A program made the translations under genes and the position numbers. DNA of 57,405 bases, taken from contig JAEOUH010000010.1 in assembly GCA_016839365.1 (NCBI GenBank), forward strand, positions 1 to 57,405, given 5' to 3'. How positions within the stretch are numbered: position 1 is the stretch's first letter; each line of letters opens with the position of its first letter. The notes beneath the pieces were generated by a model, which had not been told where the DNA came from, did not search any database, and was given only the letters and a program-made list of their open reading frames with translations. The DNA comes from Candidatus Hermodarchaeota archaeon (GTDB lineage Archaea > Asgardarchaeota > Hermodarchaeia > Hermodarchaeales > Hermodarchaeaceae). This document shows positions 1 to 57,405 of this stretch, in pieces.

Positions 1-369
1 TGGATAGAGAATCTTACGTTAACATTCCATCGGAGCCATGAACAGCAATACGGATTTGCAGCTTTGGAAGCATCTGTGACTATTGTGAATCTTCGCGTGA
101 TTGCACAAGGACCCATGCCAGTTCTACAGCCTTCGGAAATTTCTCGACAAAGGGGAACCCCACAACCACGAATAAGTAGGGAAGTATATTTTGAAGAAAA
201 TAATCGGTTCGTGAAAACCCCGATTTATGAACGTTCAACCCTAGGTTTAAGAGCCGAGATTACCGGACCCGCGATAATCGAGCAACCTGACTCAACGACT
301 GTCCTTCATCCTGAAACCAAGGCAACCATTGGGAAAGGAGGAAATATTGTTCTGGAGGTGGCCTCTTGA
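1..369 (+). CDS. Hydantoinase A/5-oxoprolinase family subunit, C-terminal part (5' truncated by window edge)
   Basis: Frame is open from base 1 (FHRSHEQQYGF) to GPAIIEQPDSTTVL, both typical of the Hydantoinase_A C-terminus; overlaps the start of the B subunit. Confidence 0.85.
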   Translation, partial: WIENLTLTFHRSHEQQYGFAALEASVTIVNLRVIAQGPMPVLQPSEISRQRGTPQPRISREVYFEENNRFVKTPIYERSTLGLRAEITGPAIIEQPDSTTVLHPETKATIGKGGNIVLEVAS

Positions 370-1964
370 AAACGGATCCGATATCCTTTGAAGTGCTTCG
401 TAATGGCTTTATTTCAGTGGCAGAGGAAATGGGAGCGACACTGATACGGACCGCTTATTCCCCCAATATCAAAGAACGACGGGATTGTTCTGCGGCTGTT
501 TTTGATGCAGAAGGACAAATGGTTAGCCAAGCTGAACATATCCCAGTGCATTTAGGAGCCATGCCTGAATCGGTTAAAGCAGCTTTGAACCTGTTTCCAC
601 GCGCTGATTGGGTAGCAGGAGACGCAATTATACTAAATGACCCTTTTGAAGGTGGAACTCACCTTCCAGATATAACACTCATATCTCCAGTCTTATTTGA
701 CGAGGTTGTTGCGGGGTTTGTCGCTAATAGGGCACATCATGCAGACATAGGAGGATCAGCTCCGGGTTCCATGCCTGGAGCAGCAACAGAAATTTACCAA
801 GAGGGCCTTCGTATCCCACCCACGCAGTTGGTAAATGCCGGTAAAGTAAACGACAAGTTATTGCGCTTGATCCTGTCGAATGTCCGGACACCCGTTGAGA
901 GACAAGGTGATCTCCGAGCGCAAATCGCTGCAAATATTACTGGGGCTAATCGATTCAAGTCAATTTTAACGAAATATTCTGAATCCGTCGCTTCAACATT
1001 TCTTCAAGATTTCCAAGAGTATTCACGAAAGAGGATGCTACAGCAGATTCAGCAAATGCCCAAAGGCAACTTTTCTTTTATTGATTACATGGACAACGAT
1101 GGCATTTCATCCAAGCCGGTACAATTGAAGGCCAAAATTTCCATTCACCGTGATAGAATTATCTTTGACTTCTCTGGGACTCAAGACCAGACCCGGGGTA
1201 ATATTAACGCACCTTTAGCTGTCACGCTCTCTTGCTCTTATTATGTTCTCCGATGTGTAACGGATCCGACCATACCTGTTAACGCTGGCTGTTACTCTCC
1301 CTTGACAGTCATCGCTCCCGAAGGATCAGTATTAAATCCACGTCCACCAGCAGCAGTCTCTGCAGGTAACGTTGAGACTTCACAGCGCATTGTGGATGTG
1401 TTATTTGGAGCTTTGAAAAAGGCTCTTCCGGAGTTAATTCCAGCGGCAAGTCAAGGCACGATGAATAACTTGACCATCGGTGGAACTGATCCTAAAACAA
1501 AGCAGGCGTTCACCTTCTATGAAACGATTGGTGGTGGTCTCGGAGCCCGACCAAATAAGGATGGCATCGATGGCATTCATAGCCACATGACGAATACAGC
1601 AAACACACCAATTGAGACCTTAGAAAGCACTTATCCTCTTCGTGTAGAATGTTATCACTTAATACCAGAAAGCGGAGGTAAGGGTCAATATCGAGGAGGC
1701 GGGGGCATCCGTCGGGACATAAAAATCCTAGTGAACGATGCCATCGTATCCATTCAAAGTGAACGTCGACGCTTTGGGCCGTGGGGATTACAAGGGGGCG
1801 CTCCAGGACGTCTTGGTAAAAATCGCCATTGGCATCATGGGAAATGGAAAGAAATTCCAGGGAAAGTGACACTAGCGGTAGAAAATGGAGATATTGTAAG
1901 TATTCAAACGCCGGGAGGAGGCGGATACGGAAAACCCCGTGATAATTTTCACAAGCATAAATAG
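366..1964 (+). CDS. Hydantoinase B/oxoprolinase family protein
   Basis: RTAYSPNIKERRDCS, HIPVHLGAM, NDPFEGGTHLPD, HHADIGG, GNVETSQR and TPGGGGYG motifs. Confidence 0.95.
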   Translation: MKTDPISFEVLRNGFISVAEEMGATLIRTAYSPNIKERRDCSAAVFDAEGQMVSQAEHIPVHLGAMPESVKAALNLFPRADWVAGDAIILNDPFEGGTHLPDITLISPVLFDEVVAGFVANRAHHADIGGSAPGSMPGAATEIYQEGLRIPPTQLVNAGKVNDKLLRLILSNVRTPVERQGDLRAQIAANITGANRFKSILTKYSESVASTFLQDFQEYSRKRMLQQIQQMPKGNFSFIDYMDNDGISSKPVQLKAKISIHRDRIIFDFSGTQDQTRGNINAPLAVTLSCSYYVLRCVTDPTIPVNAGCYSPLTVIAPEGSVLNPRPPAAVSAGNVETSQRIVDVLFGALKKALPELIPAASQGTMNNLTIGGTDPKTKQAFTFYETIGGGLGARPNKDGIDGIHSHMTNTANTPIETLESTYPLRVECYHLIPESGGKGQYRGGGGIRRDIKILVNDAIVSIQSERRRFGPWGLQGGAPGRLGKNRHWHHGKWKEIPGKVTLAVENGDIVSIQTPGGGGYGKPRDNFHKHK

Positions 1965-1972
1965 GCAATTAT

Positions 1973-3292
1973 TCAGTCTAAAGTGTCCATTACAGCGATT
2001 GGTTCATCCTCATATGTGGCAAGGTTCTCTCCTTCCTTATGTTTTGGTTCTTTAATTACCAGCCCAAAGAAGAATGTACCAATGAGAACAAGTCCAGCAG
2101 ATAGGAAGAATGTATCAACAATTGCCTGGGTTGCCGCAAACTCTGGAGGAAATCCAGAACTAAGATAATCATTCAAACGCCATGTCGCATAAACACCACC
2201 AACTGCTGTAGGTGAGGAACCAAAAGAGACGGTCCAAACTGAGTTATACAGACCAAACAGTTCACCACGTCGGGCCTCGGGGATCATATCTGCGGCTAAA
2301 GCATAACCTAGCGTAAAGACCGTTGGACGGACAATCCCGTTTACGCCATTCACCACAAGGATTCCAAGAAGCGAATTGACAAACCCATAGAAAACCGATG
2401 TGATTGCTTGGATGATTAAGGTCCCGATAATGATAGGTTTACGACCAAAGCGATCTCCCAGAACACCAGCCACTGGAGCGGCGATAAGGCCAACCGCTGA
2501 ATTGACATTTCGGACTAGACTAATCTCCAATGAATTGAGATTAAGCCCAACACGAAGGTAGATGGTGAAGAGCGATAGGTAACTAATCCAGCCAATGGTA
2601 ATAAATGCCCAGACACCGAGGAAAATCAGAAAATTCTTGGGATACCGATCTCTCCAACTTAGTTTTGTTTTACTTGGTTGGATTGATGCATCAGGAAAGG
2701 CAGGGACTTTGACCTGCTGCACTTCTGGAACAGTTGCAATGAGAGTGAGGACACTGCCGAACATAATTACAGCTGCAATGGGGAAGACCCAAAAGAACCC
2801 AGCCCCTGGAAGAGGATAGTCATAGAGCAGCCCAATTACTGTTACACCAGAAATGCGACCAATAATTCCTATGGCGTTTATCCGGCCCATCAGAGTTGAT
2901 CGCACATTTGGTTCAGTAAGATCAGCGAAGAGTGCTGACCACCCGGTGTTCGACATAGACCAAATGGCTTCGATGATTGTTAAGCCAATAATTATGGTCC
3001 AAACGGTGATGTTAGTCCATATCAGAAGATAACCTATCCCCGCAGAGGTTTCGCCCACCACGATTAGCAGTCGCCGCTTTTTTATTTTATCACTGACTCG
3101 TCCCCAAACGAAGGCCTGCATCGCCGCATTTGCCAGCATTGGGAGAGTAATAACTAGCCCGATTTGAATGAAATCAGCACCCAGTACTTCAGCCATAAAC
3201 AAGGTGAGAAAGGTGTAGAAAATGGCACGACGAGCATTCACCATAAATTCGAAAGAACCCATACCAACCTGGATTTTTGTCTCCACACCCAA
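1973..3292 (-). CDS. MFS transporter
   Basis: ~12 hydrophobic segments; MFS motif A in both halves (GRVSDKIKKRR, GVLGDRFGRKP). Confidence 0.9.
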   Translation of the reverse strand: MGVETKIQVGMGSFEFMVNARRAIFYTFLTLFMAEVLGADFIQIGLVITLPMLANAAMQAFVWGRVSDKIKKRRLLIVVGETSAGIGYLLIWTNITVWTIIIGLTIIEAIWSMSNTGWSALFADLTEPNVRSTLMGRINAIGIIGRISGVTVIGLLYDYPLPGAGFFWVFPIAAVIMFGSVLTLIATVPEVQQVKVPAFPDASIQPSKTKLSWRDRYPKNFLIFLGVWAFITIGWISYLSLFTIYLRVGLNLNSLEISLVRNVNSAVGLIAAPVAGVLGDRFGRKPIIIGTLIIQAITSVFYGFVNSLLGILVVNGVNGIVRPTVFTLGYALAADMIPEARRGELFGLYNSVWTVSFGSSPTAVGGVYATWRLNDYLSSGFPPEFAATQAIVDTFFLSAGLVLIGTFFFGLVIKEPKHKEGENLATYEDEPIAVMDTLD

Positions 3293-3309
3293 GCACCCGG
3301 TAATATTTG

Positions 3310-3355
3310 ACTACAAAGAATTGAAAAGAATGAAAGGGCGTTGTTGCCACGCCCT
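3310..3355 (-). terminator. Hairpin plus T-rich tract after the 3-hydroxyacyl-CoA dehydrogenase gene
   Basis: Inverted repeat agggcgt (3335-3341)/acgccct (3349-3355) with a GCAA tetraloop on the minus strand, followed by ttcattcttttcaattcttt. Confidence 0.55.
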
Positions 3356-3367
3356 AGTCTTTGAGAG

Positions 3368-4576
3368 CTAGTATTTGAAAAAGCCTTCTTTGGTCTTCAT
3401 CCCTAGCTTGCCATCTTTGACCATCTGCTTGAGTAGAGTGTGTGGTGTATAGAATTCGTTGTATTCCTTGGCTATGAATTCAAGTTTCTGAACGACGGCG
3501 TCGATACCTAGTGAATCGGCGAGTTCGAGGGTGCCAACAGGTTGATTGAATCCTAATTTCATGGTCTTATCGATGTCAGCTGGTGAGGCGACACCGTCAG
3601 CGACTAATTCTGCAGCGCGGTTAATCCCGACGACAACGACGAGTTGGGGATCAAACCTAGCGGCTAGCTCTTGGGACCAGACGGTGGGACGTTGCCAACG
3701 ATTCCCTGGATGTTCATAGAAGCCTTTTCCAGTTTTCACACCGAATTCGCCCTTTTCCACTTTCTCTTCAAGGACCCGAGCCATTCGCATGCCTGGGATT
3801 CTTGTTGCCATGAATTTGAGGATATTATAGACGACGTCGATTCCCACAAAGTCTAGCAGACCAAAGGTGCCCATGGGGAGACCTAGTTTCATGGTGGTTG
3901 CAGAGTCGATTTCTTCAGGCGAAAATTTGCCCATATCAACAAGTTGTCCTACAAAATTCAACGGAAACATTTGGATGCCATTGGCGATGAAGCCTGGCAC
4001 ATCCTTGTTGCACATTACCGGCTCTTTGCCCATCTTCTCTGTCAAGCCATAGATGACTTGGGCAATCTCATCGGTTGTTTTTTCCCCCTTAATGATTTCG
4101 ACTATGTTCATTCGAACAACGGGTGAAAAGAAGTGCATGCCCACGACTTTCTCAGGGTGTTTGGTGGCAGCAGCAACATCAGTGATGGGTAGTGAACTTG
4201 TATTTGTGGCAATAATCGCATGTTTAGGGGCTTTCGCTTCAACATCTGCGAACACTTCCTGTTTGAGCGAAAGAATCTCTGGAATCGCCTCGACAATGAG
4301 GTCAGTATTTTTCACGGCAGCATCACGATCAATAGAGATGGTAATCCGCTTTAGGATGGCGTCATGATCTGCTTGGGTAATTTTACCCTTCTCAAGGAAT
4401 TTCCCCAGACTCCATTGAATGTTGGCGAGGCCCTTATTCACGAATTCATCCTTGATATCGACCATCGTTACATTGAATCCGGCTTGAGCAAAGGATTGAG
4501 TAATACCATGACCCATGAGCCCAGCGCCTAGCACGGTGATGTTTTTCACATCTTCTGCTTTCACATTTATCACCAT
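3368..4576 (-). CDS. 3-hydroxyacyl-CoA dehydrogenase (NAD-binding domain plus duplicated C-terminal domain)
   Basis: GAGLMGHG Rossmann motif, EAIPE, ATNTSSLP, GMHFF, PGFIAN; two 3HCDH C-terminal repeats (PMGTFGLLD...GVKTGKGFY; PVGTLELAD...GMKTKEGFF). Confidence 0.95.
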   Translation of the reverse strand: MVINVKAEDVKNITVLGAGLMGHGITQSFAQAGFNVTMVDIKDEFVNKGLANIQWSLGKFLEKGKITQADHDAILKRITISIDRDAAVKNTDLIVEAIPEILSLKQEVFADVEAKAPKHAIIATNTSSLPITDVAAATKHPEKVVGMHFFSPVVRMNIVEIIKGEKTTDEIAQVIYGLTEKMGKEPVMCNKDVPGFIANGIQMFPLNFVGQLVDMGKFSPEEIDSATTMKLGLPMGTFGLLDFVGIDVVYNILKFMATRIPGMRMARVLEEKVEKGEFGVKTGKGFYEHPGNRWQRPTVWSQELAARFDPQLVVVVGINRAAELVADGVASPADIDKTMKLGFNQPVGTLELADSLGIDAVVQKLEFIAKEYNEFYTPHTLLKQMVKDGKLGMKTKEGFFKY

Positions 4577-4663
4577 TAAGTTGGAGAATAGTTTTCGGAA
4601 TGGTAAAGAGGTTGGTGCCTGATGTTCTTAAAGCTTGATGTTGTCGTGTAGGGCTGATTTCTG

Positions 4664-7600
4664 CTAGGGGAAAAGAGATGCGATGAAGCCTAGAATGAAA
4701 TTGCGCGTCTGTGGGATAAGGAACAAGGCGAGGAGCGTTATCAAAATGCCTAGGACACCATAGACAATTTTCACCTTGTGTCGGCTCCAGAAAGATAAAT
4801 GGAGTTTATGCATGTGTTCAGCACTATGTTTGTAACGAGCAAACATCCATGGGAGTTGGTCTGCAAACTCGCCAATGGTTTTTCCTTCTTCGAAATAGGG
4901 AGTAATTGATTGATGGATGGGTGCTCCATCCTTAACCGTGAGGGGTTCAGGAGTATTCCAATTAAAAAGGAAATCAACGATTGGGTTGACACCACTGACT
5001 TTGACGGCGTTTTGATACCATAATTCCCTCCAATGATAGTCTGAGGTGATCCATTCGATTTTACCAGTACGAGCATTGACCCAGATGTCTGCACGTTCCC
5101 AGTCTTCATGCGGGAGGGGAAAAGTGATTTCTAAAGGCCAGAACCAGACATAACGGTAGACCCAATAAGCATCGGCTTCCAGCCAGGTGTTGATGCCGAC
5201 TGAAAGGTTTTCAGGGTGTTGGGTTGGCAGGAAGTTTTGCGGGATTGGAACCCACTTTTTACCATCCCAATATCGAGGTTCAGGAAAGTGAACCCATTGG
5301 TCTTTACCCCGAATACGGGTCTTGAAGTAGGGATTGAGTTGTCGGCGAGTGCTGTAGAAGTAGAGGCTAGTAGTATGGATTTTCGGGGGTCTACCGAAGT
5401 ATTTGGCAATGAAGTTGAATCGACGACTAAAACTTACATGAGGCCGAGTCCACAACTCGATTTTACGAGGATTAACTAGGTTACGTATGATGGTTGGTTC
5501 GCCATCACCTGGAGGAGAAACAACAAGATCACAGCGGTCGTTTTCACGGGCCATAATACCGATTTCATGAGGAAAGGTGCGCTTTCGAAAACCCCGAATG
5601 TATTTCGATTGCCCACCGCTCTGGTCGTTGGTTTTCATTTCATACTGATTGGTGTTCTCTTCCCCTTTCCAATCTTCCCGATAGAGGCCATGTTCATAAC
5701 GTTGACTCCAGTAGTCACGGAACAAGTGTGCTCGTGGGGGCTTGAAGATGACGGGCCCGTCGCGTTTGTTTTTCGCCCAACTAGCACGAATAAGCTCGAT
5801 GAAACCTAGTCGTTGTCCAAGAGCGAATCCAGTGATTTTGAGTGGGGTTGTCTCATCGACATGGAGGGGCGCAAGTGAGTGGCGTATTTCCGATTCGAAG
5901 GCATTAGGGTAAGTGGCAAGGTCAGCTTCGCGATATAGATCAGCAGTTAGTCGTCTGATGCCAAAGAAGGTGGAGCTTGCCGTTCGGAATGTGAAGAGGG
6001 CTTCAACCCATTCGCCCCGCCCATCTTCAAATTTAATGTAATAATCAGTGATAAGCATCCGAGGTTCCCAGGTCTTGGGGTCAAGGAATATGTCAAGGCG
6101 GTGGTTTGTCCAACCTTGGCGATAATTAGCTCCTGGTGCTGGGGTTACTTCGCCTGGTTCGAAACAAATCCATAGACGATAAATGTAGTATTCACCGTCG
6201 TAGTTAGCGTCGCCGATAAATACAGTGCCAAAAAATAATTCTTGGAAATTTATACCATTTCGAAGTCGTGGCATTGCCAGTTCTTCGGTCGTCATGATTC
6301 GTTGAGGGGTTCGGATTCGAAGGAATTCATACTCACCACCGATTCGGCTAGGGACTGGCATCTCTAAAGAGATTCGACTCTCAACAGTATAATTGCTACC
6401 AGATCGTAATTCCCGTTTGCCCTTATACCGGAGTGTAAATTGGTACGGGACTTGTTTGAGGTATTTGGTGAGATTAACTGCATCAGAGCCCAAAGTAATA
6501 GTCGGAGTGAGTGTTTGAGGATTGACATAGTCTTTGACCTCGTATTCGGGGGCAAACCGAGGAACATAGACTGGGAGTTGAGCTCCTTCTTCGAAGGTTA
6601 TTGTAAAGGTTTCTTCCCATTGGTCTCCGATGTCTTTTTCCCAGTTGGTTTCGGCTTTGAGGATTTTTGGACGGCTTGCAATTTTGAAGAATACAGTTTG
6701 TATTGCGAGGAGATCACCTGTACCGCGACGATAGATGCCAAAACTCACGGGAAACACTTGGCCTGGAAGGATGTTGCCTTCTCGGGCAGATTTTGTAAAG
6801 ACAGTAAAGAAAGCCGGTTGGGTTAGATCATCGATGGTCGGGATGATGGTTTCGGGGCTGGGAGGTTCTTCAGTGGCTCCACCAAGTGTGCCTAATGGTG
6901 TGCCCCTATAGTCGCCCGTCCACATGATTCCAAGCCAGGGTTGTTCACCGGTTATTTGTTCGGATGGTGAATCAGGCTCTAAGTCGAGTGATGGTGCTGC
7001 AGCTAGTACAACAGGCACAGGCCGGGGAGGACCAAAAGCATCTGCAGGTTTTTCATAATAGATTTGCTCATCGATTTCGAAGGCATCATCGTCTGTACCA
7101 ATGTAGAAATTTTTCATCGTAATCTGAGATTGGTCACGGGCAGCGTGCCAGGGTTGTGTGGCACTGGGAGTGAGATGAGGGAGCAGACCTAGGGGACGGA
7201 TGGTGAGATCAGCCATTTCTTCGTTGGCAATATTGAGAACGCTGAGTTTCACTGGAGTTTCGGCCTCAAAATAGATGGTGGCTTCTGTGTCGAAGTTCGG
7301 ATATATTCCAATGGCAAAATCACCATTTAAGAAATCCTTAACTTCCTCTCTTAGAAATCGAAGCTTTTCTTGAGCAGATTCAGGAGTACCCAGTGCGAGA
7401 CCAATTTTAAGCGCTTCACGTGTATATTCTAGGGCACGAAGATATACAGTGAGAGTCCAATTTTCCAATCCCACTTGACCTTGAAGGAACCCAACAGTAT
7501 CAAGAATATCACTGATGGCGTCAGCTGTCATTCGACGCACGGAATAGAGTCCAACCAGTTCATCACATACATTCAAGACTTCTTGGAGTCGTGCCTGAGT

Positions 7601-9526
7601 AGGTCGGGCTCCAAGACCTTCCTCTTCACTAATACCTTTGACCAGTTGCTCCAACCATACTTCGAGACAAGAGATGGCCTCATGGTGGCGATCCAGTAAT
7701 TCGTAGGCGTTCTTCGCCCGGAAAAGCTCGCGTCCACCTTCTTCGATATTCCCTTCTTCTAGATGGGCGAGCCCAGCCAACCAGCTACTATATGCAGCCC
7801 GTCGTCGAATGTCCTCAGAATCACGATATGGAATCCAGGTTCTTTTTCTCTCTTCTGGAAGGTCTTCTTCAACGCCTCTTTGGAGTCGATACGCTTGCGA
7901 AAATAGATCAGCTGCAATGCGAAAGTCCTCAGAGGGGGCCGCGCCCCAGAAAGGTAATCCCTGTGTCACTTTTGCAGCTTCTACAGCATCCTCAGCGGGT
8001 TCAATCGGAGGAGCCGTTTCTACTTCAGCTTCAATAAAGGTTAGACACTGGCGAAGCTGTCCTTGGTTGAGCTTGCAAATAGCTGCAACCCAGTAAAGGT
8101 TGAGGCTTTTGAATAAATCAACAACATCATCAAATTCCACCTCAGTGTTTACCAAGATGTCGAACAATTCATCTTCATCAGGTACCACTAACAAGTCAAA
8201 GATGTTCTTTTTTAGTTCCTCTTTTGAACCGACATCTAAAACATCACTAATGACTCCTATGCGGTAGAGATCTGCCAGGAGTTTTAGGCAAATGACATAC
8301 AATCCACGAGCAGCCCCTTCGCAAAGCCAGCGATATACCATTGCTAAGTCGATAACGACTTGATCCTGGCGATGCTGTGCTTGCACGAGAATAGATGCTG
8401 CTTGCTTAGCTAGTTCTTGGAAAGCCTGTGAGCCTTCATAACCACGCTTCACCATGTTAAAGATGGCTATTAGGCCTTTGACAGCTTTCGTTGGGTCCTC
8501 CACAATTGCCACTCGTTGATATCCCAACCGCTCTAACAGGGTTAGGATGAAATCAGTGGCATATTGCGTTAACGAGAAACTTTTTTCTCTTGCTTCCTGC
8601 TGGGTAAAGCCATCAAGGTCCCCTGTAACCCGAAGATAAGCAAAGGAACCTTCCATGTGACTGGCCACAAACCGTTGAATTGAGGGATTTGGTTTGGCTA
8701 GTTCTTCCTTTCCTATTTGTTCAAAAAATTCACCAAGGGCTCGGAAGCGATTCAAAGCCGTCTCATCATTGGGACCGCCGATAAGGGCAAGTGCCTCGGC
8801 TTCATTCCATAAAAAAATCGCAGCCAAGGGAATATTGAGGTCTGGATCTTTTTTCCGATTCGAAATTGCATTCATGGCAGTTTTTCGGAAAAATTCTGTG
8901 GCTTCAGTTACCATATCTCTGTCTTCATCCGAGAGTTCAGGGCTAACCCCACTTAGCAGCTGCTGGATGGCACGACCAATTACCAATACATTCGAAGCAT
9001 CTTCTAATTCCTCATAGCAGCGGTATTCCCGGATTAGTGGAGGCAGCGCAGCTAGGTGTAAATCTTCAGCTTTACGAGCTTGGACTACGGTACTAAAGCA
9101 TTTGGCTGCACGTCGCCATTCACGAGCTACTCCAAACATGGTTCCAGCCGCATCCAATGCTTGGAGGGTTTGGTCGTGGATGATTTTCATGGCTTTTTCG
9201 GCAGCTTCAGCACGATCTTCATCGGAGCGGTACACATAGTCATCATAGTGGATTTGATCAGCAAAATATTGTTCAAGCTCTTGCCACCGTTGCGCGATGG
9301 TATCAAAGTCTCTAGCAATTGATCGGGCAACTTCAAGTTCAAGTTGTGGAGTATCAGATGCTGATTCGATGCGTTGAAGCAATTCAGCAATCTGTTCGAG
9401 GATATCGAGTATTCCTTGCCCCTTTGTTTTGGTTAAGTGCTTGGCAATTTCTTCAAGGTCATCTCGAGCAATTTGGAAGAGCGCTTTATAGGCTTTCACC
9501 AAGGTTTCATAATCTAAGGCAGCCAT
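4664..9526 (-). CDS. Giant (~1620 aa) hypothetical tail-anchored protein: helical TPR/SNAP-like solenoid, beta-rich middle, duplicated C-terminal domain, C-terminal TM helix
   Basis: Long open frame; likely start ATG at 9526 (MAALDYET) preceded by an AAGGAG RBS; the upstream extension runs through a terminator-like element; single hydrophobic stretch IVYGVLGILITLLALFLI near the C-terminus. Confidence 0.85.
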   Translation of the reverse strand: MAALDYETLVKAYKALFQIARDDLEEIAKHLTKTKGQGILDILEQIAELLQRIESASDTPQLELEVARSIARDFDTIAQRWQELEQYFADQIHYDDYVYRSDEDRAEAAEKAMKIIHDQTLQALDAAGTMFGVAREWRRAAKCFSTVVQARKAEDLHLAALPPLIREYRCYEELEDASNVLVIGRAIQQLLSGVSPELSDEDRDMVTEATEFFRKTAMNAISNRKKDPDLNIPLAAIFLWNEAEALALIGGPNDETALNRFRALGEFFEQIGKEELAKPNPSIQRFVASHMEGSFAYLRVTGDLDGFTQQEAREKSFSLTQYATDFILTLLERLGYQRVAIVEDPTKAVKGLIAIFNMVKRGYEGSQAFQELAKQAASILVQAQHRQDQVVIDLAMVYRWLCEGAARGLYVICLKLLADLYRIGVISDVLDVGSKEELKKNIFDLLVVPDEDELFDILVNTEVEFDDVVDLFKSLNLYWVAAICKLNQGQLRQCLTFIEAEVETAPPIEPAEDAVEAAKVTQGLPFWGAAPSEDFRIAADLFSQAYRLQRGVEEDLPEERKRTWIPYRDSEDIRRRAAYSSWLAGLAHLEEGNIEEGGRELFRAKNAYELLDRHHEAISCLEVWLEQLVKGISEEEGLGARPTQARLQEVLNVCDELVGLYSVRRMTADAISDILDTVGFLQGQVGLENWTLTVYLRALEYTREALKIGLALGTPESAQEKLRFLREEVKDFLNGDFAIGIYPNFDTEATIYFEAETPVKLSVLNIANEEMADLTIRPLGLLPHLTPSATQPWHAARDQSQITMKNFYIGTDDDAFEIDEQIYYEKPADAFGPPRPVPVVLAAAPSLDLEPDSPSEQITGEQPWLGIMWTGDYRGTPLGTLGGATEEPPSPETIIPTIDDLTQPAFFTVFTKSAREGNILPGQVFPVSFGIYRRGTGDLLAIQTVFFKIASRPKILKAETNWEKDIGDQWEETFTITFEEGAQLPVYVPRFAPEYEVKDYVNPQTLTPTITLGSDAVNLTKYLKQVPYQFTLRYKGKRELRSGSNYTVESRISLEMPVPSRIGGEYEFLRIRTPQRIMTTEELAMPRLRNGINFQELFFGTVFIGDANYDGEYYIYRLWICFEPGEVTPAPGANYRQGWTNHRLDIFLDPKTWEPRMLITDYYIKFEDGRGEWVEALFTFRTASSTFFGIRRLTADLYREADLATYPNAFESEIRHSLAPLHVDETTPLKITGFALGQRLGFIELIRASWAKNKRDGPVIFKPPRAHLFRDYWSQRYEHGLYREDWKGEENTNQYEMKTNDQSGGQSKYIRGFRKRTFPHEIGIMARENDRCDLVVSPPGDGEPTIIRNLVNPRKIELWTRPHVSFSRRFNFIAKYFGRPPKIHTTSLYFYSTRRQLNPYFKTRIRGKDQWVHFPEPRYWDGKKWVPIPQNFLPTQHPENLSVGINTWLEADAYWVYRYVWFWPLEITFPLPHEDWERADIWVNARTGKIEWITSDYHWRELWYQNAVKVSGVNPIVDFLFNWNTPEPLTVKDGAPIHQSITPYFEEGKTIGEFADQLPWMFARYKHSAEHMHKLHLSFWSRHKVKIVYGVLGILITLLALFLIPQTRNFILGFIASLFP

Positions 9527-9664
9527 CGTGCTATACTCCTTCAAGTCCAACTCGCCAACACCATAGGAGAGAGAGGCGCCGACGAAATTCGTCTTTTCAT
9601 GTACGTTTCTCCTCAAAAGCTCTTCCACTCTAAGTTGAGGATAAATATTTGGGACTTGTCTGAA

Positions 9665-9705
9665 AAGTAAATCAAAAAAGAAAAATGAGGAAGAGCGGTC
9701 CGCTC
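9665..9705 (-). terminator. Short hairpin plus T-tract after the 212-aa gene
   Basis: gagcgg-t-ccgctc inverted repeat (9693-9705) followed on the minus strand by tttttctttttt. Confidence 0.45.
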
Positions 9706-9720
9706 CGGGCCTACGCATGA

Positions 9721-10359
9721 TTATCCAAAGCGGACAATTTTACCCGCTCTTCCAGCGACAAAGACTTTCTTACGACCTTCGGTTTGTACTAGCTTATTAC
9801 CACTAAGCACAACTTTCAAATCGCCTTTCTTGAAGACCAACCGATCCTCACTAGCGATAATTCCACATTTCCCAAATTGGGTATCCAGAATCGTTGCGAC
9901 CCAGCCTTTCTGTCGTTGAATAAAGGTGTTAGTAAACCAGTTTCGATTGTAATCAAAGAATCGATTGAATATTTCCTGTGCCCTCTCAAAGGCCTCCTCT
10001 GCTGAACCCAAATGCAATTGCTTCAATTCATTCTCACTAACATGCGAGGTGCTGGGTGGTGTCCAGTCACCATCTTGGCTTAATAAGAGGAGGCTGCCAT
10101 TCCAATCGAAGTTATGACTTTTCCCAACTGCCCCGCGATGGGTTTCTGCAATCGCATCGATAATCGCCTGCCCATAGCCGATGAAGACTCCACCCACTTC
10201 CAGCTTATGATAAAAGATGGGAAAATAGATGGTGCCCTCGTTCACGCTTAGCAGCGTCTTCTCTGATCGGGCTATATCTGTGGGATGGCTGACTTTTCCA
10301 GCCAATGCACCCAGGACCAAGTCCCGGTGTTCAAAACCCCAAGTTGAACTTGAACTCAC
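9721..10359 (-). CDS. Hypothetical protein (beta-rich)
   Basis: 212-aa ORF with GTG start after a GGGGAG RBS-like site, 15 nt downstream of the ArsR-type gene; no family recognised. Confidence 0.7.
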   Translation of the reverse strand: MSSSSTWGFEHRDLVLGALAGKVSHPTDIARSEKTLLSVNEGTIYFPIFYHKLEVGGVFIGYGQAIIDAIAETHRGAVGKSHNFDWNGSLLLLSQDGDWTPPSTSHVSENELKQLHLGSAEEAFERAQEIFNRFFDYNRNWFTNTFIQRQKGWVATILDTQFGKCGIIASEDRLVFKKGDLKVVLSGNKLVQTEGRKKVFVAGRAGKIVRFG

Positions 10360-10374
10360 TTTACTTCACTCCCA

Positions 10375-11088
10375 TTATTCTTCTGTGTCTTTTCCAATGC
10401 CTGAAACCATCTGGTTATAGAGGTACTCGGCAAGTGTTAACGCCATGCGCCCGGGAATGGTGATAAGATACCGTCCACGAACCCGTTCCTGGGTAACAAA
10501 ACCAGCCTCTTCAAGTTGCTTCAGGTGATGGGGCAGCGTTCCCGGCTTTAATCCAGACATATCCATGAGATCTTGATGGTAACGTGGTTCTTCTGCGAGT
10601 AGATACAAAATACCAATCCGTTCAGCACTAGCAAGTGGCGCCAGCAACCGTTCTGCCTCTTCAGGCGGAACTTGTCTGGCTCTCTCTGCGGCAGATTTGC
10701 CTACCGCGACACCATTCTCATCTATCTTAATACGGGCACCATCCGGTCCGATGAAGACACTTCGCATCGCCCGGTTTGCACCACGCATAGCGTCAGAGAC
10801 CACTGACTTAATGTATTCACCAAGTTCCTTCCCTGCTGTTCCCATGTGACGCCCGAACTCGGCCATTTCCTCACCAAAAGCTTCATCATCAAAGTCGACC
10901 CGCACAGCTCTTCGAGGACGTGAGGACTCTGAAAATTCTGGAGACTTGACGGATTCATCCCGATAAGCAGTCTTTCCTTCCCGCTCTAGCCGTTCACGGA
11001 GTTCCCGCATCTGCTCTTCCAAGCGGTCCATTTCCTCGCGTAATCCTTCCTTGTCACCTTTATCTTTCTTTCGACCAAACCATGACAT
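10375..11088 (-). CDS. ArsR/SmtB-type winged-helix transcription regulator with N-terminal coiled coil
   Basis: C-terminal LASAERIGILYLL...LKPGTLPHHLKQLEEAGFV...GRYLIT.PG winged helix; likely start MSWFGRKK at 11088. Confidence 0.8.
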   Translation of the reverse strand: MSWFGRKKDKGDKEGLREEMDRLEEQMRELRERLEREGKTAYRDESVKSPEFSESSRPRRAVRVDFDDEAFGEEMAEFGRHMGTAGKELGEYIKSVVSDAMRGANRAMRSVFIGPDGARIKIDENGVAVGKSAAERARQVPPEEAERLLAPLASAERIGILYLLAEEPRYHQDLMDMSGLKPGTLPHHLKQLEEAGFVTQERVRGRYLITIPGRMALTLAEYLYNQMVSGIGKDTEE

Positions 11089-11204
11089 TTCTTCTTCACT
11101 TCCTAACAAATACGTCGATACCGTAAAATTTGGACCAACATCTTTTCTCGAACACAACAATCAGTTTTGTTCTTTTTCGTCATTTCATCCGACTCCATTC
11201 GTTT

Positions 11205-11285
11205 TTTTAACGATTGATAACGTTTACGAAACGATAGAAATATTTCGTTCTGATTTAGACTACAATCGTTCACAAATATAAACCT
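11205..11285 (-). promoter_or_regulatory. TATA box with overlapping AACG(A)/(T)CGTT inverted-repeat array (candidate autoregulatory operators)
   Basis: aacgattg 11209-11216 / caatcgtt 11263-11270; aacg-N8-cgtt 11209-11224; aacga-N10-tcgtt 11230-11249; minus-strand TTTATA at ~11278-11283. Confidence 0.45.
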
Positions 11286-11387
11286 TTCTAATTTAATCAG
11301 AATCGATGAGACCTAATAAAAAATCGGAAAGGCACATTCCGCACACTTAAAGGCATATTTGAGAAAGCACAGGCAGGCGATTCTCTC

Positions 11388-12341
11388 GTGTCATCTTCCT
11401 TCGCAGTCGTTGGCATGGCGGCATTTCCGCTAAACACCTTTGTTTCAGACATGGTCATTCAAGAGGTCGCTGCCCGATTACGTTCTGAGAACCTAAAAGC
11501 AGCCGAACTCCTCTGCCTCTCCAATGTTCTTGGAAATCCGAGAGGTAGCTTGCCTGGGTACCCATCCAAGGAACGGGCGAAGAGTATTGGAAACCAACTC
11601 CAAGATTTCCAAGTGAGTATACATGGCCCCTATGTGATTTCACTGACAAGTACGGAGAAAGGGGTGTTGCGAACCAGTCGTGCTCACATGACCCGTTGCC
11701 TACGCGTTGCAGACCTGGTTGGCGCAACGCACGTGACCTTCCATGCCGGCTCCCGGCAGCTTAAATCCGCAACAAAGGATCTTGTTTTGCAGCGATTGAA
11801 AGAAATCATGGTAAAGATCGAAAACGATGAAATTAGTGCTCTACCTGCCCCAGAAGTAGCAGGAAAAGTTGCTGGGTTTGGGAGCTTTGAGGAAGTCTGT
11901 GAGGTGGCCGGAGCAGCCGGGTGCCTGTTCTGTTGGGATTTCGCCCATGATTTTGCCCGAGGCGGCGATGTTACAAATGAAGCAGGAATTCTGCGACGGC
12001 TAGAACTCATTGACGACACGATTGACCTGTCCCGGCGGCGGTTGCCAATCCACCTATCGGGTATATTTGCTAATCGCCGAGGAGAAGTCAGCCATACCCC
12101 CTTAAATGGCGGTTCCAATGTTCCCTGGAAACTATTCTTATCTGTATTACAGGAACAGCGATTTCTCGATAAAGTGAGTATTGTATGTGAATCCAAATCT
12201 GATGAACGCAATGGGCTAGATTTCCGTTTTGAACAAGCCCTGCTGATCAAGGAGTTCATCGACAATGGAAGGATTGAAAAGGAATACCATCCCTCACGCC
12301 CATCTCTTACACGATTCTTTAAAAAAGAGGAAGTGGATTAA
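11388..12341 (+). CDS. nfo: Endonuclease IV-like AP endonuclease (TIM barrel)
   Basis: SIHGPY, FHAG, PEVAGK..FGS.EE, CWDFAH, HLSGI...GE..H and CES metal-ligand pattern of archaeal EndoIV; C-terminal SLTRFF. Confidence 0.8.
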   Translation: MSSSFAVVGMAAFPLNTFVSDMVIQEVAARLRSENLKAAELLCLSNVLGNPRGSLPGYPSKERAKSIGNQLQDFQVSIHGPYVISLTSTEKGVLRTSRAHMTRCLRVADLVGATHVTFHAGSRQLKSATKDLVLQRLKEIMVKIENDEISALPAPEVAGKVAGFGSFEEVCEVAGAAGCLFCWDFAHDFARGGDVTNEAGILRRLELIDDTIDLSRRRLPIHLSGIFANRRGEVSHTPLNGGSNVPWKLFLSVLQEQRFLDKVSIVCESKSDERNGLDFRFEQALLIKEFIDNGRIEKEYHPSRPSLTRFFKKEEVD

Positions 12342-12353
12342 CCCAATCTCAAT

Positions 12354-13208
12354 TTAGATATCAAAAACCATCTCTGGTTTGGGCGCCACCGGCTCTTCCT
12401 TAGGTGCAGACAACTTCAACGCCTCCTTGATAATGTCCAACGCTTTTTCACGGTTATTCGGGTCGATGGCGACCATGCCATAAGCCTTGATACCTAAAAT
12501 ACGCTGCACCAATTGAGGAGATAAGGCTCCAGGAAGATCCTGTTTATTTGCGATAGCTAATAACTGAGCCGCAATATCCTTTCGTCGGATCAAGTCAATG
12601 ATGTCCTTACTGTTCAAGACGTTCTCTAGCGTCGAATCAGTGACTAGCAAGATGATTCGGCTGCCACGGAAGTAGAGTTCCCACAGCTTCCGGAATCGAT
12701 CTTGCCCCGCAAAATCCCAGGTCGAAACTTCGTATGTTCCTATTCGCGCACCTTCGATTTTTTGGATGTCAATGGCGATGGTGGGAACATAACTAGTAGG
12801 TGGGACACCACCGTTGAGGAGGGTGACGAGGGTAGTTTTGCCAACGCCGCCGTAGCCGATGATGCTGACTTTGAGGGTTGTGGTGACATAGTCGTCGACT
12901 TTTTCCATGAAGGTTTCGTATTCTACTTCGTAGCTGATGACGCGGCGGAATTCGTAGGTGACGCGGTCAAGTTTTTCGCGGAGCGTGTCGTCATCGTCGA
13001 CGCCTTCGGCGCAGAGGACGACGATGCCGCGTCCAAGAGGTTTGCCAATGTATTTGATTGGGCCGATTTCTTCGATGATGGTGTCTCGGGCGACTTTAAC
13101 GCGGCTTGCAAAGTCTTGCATTTCTTTGAGGTTGACTGTGATGATCCAGAATTTCTTCTCGACGACGATTTCGTCGCGTGCATCAATGATGTAAACGTGA
13201 TGTATCAT
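12354..13208 (-). CDS. Arf-like small GTPase fused to an N-terminal longin-like domain
   Basis: G1 GYGGVGKT, G2 YVPT, G3 WDFAGQ, R.LW..YF, G4 ANKQDLPGA; ~110-aa N-terminal MIHHVYII beta/alpha domain. Confidence 0.88.
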   Translation of the reverse strand: MIHHVYIIDARDEIVVEKKFWIITVNLKEMQDFASRVKVARDTIIEEIGPIKYIGKPLGRGIVVLCAEGVDDDDTLREKLDRVTYEFRRVISYEVEYETFMEKVDDYVTTTLKVSIIGYGGVGKTTLVTLLNGGVPPTSYVPTIAIDIQKIEGARIGTYEVSTWDFAGQDRFRKLWELYFRGSRIILLVTDSTLENVLNSKDIIDLIRRKDIAAQLLAIANKQDLPGALSPQLVQRILGIKAYGMVAIDPNNREKALDIIKEALKLSAPKEEPVAPKPEMVFDI

Positions 13209-13360
13209 CCGGATCCCCTGGGGATATCGTCCGCTTATCTTTGTTTTTAGAGTCGAAACTATTTCAACTTTGTGTCGTTACTCTCCATAGATTAAGGTTT
13301 TTTACTTTTGGGTAAAGTTCATAAAAGTAGAGTGTCCTTGGCTGTGTGGGATTGAGATTC

Positions 13361-14116
13361 ATGGAAGTAACGATTCTTGGCAGCGGGGCGTCGCTATTGT
13401 CACCCGACCGTGTGTCGTCTGGATTGATGGTGGAAATAGCCGGTGAACCCCTGATCTTTGATCTAGGTGCAGGTGTGCTCCATCGACTATCATGTAGTTT
13501 GATTGAGATTACCAAGATTGAACACGTGTTCATCAGTCATTTGCACATCGATCATGTATCCGATATGATTGCCTTACTGCAGAGCTTATGGCTGTCAGGG
13601 TATGATAAGACCTTGAATGTGTATGGCCCTTCAGCGCTGATGAAGATGGCTACGAATTTGGGTGAGATTTTTCCTTATCTACAGGGCAAGGTTAAACTTA
13701 AGCATCATCAGGTAGAGCCAGGTTTTCAGGCGAAGTCAAAGAACTGGACGGTGTTAGCGTTCCCAGTAACGCATGGCGATTTTGAAGCGTATGGGTTCCA
13801 CATCGAAGCCGAAGGCAAGCGCGTGGTCTATTCTGGTGATACAACTCCGTGTAAGGAAATGATTCGTGTTGCCAAGGGTGCGGATTTGTTGATTCACGAG
13901 TGTTCTTTCCCTGATGGTATGAAAGAGATTGCGACTACCCATACAACACCGGGTGATCTGGGCAAATTAGCCACTGAAGCAGAAGTGAAGACCTTAGTGT
14001 TGACACATTTATACCCGGAGCTTTTGGAAGAGCTAGGCGAGGCTCTCACAAGTATACGAGCATCGTTTTCAGGGAAGATCATTGTGCCCCGTGATACCCA
14101 AATCATCACCCTATAA
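13361..14116 (+). CDS. MBL-fold metallo-hydrolase, RNase Z/AtsA-like
   Basis: ILGSG, FDLGAG, SHLHIDH, YSGDT, IHEC, HTT and LTHLY motifs. Confidence 0.9.
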   Translation: MEVTILGSGASLLSPDRVSSGLMVEIAGEPLIFDLGAGVLHRLSCSLIEITKIEHVFISHLHIDHVSDMIALLQSLWLSGYDKTLNVYGPSALMKMATNLGEIFPYLQGKVKLKHHQVEPGFQAKSKNWTVLAFPVTHGDFEAYGFHIEAEGKRVVYSGDTTPCKEMIRVAKGADLLIHECSFPDGMKEIATTHTTPGDLGKLATEAEVKTLVLTHLYPELLEELGEALTSIRASFSGKIIVPRDTQIITL

Positions 14117-14163
14117 TCCAGTTCAGGAGGATATCCACTATTACGAAATTTGAGTTTGAGGAT

Positions 14164-14619
14164 ATGCTCAAACGCGCATCCCACATTGAAAAATACATGC
14201 ATGAGTGTTCCGTTGATTGCAAGCCAAAATACGAAGCTCGTCGAGTAGAATATACACCAAAGGCTGAAACGCTTGAAGCGATTAAGCAGAATGCAGATAA
14301 GTTCATTGTAGTCGCCATTGGAGCTGACTGGTGCAAGGATTGCGTTGCCAATATTCCGGTCCTAGATTTGGTGCATGAAGCCACAGGGCTTCGTGTCTAC
14401 ATCTTAGGTGGTGTGAAAACTGATCCTTTAAACCCTAACCACCAATGGGCAGTTCCGCCCAGTCCACCAGAAGTAGACACGCTCAATATCAAAGCCATTC
14501 CAACAATTCTCCTCTACACTTCTGAGGGTATAGAAGTTGCCCGCATTATTGAAAACCCCCAATTCCTACCAACTCTAGAAGAAGAGCTCCTCTACCACAT
14601 GGAGAATTATCTCGGTTAA
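14164..14619 (+). CDS. Thioredoxin-family protein
   Basis: GADWCKDC active site, IPT cis-Pro loop, RIIENP. Confidence 0.85.
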   Translation: MLKRASHIEKYMHECSVDCKPKYEARRVEYTPKAETLEAIKQNADKFIVVAIGADWCKDCVANIPVLDLVHEATGLRVYILGGVKTDPLNPNHQWAVPPSPPEVDTLNIKAIPTILLYTSEGIEVARIIENPQFLPTLEEELLYHMENYLG

Positions 14620-14652
14620 ACCTTCGTTACTTTCGAAATAGGCACATTTCTA

Positions 14653-14994
14653 CTAATAATCTTCTTCATCTTTTTGAGGTTTGGTGGGCTCTCCGTCTTC
14701 AAAGGAAATGACTCCTTTTCCATACCCCCCTGCAGGAAAATGAGCACGACGGTCGATATCGCGTCTAATGCGTTGTAAAGACTTTGGAACTCGGTCTCGT
14801 GGAAGAAGCATAAACACGAGAACAAGGGCATAAAAAACAGCGAAAATGGCAGCAAAAGGTGGAAACGTGATTAGAAGGAAAGCAAAAATCAATGTGAGGA
14901 TTAGCACGACGACTAGCGCACAGGTTGTTTGCCGTTTTTGTTCCTGACTTAGGCTAGGCTTTTTCTTTCTTTTGAGTTCTGAAATCCCAATCAC
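14653..14994 (-). CDS. Small two-TM membrane protein
   Basis: Basic N-terminus, two hydrophobic helices, acidic tail; start uncertain (GTG at 14994 preferred). Confidence 0.6.
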   Translation of the reverse strand: MIGISELKRKKKPSLSQEQKRQTTCALVVVLILTLIFAFLLITFPPFAAIFAVFYALVLVFMLLPRDRVPKSLQRIRRDIDRRAHFPAGGYGKGVISFEDGEPTKPQKDEEDY

Positions 14995-15116
14995 CCTATG
15001 AGATAATTCTAGCACCAGCAGGTTAAACATTTCGAATGGTTTTCAATTTACTTTTGACTTGGGCTCTCCTAAAGGCTTTAAATCGTTTGACTGGAATTCG
15101 ATGGTGGGAGCAAACG

Positions 15117-17768
15117 ATGTCTTACCGTATCTGTCCACGTTGCTCAGGGTTTGTTGAGGTGCGACACTTAGGTAAGCATTTCAAGGTCATTTGTTCGCAA
15201 TGTGGAGCTAGCTACCAGACTCAACCAGGGGAGGTGAATGATCAAATAGCCGCCTATTTTCGTTTCATGGATGTCATGGAGGGCGGAGAGCCCTCCCAAA
15301 AGGCGAAAGTAAAACCAAAAGCACCTCAACGCCGCGAACCGCCTTCAGGTTATACTCCACCACGCTCCAAAGAGGAATGGGAACGGCAAATAAAGCATGC
15401 AGGCGTTCCATCGTTGAAAGCTTTGCCCAAAGTTGTTCAGCGAATACTCGCGGATCCAGCCCATTATTTGGTGAAATACCAGCAGTTTCCCGATACGACC
15501 CCGGACCCAGGTTGTGAAATTGACAATGCACCCTTCGATGATCAACTGAAGGTTGCACTCAAACGGCAAGGTTTGACCCACCTCTTTCAGTTTCAAGAAG
15601 ACGCGGTGCAACAGATACTTGCTGGCAAGGATGTTGTGGTTTCTGCCCCTACTGCAACGGGAAAAACTGAAGCTTTTGCTATTCCAATAATTCAGCAGAT
15701 ACTAGAACGTCAGGTTGGGTGGGGACCCCTACGTGCTGCAGAAAAACGCAGAGTCCAGGCGATTTTCATTTACCCCACCAAGGCACTGGCTCGGGACCAA
15801 TCCGGGAAACTCGCCATCCTAGCATCGAGCGTCGGTTTAGATGTGGCGGTATTGGATGGAGACACCCCCAAGTCGGAACGCGCCGCGATTTTTCGACAAC
15901 CCCCCGATATTTTGATTACGAACCCCGATATGCTCCATATCCACTTGATTCGTCCACGGGATCCGATTCGGCGGCTGGTTCGTACAGCTCAGCACGTTGT
16001 CTTAGATGAGCTTCATGTGTATGTAGGAGCCTTTGGCGCAAATGTCCATTTCTTGCTTCGTCGCTTGCAACGTATTTGCCCCCGCCTTCAATTGATTGGA
16101 GCCTCAGCGACTGTGGCGAATGCCCAAGAATTCGCTGAGTTATTGTTTGGAAGGTCTGTGACTTCCATCTATTGTGACACGGGTAAAAAAGGAGTTATTC
16201 ATTTCCTGATGCTGTATCCTGAGCGGATCAGTCAAAGTACCATGATCGCTAGTGTCGCACGGGAATTAGTTCGTCATGATCTGAAGACATTGGTGTTTGC
16301 TAATACTCACAAAAACGCTGAAGTCATCAATCTCATTGCCCGGCAAACACAGCTGAAGAGTGCCGTCCACAGGGCAGGGCTGCCTATGGTGTATCGTCGA
16401 CGCGTCGAAGACGATTTTCGTCTCGGTGAACTAGACCTACTTGTCTCCACACCCACGCTGGAGCTGGGGATTGACATCGGTGACCTTGAAGGGGTAGTAT
16501 CGATGCTTGTGGGTATTACACGACTCACCCAACGGATTGGCCGTGCAGGAAGAAAGGGACAAGAAAGTGTAGCCGTCTTAGCCTTACGCCCCAACGACGC
16601 CATTAGCACCTACTACCGGGAACACCCGAACGATTACTTCACGGACATCGATCCCGCCTATGTAGAACCACACAATGAAGTCGTGGCTTATCACCAACTG
16701 CTATCTGCGGCCCTAGATTTGCCCATTAAGAAAGAGGAATTCATTGAGTTTCAACCTATCTTAGAGCAACTCCAAACGGAGGGACTCTTGCAAGATGATA
16801 AGGAGATCTTGAAACCGAATATCATCGAAGCTAGACGCACACTAGCCCAGTATTCCATTCGCGGAATCGGTGACAGCGTAAAAATCATTCATGAGGGGAA
16901 GATTATTGGTGAGCGCCAGATGCCAATTGCCATGGGTGAGTTGCATCCCGGTGCATACTATTTACACGGTGGTGCATCCTACGAGGCATTGGAGTTCGAA
17001 TACCGTCACGGGGTGGGCCGGGCGGTTGTGAAGAAATTACCCCGTGGTCATCGGGAGATGACCCAGCCATTACGATATGTGAATCCAAAGATCATTCGGG
17101 TGTCGGATACGCGACAAGTCTACGGCATGACAGTACATTATGCGGATCTTCAAATGACAGAAATCATCACCGGGTATGTAATTAAAGACATTTACTCTGA
17201 CAAGATTTTAAAGACCAAGGAACTGGACAAAGCCTTAGAATTTACCTACCCTACAAAGGGTTTCTTTTTCACAGCACCCCATCCTGTGAAATCCGTGAAA
17301 GCCGCTACTCCTGCGGTACAATCCCAGCCTAGAGCCGAGATTCTTGGCAACGAAAAAGATGTAATCACCGAAGATGAACTGATTGTGGGTGGGTTTCACG
17401 CCCTAGAACATACTCTGATTGAGAGTAGTGACATGTTAACAGGTGGAGGGCGAAATGCGATCGGAGGGGTCTCAATGGGTGCATCGGGACTCATTTTCAT
17501 TTATGATGGAAGCCCAGGTGGAAGTGGATTGTCCAAGCTTCTTTTCGATCGGCTAGAAGAAGCCCTTCGAAGAGTAACTGTGATTTTAGATGAATGCGTT
17601 TGTAAAGCACTTGAAGGGTGTCCGGCTTGTACGTATTCCTATCAGTGTGGCAACAACAATACTCCACTCTTCAAAGATGGAGCCCTAGAAGCGGCCCATC
17701 TCATTCTGAAGGGAGAAAAAGTAGTTACCGATAGCTCACCTGAACTGACGGAGGAACCACTCATTTAG
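15117..17768 (+). CDS. DEAD/DEAH-box helicase with C-terminal DUF1998 (Hrq1/MrfA/SftH family) and N-terminal Zn ribbon
   Basis: PTATGKT, YPTKAL, TNPDMLH, DELH, SAT, LELGIDIG, QRIGRAGR; C-terminal CVC..GCPAC...CG; CPRC...CSQC at the likely start. Confidence 0.93.
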   Translation: MSYRICPRCSGFVEVRHLGKHFKVICSQCGASYQTQPGEVNDQIAAYFRFMDVMEGGEPSQKAKVKPKAPQRREPPSGYTPPRSKEEWERQIKHAGVPSLKALPKVVQRILADPAHYLVKYQQFPDTTPDPGCEIDNAPFDDQLKVALKRQGLTHLFQFQEDAVQQILAGKDVVVSAPTATGKTEAFAIPIIQQILERQVGWGPLRAAEKRRVQAIFIYPTKALARDQSGKLAILASSVGLDVAVLDGDTPKSERAAIFRQPPDILITNPDMLHIHLIRPRDPIRRLVRTAQHVVLDELHVYVGAFGANVHFLLRRLQRICPRLQLIGASATVANAQEFAELLFGRSVTSIYCDTGKKGVIHFLMLYPERISQSTMIASVARELVRHDLKTLVFANTHKNAEVINLIARQTQLKSAVHRAGLPMVYRRRVEDDFRLGELDLLVSTPTLELGIDIGDLEGVVSMLVGITRLTQRIGRAGRKGQESVAVLALRPNDAISTYYREHPNDYFTDIDPAYVEPHNEVVAYHQLLSAALDLPIKKEEFIEFQPILEQLQTEGLLQDDKEILKPNIIEARRTLAQYSIRGIGDSVKIIHEGKIIGERQMPIAMGELHPGAYYLHGGASYEALEFEYRHGVGRAVVKKLPRGHREMTQPLRYVNPKIIRVSDTRQVYGMTVHYADLQMTEIITGYVIKDIYSDKILKTKELDKALEFTYPTKGFFFTAPHPVKSVKAATPAVQSQPRAEILGNEKDVITEDELIVGGFHALEHTLIESSDMLTGGGRNAIGGVSMGASGLIFIYDGSPGGSGLSKLLFDRLEEALRRVTVILDECVCKALEGCPACTYSYQCGNNNTPLFKDGALEAAHLILKGEKVVTDSSPELTEEPLI

Positions 17769-17783
17769 CGTGAGAGTATTGCT

Positions 17784-19031
17784 TTAGAATTCAGGGGACC
17801 AGATGGCAGAGAGTTTAGGGAAGATTTGTCGAATGATAGGAGTTTTGGTTGCATTCCCACCAGCATCTGGAAATATTTCGTACAATTCATCGATAGTCCG
17901 GTATCCTAAGAGCAGCTGATAGATGACGGGGAAGGGAACAGCTACATCCATGTCTTTGACTTTGGAACGCGGAATTGGGTTAGTCGCGTGGAGTATTCCG
18001 TCCTTGAACACCAATTCGATACCTTCATGATACCAACTTATTCGAACCGAATCAGTTAACCCCTTGAAATCAGAATTTGCTACGCGTTGTTCAATGACAG
18101 GCTTGATCGTTTCAACGAATCGTTTGATTGAAGGGATTTTAACATACCAAGCATATGGTCTTTCGAATTTTGATCGACTAATACTCTCAAGAGCTTGGGC
18201 AATTCCAGGTCCTGAAGGAAAATAAATGCGAAGGGGTAAGCTTTTGCGTTTTGCCAAAGCTTTCCAGAAACGGAGCAGCGGAATCAGGTATTTGAGATTC
18301 TCAACCCACAATTCAGTCACTTCAAGAGCACCCCAGCCGATATTAAGGGTGAAGATTCCCACGACTTTCTGGTTTTGTCTAACAAGGTTAAACTTATACA
18401 AAGCTTCATCACCAAGCTTTCCAGTTGAGAGATAGAGGTACTCGTCTGTTGTAAGGTCTCGATACAAATCAAGATAGGAAGTGAATTTTTCCCGAGTTTT
18501 CAGGTATTTAACAAAAGTGTTGGTAGTGACTTCCTCTATGAGAATCGGTTCTTTTTCGCTTTTCTTCAAGGGAGGAATCAATTCAAGAGAAAATGTGAGC
18601 GAGCCACCCATTCTAATGGCATATTCATAGCCCAGTTTTCGGTAAAAAAAGGGGATGCCAGCGATAATAACCAGAGGAAGTTTGTATTCTTCGACTCGCT
18701 GTTCGAACGCTTCGTTTATTTTACGAATCAAACCGCGGTTTCGGTATCCTTCGAGAGTCCCTACGATTTCCATTTGGCCCACGGGGATTTTCTGTCCTCC
18801 CAGAACCCCCGTGTTAAGCTTGAGACAATAATAGGCTACAACTTTACCTGTTTTCGTGTCTTCAATCAAGAAATTATCAGGAGGAGAAAAATCGGGGTGG
18901 AGCCGGAACAAGCGGTCAACCATAGGTAGTCCACCTTTCCCATGGACCGCTAGAACATGTTTTTTGATGGCGTTAATATCGGATTCCGTACCTGCGCGTA
19001 GGATAAGACCGTCTTCTAGTTCTTGGAACAT
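17784..19031 (-). CDS. GNAT acetyltransferase (Eis-like multi-domain)
   Basis: VGTLEGYRNRGLIR acetyl-CoA motif, GIPFFYRKLGYEYA; likely start MFQELEDG at 19031. Confidence 0.85.
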   Translation of the reverse strand: MFQELEDGLILRAGTESDINAIKKHVLAVHGKGGLPMVDRLFRLHPDFSPPDNFLIEDTKTGKVVAYYCLKLNTGVLGGQKIPVGQMEIVGTLEGYRNRGLIRKINEAFEQRVEEYKLPLVIIAGIPFFYRKLGYEYAIRMGGSLTFSLELIPPLKKSEKEPILIEEVTTNTFVKYLKTREKFTSYLDLYRDLTTDEYLYLSTGKLGDEALYKFNLVRQNQKVVGIFTLNIGWGALEVTELWVENLKYLIPLLRFWKALAKRKSLPLRIYFPSGPGIAQALESISRSKFERPYAWYVKIPSIKRFVETIKPVIEQRVANSDFKGLTDSVRISWYHEGIELVFKDGILHATNPIPRSKVKDMDVAVPFPVIYQLLLGYRTIDELYEIFPDAGGNATKTPIIRQIFPKLSAIWSPEF

Positions 19032-19196
19032 AAAAGTTGCACCCGTAAATTGACTCTTAATCCACCGGAATTCGTTTGAGATTAAAAGCTTATGTAGATC
19101 TCTGCGTAATGAAAGAAACCAAACCCAACAGTTTAAGAAAGCCCGTGTCACCCATTTAGAGGTTAACCTCATTCACCACGATGAGATGGATGATTT

Positions 19197-19442
19197 GTGA
19201 CGCGATTCAAGTACTACACAATTTACCGATGCAAAAATTGTGGAGAACACATTCGGGTTCATGGCAAACTTGCGTCAAAACTCATTTTACCATCAGGCAT
19301 ACAAATGTGCTGCCATCGACCTCGGTTGGTTAGAGAACGGCACGTCCTGATTTCAGAATATAAGCAAGAAGATGTTGCCTCTGATGAGCAGCCTCCTGCA
19401 GAGAAAGGAACGCAGAAACGTTTGGCAGATTATTCAACCTGA
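19197..19442 (+). CDS. Small metal-binding protein (CxxC...CC, desulforedoxin-like) with C-terminal PIP-box-like motif
   Basis: YRCKNCG...MCCHRP; tail QKRLADY; fills the gap between the GNAT and MtrH genes. Confidence 0.65.
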   Translation: MTRFKYYTIYRCKNCGEHIRVHGKLASKLILPSGIQMCCHRPRLVRERHVLISEYKQEDVASDEQPPAEKGTQKRLADYST

Positions 19443-19461
19443 ACCCTATACCTACTTTATT

Positions 19462-20412
19462 TTAGAGCACCTTGTAGCGTGGATGAGTTCGTAATTTGGG
19501 AGTGGGAGCAGGATAGGCGCCATCTGGTGAGGTGTAGGCGAGAAGAGCATCAGTGGCAGAAGTGGCTGCGAAAAAGCGAGGAGCCCTACGAAGAGGACCA
19601 GCAAGAATAAAATCAGCCCCATGACATTGGAGATATGTGCAGAGTGCAGAGGCTAGATATCGTTTCGCTGCGGGAGAGATTTCTGAGGCGTGACGCCATA
19701 AAGCCACGCTATTTGCTGACCCAGCCCCGACTGGGAAGCCTAGCTCGTTTTTCACAAACTGCATAGCTGTGGCAGCAATGCTGAGACCCGCAAGGTCCAA
19801 GGCAACAGTATCAATCAGGATTTTTGAAATATGGGCAGTTTCCGCCTTTGCTAACAGACCCTCTTCTTCAGCGGTTCCTTTGAGGGCTTCAAGGCGACCT
19901 TGTGGACGAATATCTAAGGGATTATGGGCAAGGATAATGGCGGCTTCGATTTTTGCGGTTTTCAGGGCTTTAAGTTCCTCAATGGTTGTATGGTGACTAA
20001 TGGCATCATAGATCGCTAGTTGTGTTCTTCCGGTGTCCACAGCGGTGGTGACGCCCGCAAGTCGTGCTTCACGGGAGCTGCTATCAATGAGGAATGGCAG
20101 AGATGGAGCGCTTTTTGCCAAAAAGGTGAGATAATTGGTCATGGCCTCAGGTGTTTCGGCAAGTACATCAAGAATGAGGGGAGTGCCGGTTGTTTCAGTC
20201 AATTTCATGGCTCTGTTGAGGTACCGTTGCGCACGTTTACTGTCAAATAACCCACGAATAGAGTTGGTGACCAACCGGTCTCCCCGATGGAACATCGAGA
20301 GTATAAGAACTGTGGGATATTCACCGTGATATCCGCCTAAAATGACATCACCGATTTGTACAGTCCTAGGTTCAATAGGTTGTGGATTTTGAGTCAAGGA
20401 GCGTGCCTCCAT
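19462..20412 (-). CDS. mtrH: Tetrahydromethanopterin S-methyltransferase subunit H (MtrH/MtxH) family protein
   Basis: IGDVILGG..GEYPTVL..SMF..GD, PFLIDS, LIDT, G.PVG.G..N and GADFILAGP motifs. Confidence 0.85.
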   Translation of the reverse strand: MEARSLTQNPQPIEPRTVQIGDVILGGYHGEYPTVLILSMFHRGDRLVTNSIRGLFDSKRAQRYLNRAMKLTETTGTPLILDVLAETPEAMTNYLTFLAKSAPSLPFLIDSSSREARLAGVTTAVDTGRTQLAIYDAISHHTTIEELKALKTAKIEAAIILAHNPLDIRPQGRLEALKGTAEEEGLLAKAETAHISKILIDTVALDLAGLSIAATAMQFVKNELGFPVGAGSANSVALWRHASEISPAAKRYLASALCTYLQCHGADFILAGPLRRAPRFFAATSATDALLAYTSPDGAYPAPTPKLRTHPRYKVL

Positions 20413-20547
20413 TATGTATTCGAGGTCTATCTAAAAGGAGGTGGAGTGAGTTTTAAGTCTACTTCGAGGTGAATATCTAATGGTCGAACGCTTTTTAGGA
20501 TACTTGCACCCCAGCTTTGCCTTCCACGAACAGAGGAGCCATTGTGA

Positions 20548-21840
20548 TTGCTATCTGAAGACACTGCCACACCAAAATCCCGATTTTGGGGGCAAGTTTT
20601 GCTTCTTGCGACGGCTCAAGCGATACAGATGTTCGCTTACGGGGCCATTCTTCCCATTCTTCCCTTCTATCTCCACGAGTTTTATGCTGGCGCATTCGAA
20701 TATGGGATCCTAGTGGCCATGTTCTCGATATTTGCTTTTATTTCAGCCGGACCTCTAGGAAGTTTATCCGACCGGATAGGTAGGAAGCCCGTTATTCTCA
20801 TTTCACTTGTAGGATCCAGCATAGCCTTGGTGGTTTTTGGACTAGCAAACTCGTTACTTCTTCTATTCATTGCCCGAGCAGCTGAAGGCTTCTTTACCGC
20901 AGGATTATGGCCAGCTAGTGATGCTTTGGTCTCAGATATCGTTCCTCCAGAGAAACAAGGAACGGCATGGGGTACGCTGCTGGGTGGACGGACAACCGGA
21001 ATGATCTTTGGTCCCACCATGGGTGGGCTTCTTGCCTTTTATTTCGGTGTACGGATCCCCTTCTTAATTAACGCCGCTCTTGCAGTTGTCGCTCTCTTTC
21101 TCTGTTTGACATTCATCATCGAACCGCAACGCAACCAACATACCCTAGTTGCAGCAGAAATAACCGCTGAGAAACCCTCACTTTTCGAAAAACTCCAAGG
21201 TGGAATCAAGGCGTATCGAAGTGTTCTCGTAGTCGGCGGAATGGTGTTAGCCGTAGCCTTGATTATTCGATTCACTCGAATCTTTTCCATTGCCACAGTT
21301 GAACCTATGTTCGCGATTTTTGCATCAGATCCCCGCACCTTCGGATTTTCCCCCTTTGAACTGGGTGCCTTCTTTTTCTTTTTTGCGGGTTCAAATGCAA
21401 TAGGTCAGGTCATTTTTGGGCGGTTATCCGATAGTATTGGACATGAGAGCCCCATGGCAATTTCGGGGCTCGTGACAGCCTCAGGATTGTTTCTGTCGTT
21501 AATAGCAACAAGTCCTGGAGATCTTTACATGGTCGCCATATTGATAGGTGTGGGTGGGGCAATGGCCCTTCCTTCATCAACCGCTGAAGCGGCTAGTGCT
21601 GCGCCGCCGAATCAGCGAGGGCGTGTCATGGGTTTGTTGGGAATGGCAGGAAGCGCTGGGCGAGCCATCGGTCCGATATTGGGCGGATTCTTTTATGCAA
21701 GCATTCTTGCCCTGACTGATTCCCCCTATCAAGCAGCGTTTCCACCTTTGATGATTGCGGTCATTGCTAGTATCATTGGCACGATTGCGGTGCTGCCATT
21801 AATGTTGAAATCAAGAAAAGCCTCAAACACCGTTCAGTAA
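20548..21840 (+). CDS. MFS transporter (TetA/DHA1-like)
   Basis: ILPILP, GSLSDRIGRKP, FGPTMGG, GRLSD; ~12 TM. Confidence 0.92.
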   Translation: MLSEDTATPKSRFWGQVLLLATAQAIQMFAYGAILPILPFYLHEFYAGAFEYGILVAMFSIFAFISAGPLGSLSDRIGRKPVILISLVGSSIALVVFGLANSLLLLFIARAAEGFFTAGLWPASDALVSDIVPPEKQGTAWGTLLGGRTTGMIFGPTMGGLLAFYFGVRIPFLINAALAVVALFLCLTFIIEPQRNQHTLVAAEITAEKPSLFEKLQGGIKAYRSVLVVGGMVLAVALIIRFTRIFSIATVEPMFAIFASDPRTFGFSPFELGAFFFFFAGSNAIGQVIFGRLSDSIGHESPMAISGLVTASGLFLSLIATSPGDLYMVAILIGVGGAMALPSSTAEAASAAPPNQRGRVMGLLGMAGSAGRAIGPILGGFFYASILALTDSPYQAAFPPLMIAVIASIIGTIAVLPLMLKSRKASNTVQ

Positions 21841-21908
21841 GGGTTAGATCCACTAGATGTTGAACATTTTTAGGGAAGTTCATTTCCGGAGTGGGGCGGT
21901 GTAAACTT

Positions 21909-22460
21909 ATGAATGGTTGGGACCATGTGTTCTTGACTACCGTCGGCTTCATGGTTGTTTGGTTGATTATTGGATGGATTGTTCCCTTGATGGGGTGGGT
22001 TTTCCCCTTCGGTCTAAGCCTCTGGTTATTTCTGGTTGCTTGGGTCGGGGGGATTTTTCCAGATTTCGATACGCATTGGAAACCACTCCTTGGACACCGT
22101 TCAATCGTGACCCACAGCATCTTTGCCCCTCTCTTAATTGTTGGTATTTCCGCCACCCCTGTCTTTCTACTAGGTTGGTGGACCCCGATTGACCGCTATC
22201 TCATCATGGTGTTCTTGCTTGCTGTTGCAGGTCATTTCTTTCTTGACCTGGCGCCTAGTACGCGGTCCGTGCTTAACCGTTTCATGAAAAATCCATTTGA
22301 GGCTCTCGTGTACATAGAAAAGGGAATGAAAGCTCCACCTGGGAATATAACCTATGTTCCAAAGCAGTATGAGCGAGCCTGGCTCATTGGAAATGGGCTA
22401 ACTTTGGTTGTGATAGTTGTGTTATTGCAGCTTATCATCTTCCCGTTGTTCGGGCTTTAA
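21909..22460 (+). CDS. Membrane-bound metal-dependent hydrolase (YdjM-like)
   Basis: H...PDFD...GHRSIVTHS...HFFLD pattern with TM helices. Confidence 0.8.
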   Translation: MNGWDHVFLTTVGFMVVWLIIGWIVPLMGWVFPFGLSLWLFLVAWVGGIFPDFDTHWKPLLGHRSIVTHSIFAPLLIVGISATPVFLLGWWTPIDRYLIMVFLLAVAGHFFLDLAPSTRSVLNRFMKNPFEALVYIEKGMKAPPGNITYVPKQYERAWLIGNGLTLVVIVVLLQLIIFPLFGL

Positions 22461-23646
22461 TAACCTTAGCTAGCATCTCCATGATATCCAAGATTTGCAG
22501 CGTTTGCCCATGTGATGGAAGAGTCGCGGTGAAGTGACGTTTGCAGTTAGGGCAAGCAGACAATAGGTATTCGGCGGAAGTGTCAGCTGTAGCCGCAAGG
22601 CGGCGTTGGGTGATTTTCTCGGTGAGTACAGAGAAGGTTTTTGGCAAGGCCCCTCCACCTCCACAGCAGTCAGCGTATTCCTTATGATGTAAAAATTCTA
22701 ACAACTGACTATTAGGGATGAGTCTTAGCAGCTGACGGGGTTGCTCGTATACCCCAAGTTCCCGTCCTAGATGGCATGGATCATGGTATACGAAAGATGT
22801 TGGGGCAGATTCTGCTACCGCGTTAAGCATTGGAACTAACTGTTTTTGATGTTTGATGAGAAACTCGGTGATGTGATATACACGAACCTTCTTTGGGAGC
22901 GAGAGGCCCAACCGAGGGTAATCATCTCGAAATGCCCGGGCACAGCCAGGACAGGTTGTGAGAACTGTTTTGGCATTGGATTCTACAATAGCTTGGATGT
23001 TTTGCTCAGCTAGGGTTTTCGCTGTCTTAGTGAAACCCGCGCGCATGAGTGGGGACCCGCAGCACACCTCTCCTTCTGGTCCTGAGAGGAACTTGTGTTC
23101 AATATCTAATGCTAGGAGGACTTGTTGCGTAGCTTGAGCGATTTCAGGGTGACGGTAGGCAGTTGTGCATCCCACATAATAAGCGATGTCCGCATTTTTT
23201 GTAGTGTGTGTAAGCGCTTTCTCCAGCTTCGCAAACCTCGTTTCATGTGATTCTCCATAGACATTAGAGGATGCTGTTACGTTTTCATCCAATTCAAGGA
23301 CTCCCATGGGAGCCCGGTTTTCTTTAACCACTCTCGCCCTAGCTAGTTCAATGATATAAGGAAGCTCATGTCGAGGTTTACACCAGGCCTTACAAGCCCC
23401 ACAGAGATTGCACTGGTACAGGCGGTCAACAGCAGCTTCGGTGAGGGCACTCTTTTTCCCTCGATACAATTCGATAATCAGAGCGCGACCGATGGGGCTA
23501 CACGCGTCTGAGCCGGTGATTAGGTGGGTAGGGCAGGAATGGCGGCACATGCGGTTACATAGGCTGCAAAGGCGACTGATTTTGGCGTAATCGTCTAGCG
23601 ATGAGGGGAGATGCTGAGGTCTAGGTGCTGTCAATGGTGTTTTCAC
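22435..23646 (-). CDS. Fe-S oxidoreductase with two CCG domains (GlpC/HdrD-like)
   Basis: CSLCNRMCRHSCP, CNLCGACKAWC, GC, CCG, CPGC, HDPCHLGR, CCGGGG, ACPNC. Confidence 0.92.
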   Translation of the reverse strand: MKTPLTAPRPQHLPSSLDDYAKISRLCSLCNRMCRHSCPTHLITGSDACSPIGRALIIELYRGKKSALTEAAVDRLYQCNLCGACKAWCKPRHELPYIIELARARVVKENRAPMGVLELDENVTASSNVYGESHETRFAKLEKALTHTTKNADIAYYVGCTTAYRHPEIAQATQQVLLALDIEHKFLSGPEGEVCCGSPLMRAGFTKTAKTLAEQNIQAIVESNAKTVLTTCPGCARAFRDDYPRLGLSLPKKVRVYHITEFLIKHQKQLVPMLNAVAESAPTSFVYHDPCHLGRELGVYEQPRQLLRLIPNSQLLEFLHHKEYADCCGGGGALPKTFSVLTEKITQRRLAATADTSAEYLLSACPNCKRHFTATLPSHGQTLQILDIMEMLAKVIKARTTGR

Positions 23647-25109
23647 TCCTTTCTTGGTGTGGTCGATTTCTCTCCGAGTCCAAGTTTTCCAGGATTCAAA
23701 ATGTTGTTGGGGTCAAGATGCGCTTTGATGGCTTTGAGGAGGGCGAAACCGGATGGTCCGTGTTCGATGGGCATCCATGGAGCCTTGAGTAGACCTACAC
23801 CGTGTTGGTGGCTGAGGGTGCCTCCCGCTTGATGGGCGGCTTCGAGTCCAACTTGCCAAACCTCTTCGTATTTGGTTTCAACCTCTTCGGGTGTTCTTGC
23901 ATGCCCGATGAAGATGACATAGATATTCCCTCCATCTGGATAGAAGTGAGAGAAGTGACTCATAGTGCTGACTCCCGTGGCTTCAATGGCTTCGCGCATA
24001 GCCCAGTACATTTTTTCAAGATTGGCGTAATTAGCTGCGACATCCAATACATCATAGAGCATACCTGGACCCATATTCAGACTTGAAGGGTAATAGAGAT
24101 CGAATCGGTTTTCCCACCAGTGCTTTGAAGGCCCAGGTCCCAGATTTTCGCCTCCTTCATCAATACAAACCCGTTTGATAGTGCGAGATTCAAGCCTGAC
24201 GAGTTCTTTGGTGGCACTGTACATTAGATTGAGGGCACAGGCATCCTTCGGTGGCGACTTGAAGCGCCCTAACACAAATCGGGTTTCGTTCTCATCATAA
24301 AGTCGTATAAGTGCGGGTTTCAGATCATGGCGAAAAATTTGTTTTACCGCGGCCATTCCTGAGGTGAGATCAGGAAAAAGATATGACGCAAACTGGGTGG
24401 CTTGGGATTGCGGTGCAACACGTAAAGTGATTTCGGTGATGATGCCAAAGGCGCCTTCGGATCCAATGAAAAGGTGTTTCAGATCTGGTCCCATGGACGA
24501 ACGTGGAACAGCTTTTGTTCGGAGTAATTCACTAGTTGGCAGAACGACTTCTAGCCCGGTAATCACGTCTTCAATCTTCCCATACTTAGAAGAGAGAACC
24601 CCAGCTGAGCGGGTAGCGGCAAACCCCCCGTAGGCGGAGCTGTAGATCGAAGATGGGAAATGCCCAGAAGTGTATCCCCGGGCCTGAAGATATTCTTCCA
24701 GTTCTTGACCAAGGATACCTGGTTGAACGGTGACGGTTAATGAGTTAGTATCAAATTGGAGGACCCTATTCATTTTTTTAAGATCGATTACGATGCCACC
24801 AGTTATAGCAAGTGTACCTCCTGCAACTCCACCTGCTCCCGAGACCGGGATTAACGGTATTCTTTCTTGATTTGCCAGCAGGACGATTTTCTGTATCTGC
24901 TCAACGGTTTGTGGCCAAACGATTAGATCCGGTTGGGATTCAAGCACTAAGCGCCCCAGGCGGATTAGCCTTAGGGGCCAAGCATCCCGTGAATAGCAGA
25001 TTCTATCTACCTCTGCGGCAGATACGTTTTCCTTTCCTAGCCACACTTCGAGTTGTCGTTTCACACGATTGACATTGAATGCTATGGACGACTTGGACAC
25101 ACTAACCAC
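23643..25109 (-). CDS. FAD-binding oxidoreductase (VAO/GlcD fold; alkyl-DHAP-synthase-like)
   Basis: GHFPSS, ATRSAG..S.KYGKIED, PRSSMGPDL, GSEG.FGIIT, RLYD, SHFSH.Y, SHQHGVG, DPNNILNPGK; overlaps the start of the CCG gene. Confidence 0.9.
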   Translation of the reverse strand: MVSVSKSSIAFNVNRVKRQLEVWLGKENVSAAEVDRICYSRDAWPLRLIRLGRLVLESQPDLIVWPQTVEQIQKIVLLANQERIPLIPVSGAGGVAGGTLAITGGIVIDLKKMNRVLQFDTNSLTVTVQPGILGQELEEYLQARGYTSGHFPSSIYSSAYGGFAATRSAGVLSSKYGKIEDVITGLEVVLPTSELLRTKAVPRSSMGPDLKHLFIGSEGAFGIITEITLRVAPQSQATQFASYLFPDLTSGMAAVKQIFRHDLKPALIRLYDENETRFVLGRFKSPPKDACALNLMYSATKELVRLESRTIKRVCIDEGGENLGPGPSKHWWENRFDLYYPSSLNMGPGMLYDVLDVAANYANLEKMYWAMREAIEATGVSTMSHFSHFYPDGGNIYVIFIGHARTPEEVETKYEEVWQVGLEAAHQAGGTLSHQHGVGLLKAPWMPIEHGPSGFALLKAIKAHLDPNNILNPGKLGLGEKSTTPRKE

Positions 25110-25263
25110 CTACGCTTCCTTAATCCCAATGAAACAGGTTATAGTAGGTTTCTATTCATAAAAGGCACCTTGACCAACCAAAACTCCGTTGTGATGATGA
25201 AGGAGTAAGGCTTAGAACCAGAAAGTACGGAGATACTTCAACTCCTAAACTTGGGCTGAAAAG

Positions 25264-25449
25264 ATGGTTGTACTCTCTCCTCTAGCAGCAATCCTCACCA
25301 TCGTCGGAATCTTATTAATCCTTGCGAGTTGGACTTACCTTTATTAATAGGCACACGGGGACCCCAAAACTGCACTGGTTCACTTCCTTGAGAAAGGACT
25401 GCTTTTCATCGGACTTGCGATGATAATAATCGCGATTGTATTTCTATAA
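25264..25449 (+). pseudogene. Small two-TM protein gene interrupted by in-frame TAA TAG
   Basis: MVVLSPLAAILTIVGILLILASWTYLY**AHGDPKTALVHFLEKGLLFIGLAMIIIAIVFL*; stops at 25345-25350. Confidence 0.5.
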
Positions 25450-25517
25450 GTGCAACAAATCACGTTTCACTAGACTCGGAGTCGGCTGAGTTTTTTTTGC
25501 CATTATGAGTGGATATG

Positions 25518-26270
25518 CTAAATCGGCTCAGCAACAAAGATTGCACGATCAGATTCTGGCGTCCAAGGTTTCCGAGTGAAAGTTGAATAGAGGGTTTCAA
25601 CTTGAAAGAGAGATTCAGCCAACAGAAATTTGACGTCTTCAACGGTTAATAAAGCAAGTTGAGACCAATCATAGAAAGTATCAGTGATTCGCCCATCTTC
25701 TGTATGAACATCGAATCGCAGCACCGTATCAATAAGCTTCTCAGATTCCTGGACTCGTGTGGAAATGGATCGGGTAACGGCACCACCTTCTGGTAATGAT
25801 ACTGTTTCTAACCGGCGCCAAGTGCCGCTAGTATCAGATTCGCCCACCCAGATATCAAAGACAAAGGACCCCTCTTTATGCAGATGCGCTTTGACACTGC
25901 GTAGACAGCCCAACTGGTGTTTCCGCGTATTGAGGCATTGGAAACTACCAGAAGGAACATAGACAATTCGAAATTCTTGATCCAGCTGAAAATCACTCAT
26001 ATCCCCTGCGATGAAAAGGAGGCGACGGGCGATTTCAGGAGGGGCTTTTTGGAGTTTCTTTCGTGCTTCTTGTAGCATCTCTCGTGATTGCTCAAGGCCC
26101 ACCACAGTGATGCCATCTTCGGCTAGCGCAAAGGCGAAAGTCCCTGTTCCAACTCCCAGCTCCAGTGCGGGAGACCCCGCTTCTTGTGCTAGGTTTCGGT
26201 AGAAGGCTAGTTCCTCCTCTTTTCCCAATGCAAACAGGTCATAAAACTGTGCACTCGCTCGATACGCCAT
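25518..26270 (-). CDS. Class I SAM-dependent methyltransferase
   Basis: LELGVGTG motif I, GLEQS..ML, GDM, HL..EG.F.FD; likely start MAYRASA. Confidence 0.9.
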   Translation of the reverse strand: MAYRASAQFYDLFALGKEEELAFYRNLAQEAGSPALELGVGTGTFAFALAEDGITVVGLEQSREMLQEARKKLQKAPPEIARRLLFIAGDMSDFQLDQEFRIVYVPSGSFQCLNTRKHQLGCLRSVKAHLHKEGSFVFDIWVGESDTSGTWRRLETVSLPEGGAVTRSISTRVQESEKLIDTVLRFDVHTEDGRITDTFYDWSQLALLTVEDVKFLLAESLFQVETLYSTFTRKPWTPESDRAIFVAEPI

Positions 26271-26384
26271 ACAAACCCACCACACTCAAGTGAGTAGGTT
26301 TGCATGTTTTTGAGGGTTTTTGTCACTAGTCCAATAGCACATTTTCACCTAAGCACTCAAATCTCTACCACCTTACGGAAGATA

Positions 26385-27155
26385 ATGACGATGTTTGAAA
26401 CCGCTCTCTCGATGGCGCAGCACCACGGAACACGATGTCCAACCGGCGTCCTCCTTCTGGATGAGCTCTTAGGAGGCGGTTATGAAGGCGGGCTCAGCCA
26501 TCTCCTTTATGGAAGCCCCGACTGCACTAAGTTGTTACAACAATCCATTGCCACCGCACTCCTCCATTACGGCCCCCACAGAAGTGTTGCCGTAATTGAT
26601 GCAAACAATGGAATCCGGCCAGACACAATCCTCAATCACCTGCGGGCAGCCTCTGTACCCTCACCGCCTGACAGCCATCTACAACGCCTTAACGTGGCAC
26701 GTGCCTTCACCACTGACCAGTTGCTCTCACTCCTCAATGAGGCCCCTGACACTATTCGCGAACTACACGCGCCGATCCTCTTTGTCAACGGTCTCATGCA
26801 CCTTCTCCAAGAAGAAGAAGATATACCTCAACCTCCAGCACCTGGCGCTCCAATTGACCCCCGGGTCTTCCGTCGAGGCCAACTCGCTTCGCACTTGAAA
26901 CAACTTGCCTTCACTCAACAGGTGGCCGTCATCGTCAGCGCGGATGCGCCGAAACGAGCCACAAAACCGCCACTGCGAATTGGTCAAGCCGCACGTCACC
27001 GGTTTCATGTCCTCATACAGCATACCCATCAAGACCTAGTGGAAACCTTCACGTTAGAAAAACATCCCAGCCGTCCATGGATGCAGAGAAGTACGGTGAC
27101 ATCCCACCCCCGTCGTCGTCTCAGCTCCTACCAGACAACCCTCTTCGCCGAATAA
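26385..27155 (+). CDS. RecA/RadA-fold protein with degenerate Walker A (probably ATPase-inactive)
   Basis: PTGVLLLDELLGGG, LLYGSPDCTK in place of GxxxxGKT, VIDANN, VARAFT; C-terminal QTTLF. Confidence 0.8.
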   Translation: MTMFETALSMAQHHGTRCPTGVLLLDELLGGGYEGGLSHLLYGSPDCTKLLQQSIATALLHYGPHRSVAVIDANNGIRPDTILNHLRAASVPSPPDSHLQRLNVARAFTTDQLLSLLNEAPDTIRELHAPILFVNGLMHLLQEEEDIPQPPAPGAPIDPRVFRRGQLASHLKQLAFTQQVAVIVSADAPKRATKPPLRIGQAARHRFHVLIQHTHQDLVETFTLEKHPSRPWMQRSTVTSHPRRRLSSYQTTLFAE

Positions 27156-27257
27156 CACCAAGTCCACGAACCTTCTTTCAAGCCAATGATAGTTGACGAA
27201 TACATTCATTTTTAGCTCTTCAAGTGAAGGAGGGCTTCTCTGAATAGGAGCCACTGA

Positions 27258-28190
27258 TTGATGAAGTTCACCACCCTCAAATACTATATTTTGCTGATTC
27301 TCGCGATGATATTTTGGGGGGGTAGCTGGGTATCAGCCCAAGTTGTTGTCTCGGTAGCACCACCCTTTACGGTAGGTTTCTTTCGGTTTCTGACCGCCAG
27401 CCTCATCCTTCTCCCGTTGCTGCTGGCTAGCCAACGCAAATCCGTCCGCAGTTATTCTCGCCGTGATCTTGCGCTCTTTTTTGTTCTTGGTTTAATCGGT
27501 GTCTTTGGGTATGGCATCCTTTTCTTGATTGGGATGCAGTTTACCACTGCTGCCCAAGGATCCATCATCGCCGGCATTAATCCAGTGACAGTTAGCCTAT
27601 TGGCGTTTCTCATCCTCCAAGAAAGATTAGCACCAAAATGGCGTTACATCGGGTTTCTGTTCAGTTTCTTAGGCATTGTTTTTGTTGTAGGCATTCAGGC
27701 ATTCTTGGATTTTCAACTTGAGTATCTCATTGGCAACCTGATTCTAATCTGTGCGATGTTCACATGGGGTTTGTACTCCATCCTCGGAAAATCTCTAATG
27801 AAGAGCCGATCTTCTCTCGAAACGACAGGGATGGGCATTTTCTTTGGTACCTTACTCTTTTTCATTGGAGCAGTATTTGAACAATTTTGGATTCTACCGT
27901 TGATGTATGACCCTATCTTTTGGCTCAACATCCTGTATATGGGCATCTTTGTAACAGTTTTTGGATTTCTCTTCTATTTTCTTGGCATCAAGAACATAGG
28001 AGCAAGTAAATCCGCTGTATTCATTTCACTTGTCCCTGTGTTTGGTACGCTGTTCTCTTTCTTATTACTGAATGAACCAATTTACCTTACTTTTATTATT
28101 GGTTTAGTTCTGGTCATTTTAGGCATCCTATCAATTAATTATCCTCGAAAAAGCCGCTTCGCAGAAGCTGATATAACCTTAGAATCCTAA
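27258..28190 (+). CDS. DMT/EamA family transporter
   Basis: FWGGSW, FFRF, ILQER, LVPVFG..FS.LLLNE; 10 TM. Confidence 0.92.
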   Translation: MMKFTTLKYYILLILAMIFWGGSWVSAQVVVSVAPPFTVGFFRFLTASLILLPLLLASQRKSVRSYSRRDLALFFVLGLIGVFGYGILFLIGMQFTTAAQGSIIAGINPVTVSLLAFLILQERLAPKWRYIGFLFSFLGIVFVVGIQAFLDFQLEYLIGNLILICAMFTWGLYSILGKSLMKSRSSLETTGMGIFFGTLLFFIGAVFEQFWILPLMYDPIFWLNILYMGIFVTVFGFLFYFLGIKNIGASKSAVFISLVPVFGTLFSFLLLNEPIYLTFIIGLVLVILGILSINYPRKSRFAEADITLES

Positions 28191-28202
28191 TGGCCTTGAT
28201 TA

Positions 28203-28916
28203 TCAAGCTACTCTATGGGATTTCCCATAGGGGCATTTCTTGATAAGAGGACAAATTTGGCAGGATGGTTTTTTAGATGTGCATTGGAGAGCACCAAAGT
28301 CAAGAATCGCTTGATTGAAAAGATAGGCTTTTCCAAGGGGTATAACAAGCTCAGCAAGGTACCAGAGCTGGTTTTTTGCTGGAGCACGCATCGGATCACC
28401 AGTGACTTCGAAATACCGTTGGAGGACTCGTTGGGCGTTGGTGTCGAGGATAGGAGCATCTTTATGGAATGCGAAACTAAGAATTGCTCCAGCTGTGTAC
28501 CGACCAATACCAGGCAGAGCCATGAGCTCTTTTATCGTTGTAGGAAGTTGACTGTTATAATTCGCTACAACATTTTGAGCAATTTGGTGGAGCCGACCTG
28601 GTCGGAAATTATAACCAAGTGGACGCCAAAGTTGTTGTACTTCCTCAACTGGAGCGGCCGCCAAAGCCTCGAATGTGGGATATGCTGCGAGAAATTCATG
28701 GTATTTGGGAATTACACGATCAACCTGGGTTTGATGAAGCATGATTTCGGAGACAAGAATGCGATAAGGATCCCTTGTGTGACGCCAGGGTAAATCGCGT
28801 CCATTTTCTTCATACCATTTGAGAAGAGCTCGCTGAAATAGTTGAATACGTTGAGGATTAGCAAGATGAAGCGCTTCACGATGTTGATTTTTTTTGATCT
28901 GAGAAGGATCGTTCAC
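28203..28916 (-). CDS. mutY: MutY/MIG-family HhH-GPD DNA glycosylase with 4Fe-4S cluster (lacks the C-terminal NUDIX-like domain)
   Basis: RDLPWR, DPY.ILVSEIMLHQT, LPGIGRYTAGAI, DTN, NQAILDFGA, CTSKKPSCQICPLIKKC. Confidence 0.85.
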   Translation of the reverse strand: MNDPSQIKKNQHREALHLANPQRIQLFQRALLKWYEENGRDLPWRHTRDPYRILVSEIMLHQTQVDRVIPKYHEFLAAYPTFEALAAAPVEEVQQLWRPLGYNFRPGRLHQIAQNVVANYNSQLPTTIKELMALPGIGRYTAGAILSFAFHKDAPILDTNAQRVLQRYFEVTGDPMRAPAKNQLWYLAELVIPLGKAYLFNQAILDFGALQCTSKKPSCQICPLIKKCPYGKSHRVA

Positions 28917-29023
28917 AGGATGAAGCAGGAAGCAGGTGATAAAAAATCATTGGAAATTAAAATTACCTCGGGTTTTTGTCCCCAGGCATTAGCTTTTTGA
29001 ACAGGTGACAAACAAGACTGCTT

Positions 29024-30262
29024 ATGGCAGTGCCAGAAGGGGATATTGAAAGACCATCGGAGCCCATCGTACCACGGCGTTTCATCTGGGGGATACTGCT
29101 AGGATTCGCCTTTTTCCACTTCTCAGCATCGATTTTCTGGCAATTTGGAAGCTTTTACCTATTCGCTGGAATTGGTGAAACTGCTTTTCTGCTAATAGGT
29201 CTAATTGGCGGGCTACCCATACTTGTTGGACTAGCCGGTGTCTACTTATGGGGTTCGCTTTCTGATCGCTGGCACCGACGACTACCCTTTATAATAATTG
29301 GATTCTTCGCACAGTCGGTTAGCTTCTTCCTATATATCTTCATCCAAGATAGCTTGACATTCCTCATCGTAACCTGTGCCGCTTATCTATTTTCCCTTGC
29401 TGCAGTGCCCATGGCTAATGCCTATCTTACCGAAGCGAGAACCTTCAAGGGCGGAGCAGTTGGGATCCTTTTAGCCACCAGTAGTGTCGGTTGGTCAGTG
29501 GGCGCGTTTACTGGTGGATTTCTGTTTGCTATGATTGGAATGACAGGATTGTTCTTCCTCGGTGGCATCGCACTGGTAGTCGCAGCATTGGTCATCATTG
29601 TTTTAGTGCGGGAAATTCCCCAAGAGAAGGAATCTGCTCTTTCACAAGTGAATGAACAAGATTCAAAGCCTTCACCAAACCCCTGGTGGAAATCAAAAAT
29701 GTGGATTCTACTTGTATTAGCCTTGGCTGTCGCGATAGGAAGCCTTGGAGTCAACGGGTTTGCGTATTTCTTTGGTGTGTATTTGGTGTCAGAAATCGGT
29801 GGAACGCCTTTAATGGTTGGAATCGCTAATGGGTTCGCTTCTCTTTTTGGATTAGGTGTCACGTTAGCGGCAGGACATGGGAGTGATCGTATTGGGCGAA
29901 AACCCATCATTTTACTCGGGTTTGCAGGGTATGGTGTGTTCATGTTAGTCTACTTGTTTGTGTTTAATCCGTGGATTGCCATGCTGCTTTGGTTCATTCC
30001 CCTCTATCCTCTTATTTCAACAGCAAGTTATGCAGCAGCAGCAGATTTGAGTTCAGTCAAAGAAAGAGGGCGGGCGATGTCCACGATTGCCACTGCCAAT
30101 TCCCTCGGTCAAGCGATTGGCCCAATCATTGGAGGTGCACTGGTTCAATTTGTACTTTTTACATTGCGAGGTAACCTGCTATTTGCATTAGTGACAAGCA
30201 TAATTGCATTTAGTATTGTATTGGTATTGGTTCCAGAAACTCTTCATCAAAGAAAGAAATGA
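29024..30262 (+). CDS. MFS transporter
   Basis: GSLSDRWHRR, GSDRIGRKP, IGPIIGG; ~12 TM. Confidence 0.92.
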   Translation: MAVPEGDIERPSEPIVPRRFIWGILLGFAFFHFSASIFWQFGSFYLFAGIGETAFLLIGLIGGLPILVGLAGVYLWGSLSDRWHRRLPFIIIGFFAQSVSFFLYIFIQDSLTFLIVTCAAYLFSLAAVPMANAYLTEARTFKGGAVGILLATSSVGWSVGAFTGGFLFAMIGMTGLFFLGGIALVVAALVIIVLVREIPQEKESALSQVNEQDSKPSPNPWWKSKMWILLVLALAVAIGSLGVNGFAYFFGVYLVSEIGGTPLMVGIANGFASLFGLGVTLAAGHGSDRIGRKPIILLGFAGYGVFMLVYLFVFNPWIAMLLWFIPLYPLISTASYAAAADLSSVKERGRAMSTIATANSLGQAIGPIIGGALVQFVLFTLRGNLLFALVTSIIAFSIVLVLVPETLHQRKK

Positions 30263-30276
30263 GTTGAACCTGGAAG

Positions 30277-30768
30277 CTACGCTCCACTTGTATCTGGATA
30301 GGATGCAGGCTTCTTCTTCTTTCGCCCAGCTCCAATGAAGTCTCCAATAAAAATCATCGTTACACCAACAATACCAAATCCTGGACCCAAAAAATAGGCG
30401 ATTATGACGCCAATTGGTTGACTAAATAGCCCTGAACCGAGTATTCCAAGGATTTGAGTAACTAAATAGAAGAGAGCAGCGAAGGTAGCTACTGCCACAA
30501 TTATTCGACCAATTAAGGCAAACGTACCGGATCCCGCAGCATACCATAAAATTGCCCCGATGATGACGAGAATCCCACCGATGCTAGTTACAAAGGTAAG
30601 TGCAAATACTATCTGGTCTCCAATTGGAGGTCCAAGTAGTGTATTGATAAAATTAGCAAGAAGCATTCCATAAGCAGGGTCAAGGGCAATCGATGTGCCT
30701 GAATACAATACGATACAACCGCCGATGACTAGAAGTAGAAAGCCAAATAAACCCATGAAAGTCGACAT
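30277..30768 (-). CDS. Hypothetical four-TM membrane protein
   Basis: Gly-rich hydrophobic helices, basic RKKKK tail. Confidence 0.75.
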   Translation of the reverse strand: MSTFMGLFGFLLLVIGGCIVLYSGTSIALDPAYGMLLANFINTLLGPPIGDQIVFALTFVTSIGGILVIIGAILWYAAGSGTFALIGRIIVAVATFAALFYLVTQILGILGSGLFSQPIGVIIAYFLGPGFGIVGVTMIFIGDFIGAGRKKKKPASYPDTSGA

Positions 30769-30935
30769 CCGTGAGTGCTGTACTTATTTCCGCTGAAACT
30801 GTGCCCTTATAGTTTACGTTTTTCCCTGGTTGGCACCAGATTTCCTCTAATTTCTTAAATCTGTGATTGGACTACCCTTTTATCGCCTCTTCTCGGAAAT
30901 AAGGAATAATCCAGTTCATTGGTATATCTTGGTGA

Positions 30936-31574
30936 GTGAAAATGGATGCTGAACTAGTCGGAGCGATTGAAAAGTTCGCACATAACGCCATAAAAGTAGG
31001 GATACGGGGTGCACATTCTTATGAACATACTTTGCGAGTGCGCCAATTATGTTTGCTCATTGGGAAAAAAGAAGGTGCGGATTTAGAGGTTCTTGAAGCA
31101 GCCGCGTTATTGCATGACATTGGACGTCCAGAAGAAGAAGTCACTGGTGAGTCACATGCCAAGGTGGGAGCCAACATGGCAGTCGCATTCCTCGCAACGA
31201 CTCCATTTCCCAAAGAGAAATTACCAATAGTTGCCAGTGCCATTCGGACCCATAGGTTCAGTGAGTACAAAAGACCTGAATCGCTTGAGGGGGAAATCCT
31301 TAGTGATGCAGATAAACTTGATGCGATGGGTGCCTTAGGACTTGCACGAACCATCGCAGAGAGCCTGATGCAGAAACGGGGTCTCCATGGCACAATTGAG
31401 CACATGGATCAAAAGTTATTGAAACTGCTGCATCGAATTCTCACCAAGACAGGTAAACGACTCGCAGAACCTAGACACCAACTGCTTGTCACCTTCATGC
31501 AAACGTTAGCATCAGAGTTTCAGACCATTGGTGAACCACTACCAGCTGAACTGCGTCCCTATTTACCCAAATAA
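30936..31574 (+). CDS. HD-domain phosphohydrolase
   Basis: AHSYEHTLRV, LLHDIG, HA, HRFS, DADKLDAMGALG. Confidence 0.92.
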   Translation: MKMDAELVGAIEKFAHNAIKVGIRGAHSYEHTLRVRQLCLLIGKKEGADLEVLEAAALLHDIGRPEEEVTGESHAKVGANMAVAFLATTPFPKEKLPIVASAIRTHRFSEYKRPESLEGEILSDADKLDAMGALGLARTIAESLMQKRGLHGTIEHMDQKLLKLLHRILTKTGKRLAEPRHQLLVTFMQTLASEFQTIGEPLPAELRPYLPK

Positions 31575-31765
31575 ACGTGTCCTAGTGTGGCTCTACCATA
31601 AATCATGTTGGTGAGTTCTGGGCATATTTGGATCCTTGCCATGGCTATCCGATTGTATCGGTTCGGTTACGAGATGTGATGTCTTCGAAAATACATCGGG
31701 CACAAGTCTTATCTCTATCCTCAATCCTACACGGGTAATAACTTGTAACAAAGAGGGTAACTTAG

Positions 31766-32443
31766 GTGAACGAATCAGTGGAGCAAAAAACTTTACATCC
31801 AGTAGTCGAATTCCTCATTTCATCCCGCTTTTCAGGTCTCTGTGGAATAATCGGTCCAGTAATCGCGTTGATTGGGATTGCCCTTGCAATCTGGGTTTCT
31901 CCTTGGTTTAATTGGTTTAATAACGCACTCAGTGATTTGGGTCACCCTACTATGTTGGGTGGATCGAATGGCGTACCAGGGCTGAATCCTGCCGCACCAA
32001 TCTTTAACACCAGCCTCATTCTCACTGGTCTCATCACGTTGATTCTAACGGTCTGGTTAATCCGCTACCAGGTCTTTGAAAGATCAATTATCGGGGTCAT
32101 TGCCGCGATTTTGCTAACTATCTCACAGTTCTTCCTAATTGGCATCGGTGTTTTTCACGAGGGATTTGGATACACCCATTTCATCGTGTCTGTGGGATTC
32201 TTTTTGACACTTCTAATAGCCGGAATGATTTACGGCGTTCGTCTGATACAAGAGAAGCACCTACGCATTATAGGGATAATGGCATTCATCTTAGCTTTGA
32301 TTAGTGCCCTAATCTGGGTTGCATACTATTTGACTCTCCTTCCCTTCACTGGCGTCGCCATTCCCGAAATCATCTCAGCGGTCACCGCTATGGTGTGGGT
32401 ATTTCCACTCTGTGTTCTCTTGATACTTGGAAAGAGAATGTAG
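31766..32443 (+). CDS. DUF998-family membrane protein
   Basis: SPWFNWFNNALSDLG, FN, IGVF.E...H, AIPE. Confidence 0.8.
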   Translation: MNESVEQKTLHPVVEFLISSRFSGLCGIIGPVIALIGIALAIWVSPWFNWFNNALSDLGHPTMLGGSNGVPGLNPAAPIFNTSLILTGLITLILTVWLIRYQVFERSIIGVIAAILLTISQFFLIGIGVFHEGFGYTHFIVSVGFFLTLLIAGMIYGVRLIQEKHLRIIGIMAFILALISALIWVAYYLTLLPFTGVAIPEIISAVTAMVWVFPLCVLLILGKRM

Positions 32444-32444
32444 A

Positions 32445-32975
32445 CTAGCCAAGGTCCGGTGGAAAAAAGAGGACCACAGAATCAACTGACCTGCGCGCTC
32501 GACGTGGTGGTGATTCAGCTGGATAACCAACTGGCACAATAGCAACTGGTAGCACACCCTGTGGGCATTCCAAAGTAGCGGCGATGGAACTATCGTTGAA
32601 TGCCCCCACCCAACAAGAACCCAACCCTAGCGAATGGGCAGCGAGTAAAAGGTTCTGCGTCATAGCGGCTGTGTCTTGGATTGAGTAGAAACTCCGTCCG
32701 CGATTACTGTATCGCGCGCCGGACTCCTCTGGAACACGACATATAACAAAAACAACCGGAGCCTTTTCAATAAAGCCTTGGTCATGTGCTCCAATGGCTA
32801 GTTTCCGCTTGATCTTTTCGTCTCGAATAACATAGATTCGCCATGGTTGCTGATTTCCTGCGCTTGGACTAGCAATCATTGCCTCCAACAAAAGCGAAAC
32901 CTGGTCCGATGACACGTCATTCCCTGTGAATGTTCGGATTGAACGTCTTGTAGTAATTACTTCTAGAGTATCCAT
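32445..32975 (-). CDS. Nitroreductase family protein
   Basis: RRSIR, PSAGNQQPW, NLLLAAHSLGLGSCWVG, VGYP. Confidence 0.95.
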   Translation of the reverse strand: MDTLEVITTRRSIRTFTGNDVSSDQVSLLLEAMIASPSAGNQQPWRIYVIRDEKIKRKLAIGAHDQGFIEKAPVVFVICRVPEESGARYSNRGRSFYSIQDTAAMTQNLLLAAHSLGLGSCWVGAFNDSSIAATLECPQGVLPVAIVPVGYPAESPPRRARRSVDSVVLFFPPDLG

Positions 32976-32992
32976 TTTCTCACTTCCATCTG

Positions 32993-34456
32993 TCAGACAT
33001 GTTTAAGAATTTCTTGGATATTGTTCATGAGGGTTTGCTGGAACCTAGAGTAACCTTGATTATAAGCTTCAGCATTTTCTGTGTTTGGTGACAAGATTTC
33101 ACGTTGATGAACCATCGCTTTGACGGATTCCTCAACGGATGGAAACAATTTGAGACCAAGCGAGGCTAATATCGCTGCACCGAGAGCTGTTCCTTCATCC
33201 ACGTGAGTATAGATGCATGGCTTGTTAGTTACATCACAAAGGATTTGTCGCCAGAGCCCTGATCGTGCCCCACCCCCATCAAGACGGAGTTCATTTAATG
33301 TGACTCCGATAGAGAACATGGTATCAATTGAGAAGCGGGCAGCATATGCTACGCTTTCGAGAATGGCTCGCGCGAGATGTGCTCGAGAATGATGGAATCC
33401 TAGCCCTTGAATTGTTCCCATACTCCACGTAAGGAAAGGAAAGAGAGATAACCCGTCACTTCCCGGAGGAGCTTGAGCTGCTTGGTCCATGATGTAATCA
33501 TAAGGATCTGCACCGAGTCGGGCAGCTACAGCGACTTCCACGTGACCAAATTGATCTCGGAACCATCGGAGAATCGTTCCCGTATCTGGAATAACACCTT
33601 CCAACACCCGTTGATTGGGAAGAACATGTGGATGGTTAAACAGAACACCCAATGGATCCTTGAGGATTTTTTCTACCGGTGTAATAATGAATGTTCCCGT
33701 TCCAATTGTGAGTTTCGCCTCACCTTGGTTTAGGACTCCTAACCCTAAAGTAGCGCATTGTTGGTCACCACCGCCAACAACGACGGGTATGCCCGCGGGT
33801 AACCCGGTGGTAGTTTCAGCTTCCTTTGTGATCTCGCCCACAATCGTACCTGAATGAACGAGTTTTGGCCATAGTGAAATCGGTAACTCCAATTCTTCGG
33901 CAAGCTTTTCATCGAGTTTGAACGTTTCAGTATCAAGGATGCCAAAATCATGGTTTGTTAAATCTGATGCCAACATCCCTGTAAGCCGGTGATACAAGAA
34001 GGCATCAGGGGTGGCGAATGTCGATGTTTTGCTGAAAACCTCTGGATGCATATCTTTGAACCAGAGGGCACGACGAAGACTTGTTCGTTGTTTAACCAGT
34101 TCCTCATATTTTTTCGCGGAGGGTGAAATGCGCATATCAATCCAGGTAATGGCCCTAGCCAATGGGCTTCCTGTGTTATCCAAAGGAAGGAGTGTGGCAC
34201 GCTGAGTTACTACAGATACAGCGCTGATAGTTTTAGGATCGACTGATTTGCGACTAGTCACTTCTCTCATTGTTTCCTGTGTTGTCCGCCACCAGTCATG
34301 AGCATCTTGTTCAGCCTGTTCAGGTTCTTCGGTTACAGTAGGAAATTCACGATATGCTTTAGCAACTTCATGTCCCTGTGTGTTGAACAGCACTGACCGG
34401 TTTCCTGTTGTGCCAAGGTCTATTACCGCGATGAGTTGATCGGTTTTCTTGGACAT
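32993..34456 (-). CDS. FGGY-family carbohydrate kinase (xylulokinase/glycerol kinase-like)
   Basis: IDLGTT, EQD...WW, QR, GGGDQQ, GTG, ARAILES, GGGARS.LW.QI..D. Confidence 0.92.
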   Translation of the reverse strand: MSKKTDQLIAVIDLGTTGNRSVLFNTQGHEVAKAYREFPTVTEEPEQAEQDAHDWWRTTQETMREVTSRKSVDPKTISAVSVVTQRATLLPLDNTGSPLARAITWIDMRISPSAKKYEELVKQRTSLRRALWFKDMHPEVFSKTSTFATPDAFLYHRLTGMLASDLTNHDFGILDTETFKLDEKLAEELELPISLWPKLVHSGTIVGEITKEAETTTGLPAGIPVVVGGGDQQCATLGLGVLNQGEAKLTIGTGTFIITPVEKILKDPLGVLFNHPHVLPNQRVLEGVIPDTGTILRWFRDQFGHVEVAVAARLGADPYDYIMDQAAQAPPGSDGLSLFPFLTWSMGTIQGLGFHHSRAHLARAILESVAYAARFSIDTMFSIGVTLNELRLDGGGARSGLWRQILCDVTNKPCIYTHVDEGTALGAAILASLGLKLFPSVEESVKAMVHQREILSPNTENAEAYNQGYSRFQQTLMNNIQEILKHV

Positions 34457-34531
34457 CTTTACACCTCCATGAGCCTGACGAGTATTACCTGATGGCTGTA
34501 TATCCCCAAAAAGCCTTACTTTCCGATGATT

Positions 34532-36289
34532 CTAGGTCCTTTGGTGCCGTCGTCGACGTACTACTAGTATCACGATAACAACTACAACGATAACGAGAAC
34601 GATGACAGCAATGATTTGTCCCAAGAATAGCACAGCGGAAATTGTATAGAATACTGAGTCGGAATAGATTGTATGACCAGCGAAATCTCTGCCATAAACA
34701 TGAAGCTCCATGAGCCCACCCATGGCAGGTGCTGGCACCAAGGCATCGTAGCGATTACCACCTTGATAGATGAGAGGTAAACCCACCCAATTCCGGTTTT
34801 GCAATGGGTCAAAACGATATTCTATGAAAAGTAGGTCAAAACCGCTTAGACTTTGATCTATATAAACCGAAACTAAAGTCGATATTCCACTTGAGACCAC
34901 ACCAGGAACTAGAATGAGGGGTTCTCCAGGTTCATCTAAGAGCACATCAGCCATAGCGAAGATGGCGACTCGAACCTTTTCGCAATTAGCCAAGACTTGG
35001 TCAGCGTTTGGATTGAAGTAATCCCAGATGCTATGGCCCCAAGCAGATTCGTTACCATAGACTTCTAGGGTAACTGCGGGGATGTGGTAATCACCATAAA
35101 GCCAATCATCCCAAGTACCATAGGAAGGATATAGTTGAGTTGCACTCCACCATTCGAATCCAGAAGCAGCTTGTACTGCTGCACCAAGATTAGCAAAAAA
35201 GGGCTCATGATAGCTGGGTTCACTGGTATGACTCCAAGGCGTTAACAATACATCAATGCCACTGTGGAGAGACACACCGAAGGCAAGGTTAGGGTAATGA
35301 TGCAAGGTGAAGTTTAGCATTGCCTGAGTTTCGGGTTCACTGAATGGAGCTGTACCCTGGTAAATTTCTGAGCGGGGATCGCTGCTGCCTGCACTAAAGG
35401 CAACTGGGTAATTACGATTAATGTCAATTCCACCCGGTAAATCTTCACCAGTTTGACCATCACCATCAAGATCTATTCCTTCGTAGGTGTAGTAGTATTC
35501 GTCTGGATCTTCAAAGAAGGCAATGGTGAAGTCCCCGTTAACATCTTGGATCTCCCATTCATCAGCTAGCCCATCACCATCTTCGTCAGTGGGACGAAGG
35601 TTTTTCCGTTGCCAGGGGTTGATATGAAGCATTCCGAGTACATCTGGATTGAGTGTGGGAATGATATAGAGAACAAATTGTTCTAGCATTCGTTGTACTT
35701 CAGGGTCGTCAGTATGAGCAAGTAAATAGTCAAAGAAGTAGAGGGCGTTTTCAACGGTGATTGCTTCACGACCATGATGATGAGCTACAATGAGGAATCC
35801 CCGTCGTTGTGAAATGTCTCCGGGCGCTGTTATCTGGATACAAGGAATTGAGAGTCCGTTATAACTCACCCCAATGGTAAACACTTCAATAAGATCAGAG
35901 AAGTCGGTTAATCGATCAGCGATATGGGCAAGGACTTCTGAGTAGTTGTGAAAGGGACCTAGTGTGGGACCCCAATGGAGTACATCATCACCTTGTAGTG
36001 GACCAGGTGCCCCTGTATACTGATCCCATATCCAGGCGATTGTTCCTGGACTCCTTTTGAGGCTTCTGTCATACACGAAGGGTGCAGGTTTTGTTATATG
36101 CCAAATTTCCTCAGGAGTAGGTTCCAATGACATTGGTAGGGCAATTTGGAGTGAAAAAAACTGGGTTGAAAGAAAAGTGCAAATTAGTAAAAAAGCGATT
36201 ATCCGTGAAGCTCCCAATGTGATCAGCCTAATGGAAGCAAGGGTCGAATAGTCGAAAAGGCTTGCGTTTCCAGCAAAACGTTGGAGCAA
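34532..36289 (-). CDS. Membrane-anchored M14 zinc carboxypeptidase
   Basis: HHGRE, NPD, RKN, DINRNY, PFSEPET, SLHS, TLE; N-terminal hydrophobic segment and C-terminal TM helix followed by RRRRH; start uncertain. Confidence 0.88.
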   Translation of the reverse strand: MLQRFAGNASLFDYSTLASIRLITLGASRIIAFLLICTFLSTQFFSLQIALPMSLEPTPEEIWHITKPAPFVYDRSLKRSPGTIAWIWDQYTGAPGPLQGDDVLHWGPTLGPFHNYSEVLAHIADRLTDFSDLIEVFTIGVSYNGLSIPCIQITAPGDISQRRGFLIVAHHHGREAITVENALYFFDYLLAHTDDPEVQRMLEQFVLYIIPTLNPDVLGMLHINPWQRKNLRPTDEDGDGLADEWEIQDVNGDFTIAFFEDPDEYYYTYEGIDLDGDGQTGEDLPGGIDINRNYPVAFSAGSSDPRSEIYQGTAPFSEPETQAMLNFTLHHYPNLAFGVSLHSGIDVLLTPWSHTSEPSYHEPFFANLGAAVQAASGFEWWSATQLYPSYGTWDDWLYGDYHIPAVTLEVYGNESAWGHSIWDYFNPNADQVLANCEKVRVAIFAMADVLLDEPGEPLILVPGVVSSGISTLVSVYIDQSLSGFDLLFIEYRFDPLQNRNWVGLPLIYQGGNRYDALVPAPAMGGLMELHVYGRDFAGHTIYSDSVFYTISAVLFLGQIIAVIVLVIVVVVIVILVVRRRRHQRT

Positions 36290-36307
36290 GTTAAAGACAA
36301 AAACGGT

Positions 36308-36982
36308 TTAGAGAGCCTTGTATTTCTTCATCTGTTCTGTGGTAATGTGTTTGAGGATATGGTTCTTGTGTGCCATGACAAAGCGGCAGCACGGATCCCC
36401 CATGGCCCGGCAGCTTATTTCACGCGCTTGCAAGGGTATGCCAAAGCTCTCTTCACACCATCCTGCTGAATAGCCAGCATTGAAGAAACATCGGGGTGAA
36501 TGAGTTATCTCGTTTTTCTTCTCAGCGGCTTCAACTTCAAAGGAATTGAGGTGGTCATAAACGAGCAGGTAATCTTCATCGGGAGTAGGGTTGCTGATGG
36601 GGAAGATGTTAACATGCGCAAAGCCACGAAAGCTAAACTGGATTGGTCCTGCTGAGAGCATTCCAACTGGATCTTGTACATTCATGCGTTGCTGATAGTC
36701 TCGGGCATCTAATTGCCCAAAATATTTCGCTACCTCATATATGATTAAATCAGCTAGTTCTCCGCTTCCCGAGAGGGCGATTCGTTCCCGCATAGTGGTT
36801 AAAAATTCTGCAGGAAGAGCGACATAACGTTGGTTTCCAATGAGGTACTTACCTTCTTTAGGGAGATGCTGGGAGGTTTCAAAATACTTGGTGACAAAAT
36901 CCTCTGCTTTGATAAATTCATCAAGCATGTTTTTGGGAACCGTTACGGATTCTGGCTCCTTCTTATACGTAGAAGTTTGCAA
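36308..36982 (-). CDS. Stand-alone V4R (XylR-N/4-vinyl reductase) domain protein
   Basis: NSFE, CFFNAGYSAGW, EISCRAMGDPCCRF. Confidence 0.85.
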   Translation of the reverse strand: MQTSTYKKEPESVTVPKNMLDEFIKAEDFVTKYFETSQHLPKEGKYLIGNQRYVALPAEFLTTMRERIALSGSGELADLIIYEVAKYFGQLDARDYQQRMNVQDPVGMLSAGPIQFSFRGFAHVNIFPISNPTPDEDYLLVYDHLNSFEVEAAEKKNEITHSPRCFFNAGYSAGWCEESFGIPLQAREISCRAMGDPCCRFVMAHKNHILKHITTEQMKKYKAL

Positions 36983-37154
36983 CCTAGACGCCTACCCAGC
37001 AATTAAATTCCAGCAGTGTTGATTCTTAAAACTTTATTACCCTAGAATTCAGAGCAATTCCGTTTGCGAAAAAACCAAACCCATTAGAACTGTCTGATGA
37101 CAATCCCAGACCCTTTGGAAGCCATATTATGGCTTCAGAAATATCTATGGTTGC

Positions 37155-37514
37155 CTATTCTTTGAGAATTAGTCGATCGAGAGCTCCTGAAGCATTGAGT
37201 TTCTCGATAGCAGAATTGTATTGTTCATTATTGTTAATCATGGTGTTGCAGGCATCTTCCCGCATATGGGTGCCGGGTTTCACTTGAACCGAGACTTTGC
37301 TCTTAGGAAATTCATCTTCTACCGCTTTACGAATGATGATACCAATCACTGCCCCCATGGGGCATTGAGGAACAGTAGGAGCGAATTGGATATGGATTTC
37401 ATCACCGTTGATGGTAACATCTTCTTCTGTGACAAGACCCATTTCGACGACGTTGACTGGGTGTTCAGGATCCAGAACCCGCCGCAGAACCTGTAATACA
37501 TCTTTAGTTTCCAT
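37155..37514 (-). CDS. DUF59/SufT/MIP18-family Fe-S cluster assembly protein
   Basis: LRRVLDPEHP.NVVEMGLV and PTVPQCPM motifs. Confidence 0.88.
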   Translation of the reverse strand: METKDVLQVLRRVLDPEHPVNVVEMGLVTEEDVTINGDEIHIQFAPTVPQCPMGAVIGIIIRKAVEDEFPKSKVSVQVKPGTHMREDACNTMINNNEQYNSAIEKLNASGALDRLILKE

Positions 37515-37702
37515 GGCAACCAGCTTCCTTTTGGATTGAGGATTCGATATGAAGATTGCCTTTAAAAGCTATGGTTTCTTGAAATTAAAAAAACTGTGTA
37601 GGTTTTAGCTACGAAGTGAGATTTTTCTAATCTGCAGCAAACCTTATCTAGGTTCGATAGCTCAACTAAGGCTAGAAGGGTTCCGCAAAAAAGGTTGGTT
37701 AA

Positions 37703-39214
37703 ATGACACAAGAAGCTCCTTTTCAACGTTCAGAAGAACTTAAGCGCCAAATCGAAGCATTGACCACAAGTCTCGTTGATGCGATCGATGTCTTGGTTCG
37801 GGATCTTCAGCGTAGCCTGATGATGATAGCTGACCGTGTAGAACAACGGATGGAACAGATTGGTTTTGGACGCCTGAGTGGACCAATCGTCAACGATGTA
37901 CGGGAAGGTGTCACCTCCGAGTCGAAAAGATTCAGCGAACAGGCTCGGGCTAAGATTCAAGAGGTTACACAGGCCAAAGCTGGACTGTCGGGTGCAGCAG
38001 ACCAATTAGGTGCGTTAGCTTCAATGACTGAGGCGGAACGTGAGGAGCTTCGAAAACGACTAAGCGAAGAGATTGCCGCATCACAAAAGACCCGTGGAGA
38101 ACTGGAGAAGGAATTAGCTGATGCCCGGGTTAAGATTGCTGATTTAGAGAAGCAAATGCAGTCACGGTCCACCCGCGATGCACGACGGATCGATAAGCTC
38201 CAAGAAACGAACAAGCAGTTATCTGAATCCTTGAAAAAAGCCGAAGCGGAATTACTGAAGATTCAAGAGGAGAGCAAAAAAGCACTTAGTGAACGCCAAG
38301 CCGCTGTCACGCAGGTCGATGAATTGAATGCGAAGCTGGCTGCAGCCACGGCTGCTGCGTCTACAGCTGCTGCAGCAGCAACTGCTTCAAAGAAAAAGCT
38401 TCAAGATGAAATCACCTCACTGAAATCAGAACTTCAAAAGGCTCAGGATTTCAAAGGTAAGCTTGAACAACAAATACAGGAACAGGGTCAAAAGCTTCAA
38501 GCCTCTGAAGCGAAATTAGAAACCGCAGAACAACAAGTTGTTGAGCTCAAACAATCTGTCACAAAGCTGGACGAAGTGACAGCCCAAGCTGAATTAGATA
38601 CAGAAAAATTCGCTACTGTCCAAAAAGAATTGAAAGCCGCCAAGACTGAAACTGCTGAAGCGAATAAACAAATCGCAGACTTGGAGAGCCAACTGCAAGA
38701 AATGAGTAGCCTGAAAGAAGCACACGAAGCTAAAATAGCAGACCTTGAAGAACGGCAAAAGGGTCTTCAGGCAGTATCCAAAGACCGTGATGCGCTTAGT
38801 AAGGATAAGGAAGATTTAGAGAAACAACTCGAAAAAGCTCTAGCAGAAATCGAGAAGATGAAAGAGGAATATGCACGATTCGCTGAGGTTCGAGACCGCT
38901 TACAAGCATTGGAGGCGCGGAGCAGAATTCAGGATATTCTACTTAAAAAGGATCAGCACTACATTGTACTGACTACATTTGCTACGAAAATAGTAGAAGG
39001 CAAATACAACGTTTCAGCTAAGGACCTTGGATTCAGTCCATCCTTGGGCATTTCCCTAGCTGCTTGGCTTGACAAATTCTTCCTTGACCTCCAAGAAGAA
39101 GAGTTAGTCACCATTCACCGAACAGTTGGACGGGGACTACCCTCAGCAAATGTTGAGGTCAATAAAAAAGGTCGACAGCTTTTTGAAGAGGCAAAACAGA
39201 TGGCAGCCCTCTAA
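37703..39214 (+). CDS. Long coiled-coil protein with small C-terminal (winged-helix-like) domain
   Basis: ~400 aa of E/K/Q/L/A-rich heptads, no Walker motifs; C-terminus LQEEELVTI...VEVNKKG. Confidence 0.8.
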   Translation: MTQEAPFQRSEELKRQIEALTTSLVDAIDVLVRDLQRSLMMIADRVEQRMEQIGFGRLSGPIVNDVREGVTSESKRFSEQARAKIQEVTQAKAGLSGAADQLGALASMTEAEREELRKRLSEEIAASQKTRGELEKELADARVKIADLEKQMQSRSTRDARRIDKLQETNKQLSESLKKAEAELLKIQEESKKALSERQAAVTQVDELNAKLAAATAAASTAAAAATASKKKLQDEITSLKSELQKAQDFKGKLEQQIQEQGQKLQASEAKLETAEQQVVELKQSVTKLDEVTAQAELDTEKFATVQKELKAAKTETAEANKQIADLESQLQEMSSLKEAHEAKIADLEERQKGLQAVSKDRDALSKDKEDLEKQLEKALAEIEKMKEEYARFAEVRDRLQALEARSRIQDILLKKDQHYIVLTTFATKIVEGKYNVSAKDLGFSPSLGISLAAWLDKFFLDLQEEELVTIHRTVGRGLPSANVEVNKKGRQLFEEAKQMAAL

Positions 39215-39234
39215 TCCTATTTGAGGAGGCTTTT

Positions 39235-39987
39235 ATGCCAAAGATTCCTGACCGGTATTCCCGATTTGTCGTTCTTCGTGATGTTGGACCTAAAGGATTC
39301 CAGAAAATCCGGAATGCCAAAGTCGCTGTTATTGGTATTGGAGGGCTGGGAAGTATATCTTCTACCAAATTGGTTACACTAGGTATTGGGTCCCTTCGGA
39401 TGATTGATCCTGATACTGTTGATGCCACTAATCTTCAGCGCCAATTTCTCTACAGAGAAAAAGATGTGGGTAACCCTAAGGTACATCTGGCTGCCCGCCG
39501 TTTACAACCACTCAATCCAAATGTGAAAATCGAACCAATTAAACAACAACTCACCGCAGACACTGTTGATGAACTCATAAAAGGCGTCGAAGTCGTTGTG
39601 GATGGGCTTGATCGATTTGCCCCACGCTACTTACTTAACCAGGCTTGCTGTAGACAAGGGATTCCATATGTGTTCGCTGGAGCATTAGGAGCTACAGGAA
39701 ACATTAGCACCATTCTTCCGGGGAAAACTGCTTGTTTGGAATGCATCTACGGTGGTGTTGATGATGCCCAACAACCTACTTGTGAAACAATCGGTGTGTA
39801 CCCCACGCTACTCGGGGTGGTAGCAAATATCCAGGTTCATGAAGCGCTTCACCTCATCCTAGGATTACCCCCGCGCTTGGCGGGACACATCCTTTTCATT
39901 GATCTCAATGAGCTCAGGTTTGATCAATTTCCAATCGCACGTCACGATGATTGTCCTGTTTGTGGAGATTGTCAAGCCCCTAAGTGA
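39235..39987 (+). CDS. moeB: HesA/MoeB/ThiF family E1-like adenylyltransferase
   Basis: RYSR, GIGGLG, D.D.V..TNLQRQ, DGLD, CLEC, TCET.G, CPVC; GGAGG RBS. Confidence 0.92.
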   Translation: MPKIPDRYSRFVVLRDVGPKGFQKIRNAKVAVIGIGGLGSISSTKLVTLGIGSLRMIDPDTVDATNLQRQFLYREKDVGNPKVHLAARRLQPLNPNVKIEPIKQQLTADTVDELIKGVEVVVDGLDRFAPRYLLNQACCRQGIPYVFAGALGATGNISTILPGKTACLECIYGGVDDAQQPTCETIGVYPTLLGVVANIQVHEALHLILGLPPRLAGHILFIDLNELRFDQFPIARHDDCPVCGDCQAPK

Positions 39988-39989
39988 AT

Positions 39990-41264
39990 CTAAGCTGCCA
40001 AAGTTTTGATAGCTTCAATCAGGGTGTCAACTTCCTCAATCAGGTTGTAATAGTGGAAGCTGGAGCGGACATTGCCATTGTACTGGTCGAGGACAGCGAG
40101 AAGTCGCATGAGGGGTTGACAGCAATGGTGTCCTGCACGAGTTAGGATCTTCCACTGGGAATCTAGCGCTAGGCTTACATCATGTGAGATCCAGCCATTG
40201 ATGTTGAAGCAGACAGCCCCCACTTTCCAGGTCATATCCTCTTTGGGACCATAGACAATTACATTGGGGATGTCTCGGATACCTTCAAGAAGATGCTTTG
40301 TCAGTTTTTGCTCGTGTGCTGCAACTCTTTCAACACCTATGCGATTCAGATACTTGACTGCTGCACCAAGAGCAATTAATCCGATGATATTTGGAGTACC
40401 CGCATCCCAACGTCGGGCACGATGATCACTCCGTAACATGTAATCGTCTGCAGTTACCGTAGCAATTACTCCTCCACCCACTTCGGTGGGGGCCATACGT
40501 CGTAGCAATTCATCTCGAACGTAGAGTCCTCCGGTTCCTGGTGGTCCGAGTGGACCCTTATGACCTGAGAAGGAGTAGAAATCACACCCTAAGGCTTTGA
40601 CATTAAGGGGTAGATGGCCTGCGCCTTGTGCCCCATCAATGAAAACTAGACAACTGGGATTGGCGGACTTTATGGTTCGAATGATAGCGGGGACATCATG
40701 TTTGGTGCCCATGGCATTGGAGGCATGTTGAAACGCCACAAGCTTTGTGTGTTCATCCACTGCTTCAGCAAACATGTCTGGTGTTAGGCGTCCTTCCATT
40801 GTTGGGGGGATAGTTTGGAATTGAGCGTTGACATGTTTCGCTAACCGCATCCAAGGCAAGAAATTCGAATGGTGCTCTAAGAGTGTAGTCAGAATTTTGC
40901 TCTCAGTGGTCCACTTCACCAAGGGAGGGGCGAATTTAAAACCGGTGCTCCATCGATTGAGGAACTGATGTTCTAAGGCGTAAGCGACATGGTTTGCAGC
41001 TTGGGTCTGATTTCTTGTGAAGATGAACTCTTCAACATCGCAATGTAATAGATTGGTTGCGATTTCCTCTCGGGCAGCATCACAAACGTCAGAGGCTTTT
41101 GCGGCAATGGAGTAAGCCCCCCTTTCCACATTTGCACAATACTCTTCAAAATACTCAATAGTGGCATCGATGACAGGACTTGGAACAGGGGTCGTGGCAG
41201 CATTGTCGAAATAAATGTACTGCTGTGTAATGGGTAGATCCCTACGCATGTCTTCAGGTTTCAT
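39990..41264 (-). CDS. sufS: Cysteine desulfurase (SufS-like, class V PLP enzyme)
   Basis: YFDNAATT, EHHSN.LPW, DGAQ, FSGHK, AGTPN, RAGHHC. Confidence 0.92.
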   Translation of the reverse strand: MKPEDMRRDLPITQQYIYFDNAATTPVPSPVIDATIEYFEEYCANVERGAYSIAAKASDVCDAAREEIATNLLHCDVEEFIFTRNQTQAANHVAYALEHQFLNRWSTGFKFAPPLVKWTTESKILTTLLEHHSNFLPWMRLAKHVNAQFQTIPPTMEGRLTPDMFAEAVDEHTKLVAFQHASNAMGTKHDVPAIIRTIKSANPSCLVFIDGAQGAGHLPLNVKALGCDFYSFSGHKGPLGPPGTGGLYVRDELLRRMAPTEVGGGVIATVTADDYMLRSDHRARRWDAGTPNIIGLIALGAAVKYLNRIGVERVAAHEQKLTKHLLEGIRDIPNVIVYGPKEDMTWKVGAVCFNINGWISHDVSLALDSQWKILTRAGHHCCQPLMRLLAVLDQYNGNVRSSFHYYNLIEEVDTLIEAIKTLAA

Positions 41265-41284
41265 ACAAGGCCTCCAGAGATTAC

Positions 41285-41460
41285 ATCTTAATGACTAATA
41301 TAATACCTGACTTAATTGAGATTACCCTTGAAAATATTCGTATTATAATTACATTTCTTCTTCACATAAACAAGTGAAAAAATTGCCAATGCGAGAGGAT
41401 TAGTGAGTGCCCAAGACTTAAATTGGATATCATAAGCATGACTTAACAATGTTAATATGA
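41285..41460. promoter_or_regulatory. Divergent promoter region with repeated GACTTAA and palindrome TTAACA-A-TGTTAA
   Basis: gacttaa at ~41309, ~41415 and ~41440; perfect 6-1-6 palindrome at 41443-41455. Confidence 0.4.
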
Positions 41461-41489
41461 ATACCTAGTGGATATGGAGGTTTTGGATC

Positions 41490-41840
41490 ATGGCATTTCC
41501 TTGTGAAAATGTTGTATGGAAAGCGCTGCCAGCGATTAAGTCGGCGTTAGCAAGAGTGCTAGTTAAAGAGGGAATGACTCAGGTCCAGGTCTCCAAAGTG
41601 TTGGGAACTACAGAGGCTACTATCTCCCATTATATGAAAGGCGAAAGGGGTTCATCCGTTGTGTTAGGCCAACATGTCCAAGAGATGGTTGATGATTTGG
41701 CGAAGAAAATCAGTAACGGCTCCCTTTCTGAAGAGCAGATAACCAAGGGTGTGTGCAGTATCTGCCAGCTAGTACGTGAGTCTTGTGCGGTATGCGGTGC
41801 TGAGACAGCAGCAGATTGCTCGCATTGTGCGCATACGTAA
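41490..41840 (+). CDS. Archaeal HTH transcription regulator with Cys motifs (COG2522-like)
   Basis: PCE...LPAIK..LA, GMTQ..VSK.LGTTEATISHY..G.RG, CSIC, CAVC, CSHC; GGAGG RBS. Confidence 0.85.
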   Translation: MAFPCENVVWKALPAIKSALARVLVKEGMTQVQVSKVLGTTEATISHYMKGERGSSVVLGQHVQEMVDDLAKKISNGSLSEEQITKGVCSICQLVRESCAVCGAETAADCSHCAHT

Positions 41841-41920
41841 CGCTAGCTAAACCGAAGTCTTTTGAGTAGTTACCGAACAAGTAAAGGAGAATGATAATTC
41901 GGGTTAGGTGACCCTTTTTC

Positions 41921-43135
41921 GTGCCATCCTTACGAGAACTTCTCCGTCATGAAGGTGTTGCAGCCTTCGTTGTCTTCTTGGCATTTTGTAGTATTGTGTG
42001 GATCATTTTTCTTTCGTATTCGTGGGGGGTCGACTTCGTACCTCGTCTTGCATTGGATGATGATACGATGCACAAAACCGTCATTTATTATATGCTGCAT
42101 GGAGAGGATTTCTATACGGCATGGCGGCATGCAGCTCTTGTCACAGGAGACTTGGGGGATCTGAGGATTTATCGGACGCCATTAATCTTTTATCCAGTAG
42201 TCTTTCTAACGGGATGGGCGGGATCCAGCTTTATTTTTCCACTCAGCGTTCTTTGTGTCCTAGTGGCAGCGCTTAATCTAATTCTAACCTTTTGGGTTGT
42301 CCGGAACATCACTGGATCAGGTTGGGCAGCTTTAGCGGCGACTTTCATTCAATATGCCTTTTTCTTCAATGTCATCCCACTATTTCAAATTGCATTATTT
42401 GCGATGCCCTTTGTGATATTAGCCGTGTATTGGGCATGGACCGAGCATCCATGGCTTGCTGGCGGATTCATTGCCATCGCTTTTCTCATCAAGGAAACTT
42501 TTCTTTTTGCCCTTCCGGCGATTCTCATTTTCTTCGCGTTGCGGCGACAGGGACGTTCAGTAGGAATTATGATTATGATTTTCATAGCCGCTGTAGGTCT
42601 CTACTTGGTCCACACACTCATCGCCCAGCCCATCCCTGATCCCTCGATGATGTTGACAGCTAGTCCACCTGAATTCTTCATCAATTTAGCTGGATTTCTC
42701 TGGTTTGGATTCGGTGTAATCTATTATAATGTCATTGCCCCAGCCGCTTTCCAAGGCTACTATCCTTCGAATCCAGTCCCAGCGTTTTTACCATTACCCC
42801 TTTTCAATGGTATCTTAATGCTTCAAGTTATTCTTGTCTGGGGAACTATCAGCTGGTGGTTTATCCGAGTTATTCGTAAGCATGTGCGCCCTCCCATTCC
42901 TCTCCTGTTCCTAGCTCTGTTACTGTGGCTCGTTCCGGTTATTTTCGCTGCCACGACGCATGTGAGTGATTTTGCCTTGTATTGGGTTGATTACGCGATA
43001 TGGCGGTGGTTCGGGGCATCTTATGTGGGATTTTCACTCCTTGTGGGTCTAAGTTGGACGGATATACGATCAATCTTCACCAAACCCTCGGAACACACTT
43101 CAACTAACCATCCTGTGACTGGTGATTTGGGATGA
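41921..43135 (+). CDS. Polytopic membrane protein, possibly a GT-C-fold glycosyltransferase
   Basis: TM1 followed by an acidic DDD loop, YRTP, A.LIKE motif, ~10 TM. Confidence 0.65.
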   Translation: MPSLRELLRHEGVAAFVVFLAFCSIVWIIFLSYSWGVDFVPRLALDDDTMHKTVIYYMLHGEDFYTAWRHAALVTGDLGDLRIYRTPLIFYPVVFLTGWAGSSFIFPLSVLCVLVAALNLILTFWVVRNITGSGWAALAATFIQYAFFFNVIPLFQIALFAMPFVILAVYWAWTEHPWLAGGFIAIAFLIKETFLFALPAILIFFALRRQGRSVGIMIMIFIAAVGLYLVHTLIAQPIPDPSMMLTASPPEFFINLAGFLWFGFGVIYYNVIAPAAFQGYYPSNPVPAFLPLPLFNGILMLQVILVWGTISWWFIRVIRKHVRPPIPLLFLALLLWLVPVIFAATTHVSDFALYWVDYAIWRWFGASYVGFSLLVGLSWTDIRSIFTKPSEHTSTNHPVTGDLG

Positions 43136-43200
43136 AAATGGCTCAAGACCGTTGTGCCTTCATTTACACAAGTAGTATAAAAAGTAGCCAACGACCATAA

Positions 43201-43415
43201 GAATCTGTTACTAACGATTCCAGATTAGGCATTACTCTTGGCGTTTGCCTCTTGACCGAGGGCGGCGTTTGACCTCCGGCGCCCTCGCTCCTTTTGGTTT
43301 AGTAACGCAGCAGATGCATGGGAAGCATCAGGGGATTACCGATGACCCCTCCGGCTTCGTGGCCTTGGATGGCGAGGCATTCCATCATTTTAAACCGGCA
43401 GAGCGAAGAAGATTC
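43201..43415 (+). ncRNA. Candidate structured non-coding RNA of unknown family
   Basis: TATAAAAA at 43176-43183; ~53% GC by hand count; at least 7 helices, including a long helix 43285-43301/43391-43406 with G-U pairs on the + strand; T5 tract at 43423-43427. Confidence 0.5.
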
Positions 43416-44331
43416 AATGAGATTTTTGGTGAGGCTTGCGAATTTCCCACACACGGGCTTTCCCATCTGCGGAACCGACGGCTAACCAACGTCGCTTGGG
43501 AGAAACGCTTACAGAATATACTCCTTTTATTGGTAATTCGTACTGTTTATCGATGTCACCAGACCGTAGATTCCACATTCGCACCCCGTAATCGATGGCG
43601 GCAGCCACCTTTTTGCTATCTGCGGTAAATGTTAGATCCATAGCTCGAGATTCGAGGGCTAGCGAATAGACTTGTTCCCAATTCCGTGTATCCCATATTA
43701 CCAGAGTCTCTTCATACCCAATTGATCCAAGTAATTCACCATTCGGTGAAAACTTCACTGCGTTGACAGCCGTTTCATGGCCTTGGAGTCGTTGAATGAG
43801 TTCGCATGAAGGGAAGGTCCAAAGATAGATATTCTCCCCAAGGCCAGCACCAATAAGATATTTGCCATCAGGGGAAAAATCAACGGAACTAACATTACGG
43901 CCGATTTCTGTTAAAGTTAAAAGCTCTTTACCTGTCTGAAGGTTCCAGATTTTTACTTCTCCATCGTAGGAGCCTGAAGCAATGTATTCACCCGTCGGGG
44001 ACACAGCTACTGTGGCTACGGTTTTTTTGTGCCCACTAAGTGTGTATTCAACATCTCCTGAAGAGTAATTCCAGATTTTAACTGTGTTATCTGTCGAACC
44101 TGTGACCAAAAATTCCATGGTTGGAGTTAATGCAATCGCATTGACACTATTCGTATGACCAAAGAAGGTGTGTTGTTGTGTCCACTCCTGAACTGTCCAT
44201 GCATGGACAAGGTTATCCTGTCCAGAGGTTAATAAAACGGAGTTGTCTGGTGAAAACAGGACTTTGGTGGTGTGACGCGTATGGGCATCGATGACAATTG
44301 GTGATTCCATAACCTTCACCAAAGTAACCAT
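43414..44331 (-). CDS. WD40-repeat beta-propeller protein (7 blades)
   Basis: Repeated GH...V..V.FSP.G..L.SGS.D..VKIW units. Confidence 0.95.
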   Translation of the reverse strand: MVTLVKVMESPIVIDAHTRHTTKVLFSPDNSVLLTSGQDNLVHAWTVQEWTQQHTFFGHTNSVNAIALTPTMEFLVTGSTDNTVKIWNYSSGDVEYTLSGHKKTVATVAVSPTGEYIASGSYDGEVKIWNLQTGKELLTLTEIGRNVSSVDFSPDGKYLIGAGLGENIYLWTFPSCELIQRLQGHETAVNAVKFSPNGELLGSIGYEETLVIWDTRNWEQVYSLALESRAMDLTFTADSKKVAAAIDYGVRMWNLRSGDIDKQYELPIKGVYSVSVSPKRRWLAVGSADGKARVWEIRKPHQKSH

Positions 44332-44421
44332 TCCAAGCTTCTAGGAATGGAAACTAGTCTACCATTGTTCTGAGCCCAGTAAAAAGCATAACTAAAGACT
44401 ATTTTATTATCTGGTTGGAGT

Positions 44422-45786
44422 TCAGGGTTGGTATCCTAGGTCCTGATAAAGTTGTATGACCTGTAATTTCCATGGGTCGAACTGAGCAGGAGATTCAGGA
44501 AAGGTCTGGTAAAGAGCGAGCATCTTGGCCATGGCTCTAGAAACACTTTGTATTCGTCGAAGTAGCCCGAGTTTACGTAATCCCCGCAGTAGTCGGCCAG
44601 CTTTATCAATAGCAGAGAGCTCTAATCCTTCACCAGCATTAGCCCGTAATAAATCTTCGGTGGTTAGAATCCGGTTATTAATCACAAATTCGAACTCCTC
44701 ATTGCCCACCTCCTGTAGTAGATGGCGCATGAGGTCCAAGGAGGCAATCTTCTGTCCGTAACCCTTCTGATTATAATCTACATTAAACTGCCAGAGCCCC
44801 GCAGTTGAAATATCACCGGCTTCGATAGCCTGTTTGATAACTGGTGCCGCGACATGTCCTGCTTCTATGGCTGAACCAATTCCGCCTCCATGGATTGGAT
44901 TGACGTGGCAGCCGGTATCCCCGACGAAAACGATACCGTTGGCAACATAACTCCAGAGAGGGCGGCGAATCGGTGCAGCTCCTCCACCTCCATGAATAAC
45001 CTTAGCACCCTTGAAGATTGGATTCGTGGTTAGGAAATGCTTGAAGAGTTCTTTGGGTCGATGACCTTGCCCACCTTGTGTACCCAAACCCACGTTAACG
45101 ACGTTCCCTCCTCGGGGAAATATCCAGATATAACCACCGGGGCTGAACTGGTCGTCCATGATTATCCAGCAACGGTCCGCTGGTTCGAAGGGTGCTCGAA
45201 GCTCTAAGATTTCCCGGTAACAGACCGCTTGGTCTCGGAGAGCTATTTTCTGCTCAATATTTGGGTCCTTCATTTTTCGTCGCAGACTAGCGGACATGCC
45301 ACTAGCATCCACGGTGACCTTTGCATGGGCTTCATGTAGAGCGTTGGTTTTGGTATCTTTGTATTTGACCCCGATTACGGTACCATTATCAAAAATGGGG
45401 TCCAAAACGTTGGCATGATCTTGAATATGAGCTCCCGCTTTTTCTGCATAGCCGAGGAGGCGTTGTCCAAAATAGATGCGGTCGATGGTCCAACCATCAC
45501 AGGGCTCTCCCTCTAGCCGTTGACTGACAGTGATGTAATTTTTCATGCTTGGGGGGTAGATGTCGATACTATTGATGGTGTTGCCAAGTTCTTTACCAGT
45601 TGGATAGGGGATGCCTGCATTCTTGAGATGGTGAAGAGCGATACCTTCGCCACAGACTTTATCTCCGACACGATTGCGGGATAACCGTTCTAATACCAGG
45701 ACATCGAGTCCCAGTTGAGCAGCTTCTTTTGCTAGATGGGCACCACCTGGTCCTGCGCCAACGACAATCAGATCATGTTGAGACAC
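44422..45786 (-). CDS. Geranylgeranyl reductase family (digeranylgeranylglycerophospholipid reductase-like)
   Basis: VGAGPGG, K.CGEG, DASG, PGGYIWIFP, NVGLG, GD.....NP.HGGGI. Confidence 0.92.
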   Translation of the reverse strand: MSQHDLIVVGAGPGGAHLAKEAAQLGLDVLVLERLSRNRVGDKVCGEGIALHHLKNAGIPYPTGKELGNTINSIDIYPPSMKNYITVSQRLEGEPCDGWTIDRIYFGQRLLGYAEKAGAHIQDHANVLDPIFDNGTVIGVKYKDTKTNALHEAHAKVTVDASGMSASLRRKMKDPNIEQKIALRDQAVCYREILELRAPFEPADRCWIIMDDQFSPGGYIWIFPRGGNVVNVGLGTQGGQGHRPKELFKHFLTTNPIFKGAKVIHGGGGAAPIRRPLWSYVANGIVFVGDTGCHVNPIHGGGIGSAIEAGHVAAPVIKQAIEAGDISTAGLWQFNVDYNQKGYGQKIASLDLMRHLLQEVGNEEFEFVINNRILTTEDLLRANAGEGLELSAIDKAGRLLRGLRKLGLLRRIQSVSRAMAKMLALYQTFPESPAQFDPWKLQVIQLYQDLGYQP

Positions 45787-45838
45787 AAAGATTCCTCCAG
45801 GATGTATTGTTTCTTCCCTAGATGGGGTACTTAAAACC

Positions 45839-46573
45839 TCACTTATTCAATGAACGTACCTGAATTTGGAGGGTATCATCACAGGGAACACGAGCCCCCA
45901 CAGGGCAGACACAGCTGCATCTAGTGCACCAAAGTTGGGCGGCTGGAGAAAGGGGACGTTTATGTAACGAACAAGATAGACAGCGGTCTCTGTCGTATCT
46001 TCCCCCCTTAAGAGCATTCACTGGGCAGGCTTGAATACATTGTTCGCATTCTGCACACCAGGGATTGTCAGTGATGATCGGACTTGGAGGTATTATTTCA
46101 GAAATTGCGACTGCACGAAGACGAATTCGTGGTCCAAAATCAGGAGTCACCAACAGATTGTTCTTTCCAATGACCCCCAACCCAGCTAATACTCCCGCCT
46201 CTTTCAAATAGATAAAACCCGAATTTTCCTCGTCAGATGAAGGTCCATAGGGAAGCACCTTCGCTTCGATGTTGCGTTTGAACATATCTAACGCTAGCCG
46301 ATAGGAAACTGCTCGCAGGATCTCATCCTCGAATGCTCGACCCGTTGTTGACCGACCAGCACCGCTAGTAGGCGGGGCATGTAGCCACAAATCAAGGAGG
46401 GGATCAACCATATGCAGGGCTAAGACGATAACGGTTTTCACTGAGGGTAAACTAAAGGTGGGTCGATTTTCAGGGGGATAGCGGTCGAATCGATCGATTG
46501 ATGCGAATCCCACGAGGTCAGCACCCCATCTCAGGACATTGTTCCGTATTTCTACAACTAAAGATGTTAACAT
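45839..46573 (-). CDS. QueG/reductive-dehalogenase-like cobalamin and 4Fe-4S protein
   Basis: GADLVGFA, K.A...AGLG.IGKN.LL.TP.FGPR.RL, CAECEQCIQACP, CTRCSCVCP; start MLTS after an AGGAG RBS. Confidence 0.82.
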   Translation of the reverse strand: MLTSLVVEIRNNVLRWGADLVGFASIDRFDRYPPENRPTFSLPSVKTVIVLALHMVDPLLDLWLHAPPTSGAGRSTTGRAFEDEILRAVSYRLALDMFKRNIEAKVLPYGPSSDEENSGFIYLKEAGVLAGLGVIGKNNLLVTPDFGPRIRLRAVAISEIIPPSPIITDNPWCAECEQCIQACPVNALKGGRYDRDRCLSCSLHKRPLSPAAQLWCTRCSCVCPVGARVPCDDTLQIQVRSLNK

Positions 46574-46649
46574 TGGAATTACTCCTTTTGAAGATCTGAA
46601 ACTAGTGTGCACTGCAAATAGAAAAAAGTGCTTTTGATAACATCGAGGT

Positions 46650-47534
46650 TTAAAGCAGCTTGGCTAGAACTGGATCCACCTTGACCCGATGCTGTTCGAA
46701 TCCGAGTTTCTGAGGAGGCGTTCCTACAGCTAAGTTGAGTAGTTCGGGATAATAAAAAACGGGAAGCGGTGTCTTATCTTCAACGTCTCGTAAGGCAAGG
46801 CGTTGCATCAAGTCGAATTGAAGGGTACAGGCGGGGCAGATTAGCACTAAAGCTTCAGCCCCTGCTCGTTTCATGTTTTCCAGTTTTATCCCTGTCATCT
46901 TCAAGGCAAGGTCCCGATCAGCAGGACGTGTTCCATACCCACAACAATCCATCTCATCGGGAAACTGGACAGTCTTAGCTCCTAGCGCACGAACAAGTTG
47001 ATGTAAAATTGTGGGTCGTTGGGCATCATCAACGTTTAGCAGATTGCTGGGACGAAGGATGTGGCATCCAACATGCACTGCGACGGTCAGATCCTTGAGA
47101 GGATAAATGACTGACTCAGCAATGGTTCCAAATCCGATATCTTCGAAGAGTAGTTGAATGAAGTGCTTCACTTTAACGGTGCCCTTGTACTCATGACCAG
47201 TTTGGGCTAGAATCGTGTTGACTTCTTCACGAAGTTCCTTATCATCATGTAAACATACGGCGGAGCCTTTCAGCATCTCGAAGCACCCGTTACAGGGAGT
47301 AAGAATGTCCATTCCCTGCTTTTCTGCCACGGCAAGGTTACGAGCAGAAATTACCAGAGCAGCATGATGATCAATATGGGGCAAGGTCAAGGGATTGGGG
47401 CAACAACTAAACCCGTCGATATCATGGGCATCGATTTCAAAATACTGTAAGGTCTCTCGCACCGCCACTTCCATGTAAGGGAGACGATTTGGAATCACAC
47501 ACCCCATATATAGGGCCCAGCTCGAATTGCTCAT
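46650..47534 (-). CDS. hdrB: Heterodisulfide reductase subunit B
   Basis: GC, SCC, ARNL, PCNGC, HVGCH, CCG, CPAC.LQFD. Confidence 0.92.
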   Translation of the reverse strand: MSNSSWALYMGCVIPNRLPYMEVAVRETLQYFEIDAHDIDGFSCCPNPLTLPHIDHHAALVISARNLAVAEKQGMDILTPCNGCFEMLKGSAVCLHDDKELREEVNTILAQTGHEYKGTVKVKHFIQLLFEDIGFGTIAESVIYPLKDLTVAVHVGCHILRPSNLLNVDDAQRPTILHQLVRALGAKTVQFPDEMDCCGYGTRPADRDLALKMTGIKLENMKRAGAEALVLICPACTLQFDLMQRLALRDVEDKTPLPVFYYPELLNLAVGTPPQKLGFEQHRVKVDPVLAKLL

Positions 47535-48091
47535 GACATTCCGCCTCCTTCTTCAGTGACTGAGAGTGCTTGTTCCTCCTCTGCCTTTCGCTGTTTCACC
47601 TTCTCAAGGCGTTCTTGAAGGTTGGTAGCTTTTGCGATTTTCTGTAGGTCTTTCGCCCCATGGTTATCTATGGGGATGGGTGGTAAGCCGAGTTCAGACC
47701 GTTTTTTATTCGCCTGTTCACTCGGTGCAAGAGCCCAACCAGTGGTCAAGATATTCTCAACTTCTGCGACAATATCTTCTGGAGTGATTCCCATCGAGCT
47801 AGCAAGGTTTTGCAGATCTTTAATCAGCTCAGATACTGGCACCTTCTGGGGACAGTGTTCTAAACACGCATGACAACTCGTACACAACCATAGAGTTGGT
47901 TCTGCAAGTAAAGTCGCGGCTTCGCCTTCAAGGGTGGCTTTCACAACGCGTCGGGGATGATAAGTTTCAGGTCCGGTTAAACGGGAAATCGGACACGCGG
48001 CTACGCAGGTGCCACAGGCAAAACAACTCTTGGTGTCAACGCGCTTTGCTAGTTTCGCCGATATTTCTTCGAGGTGTTTTTCCACGTTCAT
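47531..48091 (-). CDS. hdrC: Heterodisulfide reductase subunit C
   Basis: CFACGTCVAACP, LWLCTSCHACLEHCP, R.ELGLP. Confidence 0.92.
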   Translation of the reverse strand: MNVEKHLEEISAKLAKRVDTKSCFACGTCVAACPISRLTGPETYHPRRVVKATLEGEAATLLAEPTLWLCTSCHACLEHCPQKVPVSELIKDLQNLASSMGITPEDIVAEVENILTTGWALAPSEQANKKRSELGLPPIPIDNHGAKDLQKIAKATNLQERLEKVKQRKAEEEQALSVTEEGGGMS

Positions 48092-50640
48092 TTCACCTTC
48101 ACCTTAGTAGCCTTCGGCTCTGCCTTTGCCTTATTTTTTGTAGCAGGTTTTTCCTTTTTCATTAGCTTCTGGAGCCGGGCCTCAATCTCGGGTAGGATTC
48201 GTTTGTTTTCTTCAATTATGAAATCACGACCCATCTCTTTGAGCTGTTCTGCCATTTCAGTTGTCACAGCCGCCCATTTATCACCTTCCGCGGCTGACAC
48301 CCATTCCAACCTGAAACGACGTGAATCCATACCAATCCGCTCTAGGTAGGCAGACATACGTTTCGCCCGTTTCTCTGCCCAAACGTTTCCACTGATGTAG
48401 TGGCAGTCACTGCCTGTTTCAGTGAGTCGACACCCAGACATAAGTACCATACCGGCACCCAATCGAAACGCCTCGAGAATGAACTGGTCCGACATCCGCC
48501 CGGAACACATCACGCGGATTCCCCGGACATTGGTGGGGTAGTTATAGCGACTGATTCCAGCTAAATCAGCTCCAGCATAACTGCACCAGTTACATAGCAT
48601 AGCGAATATTTTGTCTTCAGGATTCTCTTTCAAAAGAGCACGAATTTGATCCATAATCTGGGCATCTGTGAAGTGCATTTGAGTAATGGCATTTGCGGGA
48701 CATTCAGCAACGCAGGTTCCGCAACCGTGACATTTTGCAGGAGTAACAAAGGCTGCTTTTCCGGGTTCAGCAGTTATTGCTCCGTAGGCACAACGAGAGA
48801 CACAGATGCCACATTTACCAGTGGCGCTACGGCAGAGTTCCGGGTCGACAATTGCTACGATGGGTTCGATTTCCCATTCATCCTGGGTAATAATACGAAG
48901 GGCGCGGGATGCGGCAGCGCTGCCTTGCGCGACGCTGGCAGGGATATCTTTGGGACCTTGGGCAGACCCACAGAAGAAGACACCTTCTGTGGCGGCATCG
49001 ACTGGTTTGAGTTTGGGATGAGCCTCCATGTAGAAGCCTGAGGGTCCGAGAGGTACATTTAGGACACGGGCGAGGTCTTCGGTGCCTTTGCTTGGAACTG
49101 CGGCCGTGCTAAGGATAACCATTTCATATTCTCGTTTGGTGAATTTTCCGGTGGCCATGTCCTCCGCTTGCACAAAGAGGTTGCGTGTTTGGGGATCTTC
49201 TGTTATATTTGCGGGGCGACCTTGTTGGAAGCGGATGCCCGCGCGGCGAGCGCGTTGGTAGAATTCCTCATAATCTTTGAAGTTAGTACGAATATCCATG
49301 TAGTAGATGGTGATTGTAGCATCAGGGTATTTCTCGTGGAGCAAGAGGGCGTTTTTGATTGTGTACATACAGCAGAAGCCAGAACAGTAGATATTGGAGC
49401 GCTCGTCTCGACTTCCGACGCATTGGATGAAAGCGAAGCTGTGGGGCTTTGCTTGGTCGGAGGGGCGAATGACTTTGCCTTCTGTGGGTCCTGCAGCGTT
49501 GATGAGGCGCTCAAGCTCCATGGCTGTGATGACGTTGGGATAGACCCCGTATCCGTATTCAGTGATAGGTGTGGGATCATAGGGCTCGTAGCCGGTAGCG
49601 ACGATGATAGTGCCGATGTCGATTTCTCGGATTTTTTCTGTGTCATCGGGGATGATGGCTTCTTGTCCTGCTTTGTTACAGGCTTCATAGCACATCATAC
49701 ACTCCTTCGGGCTCAACCCAAGGCAGTGATCGGGGTCAATCATATAGGATGCTGGAACAGCTTGGGGATATGGGATGTAAATTGCATGACGCCATCCTAA
49801 ATTCGCGTCAAAGTTATTTGGTACAAGTACGGGGCATACTTGTTGGCAGTCACCACAGCTGTTGCACTTATCGATATCGACATAGCGGGGGCGTTGAGTC
49901 ACCTGGACTTTAAAATTACCTACAAAGCCTTCCACCTTGGTGACTTCAGCATTAGTAATGAGTTCAATATTTGGGTGACGAGCCACCTCAGCCATCTTCG
50001 GACCTAATATACAAATACTACAATCAAGCGTGGGAAATGTCTTATCGAGGAGGGCCATGATGCCACCAACGGTGGGTGATCTTTCTACAAGATACACTTT
50101 GTATCCGGCATCAGCAATATCGAGTGCGGCGTGAATGCCGGAGACGCCTCCTCCAATAACTAGGGTTGTGTGAGTGACGGGGACCTTGAGGACTTCCAGT
50201 GGTTCCAAGTGGTGGGCTTTAGCTACAGCGCTAGCGATGAGGTCAGCAGCTTTTACTTGACAGCCTTCGGGGTCGCTAGCGTGACACCAGGTGCCTTGAT
50301 CCCTGATGTTGGCCATCTCAAAGAAGAATTGATTTAGCCCAGCATCTTCGGTGCACCGTCGGAATGTAGGTTCGTGCATGCGGGGAGTACAAGCTGCGAC
50401 TACGACTCGATCCAGGTTTTCTTCTTTGACGATACGTTTGATTTCTTCTTGACCTGGGTCAGCACATGTAAATTTGTTAACCTTGGTCGCTACGACGCCA
50501 TCCAGTTTTGCTGCGCCTTCAGCGAGAGAATGGCAATCGACAACACCGGCGATGTTGCGTCCGCATTCGCAGACGAACACACCAATACGGGGTTTTTCTT
50601 CTCTGGGTTGTTTGGTTTTTGCGATGGCGGCCACCACCAT
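48088..50640 (-). CDS. hdrA: Heterodisulfide reductase subunit A fused to a C-terminal MvhD domain
   Basis: GVFVCECG.NI, AACTP..HE, NIRDQ..W.H, VIGGG..G, LDKTFPTLDC, QCVGSR, CS..CC; C-terminal CNWCSYAGAD...RVMCSGR...CHY.SGN...WVSAAEG (MvhD). Confidence 0.95.
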   Translation of the reverse strand: MVVAAIAKTKQPREEKPRIGVFVCECGRNIAGVVDCHSLAEGAAKLDGVVATKVNKFTCADPGQEEIKRIVKEENLDRVVVAACTPRMHEPTFRRCTEDAGLNQFFFEMANIRDQGTWCHASDPEGCQVKAADLIASAVAKAHHLEPLEVLKVPVTHTTLVIGGGVSGIHAALDIADAGYKVYLVERSPTVGGIMALLDKTFPTLDCSICILGPKMAEVARHPNIELITNAEVTKVEGFVGNFKVQVTQRPRYVDIDKCNSCGDCQQVCPVLVPNNFDANLGWRHAIYIPYPQAVPASYMIDPDHCLGLSPKECMMCYEACNKAGQEAIIPDDTEKIREIDIGTIIVATGYEPYDPTPITEYGYGVYPNVITAMELERLINAAGPTEGKVIRPSDQAKPHSFAFIQCVGSRDERSNIYCSGFCCMYTIKNALLLHEKYPDATITIYYMDIRTNFKDYEEFYQRARRAGIRFQQGRPANITEDPQTRNLFVQAEDMATGKFTKREYEMVILSTAAVPSKGTEDLARVLNVPLGPSGFYMEAHPKLKPVDAATEGVFFCGSAQGPKDIPASVAQGSAAASRALRIITQDEWEIEPIVAIVDPELCRSATGKCGICVSRCAYGAITAEPGKAAFVTPAKCHGCGTCVAECPANAITQMHFTDAQIMDQIRALLKENPEDKIFAMLCNWCSYAGADLAGISRYNYPTNVRGIRVMCSGRMSDQFILEAFRLGAGMVLMSGCRLTETGSDCHYISGNVWAEKRAKRMSAYLERIGMDSRRFRLEWVSAAEGDKWAAVTTEMAEQLKEMGRDFIIEENKRILPEIEARLQKLMKKEKPATKNKAKAEPKATKVKVK

Positions 50641-50704
50641 TTCTTCTCAAATTCACTCTGCTTACACTAAATATTTTTGCAACTTCCATCATAGGGTTGC
50701 CAAA

Positions 50705-50800
50705 AAAGAAGATAATATTATCAAATGTGTTCAATATACTTGTCACTTTTACTAACTTTGTGAGGAAGGGTCACCTGCATTATAATATCATTATCAGAAA
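50705..50800. promoter_or_regulatory. GATAAT-type palindromes upstream of hdrA
   Basis: Perfect palindrome gataatattatc at 50711-50722; ataat-atc-attat at 50782-50794. Confidence 0.35.
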
Positions 50801-50842
50801 TTAGTACTTTTCAGAAATTTTTTGGAAAAAAAGACTAACACT

Positions 50843-51394
50843 TCAAAATGCCATACCGGCTGCTTCCCGTGTTGGGAATTTTTCAGCAAGGATTTGGGTG
50901 ACGGCATCAAAGACATCTTCTACACCACGCCCTTCTTTGGCTGATGCTTCAATGAAGGGTGCATTGTACTGGGCAGCATATTCGATTCCTTCCTGGAGTG
51001 TGACCAGGGGTCTGCTAGCACCGAGGGTATCCCTTAAATCACATTTATTTCCAACAATGATCAAGGGACAACGAGGAACGGATTGATACAGACTGGTAAT
51101 CCAATCATTCAAGCGTTCCATAGTATAACGACTAGAAATGTCAAAAACCGCAATGGCAAGCCGGGCACCTCTAAAGTAGCTGATGGCTAAGTCGCGAAAC
51201 CGGATTTGACCTCCCAGGTCCCAGATTTGTAGTGTAGCCGCCCATTCGCCTTGTTGCACGTTCTTGGCAGCGAAGTCGACGCCCACGGTGAGTTTCATAT
51301 TTTCATCGAAGGTGTTCCAGGTGTACCGTTTAATGAGACTCGTTTTTCCCACTCCGCCTTCGCCTATGAGAACGATTTTGAGTATCCCTATCAC
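50843..51394 (-). CDS. Rab-like small GTPase
   Basis: GEGGVGKT, TVGVDF, LQIWDLGGQ.RF, YFRGA, GNKCD, EASAK; no C-terminal Cys prenylation motif. Confidence 0.93.
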   Translation of the reverse strand: MIGILKIVLIGEGGVGKTSLIKRYTWNTFDENMKLTVGVDFAAKNVQQGEWAATLQIWDLGGQIRFRDLAISYFRGARLAIAVFDISSRYTMERLNDWITSLYQSVPRCPLIIVGNKCDLRDTLGASRPLVTLQEGIEYAAQYNAPFIEASAKEGRGVEDVFDAVTQILAEKFPTREAAGMAF

Positions 51395-51412
51395 CGTTGC
51401 TGCCTCATGGTT

Positions 51413-51702
51413 TTACGCTGTCACAGGTTCAGTTTTAGCTTTTTCCCTATCAAGGAATCGGTCTAACCACCCAGTTGTTTGTTTTGCGGCAATGACAAGG
51501 ATGTCGTCACCGGCACGTTGCATGAGAAGAAGACAAGGCGCGACAGCGAGTTGGTCGATATATCTTCCAACATTTTAGTTGGCGAAACCTGAATGGCTGA
51601 AATGAATACGCCAACCTTGGCTTCGGAAGATTCGATACTTCCCAGTTTCACGGTAAAGACGGGTTCTCCGCTGGGTGTGATGAGGAAAACGTTGTGGATC
51701 AT
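51413..51702 (-). pseudogene. Disrupted longin-like domain gene (frameshift plus premature stop)
   Basis: MIHNVFLITPSGEPVF...GVFISAIQ, then a frameshift near 51587 gives FAN*NVGRYIDQLAVAPCLLLMQRAGDDILVIAA...*. Confidence 0.6.
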
Positions 51703-51727
51703 GATCATTCGCCTAGATTCGATTGAG

Positions 51728-51970
51728 TCAACCCTTTCCCTTATCAATAGCAGATTTTTTCGATTTAGTCTCTTGGACGATTGGTTCCGCTTCGCGGATC
51801 TGGAAGTTTCTGTCAACGAAGAGTACGCTTTGATGACCATTCGAGCAAGACGCGGTGATTAGCACGAGAACACGCGATGCGTTGAGAATTGCCTCTTCTT
51901 CGACGGTTATATCCCTGATGAAGGTCCCGCAGGTGTGGCTTGGATGCCGTGGTAGTGCCCGTTGGGTCAT
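51728..51970 (-). CDS. Small hypothetical protein, possibly Cys/His metal-binding and possibly degraded
   Basis: TCG...CSNGHQSVLFVDRNFQIR; co-oriented immediately upstream of the longin remnant and Rab gene. Confidence 0.5.
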   Translation of the reverse strand: MTQRALPRHPSHTCGTFIRDITVEEEAILNASRVLVLITASCSNGHQSVLFVDRNFQIREAEPIVQETKSKKSAIDKGKG

Positions 51971-52180
51971 GGCTGGTCACTTGTGCTTTCGTTCCCCAGA
52001 TGAGTAAGTAATTTCGACTCTGATAGCTTTTGTTTAATACCTTTCTCTCGTTGTTGTCTTCGATTTCGGTTTCTGAAGAATTCGTGGGACCTATTGAAGT
52101 TTTTGTAAATTAAGTAATTATCTTCAAGGATTCATGAATCCTGGCGTTTAAGCAAACCCTAGTGAGTACTGGGCTTATAC

Positions 52181-53572
52181 CTATAGAATAGTCAAGTCTT
52201 TCAGTGCAGCCTTGAGTGACTCTTCAAAGACATCCACAGCTTGATCTGCTTGGTCTTCAGAGATTGTCAAAGGAGGTTTGATTTTTACGACGTTTCTTTG
52301 GAAGGTCAGATGGCGCATAAATGGCATACTGAGATCATAGATGACGCCACGCTTCAATCCTTCACGGACGATGGTATCGGCCAGTGAATTGGCGGGTTCT
52401 TTAGTGTCTCGATCCTTGACCATTTCAACGCCAATGAATAGGCCAGGTCCGCGAATATCGCCAATATGATCATTTGCTTTTTGAAGTTCTTGAAGTCGTT
52501 TGGTAATGTGATTCCCTAATTTTTCAGCACGCCTTGGCAAATTTAGGCGTTGGATAATCTCAATGTTGATGAGCGCGGCCGCCATTATAAGGGGGCTACT
52601 TCCGAATGTGCTATGCTCTTCGGCCGGCGTGAAGCTGCCATATTTTTCATCAGCCAAGGTAGCACCGATGGGGAGTCCACCCCCAAGTGCTTTGGTGAGA
52701 GCCATCATGTCTGGTGTGACCTTGTATATTTCGGAGGCAAACATTTTACCAACGCGACCAAAGGCCGTTTGGGATTCATCGAAAATGAGCGCCACTTGCA
52801 TTTCATTGCAGAGTTTTCGGATGCCTTCTATGTATCGTTGGGGGGCAACCACTTGACCGCCGGGTCCTTGCATGGGCTCAATTATAATCCCTGCAATTGG
52901 TGTATTTGTCCCATACATGATTAGATTCTGGAGGTACTGGAGGCATTCGAGGTCACAATTCGCTGGGTCTTGGTTGCCTTGGCACCGGTAGCAATAGGGG
53001 TAGGGAGCTTTCATGAAGTGCTGGAGTCCAATGTTAGGAAACCGAATAAGGGGATTAGGCATCCAGTTGCTTGCCGAGATAGTGGCGAGGGTAGCACCAT
53101 GATAGCCCAGCCAATGAGTGATGAATAAGGATGCACCAGGTTTGTGAATCATTGACAACTTCATGGCAGCTTCGATGGCAGTAGAGCCTCCCTGATTCTG
53201 GATAGATACCTTTTTCAAAGAACCTGGAGCGATTTCGCTGAGCTTATTTACGAGTTTAATACGCGGAATAGTAGGGTATCCGTATCGGACATGTGTGAGA
53301 CGCTCAGCTTGAAATTGGGTGGCGTAGATGACATCGGGATTAACGTAACCGACATTAAGAGTCCAAGCCTGACTCGTGCAATCGAGATACTCATTCCCGT
53401 CTAAATCCTTGACCGTTGCGCCACCTGGTGTCCCACTGAATAGAAGCATTTCTTTAAGGGGGGTAAGGATATGAGAGTTGCATTCTTCGATTTCCTCCTC
53501 GGTGACATTAGTGAGCATTTCAGCAATCTCGTTTTCAGTTAGGACCTTTGGTTTCAATATAACATCACCCAC
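52181..53572 (-). CDS. Class III PLP aminotransferase (GABA/ornithine aminotransferase-like)
   Basis: D.DGNEYLD, YHGAT, EPMQG.GG, DESQTAFGR.G, PD...LTKALGGG, STFG, RG.GL..GVE, PPL. Confidence 0.93.
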   Translation of the reverse strand: MGDVILKPKVLTENEIAEMLTNVTEEEIEECNSHILTPLKEMLLFSGTPGGATVKDLDGNEYLDCTSQAWTLNVGYVNPDVIYATQFQAERLTHVRYGYPTIPRIKLVNKLSEIAPGSLKKVSIQNQGGSTAIEAAMKLSMIHKPGASLFITHWLGYHGATLATISASNWMPNPLIRFPNIGLQHFMKAPYPYCYRCQGNQDPANCDLECLQYLQNLIMYGTNTPIAGIIIEPMQGPGGQVVAPQRYIEGIRKLCNEMQVALIFDESQTAFGRVGKMFASEIYKVTPDMMALTKALGGGLPIGATLADEKYGSFTPAEEHSTFGSSPLIMAAALINIEIIQRLNLPRRAEKLGNHITKRLQELQKANDHIGDIRGPGLFIGVEMVKDRDTKEPANSLADTIVREGLKRGVIYDLSMPFMRHLTFQRNVVKIKPPLTISEDQADQAVDVFEESLKAALKDLTIL

Positions 53573-53635
53573 GCCGCCTATGTGGAATTCATATTCAAAA
53601 GACTGCGCATTGTTGAAAGTTAGACCTCAAATGTG

Positions 53636-54190
53636 TCACTGGAATATTTGCTGAATTATCGCGGATAACGCTTCGGTGACATTATATCCATTGAGAGCAA
53701 TTGATGGAAACACGTGGATGCCATTGTGCACATCTAATGCATCAGTAATGCGTTGACGATTAAGCACATTAGGAAGATCTGTTTTATTGAGCATGATCAC
53801 TACAGGAAGTTCACGGCCAAGCTTGTTGCCATAGAAGCTCTTCAACTCATTCCAAGACCGGACATTGTCCTCAAGTAAATGTGACTGAATATCCGCGACA
53901 AAGATTATGCCATCAGCGCCAGCAAGCACTGTGGAGCGAGTTTCGGCATAGTAGTCTTGCCCAGTGGCAGACCAAATATACATTCGAAGAGTCCAATCAT
54001 TACGTGTCAATTCAAGGGATCCAAAATCAAAGAAGAGGGTTCGTCCAGTAGTAGTTTCGATGGATTCGATTTTGTCATATTGGTTCAGCTTCTTAAACAA
54101 TGTTTGAATGCTCGTGGTTTTGCCGCTCATGGCAGGACCATAATAGACTATCTTCGATTGGATAACTTTACTACTCCAGTCAATTAACAA
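53636..54190 (-). CDS. mglA: MglA-family small GTPase
   Basis: KIVYYGPAMSGKTT, GRTLFFDF, ATGQ.YY...R..VL.GADG..FVAD, NKTD. Confidence 0.9.
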   Translation of the reverse strand: MLIDWSSKVIQSKIVYYGPAMSGKTTSIQTLFKKLNQYDKIESIETTTGRTLFFDFGSLELTRNDWTLRMYIWSATGQDYYAETRSTVLAGADGIIFVADIQSHLLEDNVRSWNELKSFYGNKLGRELPVVIMLNKTDLPNVLNRQRITDALDVHNGIHVFPSIALNGYNVTEALSAIIQQIFQ

Positions 54191-54197
54191 CTTGATA

Positions 54198-55163
54198 TCA
54201 ACCCGTCAAGGTCTGTTGCTTAAAAGTGGAGAAAAAACCATTTAGAAATCGGTTCATTGGTTGTTGTATTTTCGGTTTTTCAAAAGTCTGTGAGGCTTCA
54301 TTCAGGGTTTCTTCTATACGTGTTGTGTATGTTGGAATTAGAAGGCGAAGATACCCCAGGCGACAGTTACCTTTCTGCAGAGTCGTACTGAAAATCCCTG
54401 TCCCAGTGTTATAGATGAAATGGTGTTGTGAACCAATGTCTATGGTGACTTGATTAATGCTAGTGCGTTTGGTTATCCATGCAACTTTTTCACAAGTATC
54501 ATAAAGGGCATAGGTGAATGCACTTAAGCTACTGGTCGAGAATTCAAGCTGATTTTCAGGAGCAATTGGATAACCACCATTGAGCGAGATGAAAGTGGGA
54601 TGGGCGCCATCCATAAGATTGGTAAAATCCGCCATGAGCGCTCGAAGCTTAACCATCATAGGTTTCGTTAGCACAAGCGAGAGGGAACGGAGTGAAGGAC
54701 TTTGCGCATGGATGGGTTGTTCTTGTGCTTGGAATCGAGCCATGATCGAGGTTTCCTGGACCTTGGAGTAGCTTCGGAGCGGGGTGAGCGACCCTGCATT
54801 GAGAAGATGAGGATATATTCTTTGAATGCAGTGGTTGAGGGACTGGAGGATGACGCCCAAATTCGCTTGGGTTCGGGTGGTAAGCGATAAGAAGAACGCA
54901 TCATTTTCCGGGATGGCTACTACAAGGAATTTGGCCTGATCGCCTTCCACAAGTATATAGTTGAGGGTGCTGTAGAGACGTCGAGCCACAGCATTGATGG
55001 CAGATGCAGCGGCTGCAATTCCGAAGATTTCATCTTCAGACAACCAGAGGCCCGCGCTGGTTATAGGGTATCCATCTCGTTGGGCGAGAAAGCAGTTTTC
55101 TACACCTCTAATATTGCGAAGCTGCTCTAGCTCTGTTTGAATTTTACATACAGCATCCATCAT
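54198..55163 (-). CDS. Tandem roadblock/LC7 (MglB-like) domain protein
   Basis: Two repeats: LAQRDGYPI...NLGVI and FISLNGGYPI...RLGYL; 7 nt upstream of mglA. Confidence 0.8.
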   Translation of the reverse strand: MMDAVCKIQTELEQLRNIRGVENCFLAQRDGYPITSAGLWLSEDEIFGIAAAASAINAVARRLYSTLNYILVEGDQAKFLVVAIPENDAFFLSLTTRTQANLGVILQSLNHCIQRIYPHLLNAGSLTPLRSYSKVQETSIMARFQAQEQPIHAQSPSLRSLSLVLTKPMMVKLRALMADFTNLMDGAHPTFISLNGGYPIAPENQLEFSTSSLSAFTYALYDTCEKVAWITKRTSINQVTIDIGSQHHFIYNTGTGIFSTTLQKGNCRLGYLRLLIPTYTTRIEETLNEASQTFEKPKIQQPMNRFLNGFFSTFKQQTLTG

Positions 55164-55338
55164 GATTTACCCCGTTGGCTAGTAACTGTAGAACAACTCG
55201 GGTTAGTCTACTTAAAGGTCCAAAGCAAAGCTGAAGAAATGTCCCAGAAAATAGGTGAGGGAAGGGAATTCTTTGCACTAATAACACAAGTACGTTCTGG
55301 AGGAATCCTGAAATATCTCAGCATCGAACAGAAGGGGT

Positions 55339-56154
55339 ATGGGCGTGAGCAATATGAAGATAGCTGCAGTACAAATGCAACCCAGGTTCGCTCAACCGGA
55401 GAAAAACCGGATTCTCATCAGACGATATTGTGAGAGAGCAGCCAAACAAGATGTTGACCTGCTTGTATATCCCGAATTATGCGTATCGGGATATAACTTC
55501 GTTTCAAAGGATCAGGTCTTTAACCTAGCTGAATCGATCCCCGATGGCCCCACTACAACATCTCTAATCAACCTTGCTGATCAATATCAATTAACCGTGG
55601 TCATAGGAATCGCCGAAAGGGAAGGTTTGAACAAGGTGTTCAATTCCTCTGCGATAGTTAACCCCCGGGGGTTTGTAGGAAAGTATCGAAAGATACATCT
55701 TTTTGCCCGAGAAAAGGAATGGTTTCAAGCTGGTAACAACCCACCCAAGGTTTGGAGCCTTGGCAAGGCAATCATAGGGGTTTTGGTATGTTTTGATTGG
55801 GCATTTCCTGAGGCTACACGCATCCTAATGTTGGAAGGTTGTGAAATATTATGCTTGCCTGCGAATCTGGTCCTTCCATACGCACAACTAGCCATGATAT
55901 CTCGGAGCATCGAGAATCGCCTTTTCACAATCCTTGCCAACCGAATTGGAACGGAAAGAACCTTGACGTTCACCGGACGAAGTCAAATCACTGATACCCA
56001 TGGCAAGATACTCGCCCGAAGTGGTAAAGATCGCACAGGGCTTATAGTTGCAGAAATTGACCCACGTCAGGCCCGAAACAAAATGCTAACACCTACAAAT
56101 AATATCATCACAGATCGACGTGTGGATTTATACCACCGTCTTTTGCAGCCTTAG
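55339..56154 (+). CDS. Nitrilase/carbon-nitrogen hydrolase
   Basis: YPELC.SGY, YRKIHLF..EK and VCFDW.FPE supply the Glu-Lys-Cys triad. Confidence 0.93.
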   Translation: MGVSNMKIAAVQMQPRFAQPEKNRILIRRYCERAAKQDVDLLVYPELCVSGYNFVSKDQVFNLAESIPDGPTTTSLINLADQYQLTVVIGIAEREGLNKVFNSSAIVNPRGFVGKYRKIHLFAREKEWFQAGNNPPKVWSLGKAIIGVLVCFDWAFPEATRILMLEGCEILCLPANLVLPYAQLAMISRSIENRLFTILANRIGTERTLTFTGRSQITDTHGKILARSGKDRTGLIVAEIDPRQARNKMLTPTNNIITDRRVDLYHRLLQP

Positions 56155-56170
56155 ATAAAGACCGTAGTTA

Positions 56171-56827
56171 TTAGACCAAGGTGAAGGACTGACCTGGAGT
56201 TAAGGACACGGGGATGACACTCGAATTCTGTTCTGCTAGTAAAGCCAAGAACTGATGAATTTGTGTTTCTGATCCACTTATGGGGAAAGCGTACCGAGGA
56301 TGGATAGCAGAGGTTGCCTTTACCGCTTCCTCGGGAGAAAGGGTTCCATGTTTTTTACCAGCAACGGGGACGCATAATAGGTCGGGTTTCAAACCCTCCA
56401 GCGCCCCTACACCCTTAGGATGTCCCATATGCAACACTGATCCCTGTTTACTCTTGACTAAATATGCTGTATTTTGAGGGGCTAGGAATCCTCCCCGTGG
56501 TGCGTTGTATCCTATGATTAGGATGTTTGCCCCGATTTCTAGCGGTGAGTTCATTGTTATTTCCGTGAAAGCATACCCAAAGATGCCTGCTTTTCGTGCG
56601 TGGTCGCACACGCTACTGTTTCCGATGAGTATGCTTCCCTTTTGGTTGGCAAACTCGACCGCATTCCCAAAGTGCTCATCGGGTTCGTGTGTAACAACGA
56701 CATATGATGTTTTGACCTTGTTAACTGCAACTAAGGGAGTGGTACCAATGATGCCAGGATCAAAGAGTAAGTGTTTTTCGAATTGTACTAGGATAGCTGC
56801 GTACCCGAAATAGGTAAATGAAAACAT
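56171..56827 (-). CDS. MBL-fold protein (UPF0173-like) with degenerate metal site
   Basis: YFGYAA, LLFDP, THEPDEHF (cf. THxHxDH), LHMG, P.YAFP. Confidence 0.7.
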   Translation of the reverse strand: MFSFTYFGYAAILVQFEKHLLFDPGIIGTTPLVAVNKVKTSYVVVTHEPDEHFGNAVEFANQKGSILIGNSSVCDHARKAGIFGYAFTEITMNSPLEIGANILIIGYNAPRGGFLAPQNTAYLVKSKQGSVLHMGHPKGVGALEGLKPDLLCVPVAGKKHGTLSPEEAVKATSAIHPRYAFPISGSETQIHQFLALLAEQNSSVIPVSLTPGQSFTLV

Positions 56828-56872
56828 ATCACATCAGACCTTCTAGAACCTTTTCTAAGACCAGATTGATTA

Positions 56873-57405
56873 TTACTTCTGTTTGAGAGGAGTGTACGAG
56901 GTTTTACTGTGACGAAGCCGGGTTGCTGGAACAGGTTTCCCTGATAGGATTCGATTCAGGGTTCCAGGCCTACGGATATCGGTAATAATGACCTCGCAGC
57001 CCTTTGGAAGGCCTTTGAAAATCTCTGTGAGTTTGCCTCGCATGCCTTCGGTAACATCGGCTGCGTTCTGGGCAGCGCCCACAGCAATTTGATCGAAGAC
57101 GTGATTAAGGGTTTCAGGTGTGATGAGATCAATTCGGCGCGCCTTGGGATCTACCTTTGGATCCGCGGTGTATAACCCATCGACATCAGTAGCAAAAATG
57201 ACCGTTTGCGAATCCAATAAACGAGCTAAATACATGGAGATTTGATCGCCACTAATGATGGTGAATCCTTTTACTGTATCGGCAGCAACATCCCCCGCGA
57301 GGATCGGAATGAACCCCTGCCGTAAGAATTCTTGCATGGACTGAAGATCCATATGAGAAATGCGTCCTTCAAGTGTGACAATGATGGAAGAGGAGCGAAT
57401 AGGAA
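56873..57405 (-). CDS. ipk: Isopentenyl phosphate kinase (amino-acid-kinase fold), 5' truncated by window edge
   Basis: PILAGDV, ISGDQI, TDVDGLY..DPK, DVTEGMRGKL; frame stays open to the window end. Confidence 0.85.
   Translation of the reverse strand, partial: PIRSSSIIVTLEGRISHMDLQSMQEFLRQGFIPILAGDVAADTVKGFTIISGDQISMYLARLLDSQTVIFATDVDGLYTADPKVDPKARRIDLITPETLNHVFDQIAVGAAQNAADVTEGMRGKLTEIFKGLPKGCEVIITDIRRPGTLNRILSGKPVPATRLRHSKTSYTPLKQK

What the first reader, a model, noticed from the sequence alone, without database searches (positions are those of the whole stretch)
43176..43430. Unannotated ~215-nt structured RNA gene candidate between convergent genes
Seen: the gap between two convergent CDS needs no promoter, yet has TATAAAAA (43176-43183) ~20-25 nt before a GC-enriched block (~53%; most other spacers here look more AT-rich). 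Helices: gaatc/gattc 43201-43220 (or gaatct with agattc 43410-43415 as a closing stem); aggca/tgcct 43227-43250; cgagggcg/cgccctcg 43257-43287. A long helix tcgctc..ttggttta (43285-43301) with taaaccgg..gagcga (43391-43406) encloses four hairpins: gatgc/gcatc 43313-43329, agggg/cccct 43330-43350, ggc/gcc, and gatgg/ccatc 43368-43386. An alternative pairing gttactaa 43207-43214 with ttagtaac 43299-43306 suggests a switch. G-U pairs favour the + strand. It is followed by AUUUUUG (43422-43428), which is both an archaeal U-tract terminator and an Sm-site consensus. I see no signature of tRNA, 5S, SRP, RNase P, C/D RNA or common riboswitches. Inference: a novel multi-branched ncRNA.
Basis: partly seen in the sequence, partly recalled or inferred. 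Interest (0 to 1): 0.85.

Follow-up and report, generated by a model that had tools for sequence, protein, structure and literature searches.

The report
K-turn small RNA of Hermodarchaeia
The gap holds a real, strongly conserved gene for a folded RNA of about 185 bases that matches no catalogued family and was found only in one class of Asgard archaea; it carries a textbook kink-turn, but its expression and its job are not shown.

Summary
Real ncRNA gene on the + strand, about 43207-43391. It is single-copy and syntenic in 14 of 19 Hermodarchaeia genomes (the other five break at or lack this locus) and was not found in 132 other Asgard genomes. Rfam gives no hit. The 5' domain stays 89-97% identical between most species whose 4-fold sites differ by 47-73%.

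The 'switch' helix GUUACUAA/UUAGUAAC is the conserved, covarying closing stem. The long helix, the closing stem and the Sm site are not conserved; the 'Sm site' lies inside the WD40 coding sequence. The 3' part is a K-turn hairpin seen in all 16 homologues, predicted to bind L7Ae.

New here: in two lineages a TnpB guide-RNA cassette sits at the same position between the two modules, and both halves stay conserved.

It fails the C/D, H/ACA, SECIS and MITE tests. Best guess: a regulated, L7Ae-stabilised protein-binding RNA (0.4); rival: SD-masking sRNA (0.28). No transcript evidence was obtained. The scan already found this RNA in other genomes (e1-5395738, e1-5552301, e1-5638528).

The parts
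43153..43169 (+). Conserved operator-like box TGTGCC-N6-TACAC just upstream of BRE/TATA; putative transcription-factor site
   Evidence: Present in all 14 genus-level sequences; the PWM with TATA hits once in the genome; promoter region 71-100% identical between homologues. Factor unknown (inference).
43176..43183 (+). TATA box
   Evidence: Conserved in all 16 homologues; 30-33 nt to the start of P1 in the 13 measured, so the start site is inferred at about 43204-43207.
43207..43391 (+). The ncRNA gene, about 185 nt; 3' end inferred from the U/pyrimidine tract (could run on to 43428 in this genus)
   Evidence: Covariance model R2 match 43205-43391; G-U 14 versus A-C 2 among non-Watson-Crick cells of P1 and P3 favours +.
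43207..43306 (+). P1 closing helix (43207-14 with 43299-306) around the 5' multi-branch domain
   Evidence: 97-100% of cells paired; three pairs with changes on both sides; outer pairs nearly invariant.
43227..43250 (+). P2 hairpin, genus-specific; its loop (43235-43243) carries a second copy of the CUCUUGGCG motif
   Evidence: 87% paired; absent in the second genus; perfect tandem copy in G006.
43248..43255 (+). S1: near-invariant CCUCUUGR segment
   Evidence: Invariant or nearly invariant columns in alignments A2 and A5, both genera.
43258..43286 (+). P3 hairpin
   Evidence: 95% paired, mostly G-U-type changes.
43287..43295 (+). S2: anti-Shine-Dalgarno-like pyrimidine linker
   Evidence: Conserved in most of the genus, absent in the G005/G004 clade, different in the second genus.
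43307..43329 (+). Conserved single-stranded joint (RCAGCA) and P4 hairpin with a UGGGAA-type loop
   Evidence: Among the most invariant columns; P4 92% paired; joint predicted unpaired in most homologues.
43333..43383 (+). 3' hairpin with a standard K-turn: bulged strand 43339-43348 (CC-GAU-GA-C-CC), other strand 43371-43377 (GG-C-GA-GG), variable apical hairpin 43347-43372, lower stem 43333-35/43381-83
   Evidence: Motif table over 16 homologues: bulge and both GA invariant, 4b:4n Watson-Crick in 16/16, 3b=C in 12/16. Key positions in this genome equal those of the tested Actinomyces-1 k-turn (PMC8191799).
43334..43335 (.). Position equivalent to the junction where a TnpB guide-RNA cassette ends in G009, G004 and contig L068 (empty in this genome)
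43388..43391 (+). U-tract after the last stem; likely terminator or 3' end
   Evidence: U/pyrimidine-rich tail at this place in most homologues; inference.
41921..43135 (+). Upstream neighbour: GT87-like membrane glycosyltransferase gene (context, constant in both genera)
43414..44331 (-). Convergent WD40 gene (context only; absent from the locus in the second genus).

Best explanation
A stand-alone, class-specific small RNA of Hermodarchaeia, transcribed from its own TATA promoter under a dedicated regulator (operator-like box). It has two modules: a compact 5' core (P1-P4) and a 3' K-turn hairpin. Most likely mechanism: L7Ae binds the K-turn and stabilises the RNA, while the 5' core folds into a surface that a protein recognises by sequence and shape (outer P1, the RCAGCA joint, P4 and the repeated CUCUUGG motif). 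It would then act as a regulated scaffold or sponge for an RNA-binding protein. Shown: gene, strand, selection, secondary structure, K-turn motif, modularity. Inferred: transcription, L7Ae binding, regulation, the protein partner. The confidence figure is for this mechanism; that it is a real ncRNA gene I put at about 0.92.
For: Selection is spread over helices and joints, not confined to a short seed: 5' domain 89-97% identical where 4-fold sites differ by 47-73%. Helix positions that could covary stay sequence-invariant (outer P1, 5' strand of P4). One motif is duplicated into a hairpin loop. The K-turn fits the published rules, and an L7Ae-family gene is in the genome. Fixed promoter spacing and a unique conserved upstream box. 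Alleles split by a roughly 180-245-nt TnpB cassette keep both halves: G004 versus L068 differ by 28% at 4-fold sites, 4% in the 5' domain and 0% in the promoter, with K-turn residues kept.
Against: No partner protein was identified and no binding can be shown here. Folding energy of this copy is not significant. Covariation in the K-turn hairpin is not above shuffles on the automatic alignment, and a K-loop reading of the same bases also pairs well. Homologues are few, related, and not independent. The C/U-rich segments fit a base-pairing role equally well.
Confidence: 0.4

Rival explanations
1. Trans-acting sRNA that masks ribosome-binding sites with its anti-SD-like segments S1 and S2; candidate targets are tes (tetraether lipid synthase) and glmS.
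For: The genome uses SD sequences. S2 is complementary over 9-11 nt to an AAGGAGCGA site conserved at the SD of glmS and tes in most of the genus. By inspection, control patterns AAGGAGCYA show no such genus-wide leaders. Precedent: M. mazei sRNA162 (PMC3510493).
Against: The G005/G004/G001 clade keeps both sites although the RNAs of G005 and G004 lack S2. GGAG-Y-GA can be a plain SD variant, and CGA is not specially enriched after AGGAG. With accessibility, tes ranks 198 and glmS 405 of 1928 leaders. Conservation covers far more than a seed.
Confidence: 0.28
2. A catalytic or ligand-binding RNA with an unrecognised tertiary fold (ribozyme or trans-acting aptamer).
For: Sequence-invariant joints and helices. 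A K-turn with 3b=C is of the class that folds in Mg2+ alone (PMC4382518 abstract, PMC8191799).
Against: No Rfam ribozyme or riboswitch match. HDV-like and twister topologies could not be mapped by inspection. No gene lies downstream on the same strand. No covarying pseudoknot was found.
Confidence: 0.1
3. An atypical modification or processing guide (C/D-, H/ACA- or U3-like) for rRNA or tRNA.
For: K-turn in the orientation of a terminal C/D motif; intron-rich rRNA genes in the class.
Against: The boxes are not RUGAUGA/CUGA at the K-turn positions; no C'/D', no pocket, no conserved ACA. No conserved complement of 9 nt or more to family 16S or the assembled 23S parts.
Confidence: 0.08
4. A domesticated transposon guide-RNA scaffold whose 3' part is a guide.
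For: The 5' module ends in GG exactly where TnpB guide cassettes also end in three alleles, so their guide would be the K-turn strand.
Against: No profile similarity to the local TnpB guide RNA. The would-be seed varies and pairs inside the K-turn hairpin. Only one tnpB, with its own guide RNA, was found in this genome.
Confidence: 0.06
5. Not an RNA gene: a DNA element, MITE or overlapping 3' UTR signals.
For: No transcript evidence; weak folding z-score in this genome.
Against: Single copy and syntenic; strand-biased G-U changes; P1 covariation; persists when the convergent neighbour changes.
Confidence: 0.05

Closest known systems
Archaeal L7Ae-bound K-turn RNAs outside the guide classes (S. 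acidocaldarius RIP-seq, PMC5539422) and orphan K-turn motifs such as Actinomyces-1 (PMC8191799)
   Same: Stand-alone structured RNA with a standard K-turn; -1b:-1n C:G, 3b:3n C:C and 4b:4n C:G as in Actinomyces-1.
   Different: No sequence or model match; own 5' multi-branch core; found only in Hermodarchaeia.
Archaeal box C/D sRNAs (PMC7994747)
   Same: K-turn with the bulged strand 5' and the GA strand 3'; L7Ae binding predicted.
   Different: About 185 nt instead of 50-70; 4b:4n inverted (C:G); no C'/D'; interior is a variable hairpin, not guides; no rRNA complement.
Asgard/eukaryote-type SECIS (PMC11227280)
   Same: AUGA_GA core under an upper stem; lies 3' of a same-strand gene.
   Different: No conserved apical adenines; upstream gene ends mostly in UAG/UAA; no tRNA-Sec over the cut-off; the paper reports Sec use in other clades only; own promoter.
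SD-masking sRNAs of Methanosarcina (sRNA162, PMC3510493)
   Same: Intergenic, own promoter, C/U-rich single-stranded linkers.
   Different: Conservation covers the whole fold; K-turn; target pairing not supported by covariation.
U4 snRNA 5' stem-loop (from my own knowledge, not tested)
   Same: K-turn of the same orientation, bound by an L7Ae-family protein.
   Different: No Sm site outside the WD40 coding sequence; no U6-like partner found among non-coding islands; no Rfam match.

Membership tests
Any Rfam family | Match at gathering score or a significant E-value | tested here: not met
   Best hit FIE3, E 3.7; no hit on the element in six homologous loci.
RNase P / SRP / 5S / tRNA | Is the genome's copy of that RNA | tested here: not met
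   RNase P on C80 and SRP on C19; no ARAGORN gene on this contig; a 5S-like sequence on C19 by inspection.
Standard K-turn | 3-nt bulge followed by tandem G-A/A-G, flanked by C and NC helices | tested here: met
   16/16 have GAU-GA and the opposing GA; 4b:4n Watson-Crick 16/16; -1 pair C:G or U:G in 15/16. Covariation is not significant.
Standard K-turn | L7Ae binding and kinking | not testable with these tools
   An L7Ae-family gene is present; binding needs EMSA or FRET.
Box C/D sRNA | C (RUGAUGA) and D (CUGA) boxes forming the K-turn, plus C'/D' | tested here: not met
   In K-turn register the strands read AUGACCC and GYGA; no second motif (definition).
Box C/D sRNA | Conserved 10-12-nt guide complementary to rRNA or tRNA | tested here: not met
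   Only scattered, non-shared 9-11-nt matches to family 16S and 23S; tRNAs were not scanned systematically.
H/ACA sRNA | Pocket, GA stem of 8-11 bp below the K-turn, ACA 14-16 nt away (PMC4652768) | tested here: not met
   The GA stem is apical here; 3-5 bp in the K-loop reading; internal loop 1-3 nt; no conserved ACA.
SECIS | Selenoprotein gene upstream and Sec machinery | tested here: not met
   Upstream stop is UGA in 3 of 16; no tRNA-Sec over the cut-off in 5 genomes; clade not listed as Sec-using.
Sm-class snRNA | Conserved single-stranded Sm site | tested here: not met
   The motif lies inside the WD40 coding sequence, varies, and is absent in the second genus. Lsm genes exist.
MITE | Dispersed copies, variable context | tested here: not met
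   One copy per genome, same locus.
Y RNA / retron ncRNA | Ro60 (TROVE) or reverse transcriptase in the genome | tested here: not met
   Neither found in five incomplete genomes.
SD-masking trans sRNA | Conserved, covarying pairing with a target's ribosome-binding site | tested here: inconclusive
   Conserved sites in tes and glmS, but no covariation and mediocre rank.
ncRNA gene | Discrete transcript | not testable with these tools
   No RNA holder listed; see Tried and rejected.

The most novel reading that the evidence does not exclude
A new class of Asgard ribonucleoprotein RNA: a modular L7Ae/K-turn RNA that is neither a C/D nor an H/ACA guide, with a protein- or RNA-binding core and a tolerant linker, hinting that Asgard archaea use snRNA-like (U4/U3-type) K-turn RNPs; the recurrent capture of its K-turn module by TnpB guide cassettes would show transposon guide RNAs being spliced into host RNA genes without loss of function.
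Probability: 0.12. Interest if true: 0.85.

Novelty: new variant of a known kind. Interest (0 to 1): 0.5.

Why it matters
Outside the housekeeping set, almost no Asgard RNAs seem to be described (my literature searches found none for Hermodarchaeia). This one is kept in every assembled copy of its locus across a class, under selection far stronger than at neighbouring silent sites, so it probably does something important. It gives a concrete, cheap in vitro target: a defined fold, a K-turn with testable folding rules, and naturally split alleles that map its modules. If it proves to be a non-guide L7Ae RNP, it bears on how K-turn RNPs diversified before eukaryotes. Interest is limited because it is class-restricted, untested for expression, without a known function, and already noted by this scan in other genomes.

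Tried and rejected
Expression: no RNA holder was listed, and three metatranscriptome contig sets laid nothing on the stretch; this is no evidence either way.

Distant homologues: none with model R1 in 132 other Asgard genomes or with R2 and laxer filters in 21. Weak hits (G000 C37, L075/L085/L114) lie inside protein genes. One viral-contig pattern found nothing.

My first reading of the 3' part as a K-loop was replaced by the full K-turn, though it is not excluded.

WD40 as RNP partner: absent from the locus in the second genus.

Small peptide: the overlapping 127-aa ORF is not conserved; 1-nt indels and a lost AUG are visible in alignment A5.

rRNA guide, tracrRNA (no CRISPR-like array printed), partner ncRNA, SECIS, Y RNA and retron were tested and not supported. 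The upstream box showed no regulon with my PWM.

Pseudoknots, HDV-like, twister, group I and T-box readings were tried by eye; none had covariation. The sigma-70 scan is not applicable.

Full report
Setting. The window is contig C24 of a 2.2-Mb genome. One relative scores identically to a record titled Ca. Hermodarchaeum yapensis and others are titled Hermodarchaeota, so the organism is in Hermodarchaeia (Asgard). The gap 43136-43413 lies between a GT87-like glycosyltransferase gene (+) and a WD40 gene (-), followed by a geranylgeranyl reductase gene.

Observation. Rfam has no match. RNase P and SRP RNAs lie elsewhere. There is one copy in the genome.

Distribution. BLAST and two covariance models find one copy in 14 of 19 family genomes, in both genera, always behind the GT87-like gene. 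Two more copies come from metagenome contigs. In the five genomes without a hit, the contigs end at this locus or its marker genes are missing, so no loss is shown. It was not found in 132 other Asgard genomes searched. The second genus has no WD40 gene here, so the RNA is not tied to it.

Selection and strand. Between most species pairs whose 4-fold degenerate sites differ by 47-73%, the 5' domain is 89-97% identical and the promoter region 72-94%, while the spacer between TATA and start drifts. It falls to 57-67% only across the deepest splits. Among non-Watson-Crick cells of P1 and P3, 14 are G-U on + and 2 would be G-U on -. In the second genus the + strand folds at z about -6 and the - strand at -1 to -2. 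The TATA box sits 30-33 nt before P1 throughout, so the start is inferred at about 43204-43207. A box TGTGCC-N6-TACAC precedes it in the whole genus and is unique in the genome with my PWM; I read it as an operator (inference).

Structure. Inside are P2 (one genus only), the near-invariant CCUCUUGR, P3 and a pyrimidine linker S2. P2's loop repeats the CUCUUGGCG motif. After P1 come a conserved RCAGCA joint and hairpin P4. AUUUUUG lies in the last codons of WD40 and has no counterpart without that gene, so the Sm reading fails. A U-tract at 43388-91 is the likelier end.

K-turn. I first read the 3' part as a K-loop. Bulge and both GA are invariant in 16/16; 4b:4n is Watson-Crick in 16/16; -1b:-1n is C:G in 10 and U:G in 5; 3b is C in 12. 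This genome has C:G, C:C and C:G at -1, 3 and 4, the same as the Actinomyces-1 k-turn that folds in Mg2+ (PMC8191799). The case rests on motif conservation. An L7Ae-family gene is present; binding is inferred.

Natural split alleles. G009, G004 and contig L068 carry an insert of roughly 180-245 nt that ends at the same junction, equivalent to 43334/43335. It is the right end (guide-RNA scaffold) of a tnpB element that is dispersed in the family, here without tnpB and with its own TATA-like box. It ends in GG like IS607 elements (10.1101/2023.11.20.567912), but no IS607 transposase was found in five genomes, so the family is open. The G009 and G004/L068 inserts are 78% alike, no closer than other copies, and their hosts are far apart on the tree. 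Two independent insertions are the simpler reading; an old insertion with many losses is not excluded. Both halves stay conserved: G004 versus L068 differ by 28% at 4-fold sites, 4% in the 5' domain and 0% in the promoter, and K-turn residues are kept. In both lineages a new hairpin follows P4 (by inspection). So the RNA is two modules that tolerate separation.

Mechanism. Shown: gene, strand, fold, selection, modularity. Inferred: a regulated transcript whose K-turn binds L7Ae and whose 5' core is read by a protein. Conservation covers helices and joints rather than one seed, helix positions stay invariant where they could covary, and one motif is duplicated into a loop. I give this scaffold/sponge model 0.4. 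The main rival (0.28) is SD masking. S2 matches a site conserved at the SD of tes and glmS, and control patterns show no such leaders by inspection. But the clade whose RNA lacks S2 keeps the sites, the site can be an ordinary SD variant, and accessibility-aware ranking puts the two genes at 198 and 405 of 1928 (crude gene calls). Guide, ribozyme, transposon-scaffold and DNA-element readings are weaker (see rivals).

Comparison. It works like an L7Ae-type K-turn RNA but is not a C/D or H/ACA guide, not a SECIS, not an Sm RNA, MITE, Y RNA or retron RNA. My two literature searches on Asgard ncRNA found no description; the library is incomplete.

Verdict. A real, undescribed ncRNA family restricted to Hermodarchaeia, already noted by this scan in three other genomes. 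This report adds corrected boundaries, the K-turn register, the selection figures and the split alleles. Expression and function are not shown. Interest 0.5.

Noticed in passing
L007:1250-1420 (-), L013:1309-1462 (-), L068:2440-2610; G000 C59:2020-2177 (L020) and C14:9728-11007 (L046): A tnpB element family with a roughly 140-nt guide-RNA scaffold that has no Rfam match. Many copies lack tnpB and carry their own TATA-like box (solo guide cassettes); up to 17 matches per genome; ends in GG; no IS607 transposase found in five genomes.
   Followed up: partly
L047 (G009) and L030 (G002); L046 (G000) and L031 (G011): Guide cassettes or whole tnpB genes sit at orthologous sites in different species. 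In these loci the first bases of the guide recur just upstream of the element's promoter. Could be old insertions or domestication.
   Followed up: no
L301 about 1845-1885 (G000 C60, leader of tes): The tes leader has two overlapping conserved palindromes (ACCACT-N3-AGTGGT and GTGGT-A-ACCAC) across the genus: a likely operator or RNA switch for tetraether lipid synthesis.
   Followed up: no
L302 about 1950-2010 (G000 C19, leader of glmS): Conserved promoter and leader motifs upstream of glmS, which starts with GTG in one genus and TTG in the other.
   Followed up: partly
L284 (G005 C71:619-4212): The 16S rRNA gene spans about 3.6 kb, with inserts even next to the anti-SD end; other family members give fragmented matches, which suggests many rRNA introns.
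   Followed up: no
window:37155-41264: FeS-assembly domain protein, long coiled-coil protein, ThiF/E1-like enzyme and cysteine desulfurase cluster near the WD40 gene.
   Followed up: no
window:46650-50640: Genes that look like a heterodisulfide reductase (hdrB, hdrC, hdrA) cluster, judged from the translations only; open frames without in-frame UGA, in line with no Sec use.
   Followed up: no
G000 C46:48063-48510, C32:38666-38862, C21:12725-12856, C24:51841-52180: Other GC-rich non-coding islands in this genome that may hold further RNA genes; some may be short ORFs missed by my mask.
   Followed up: no
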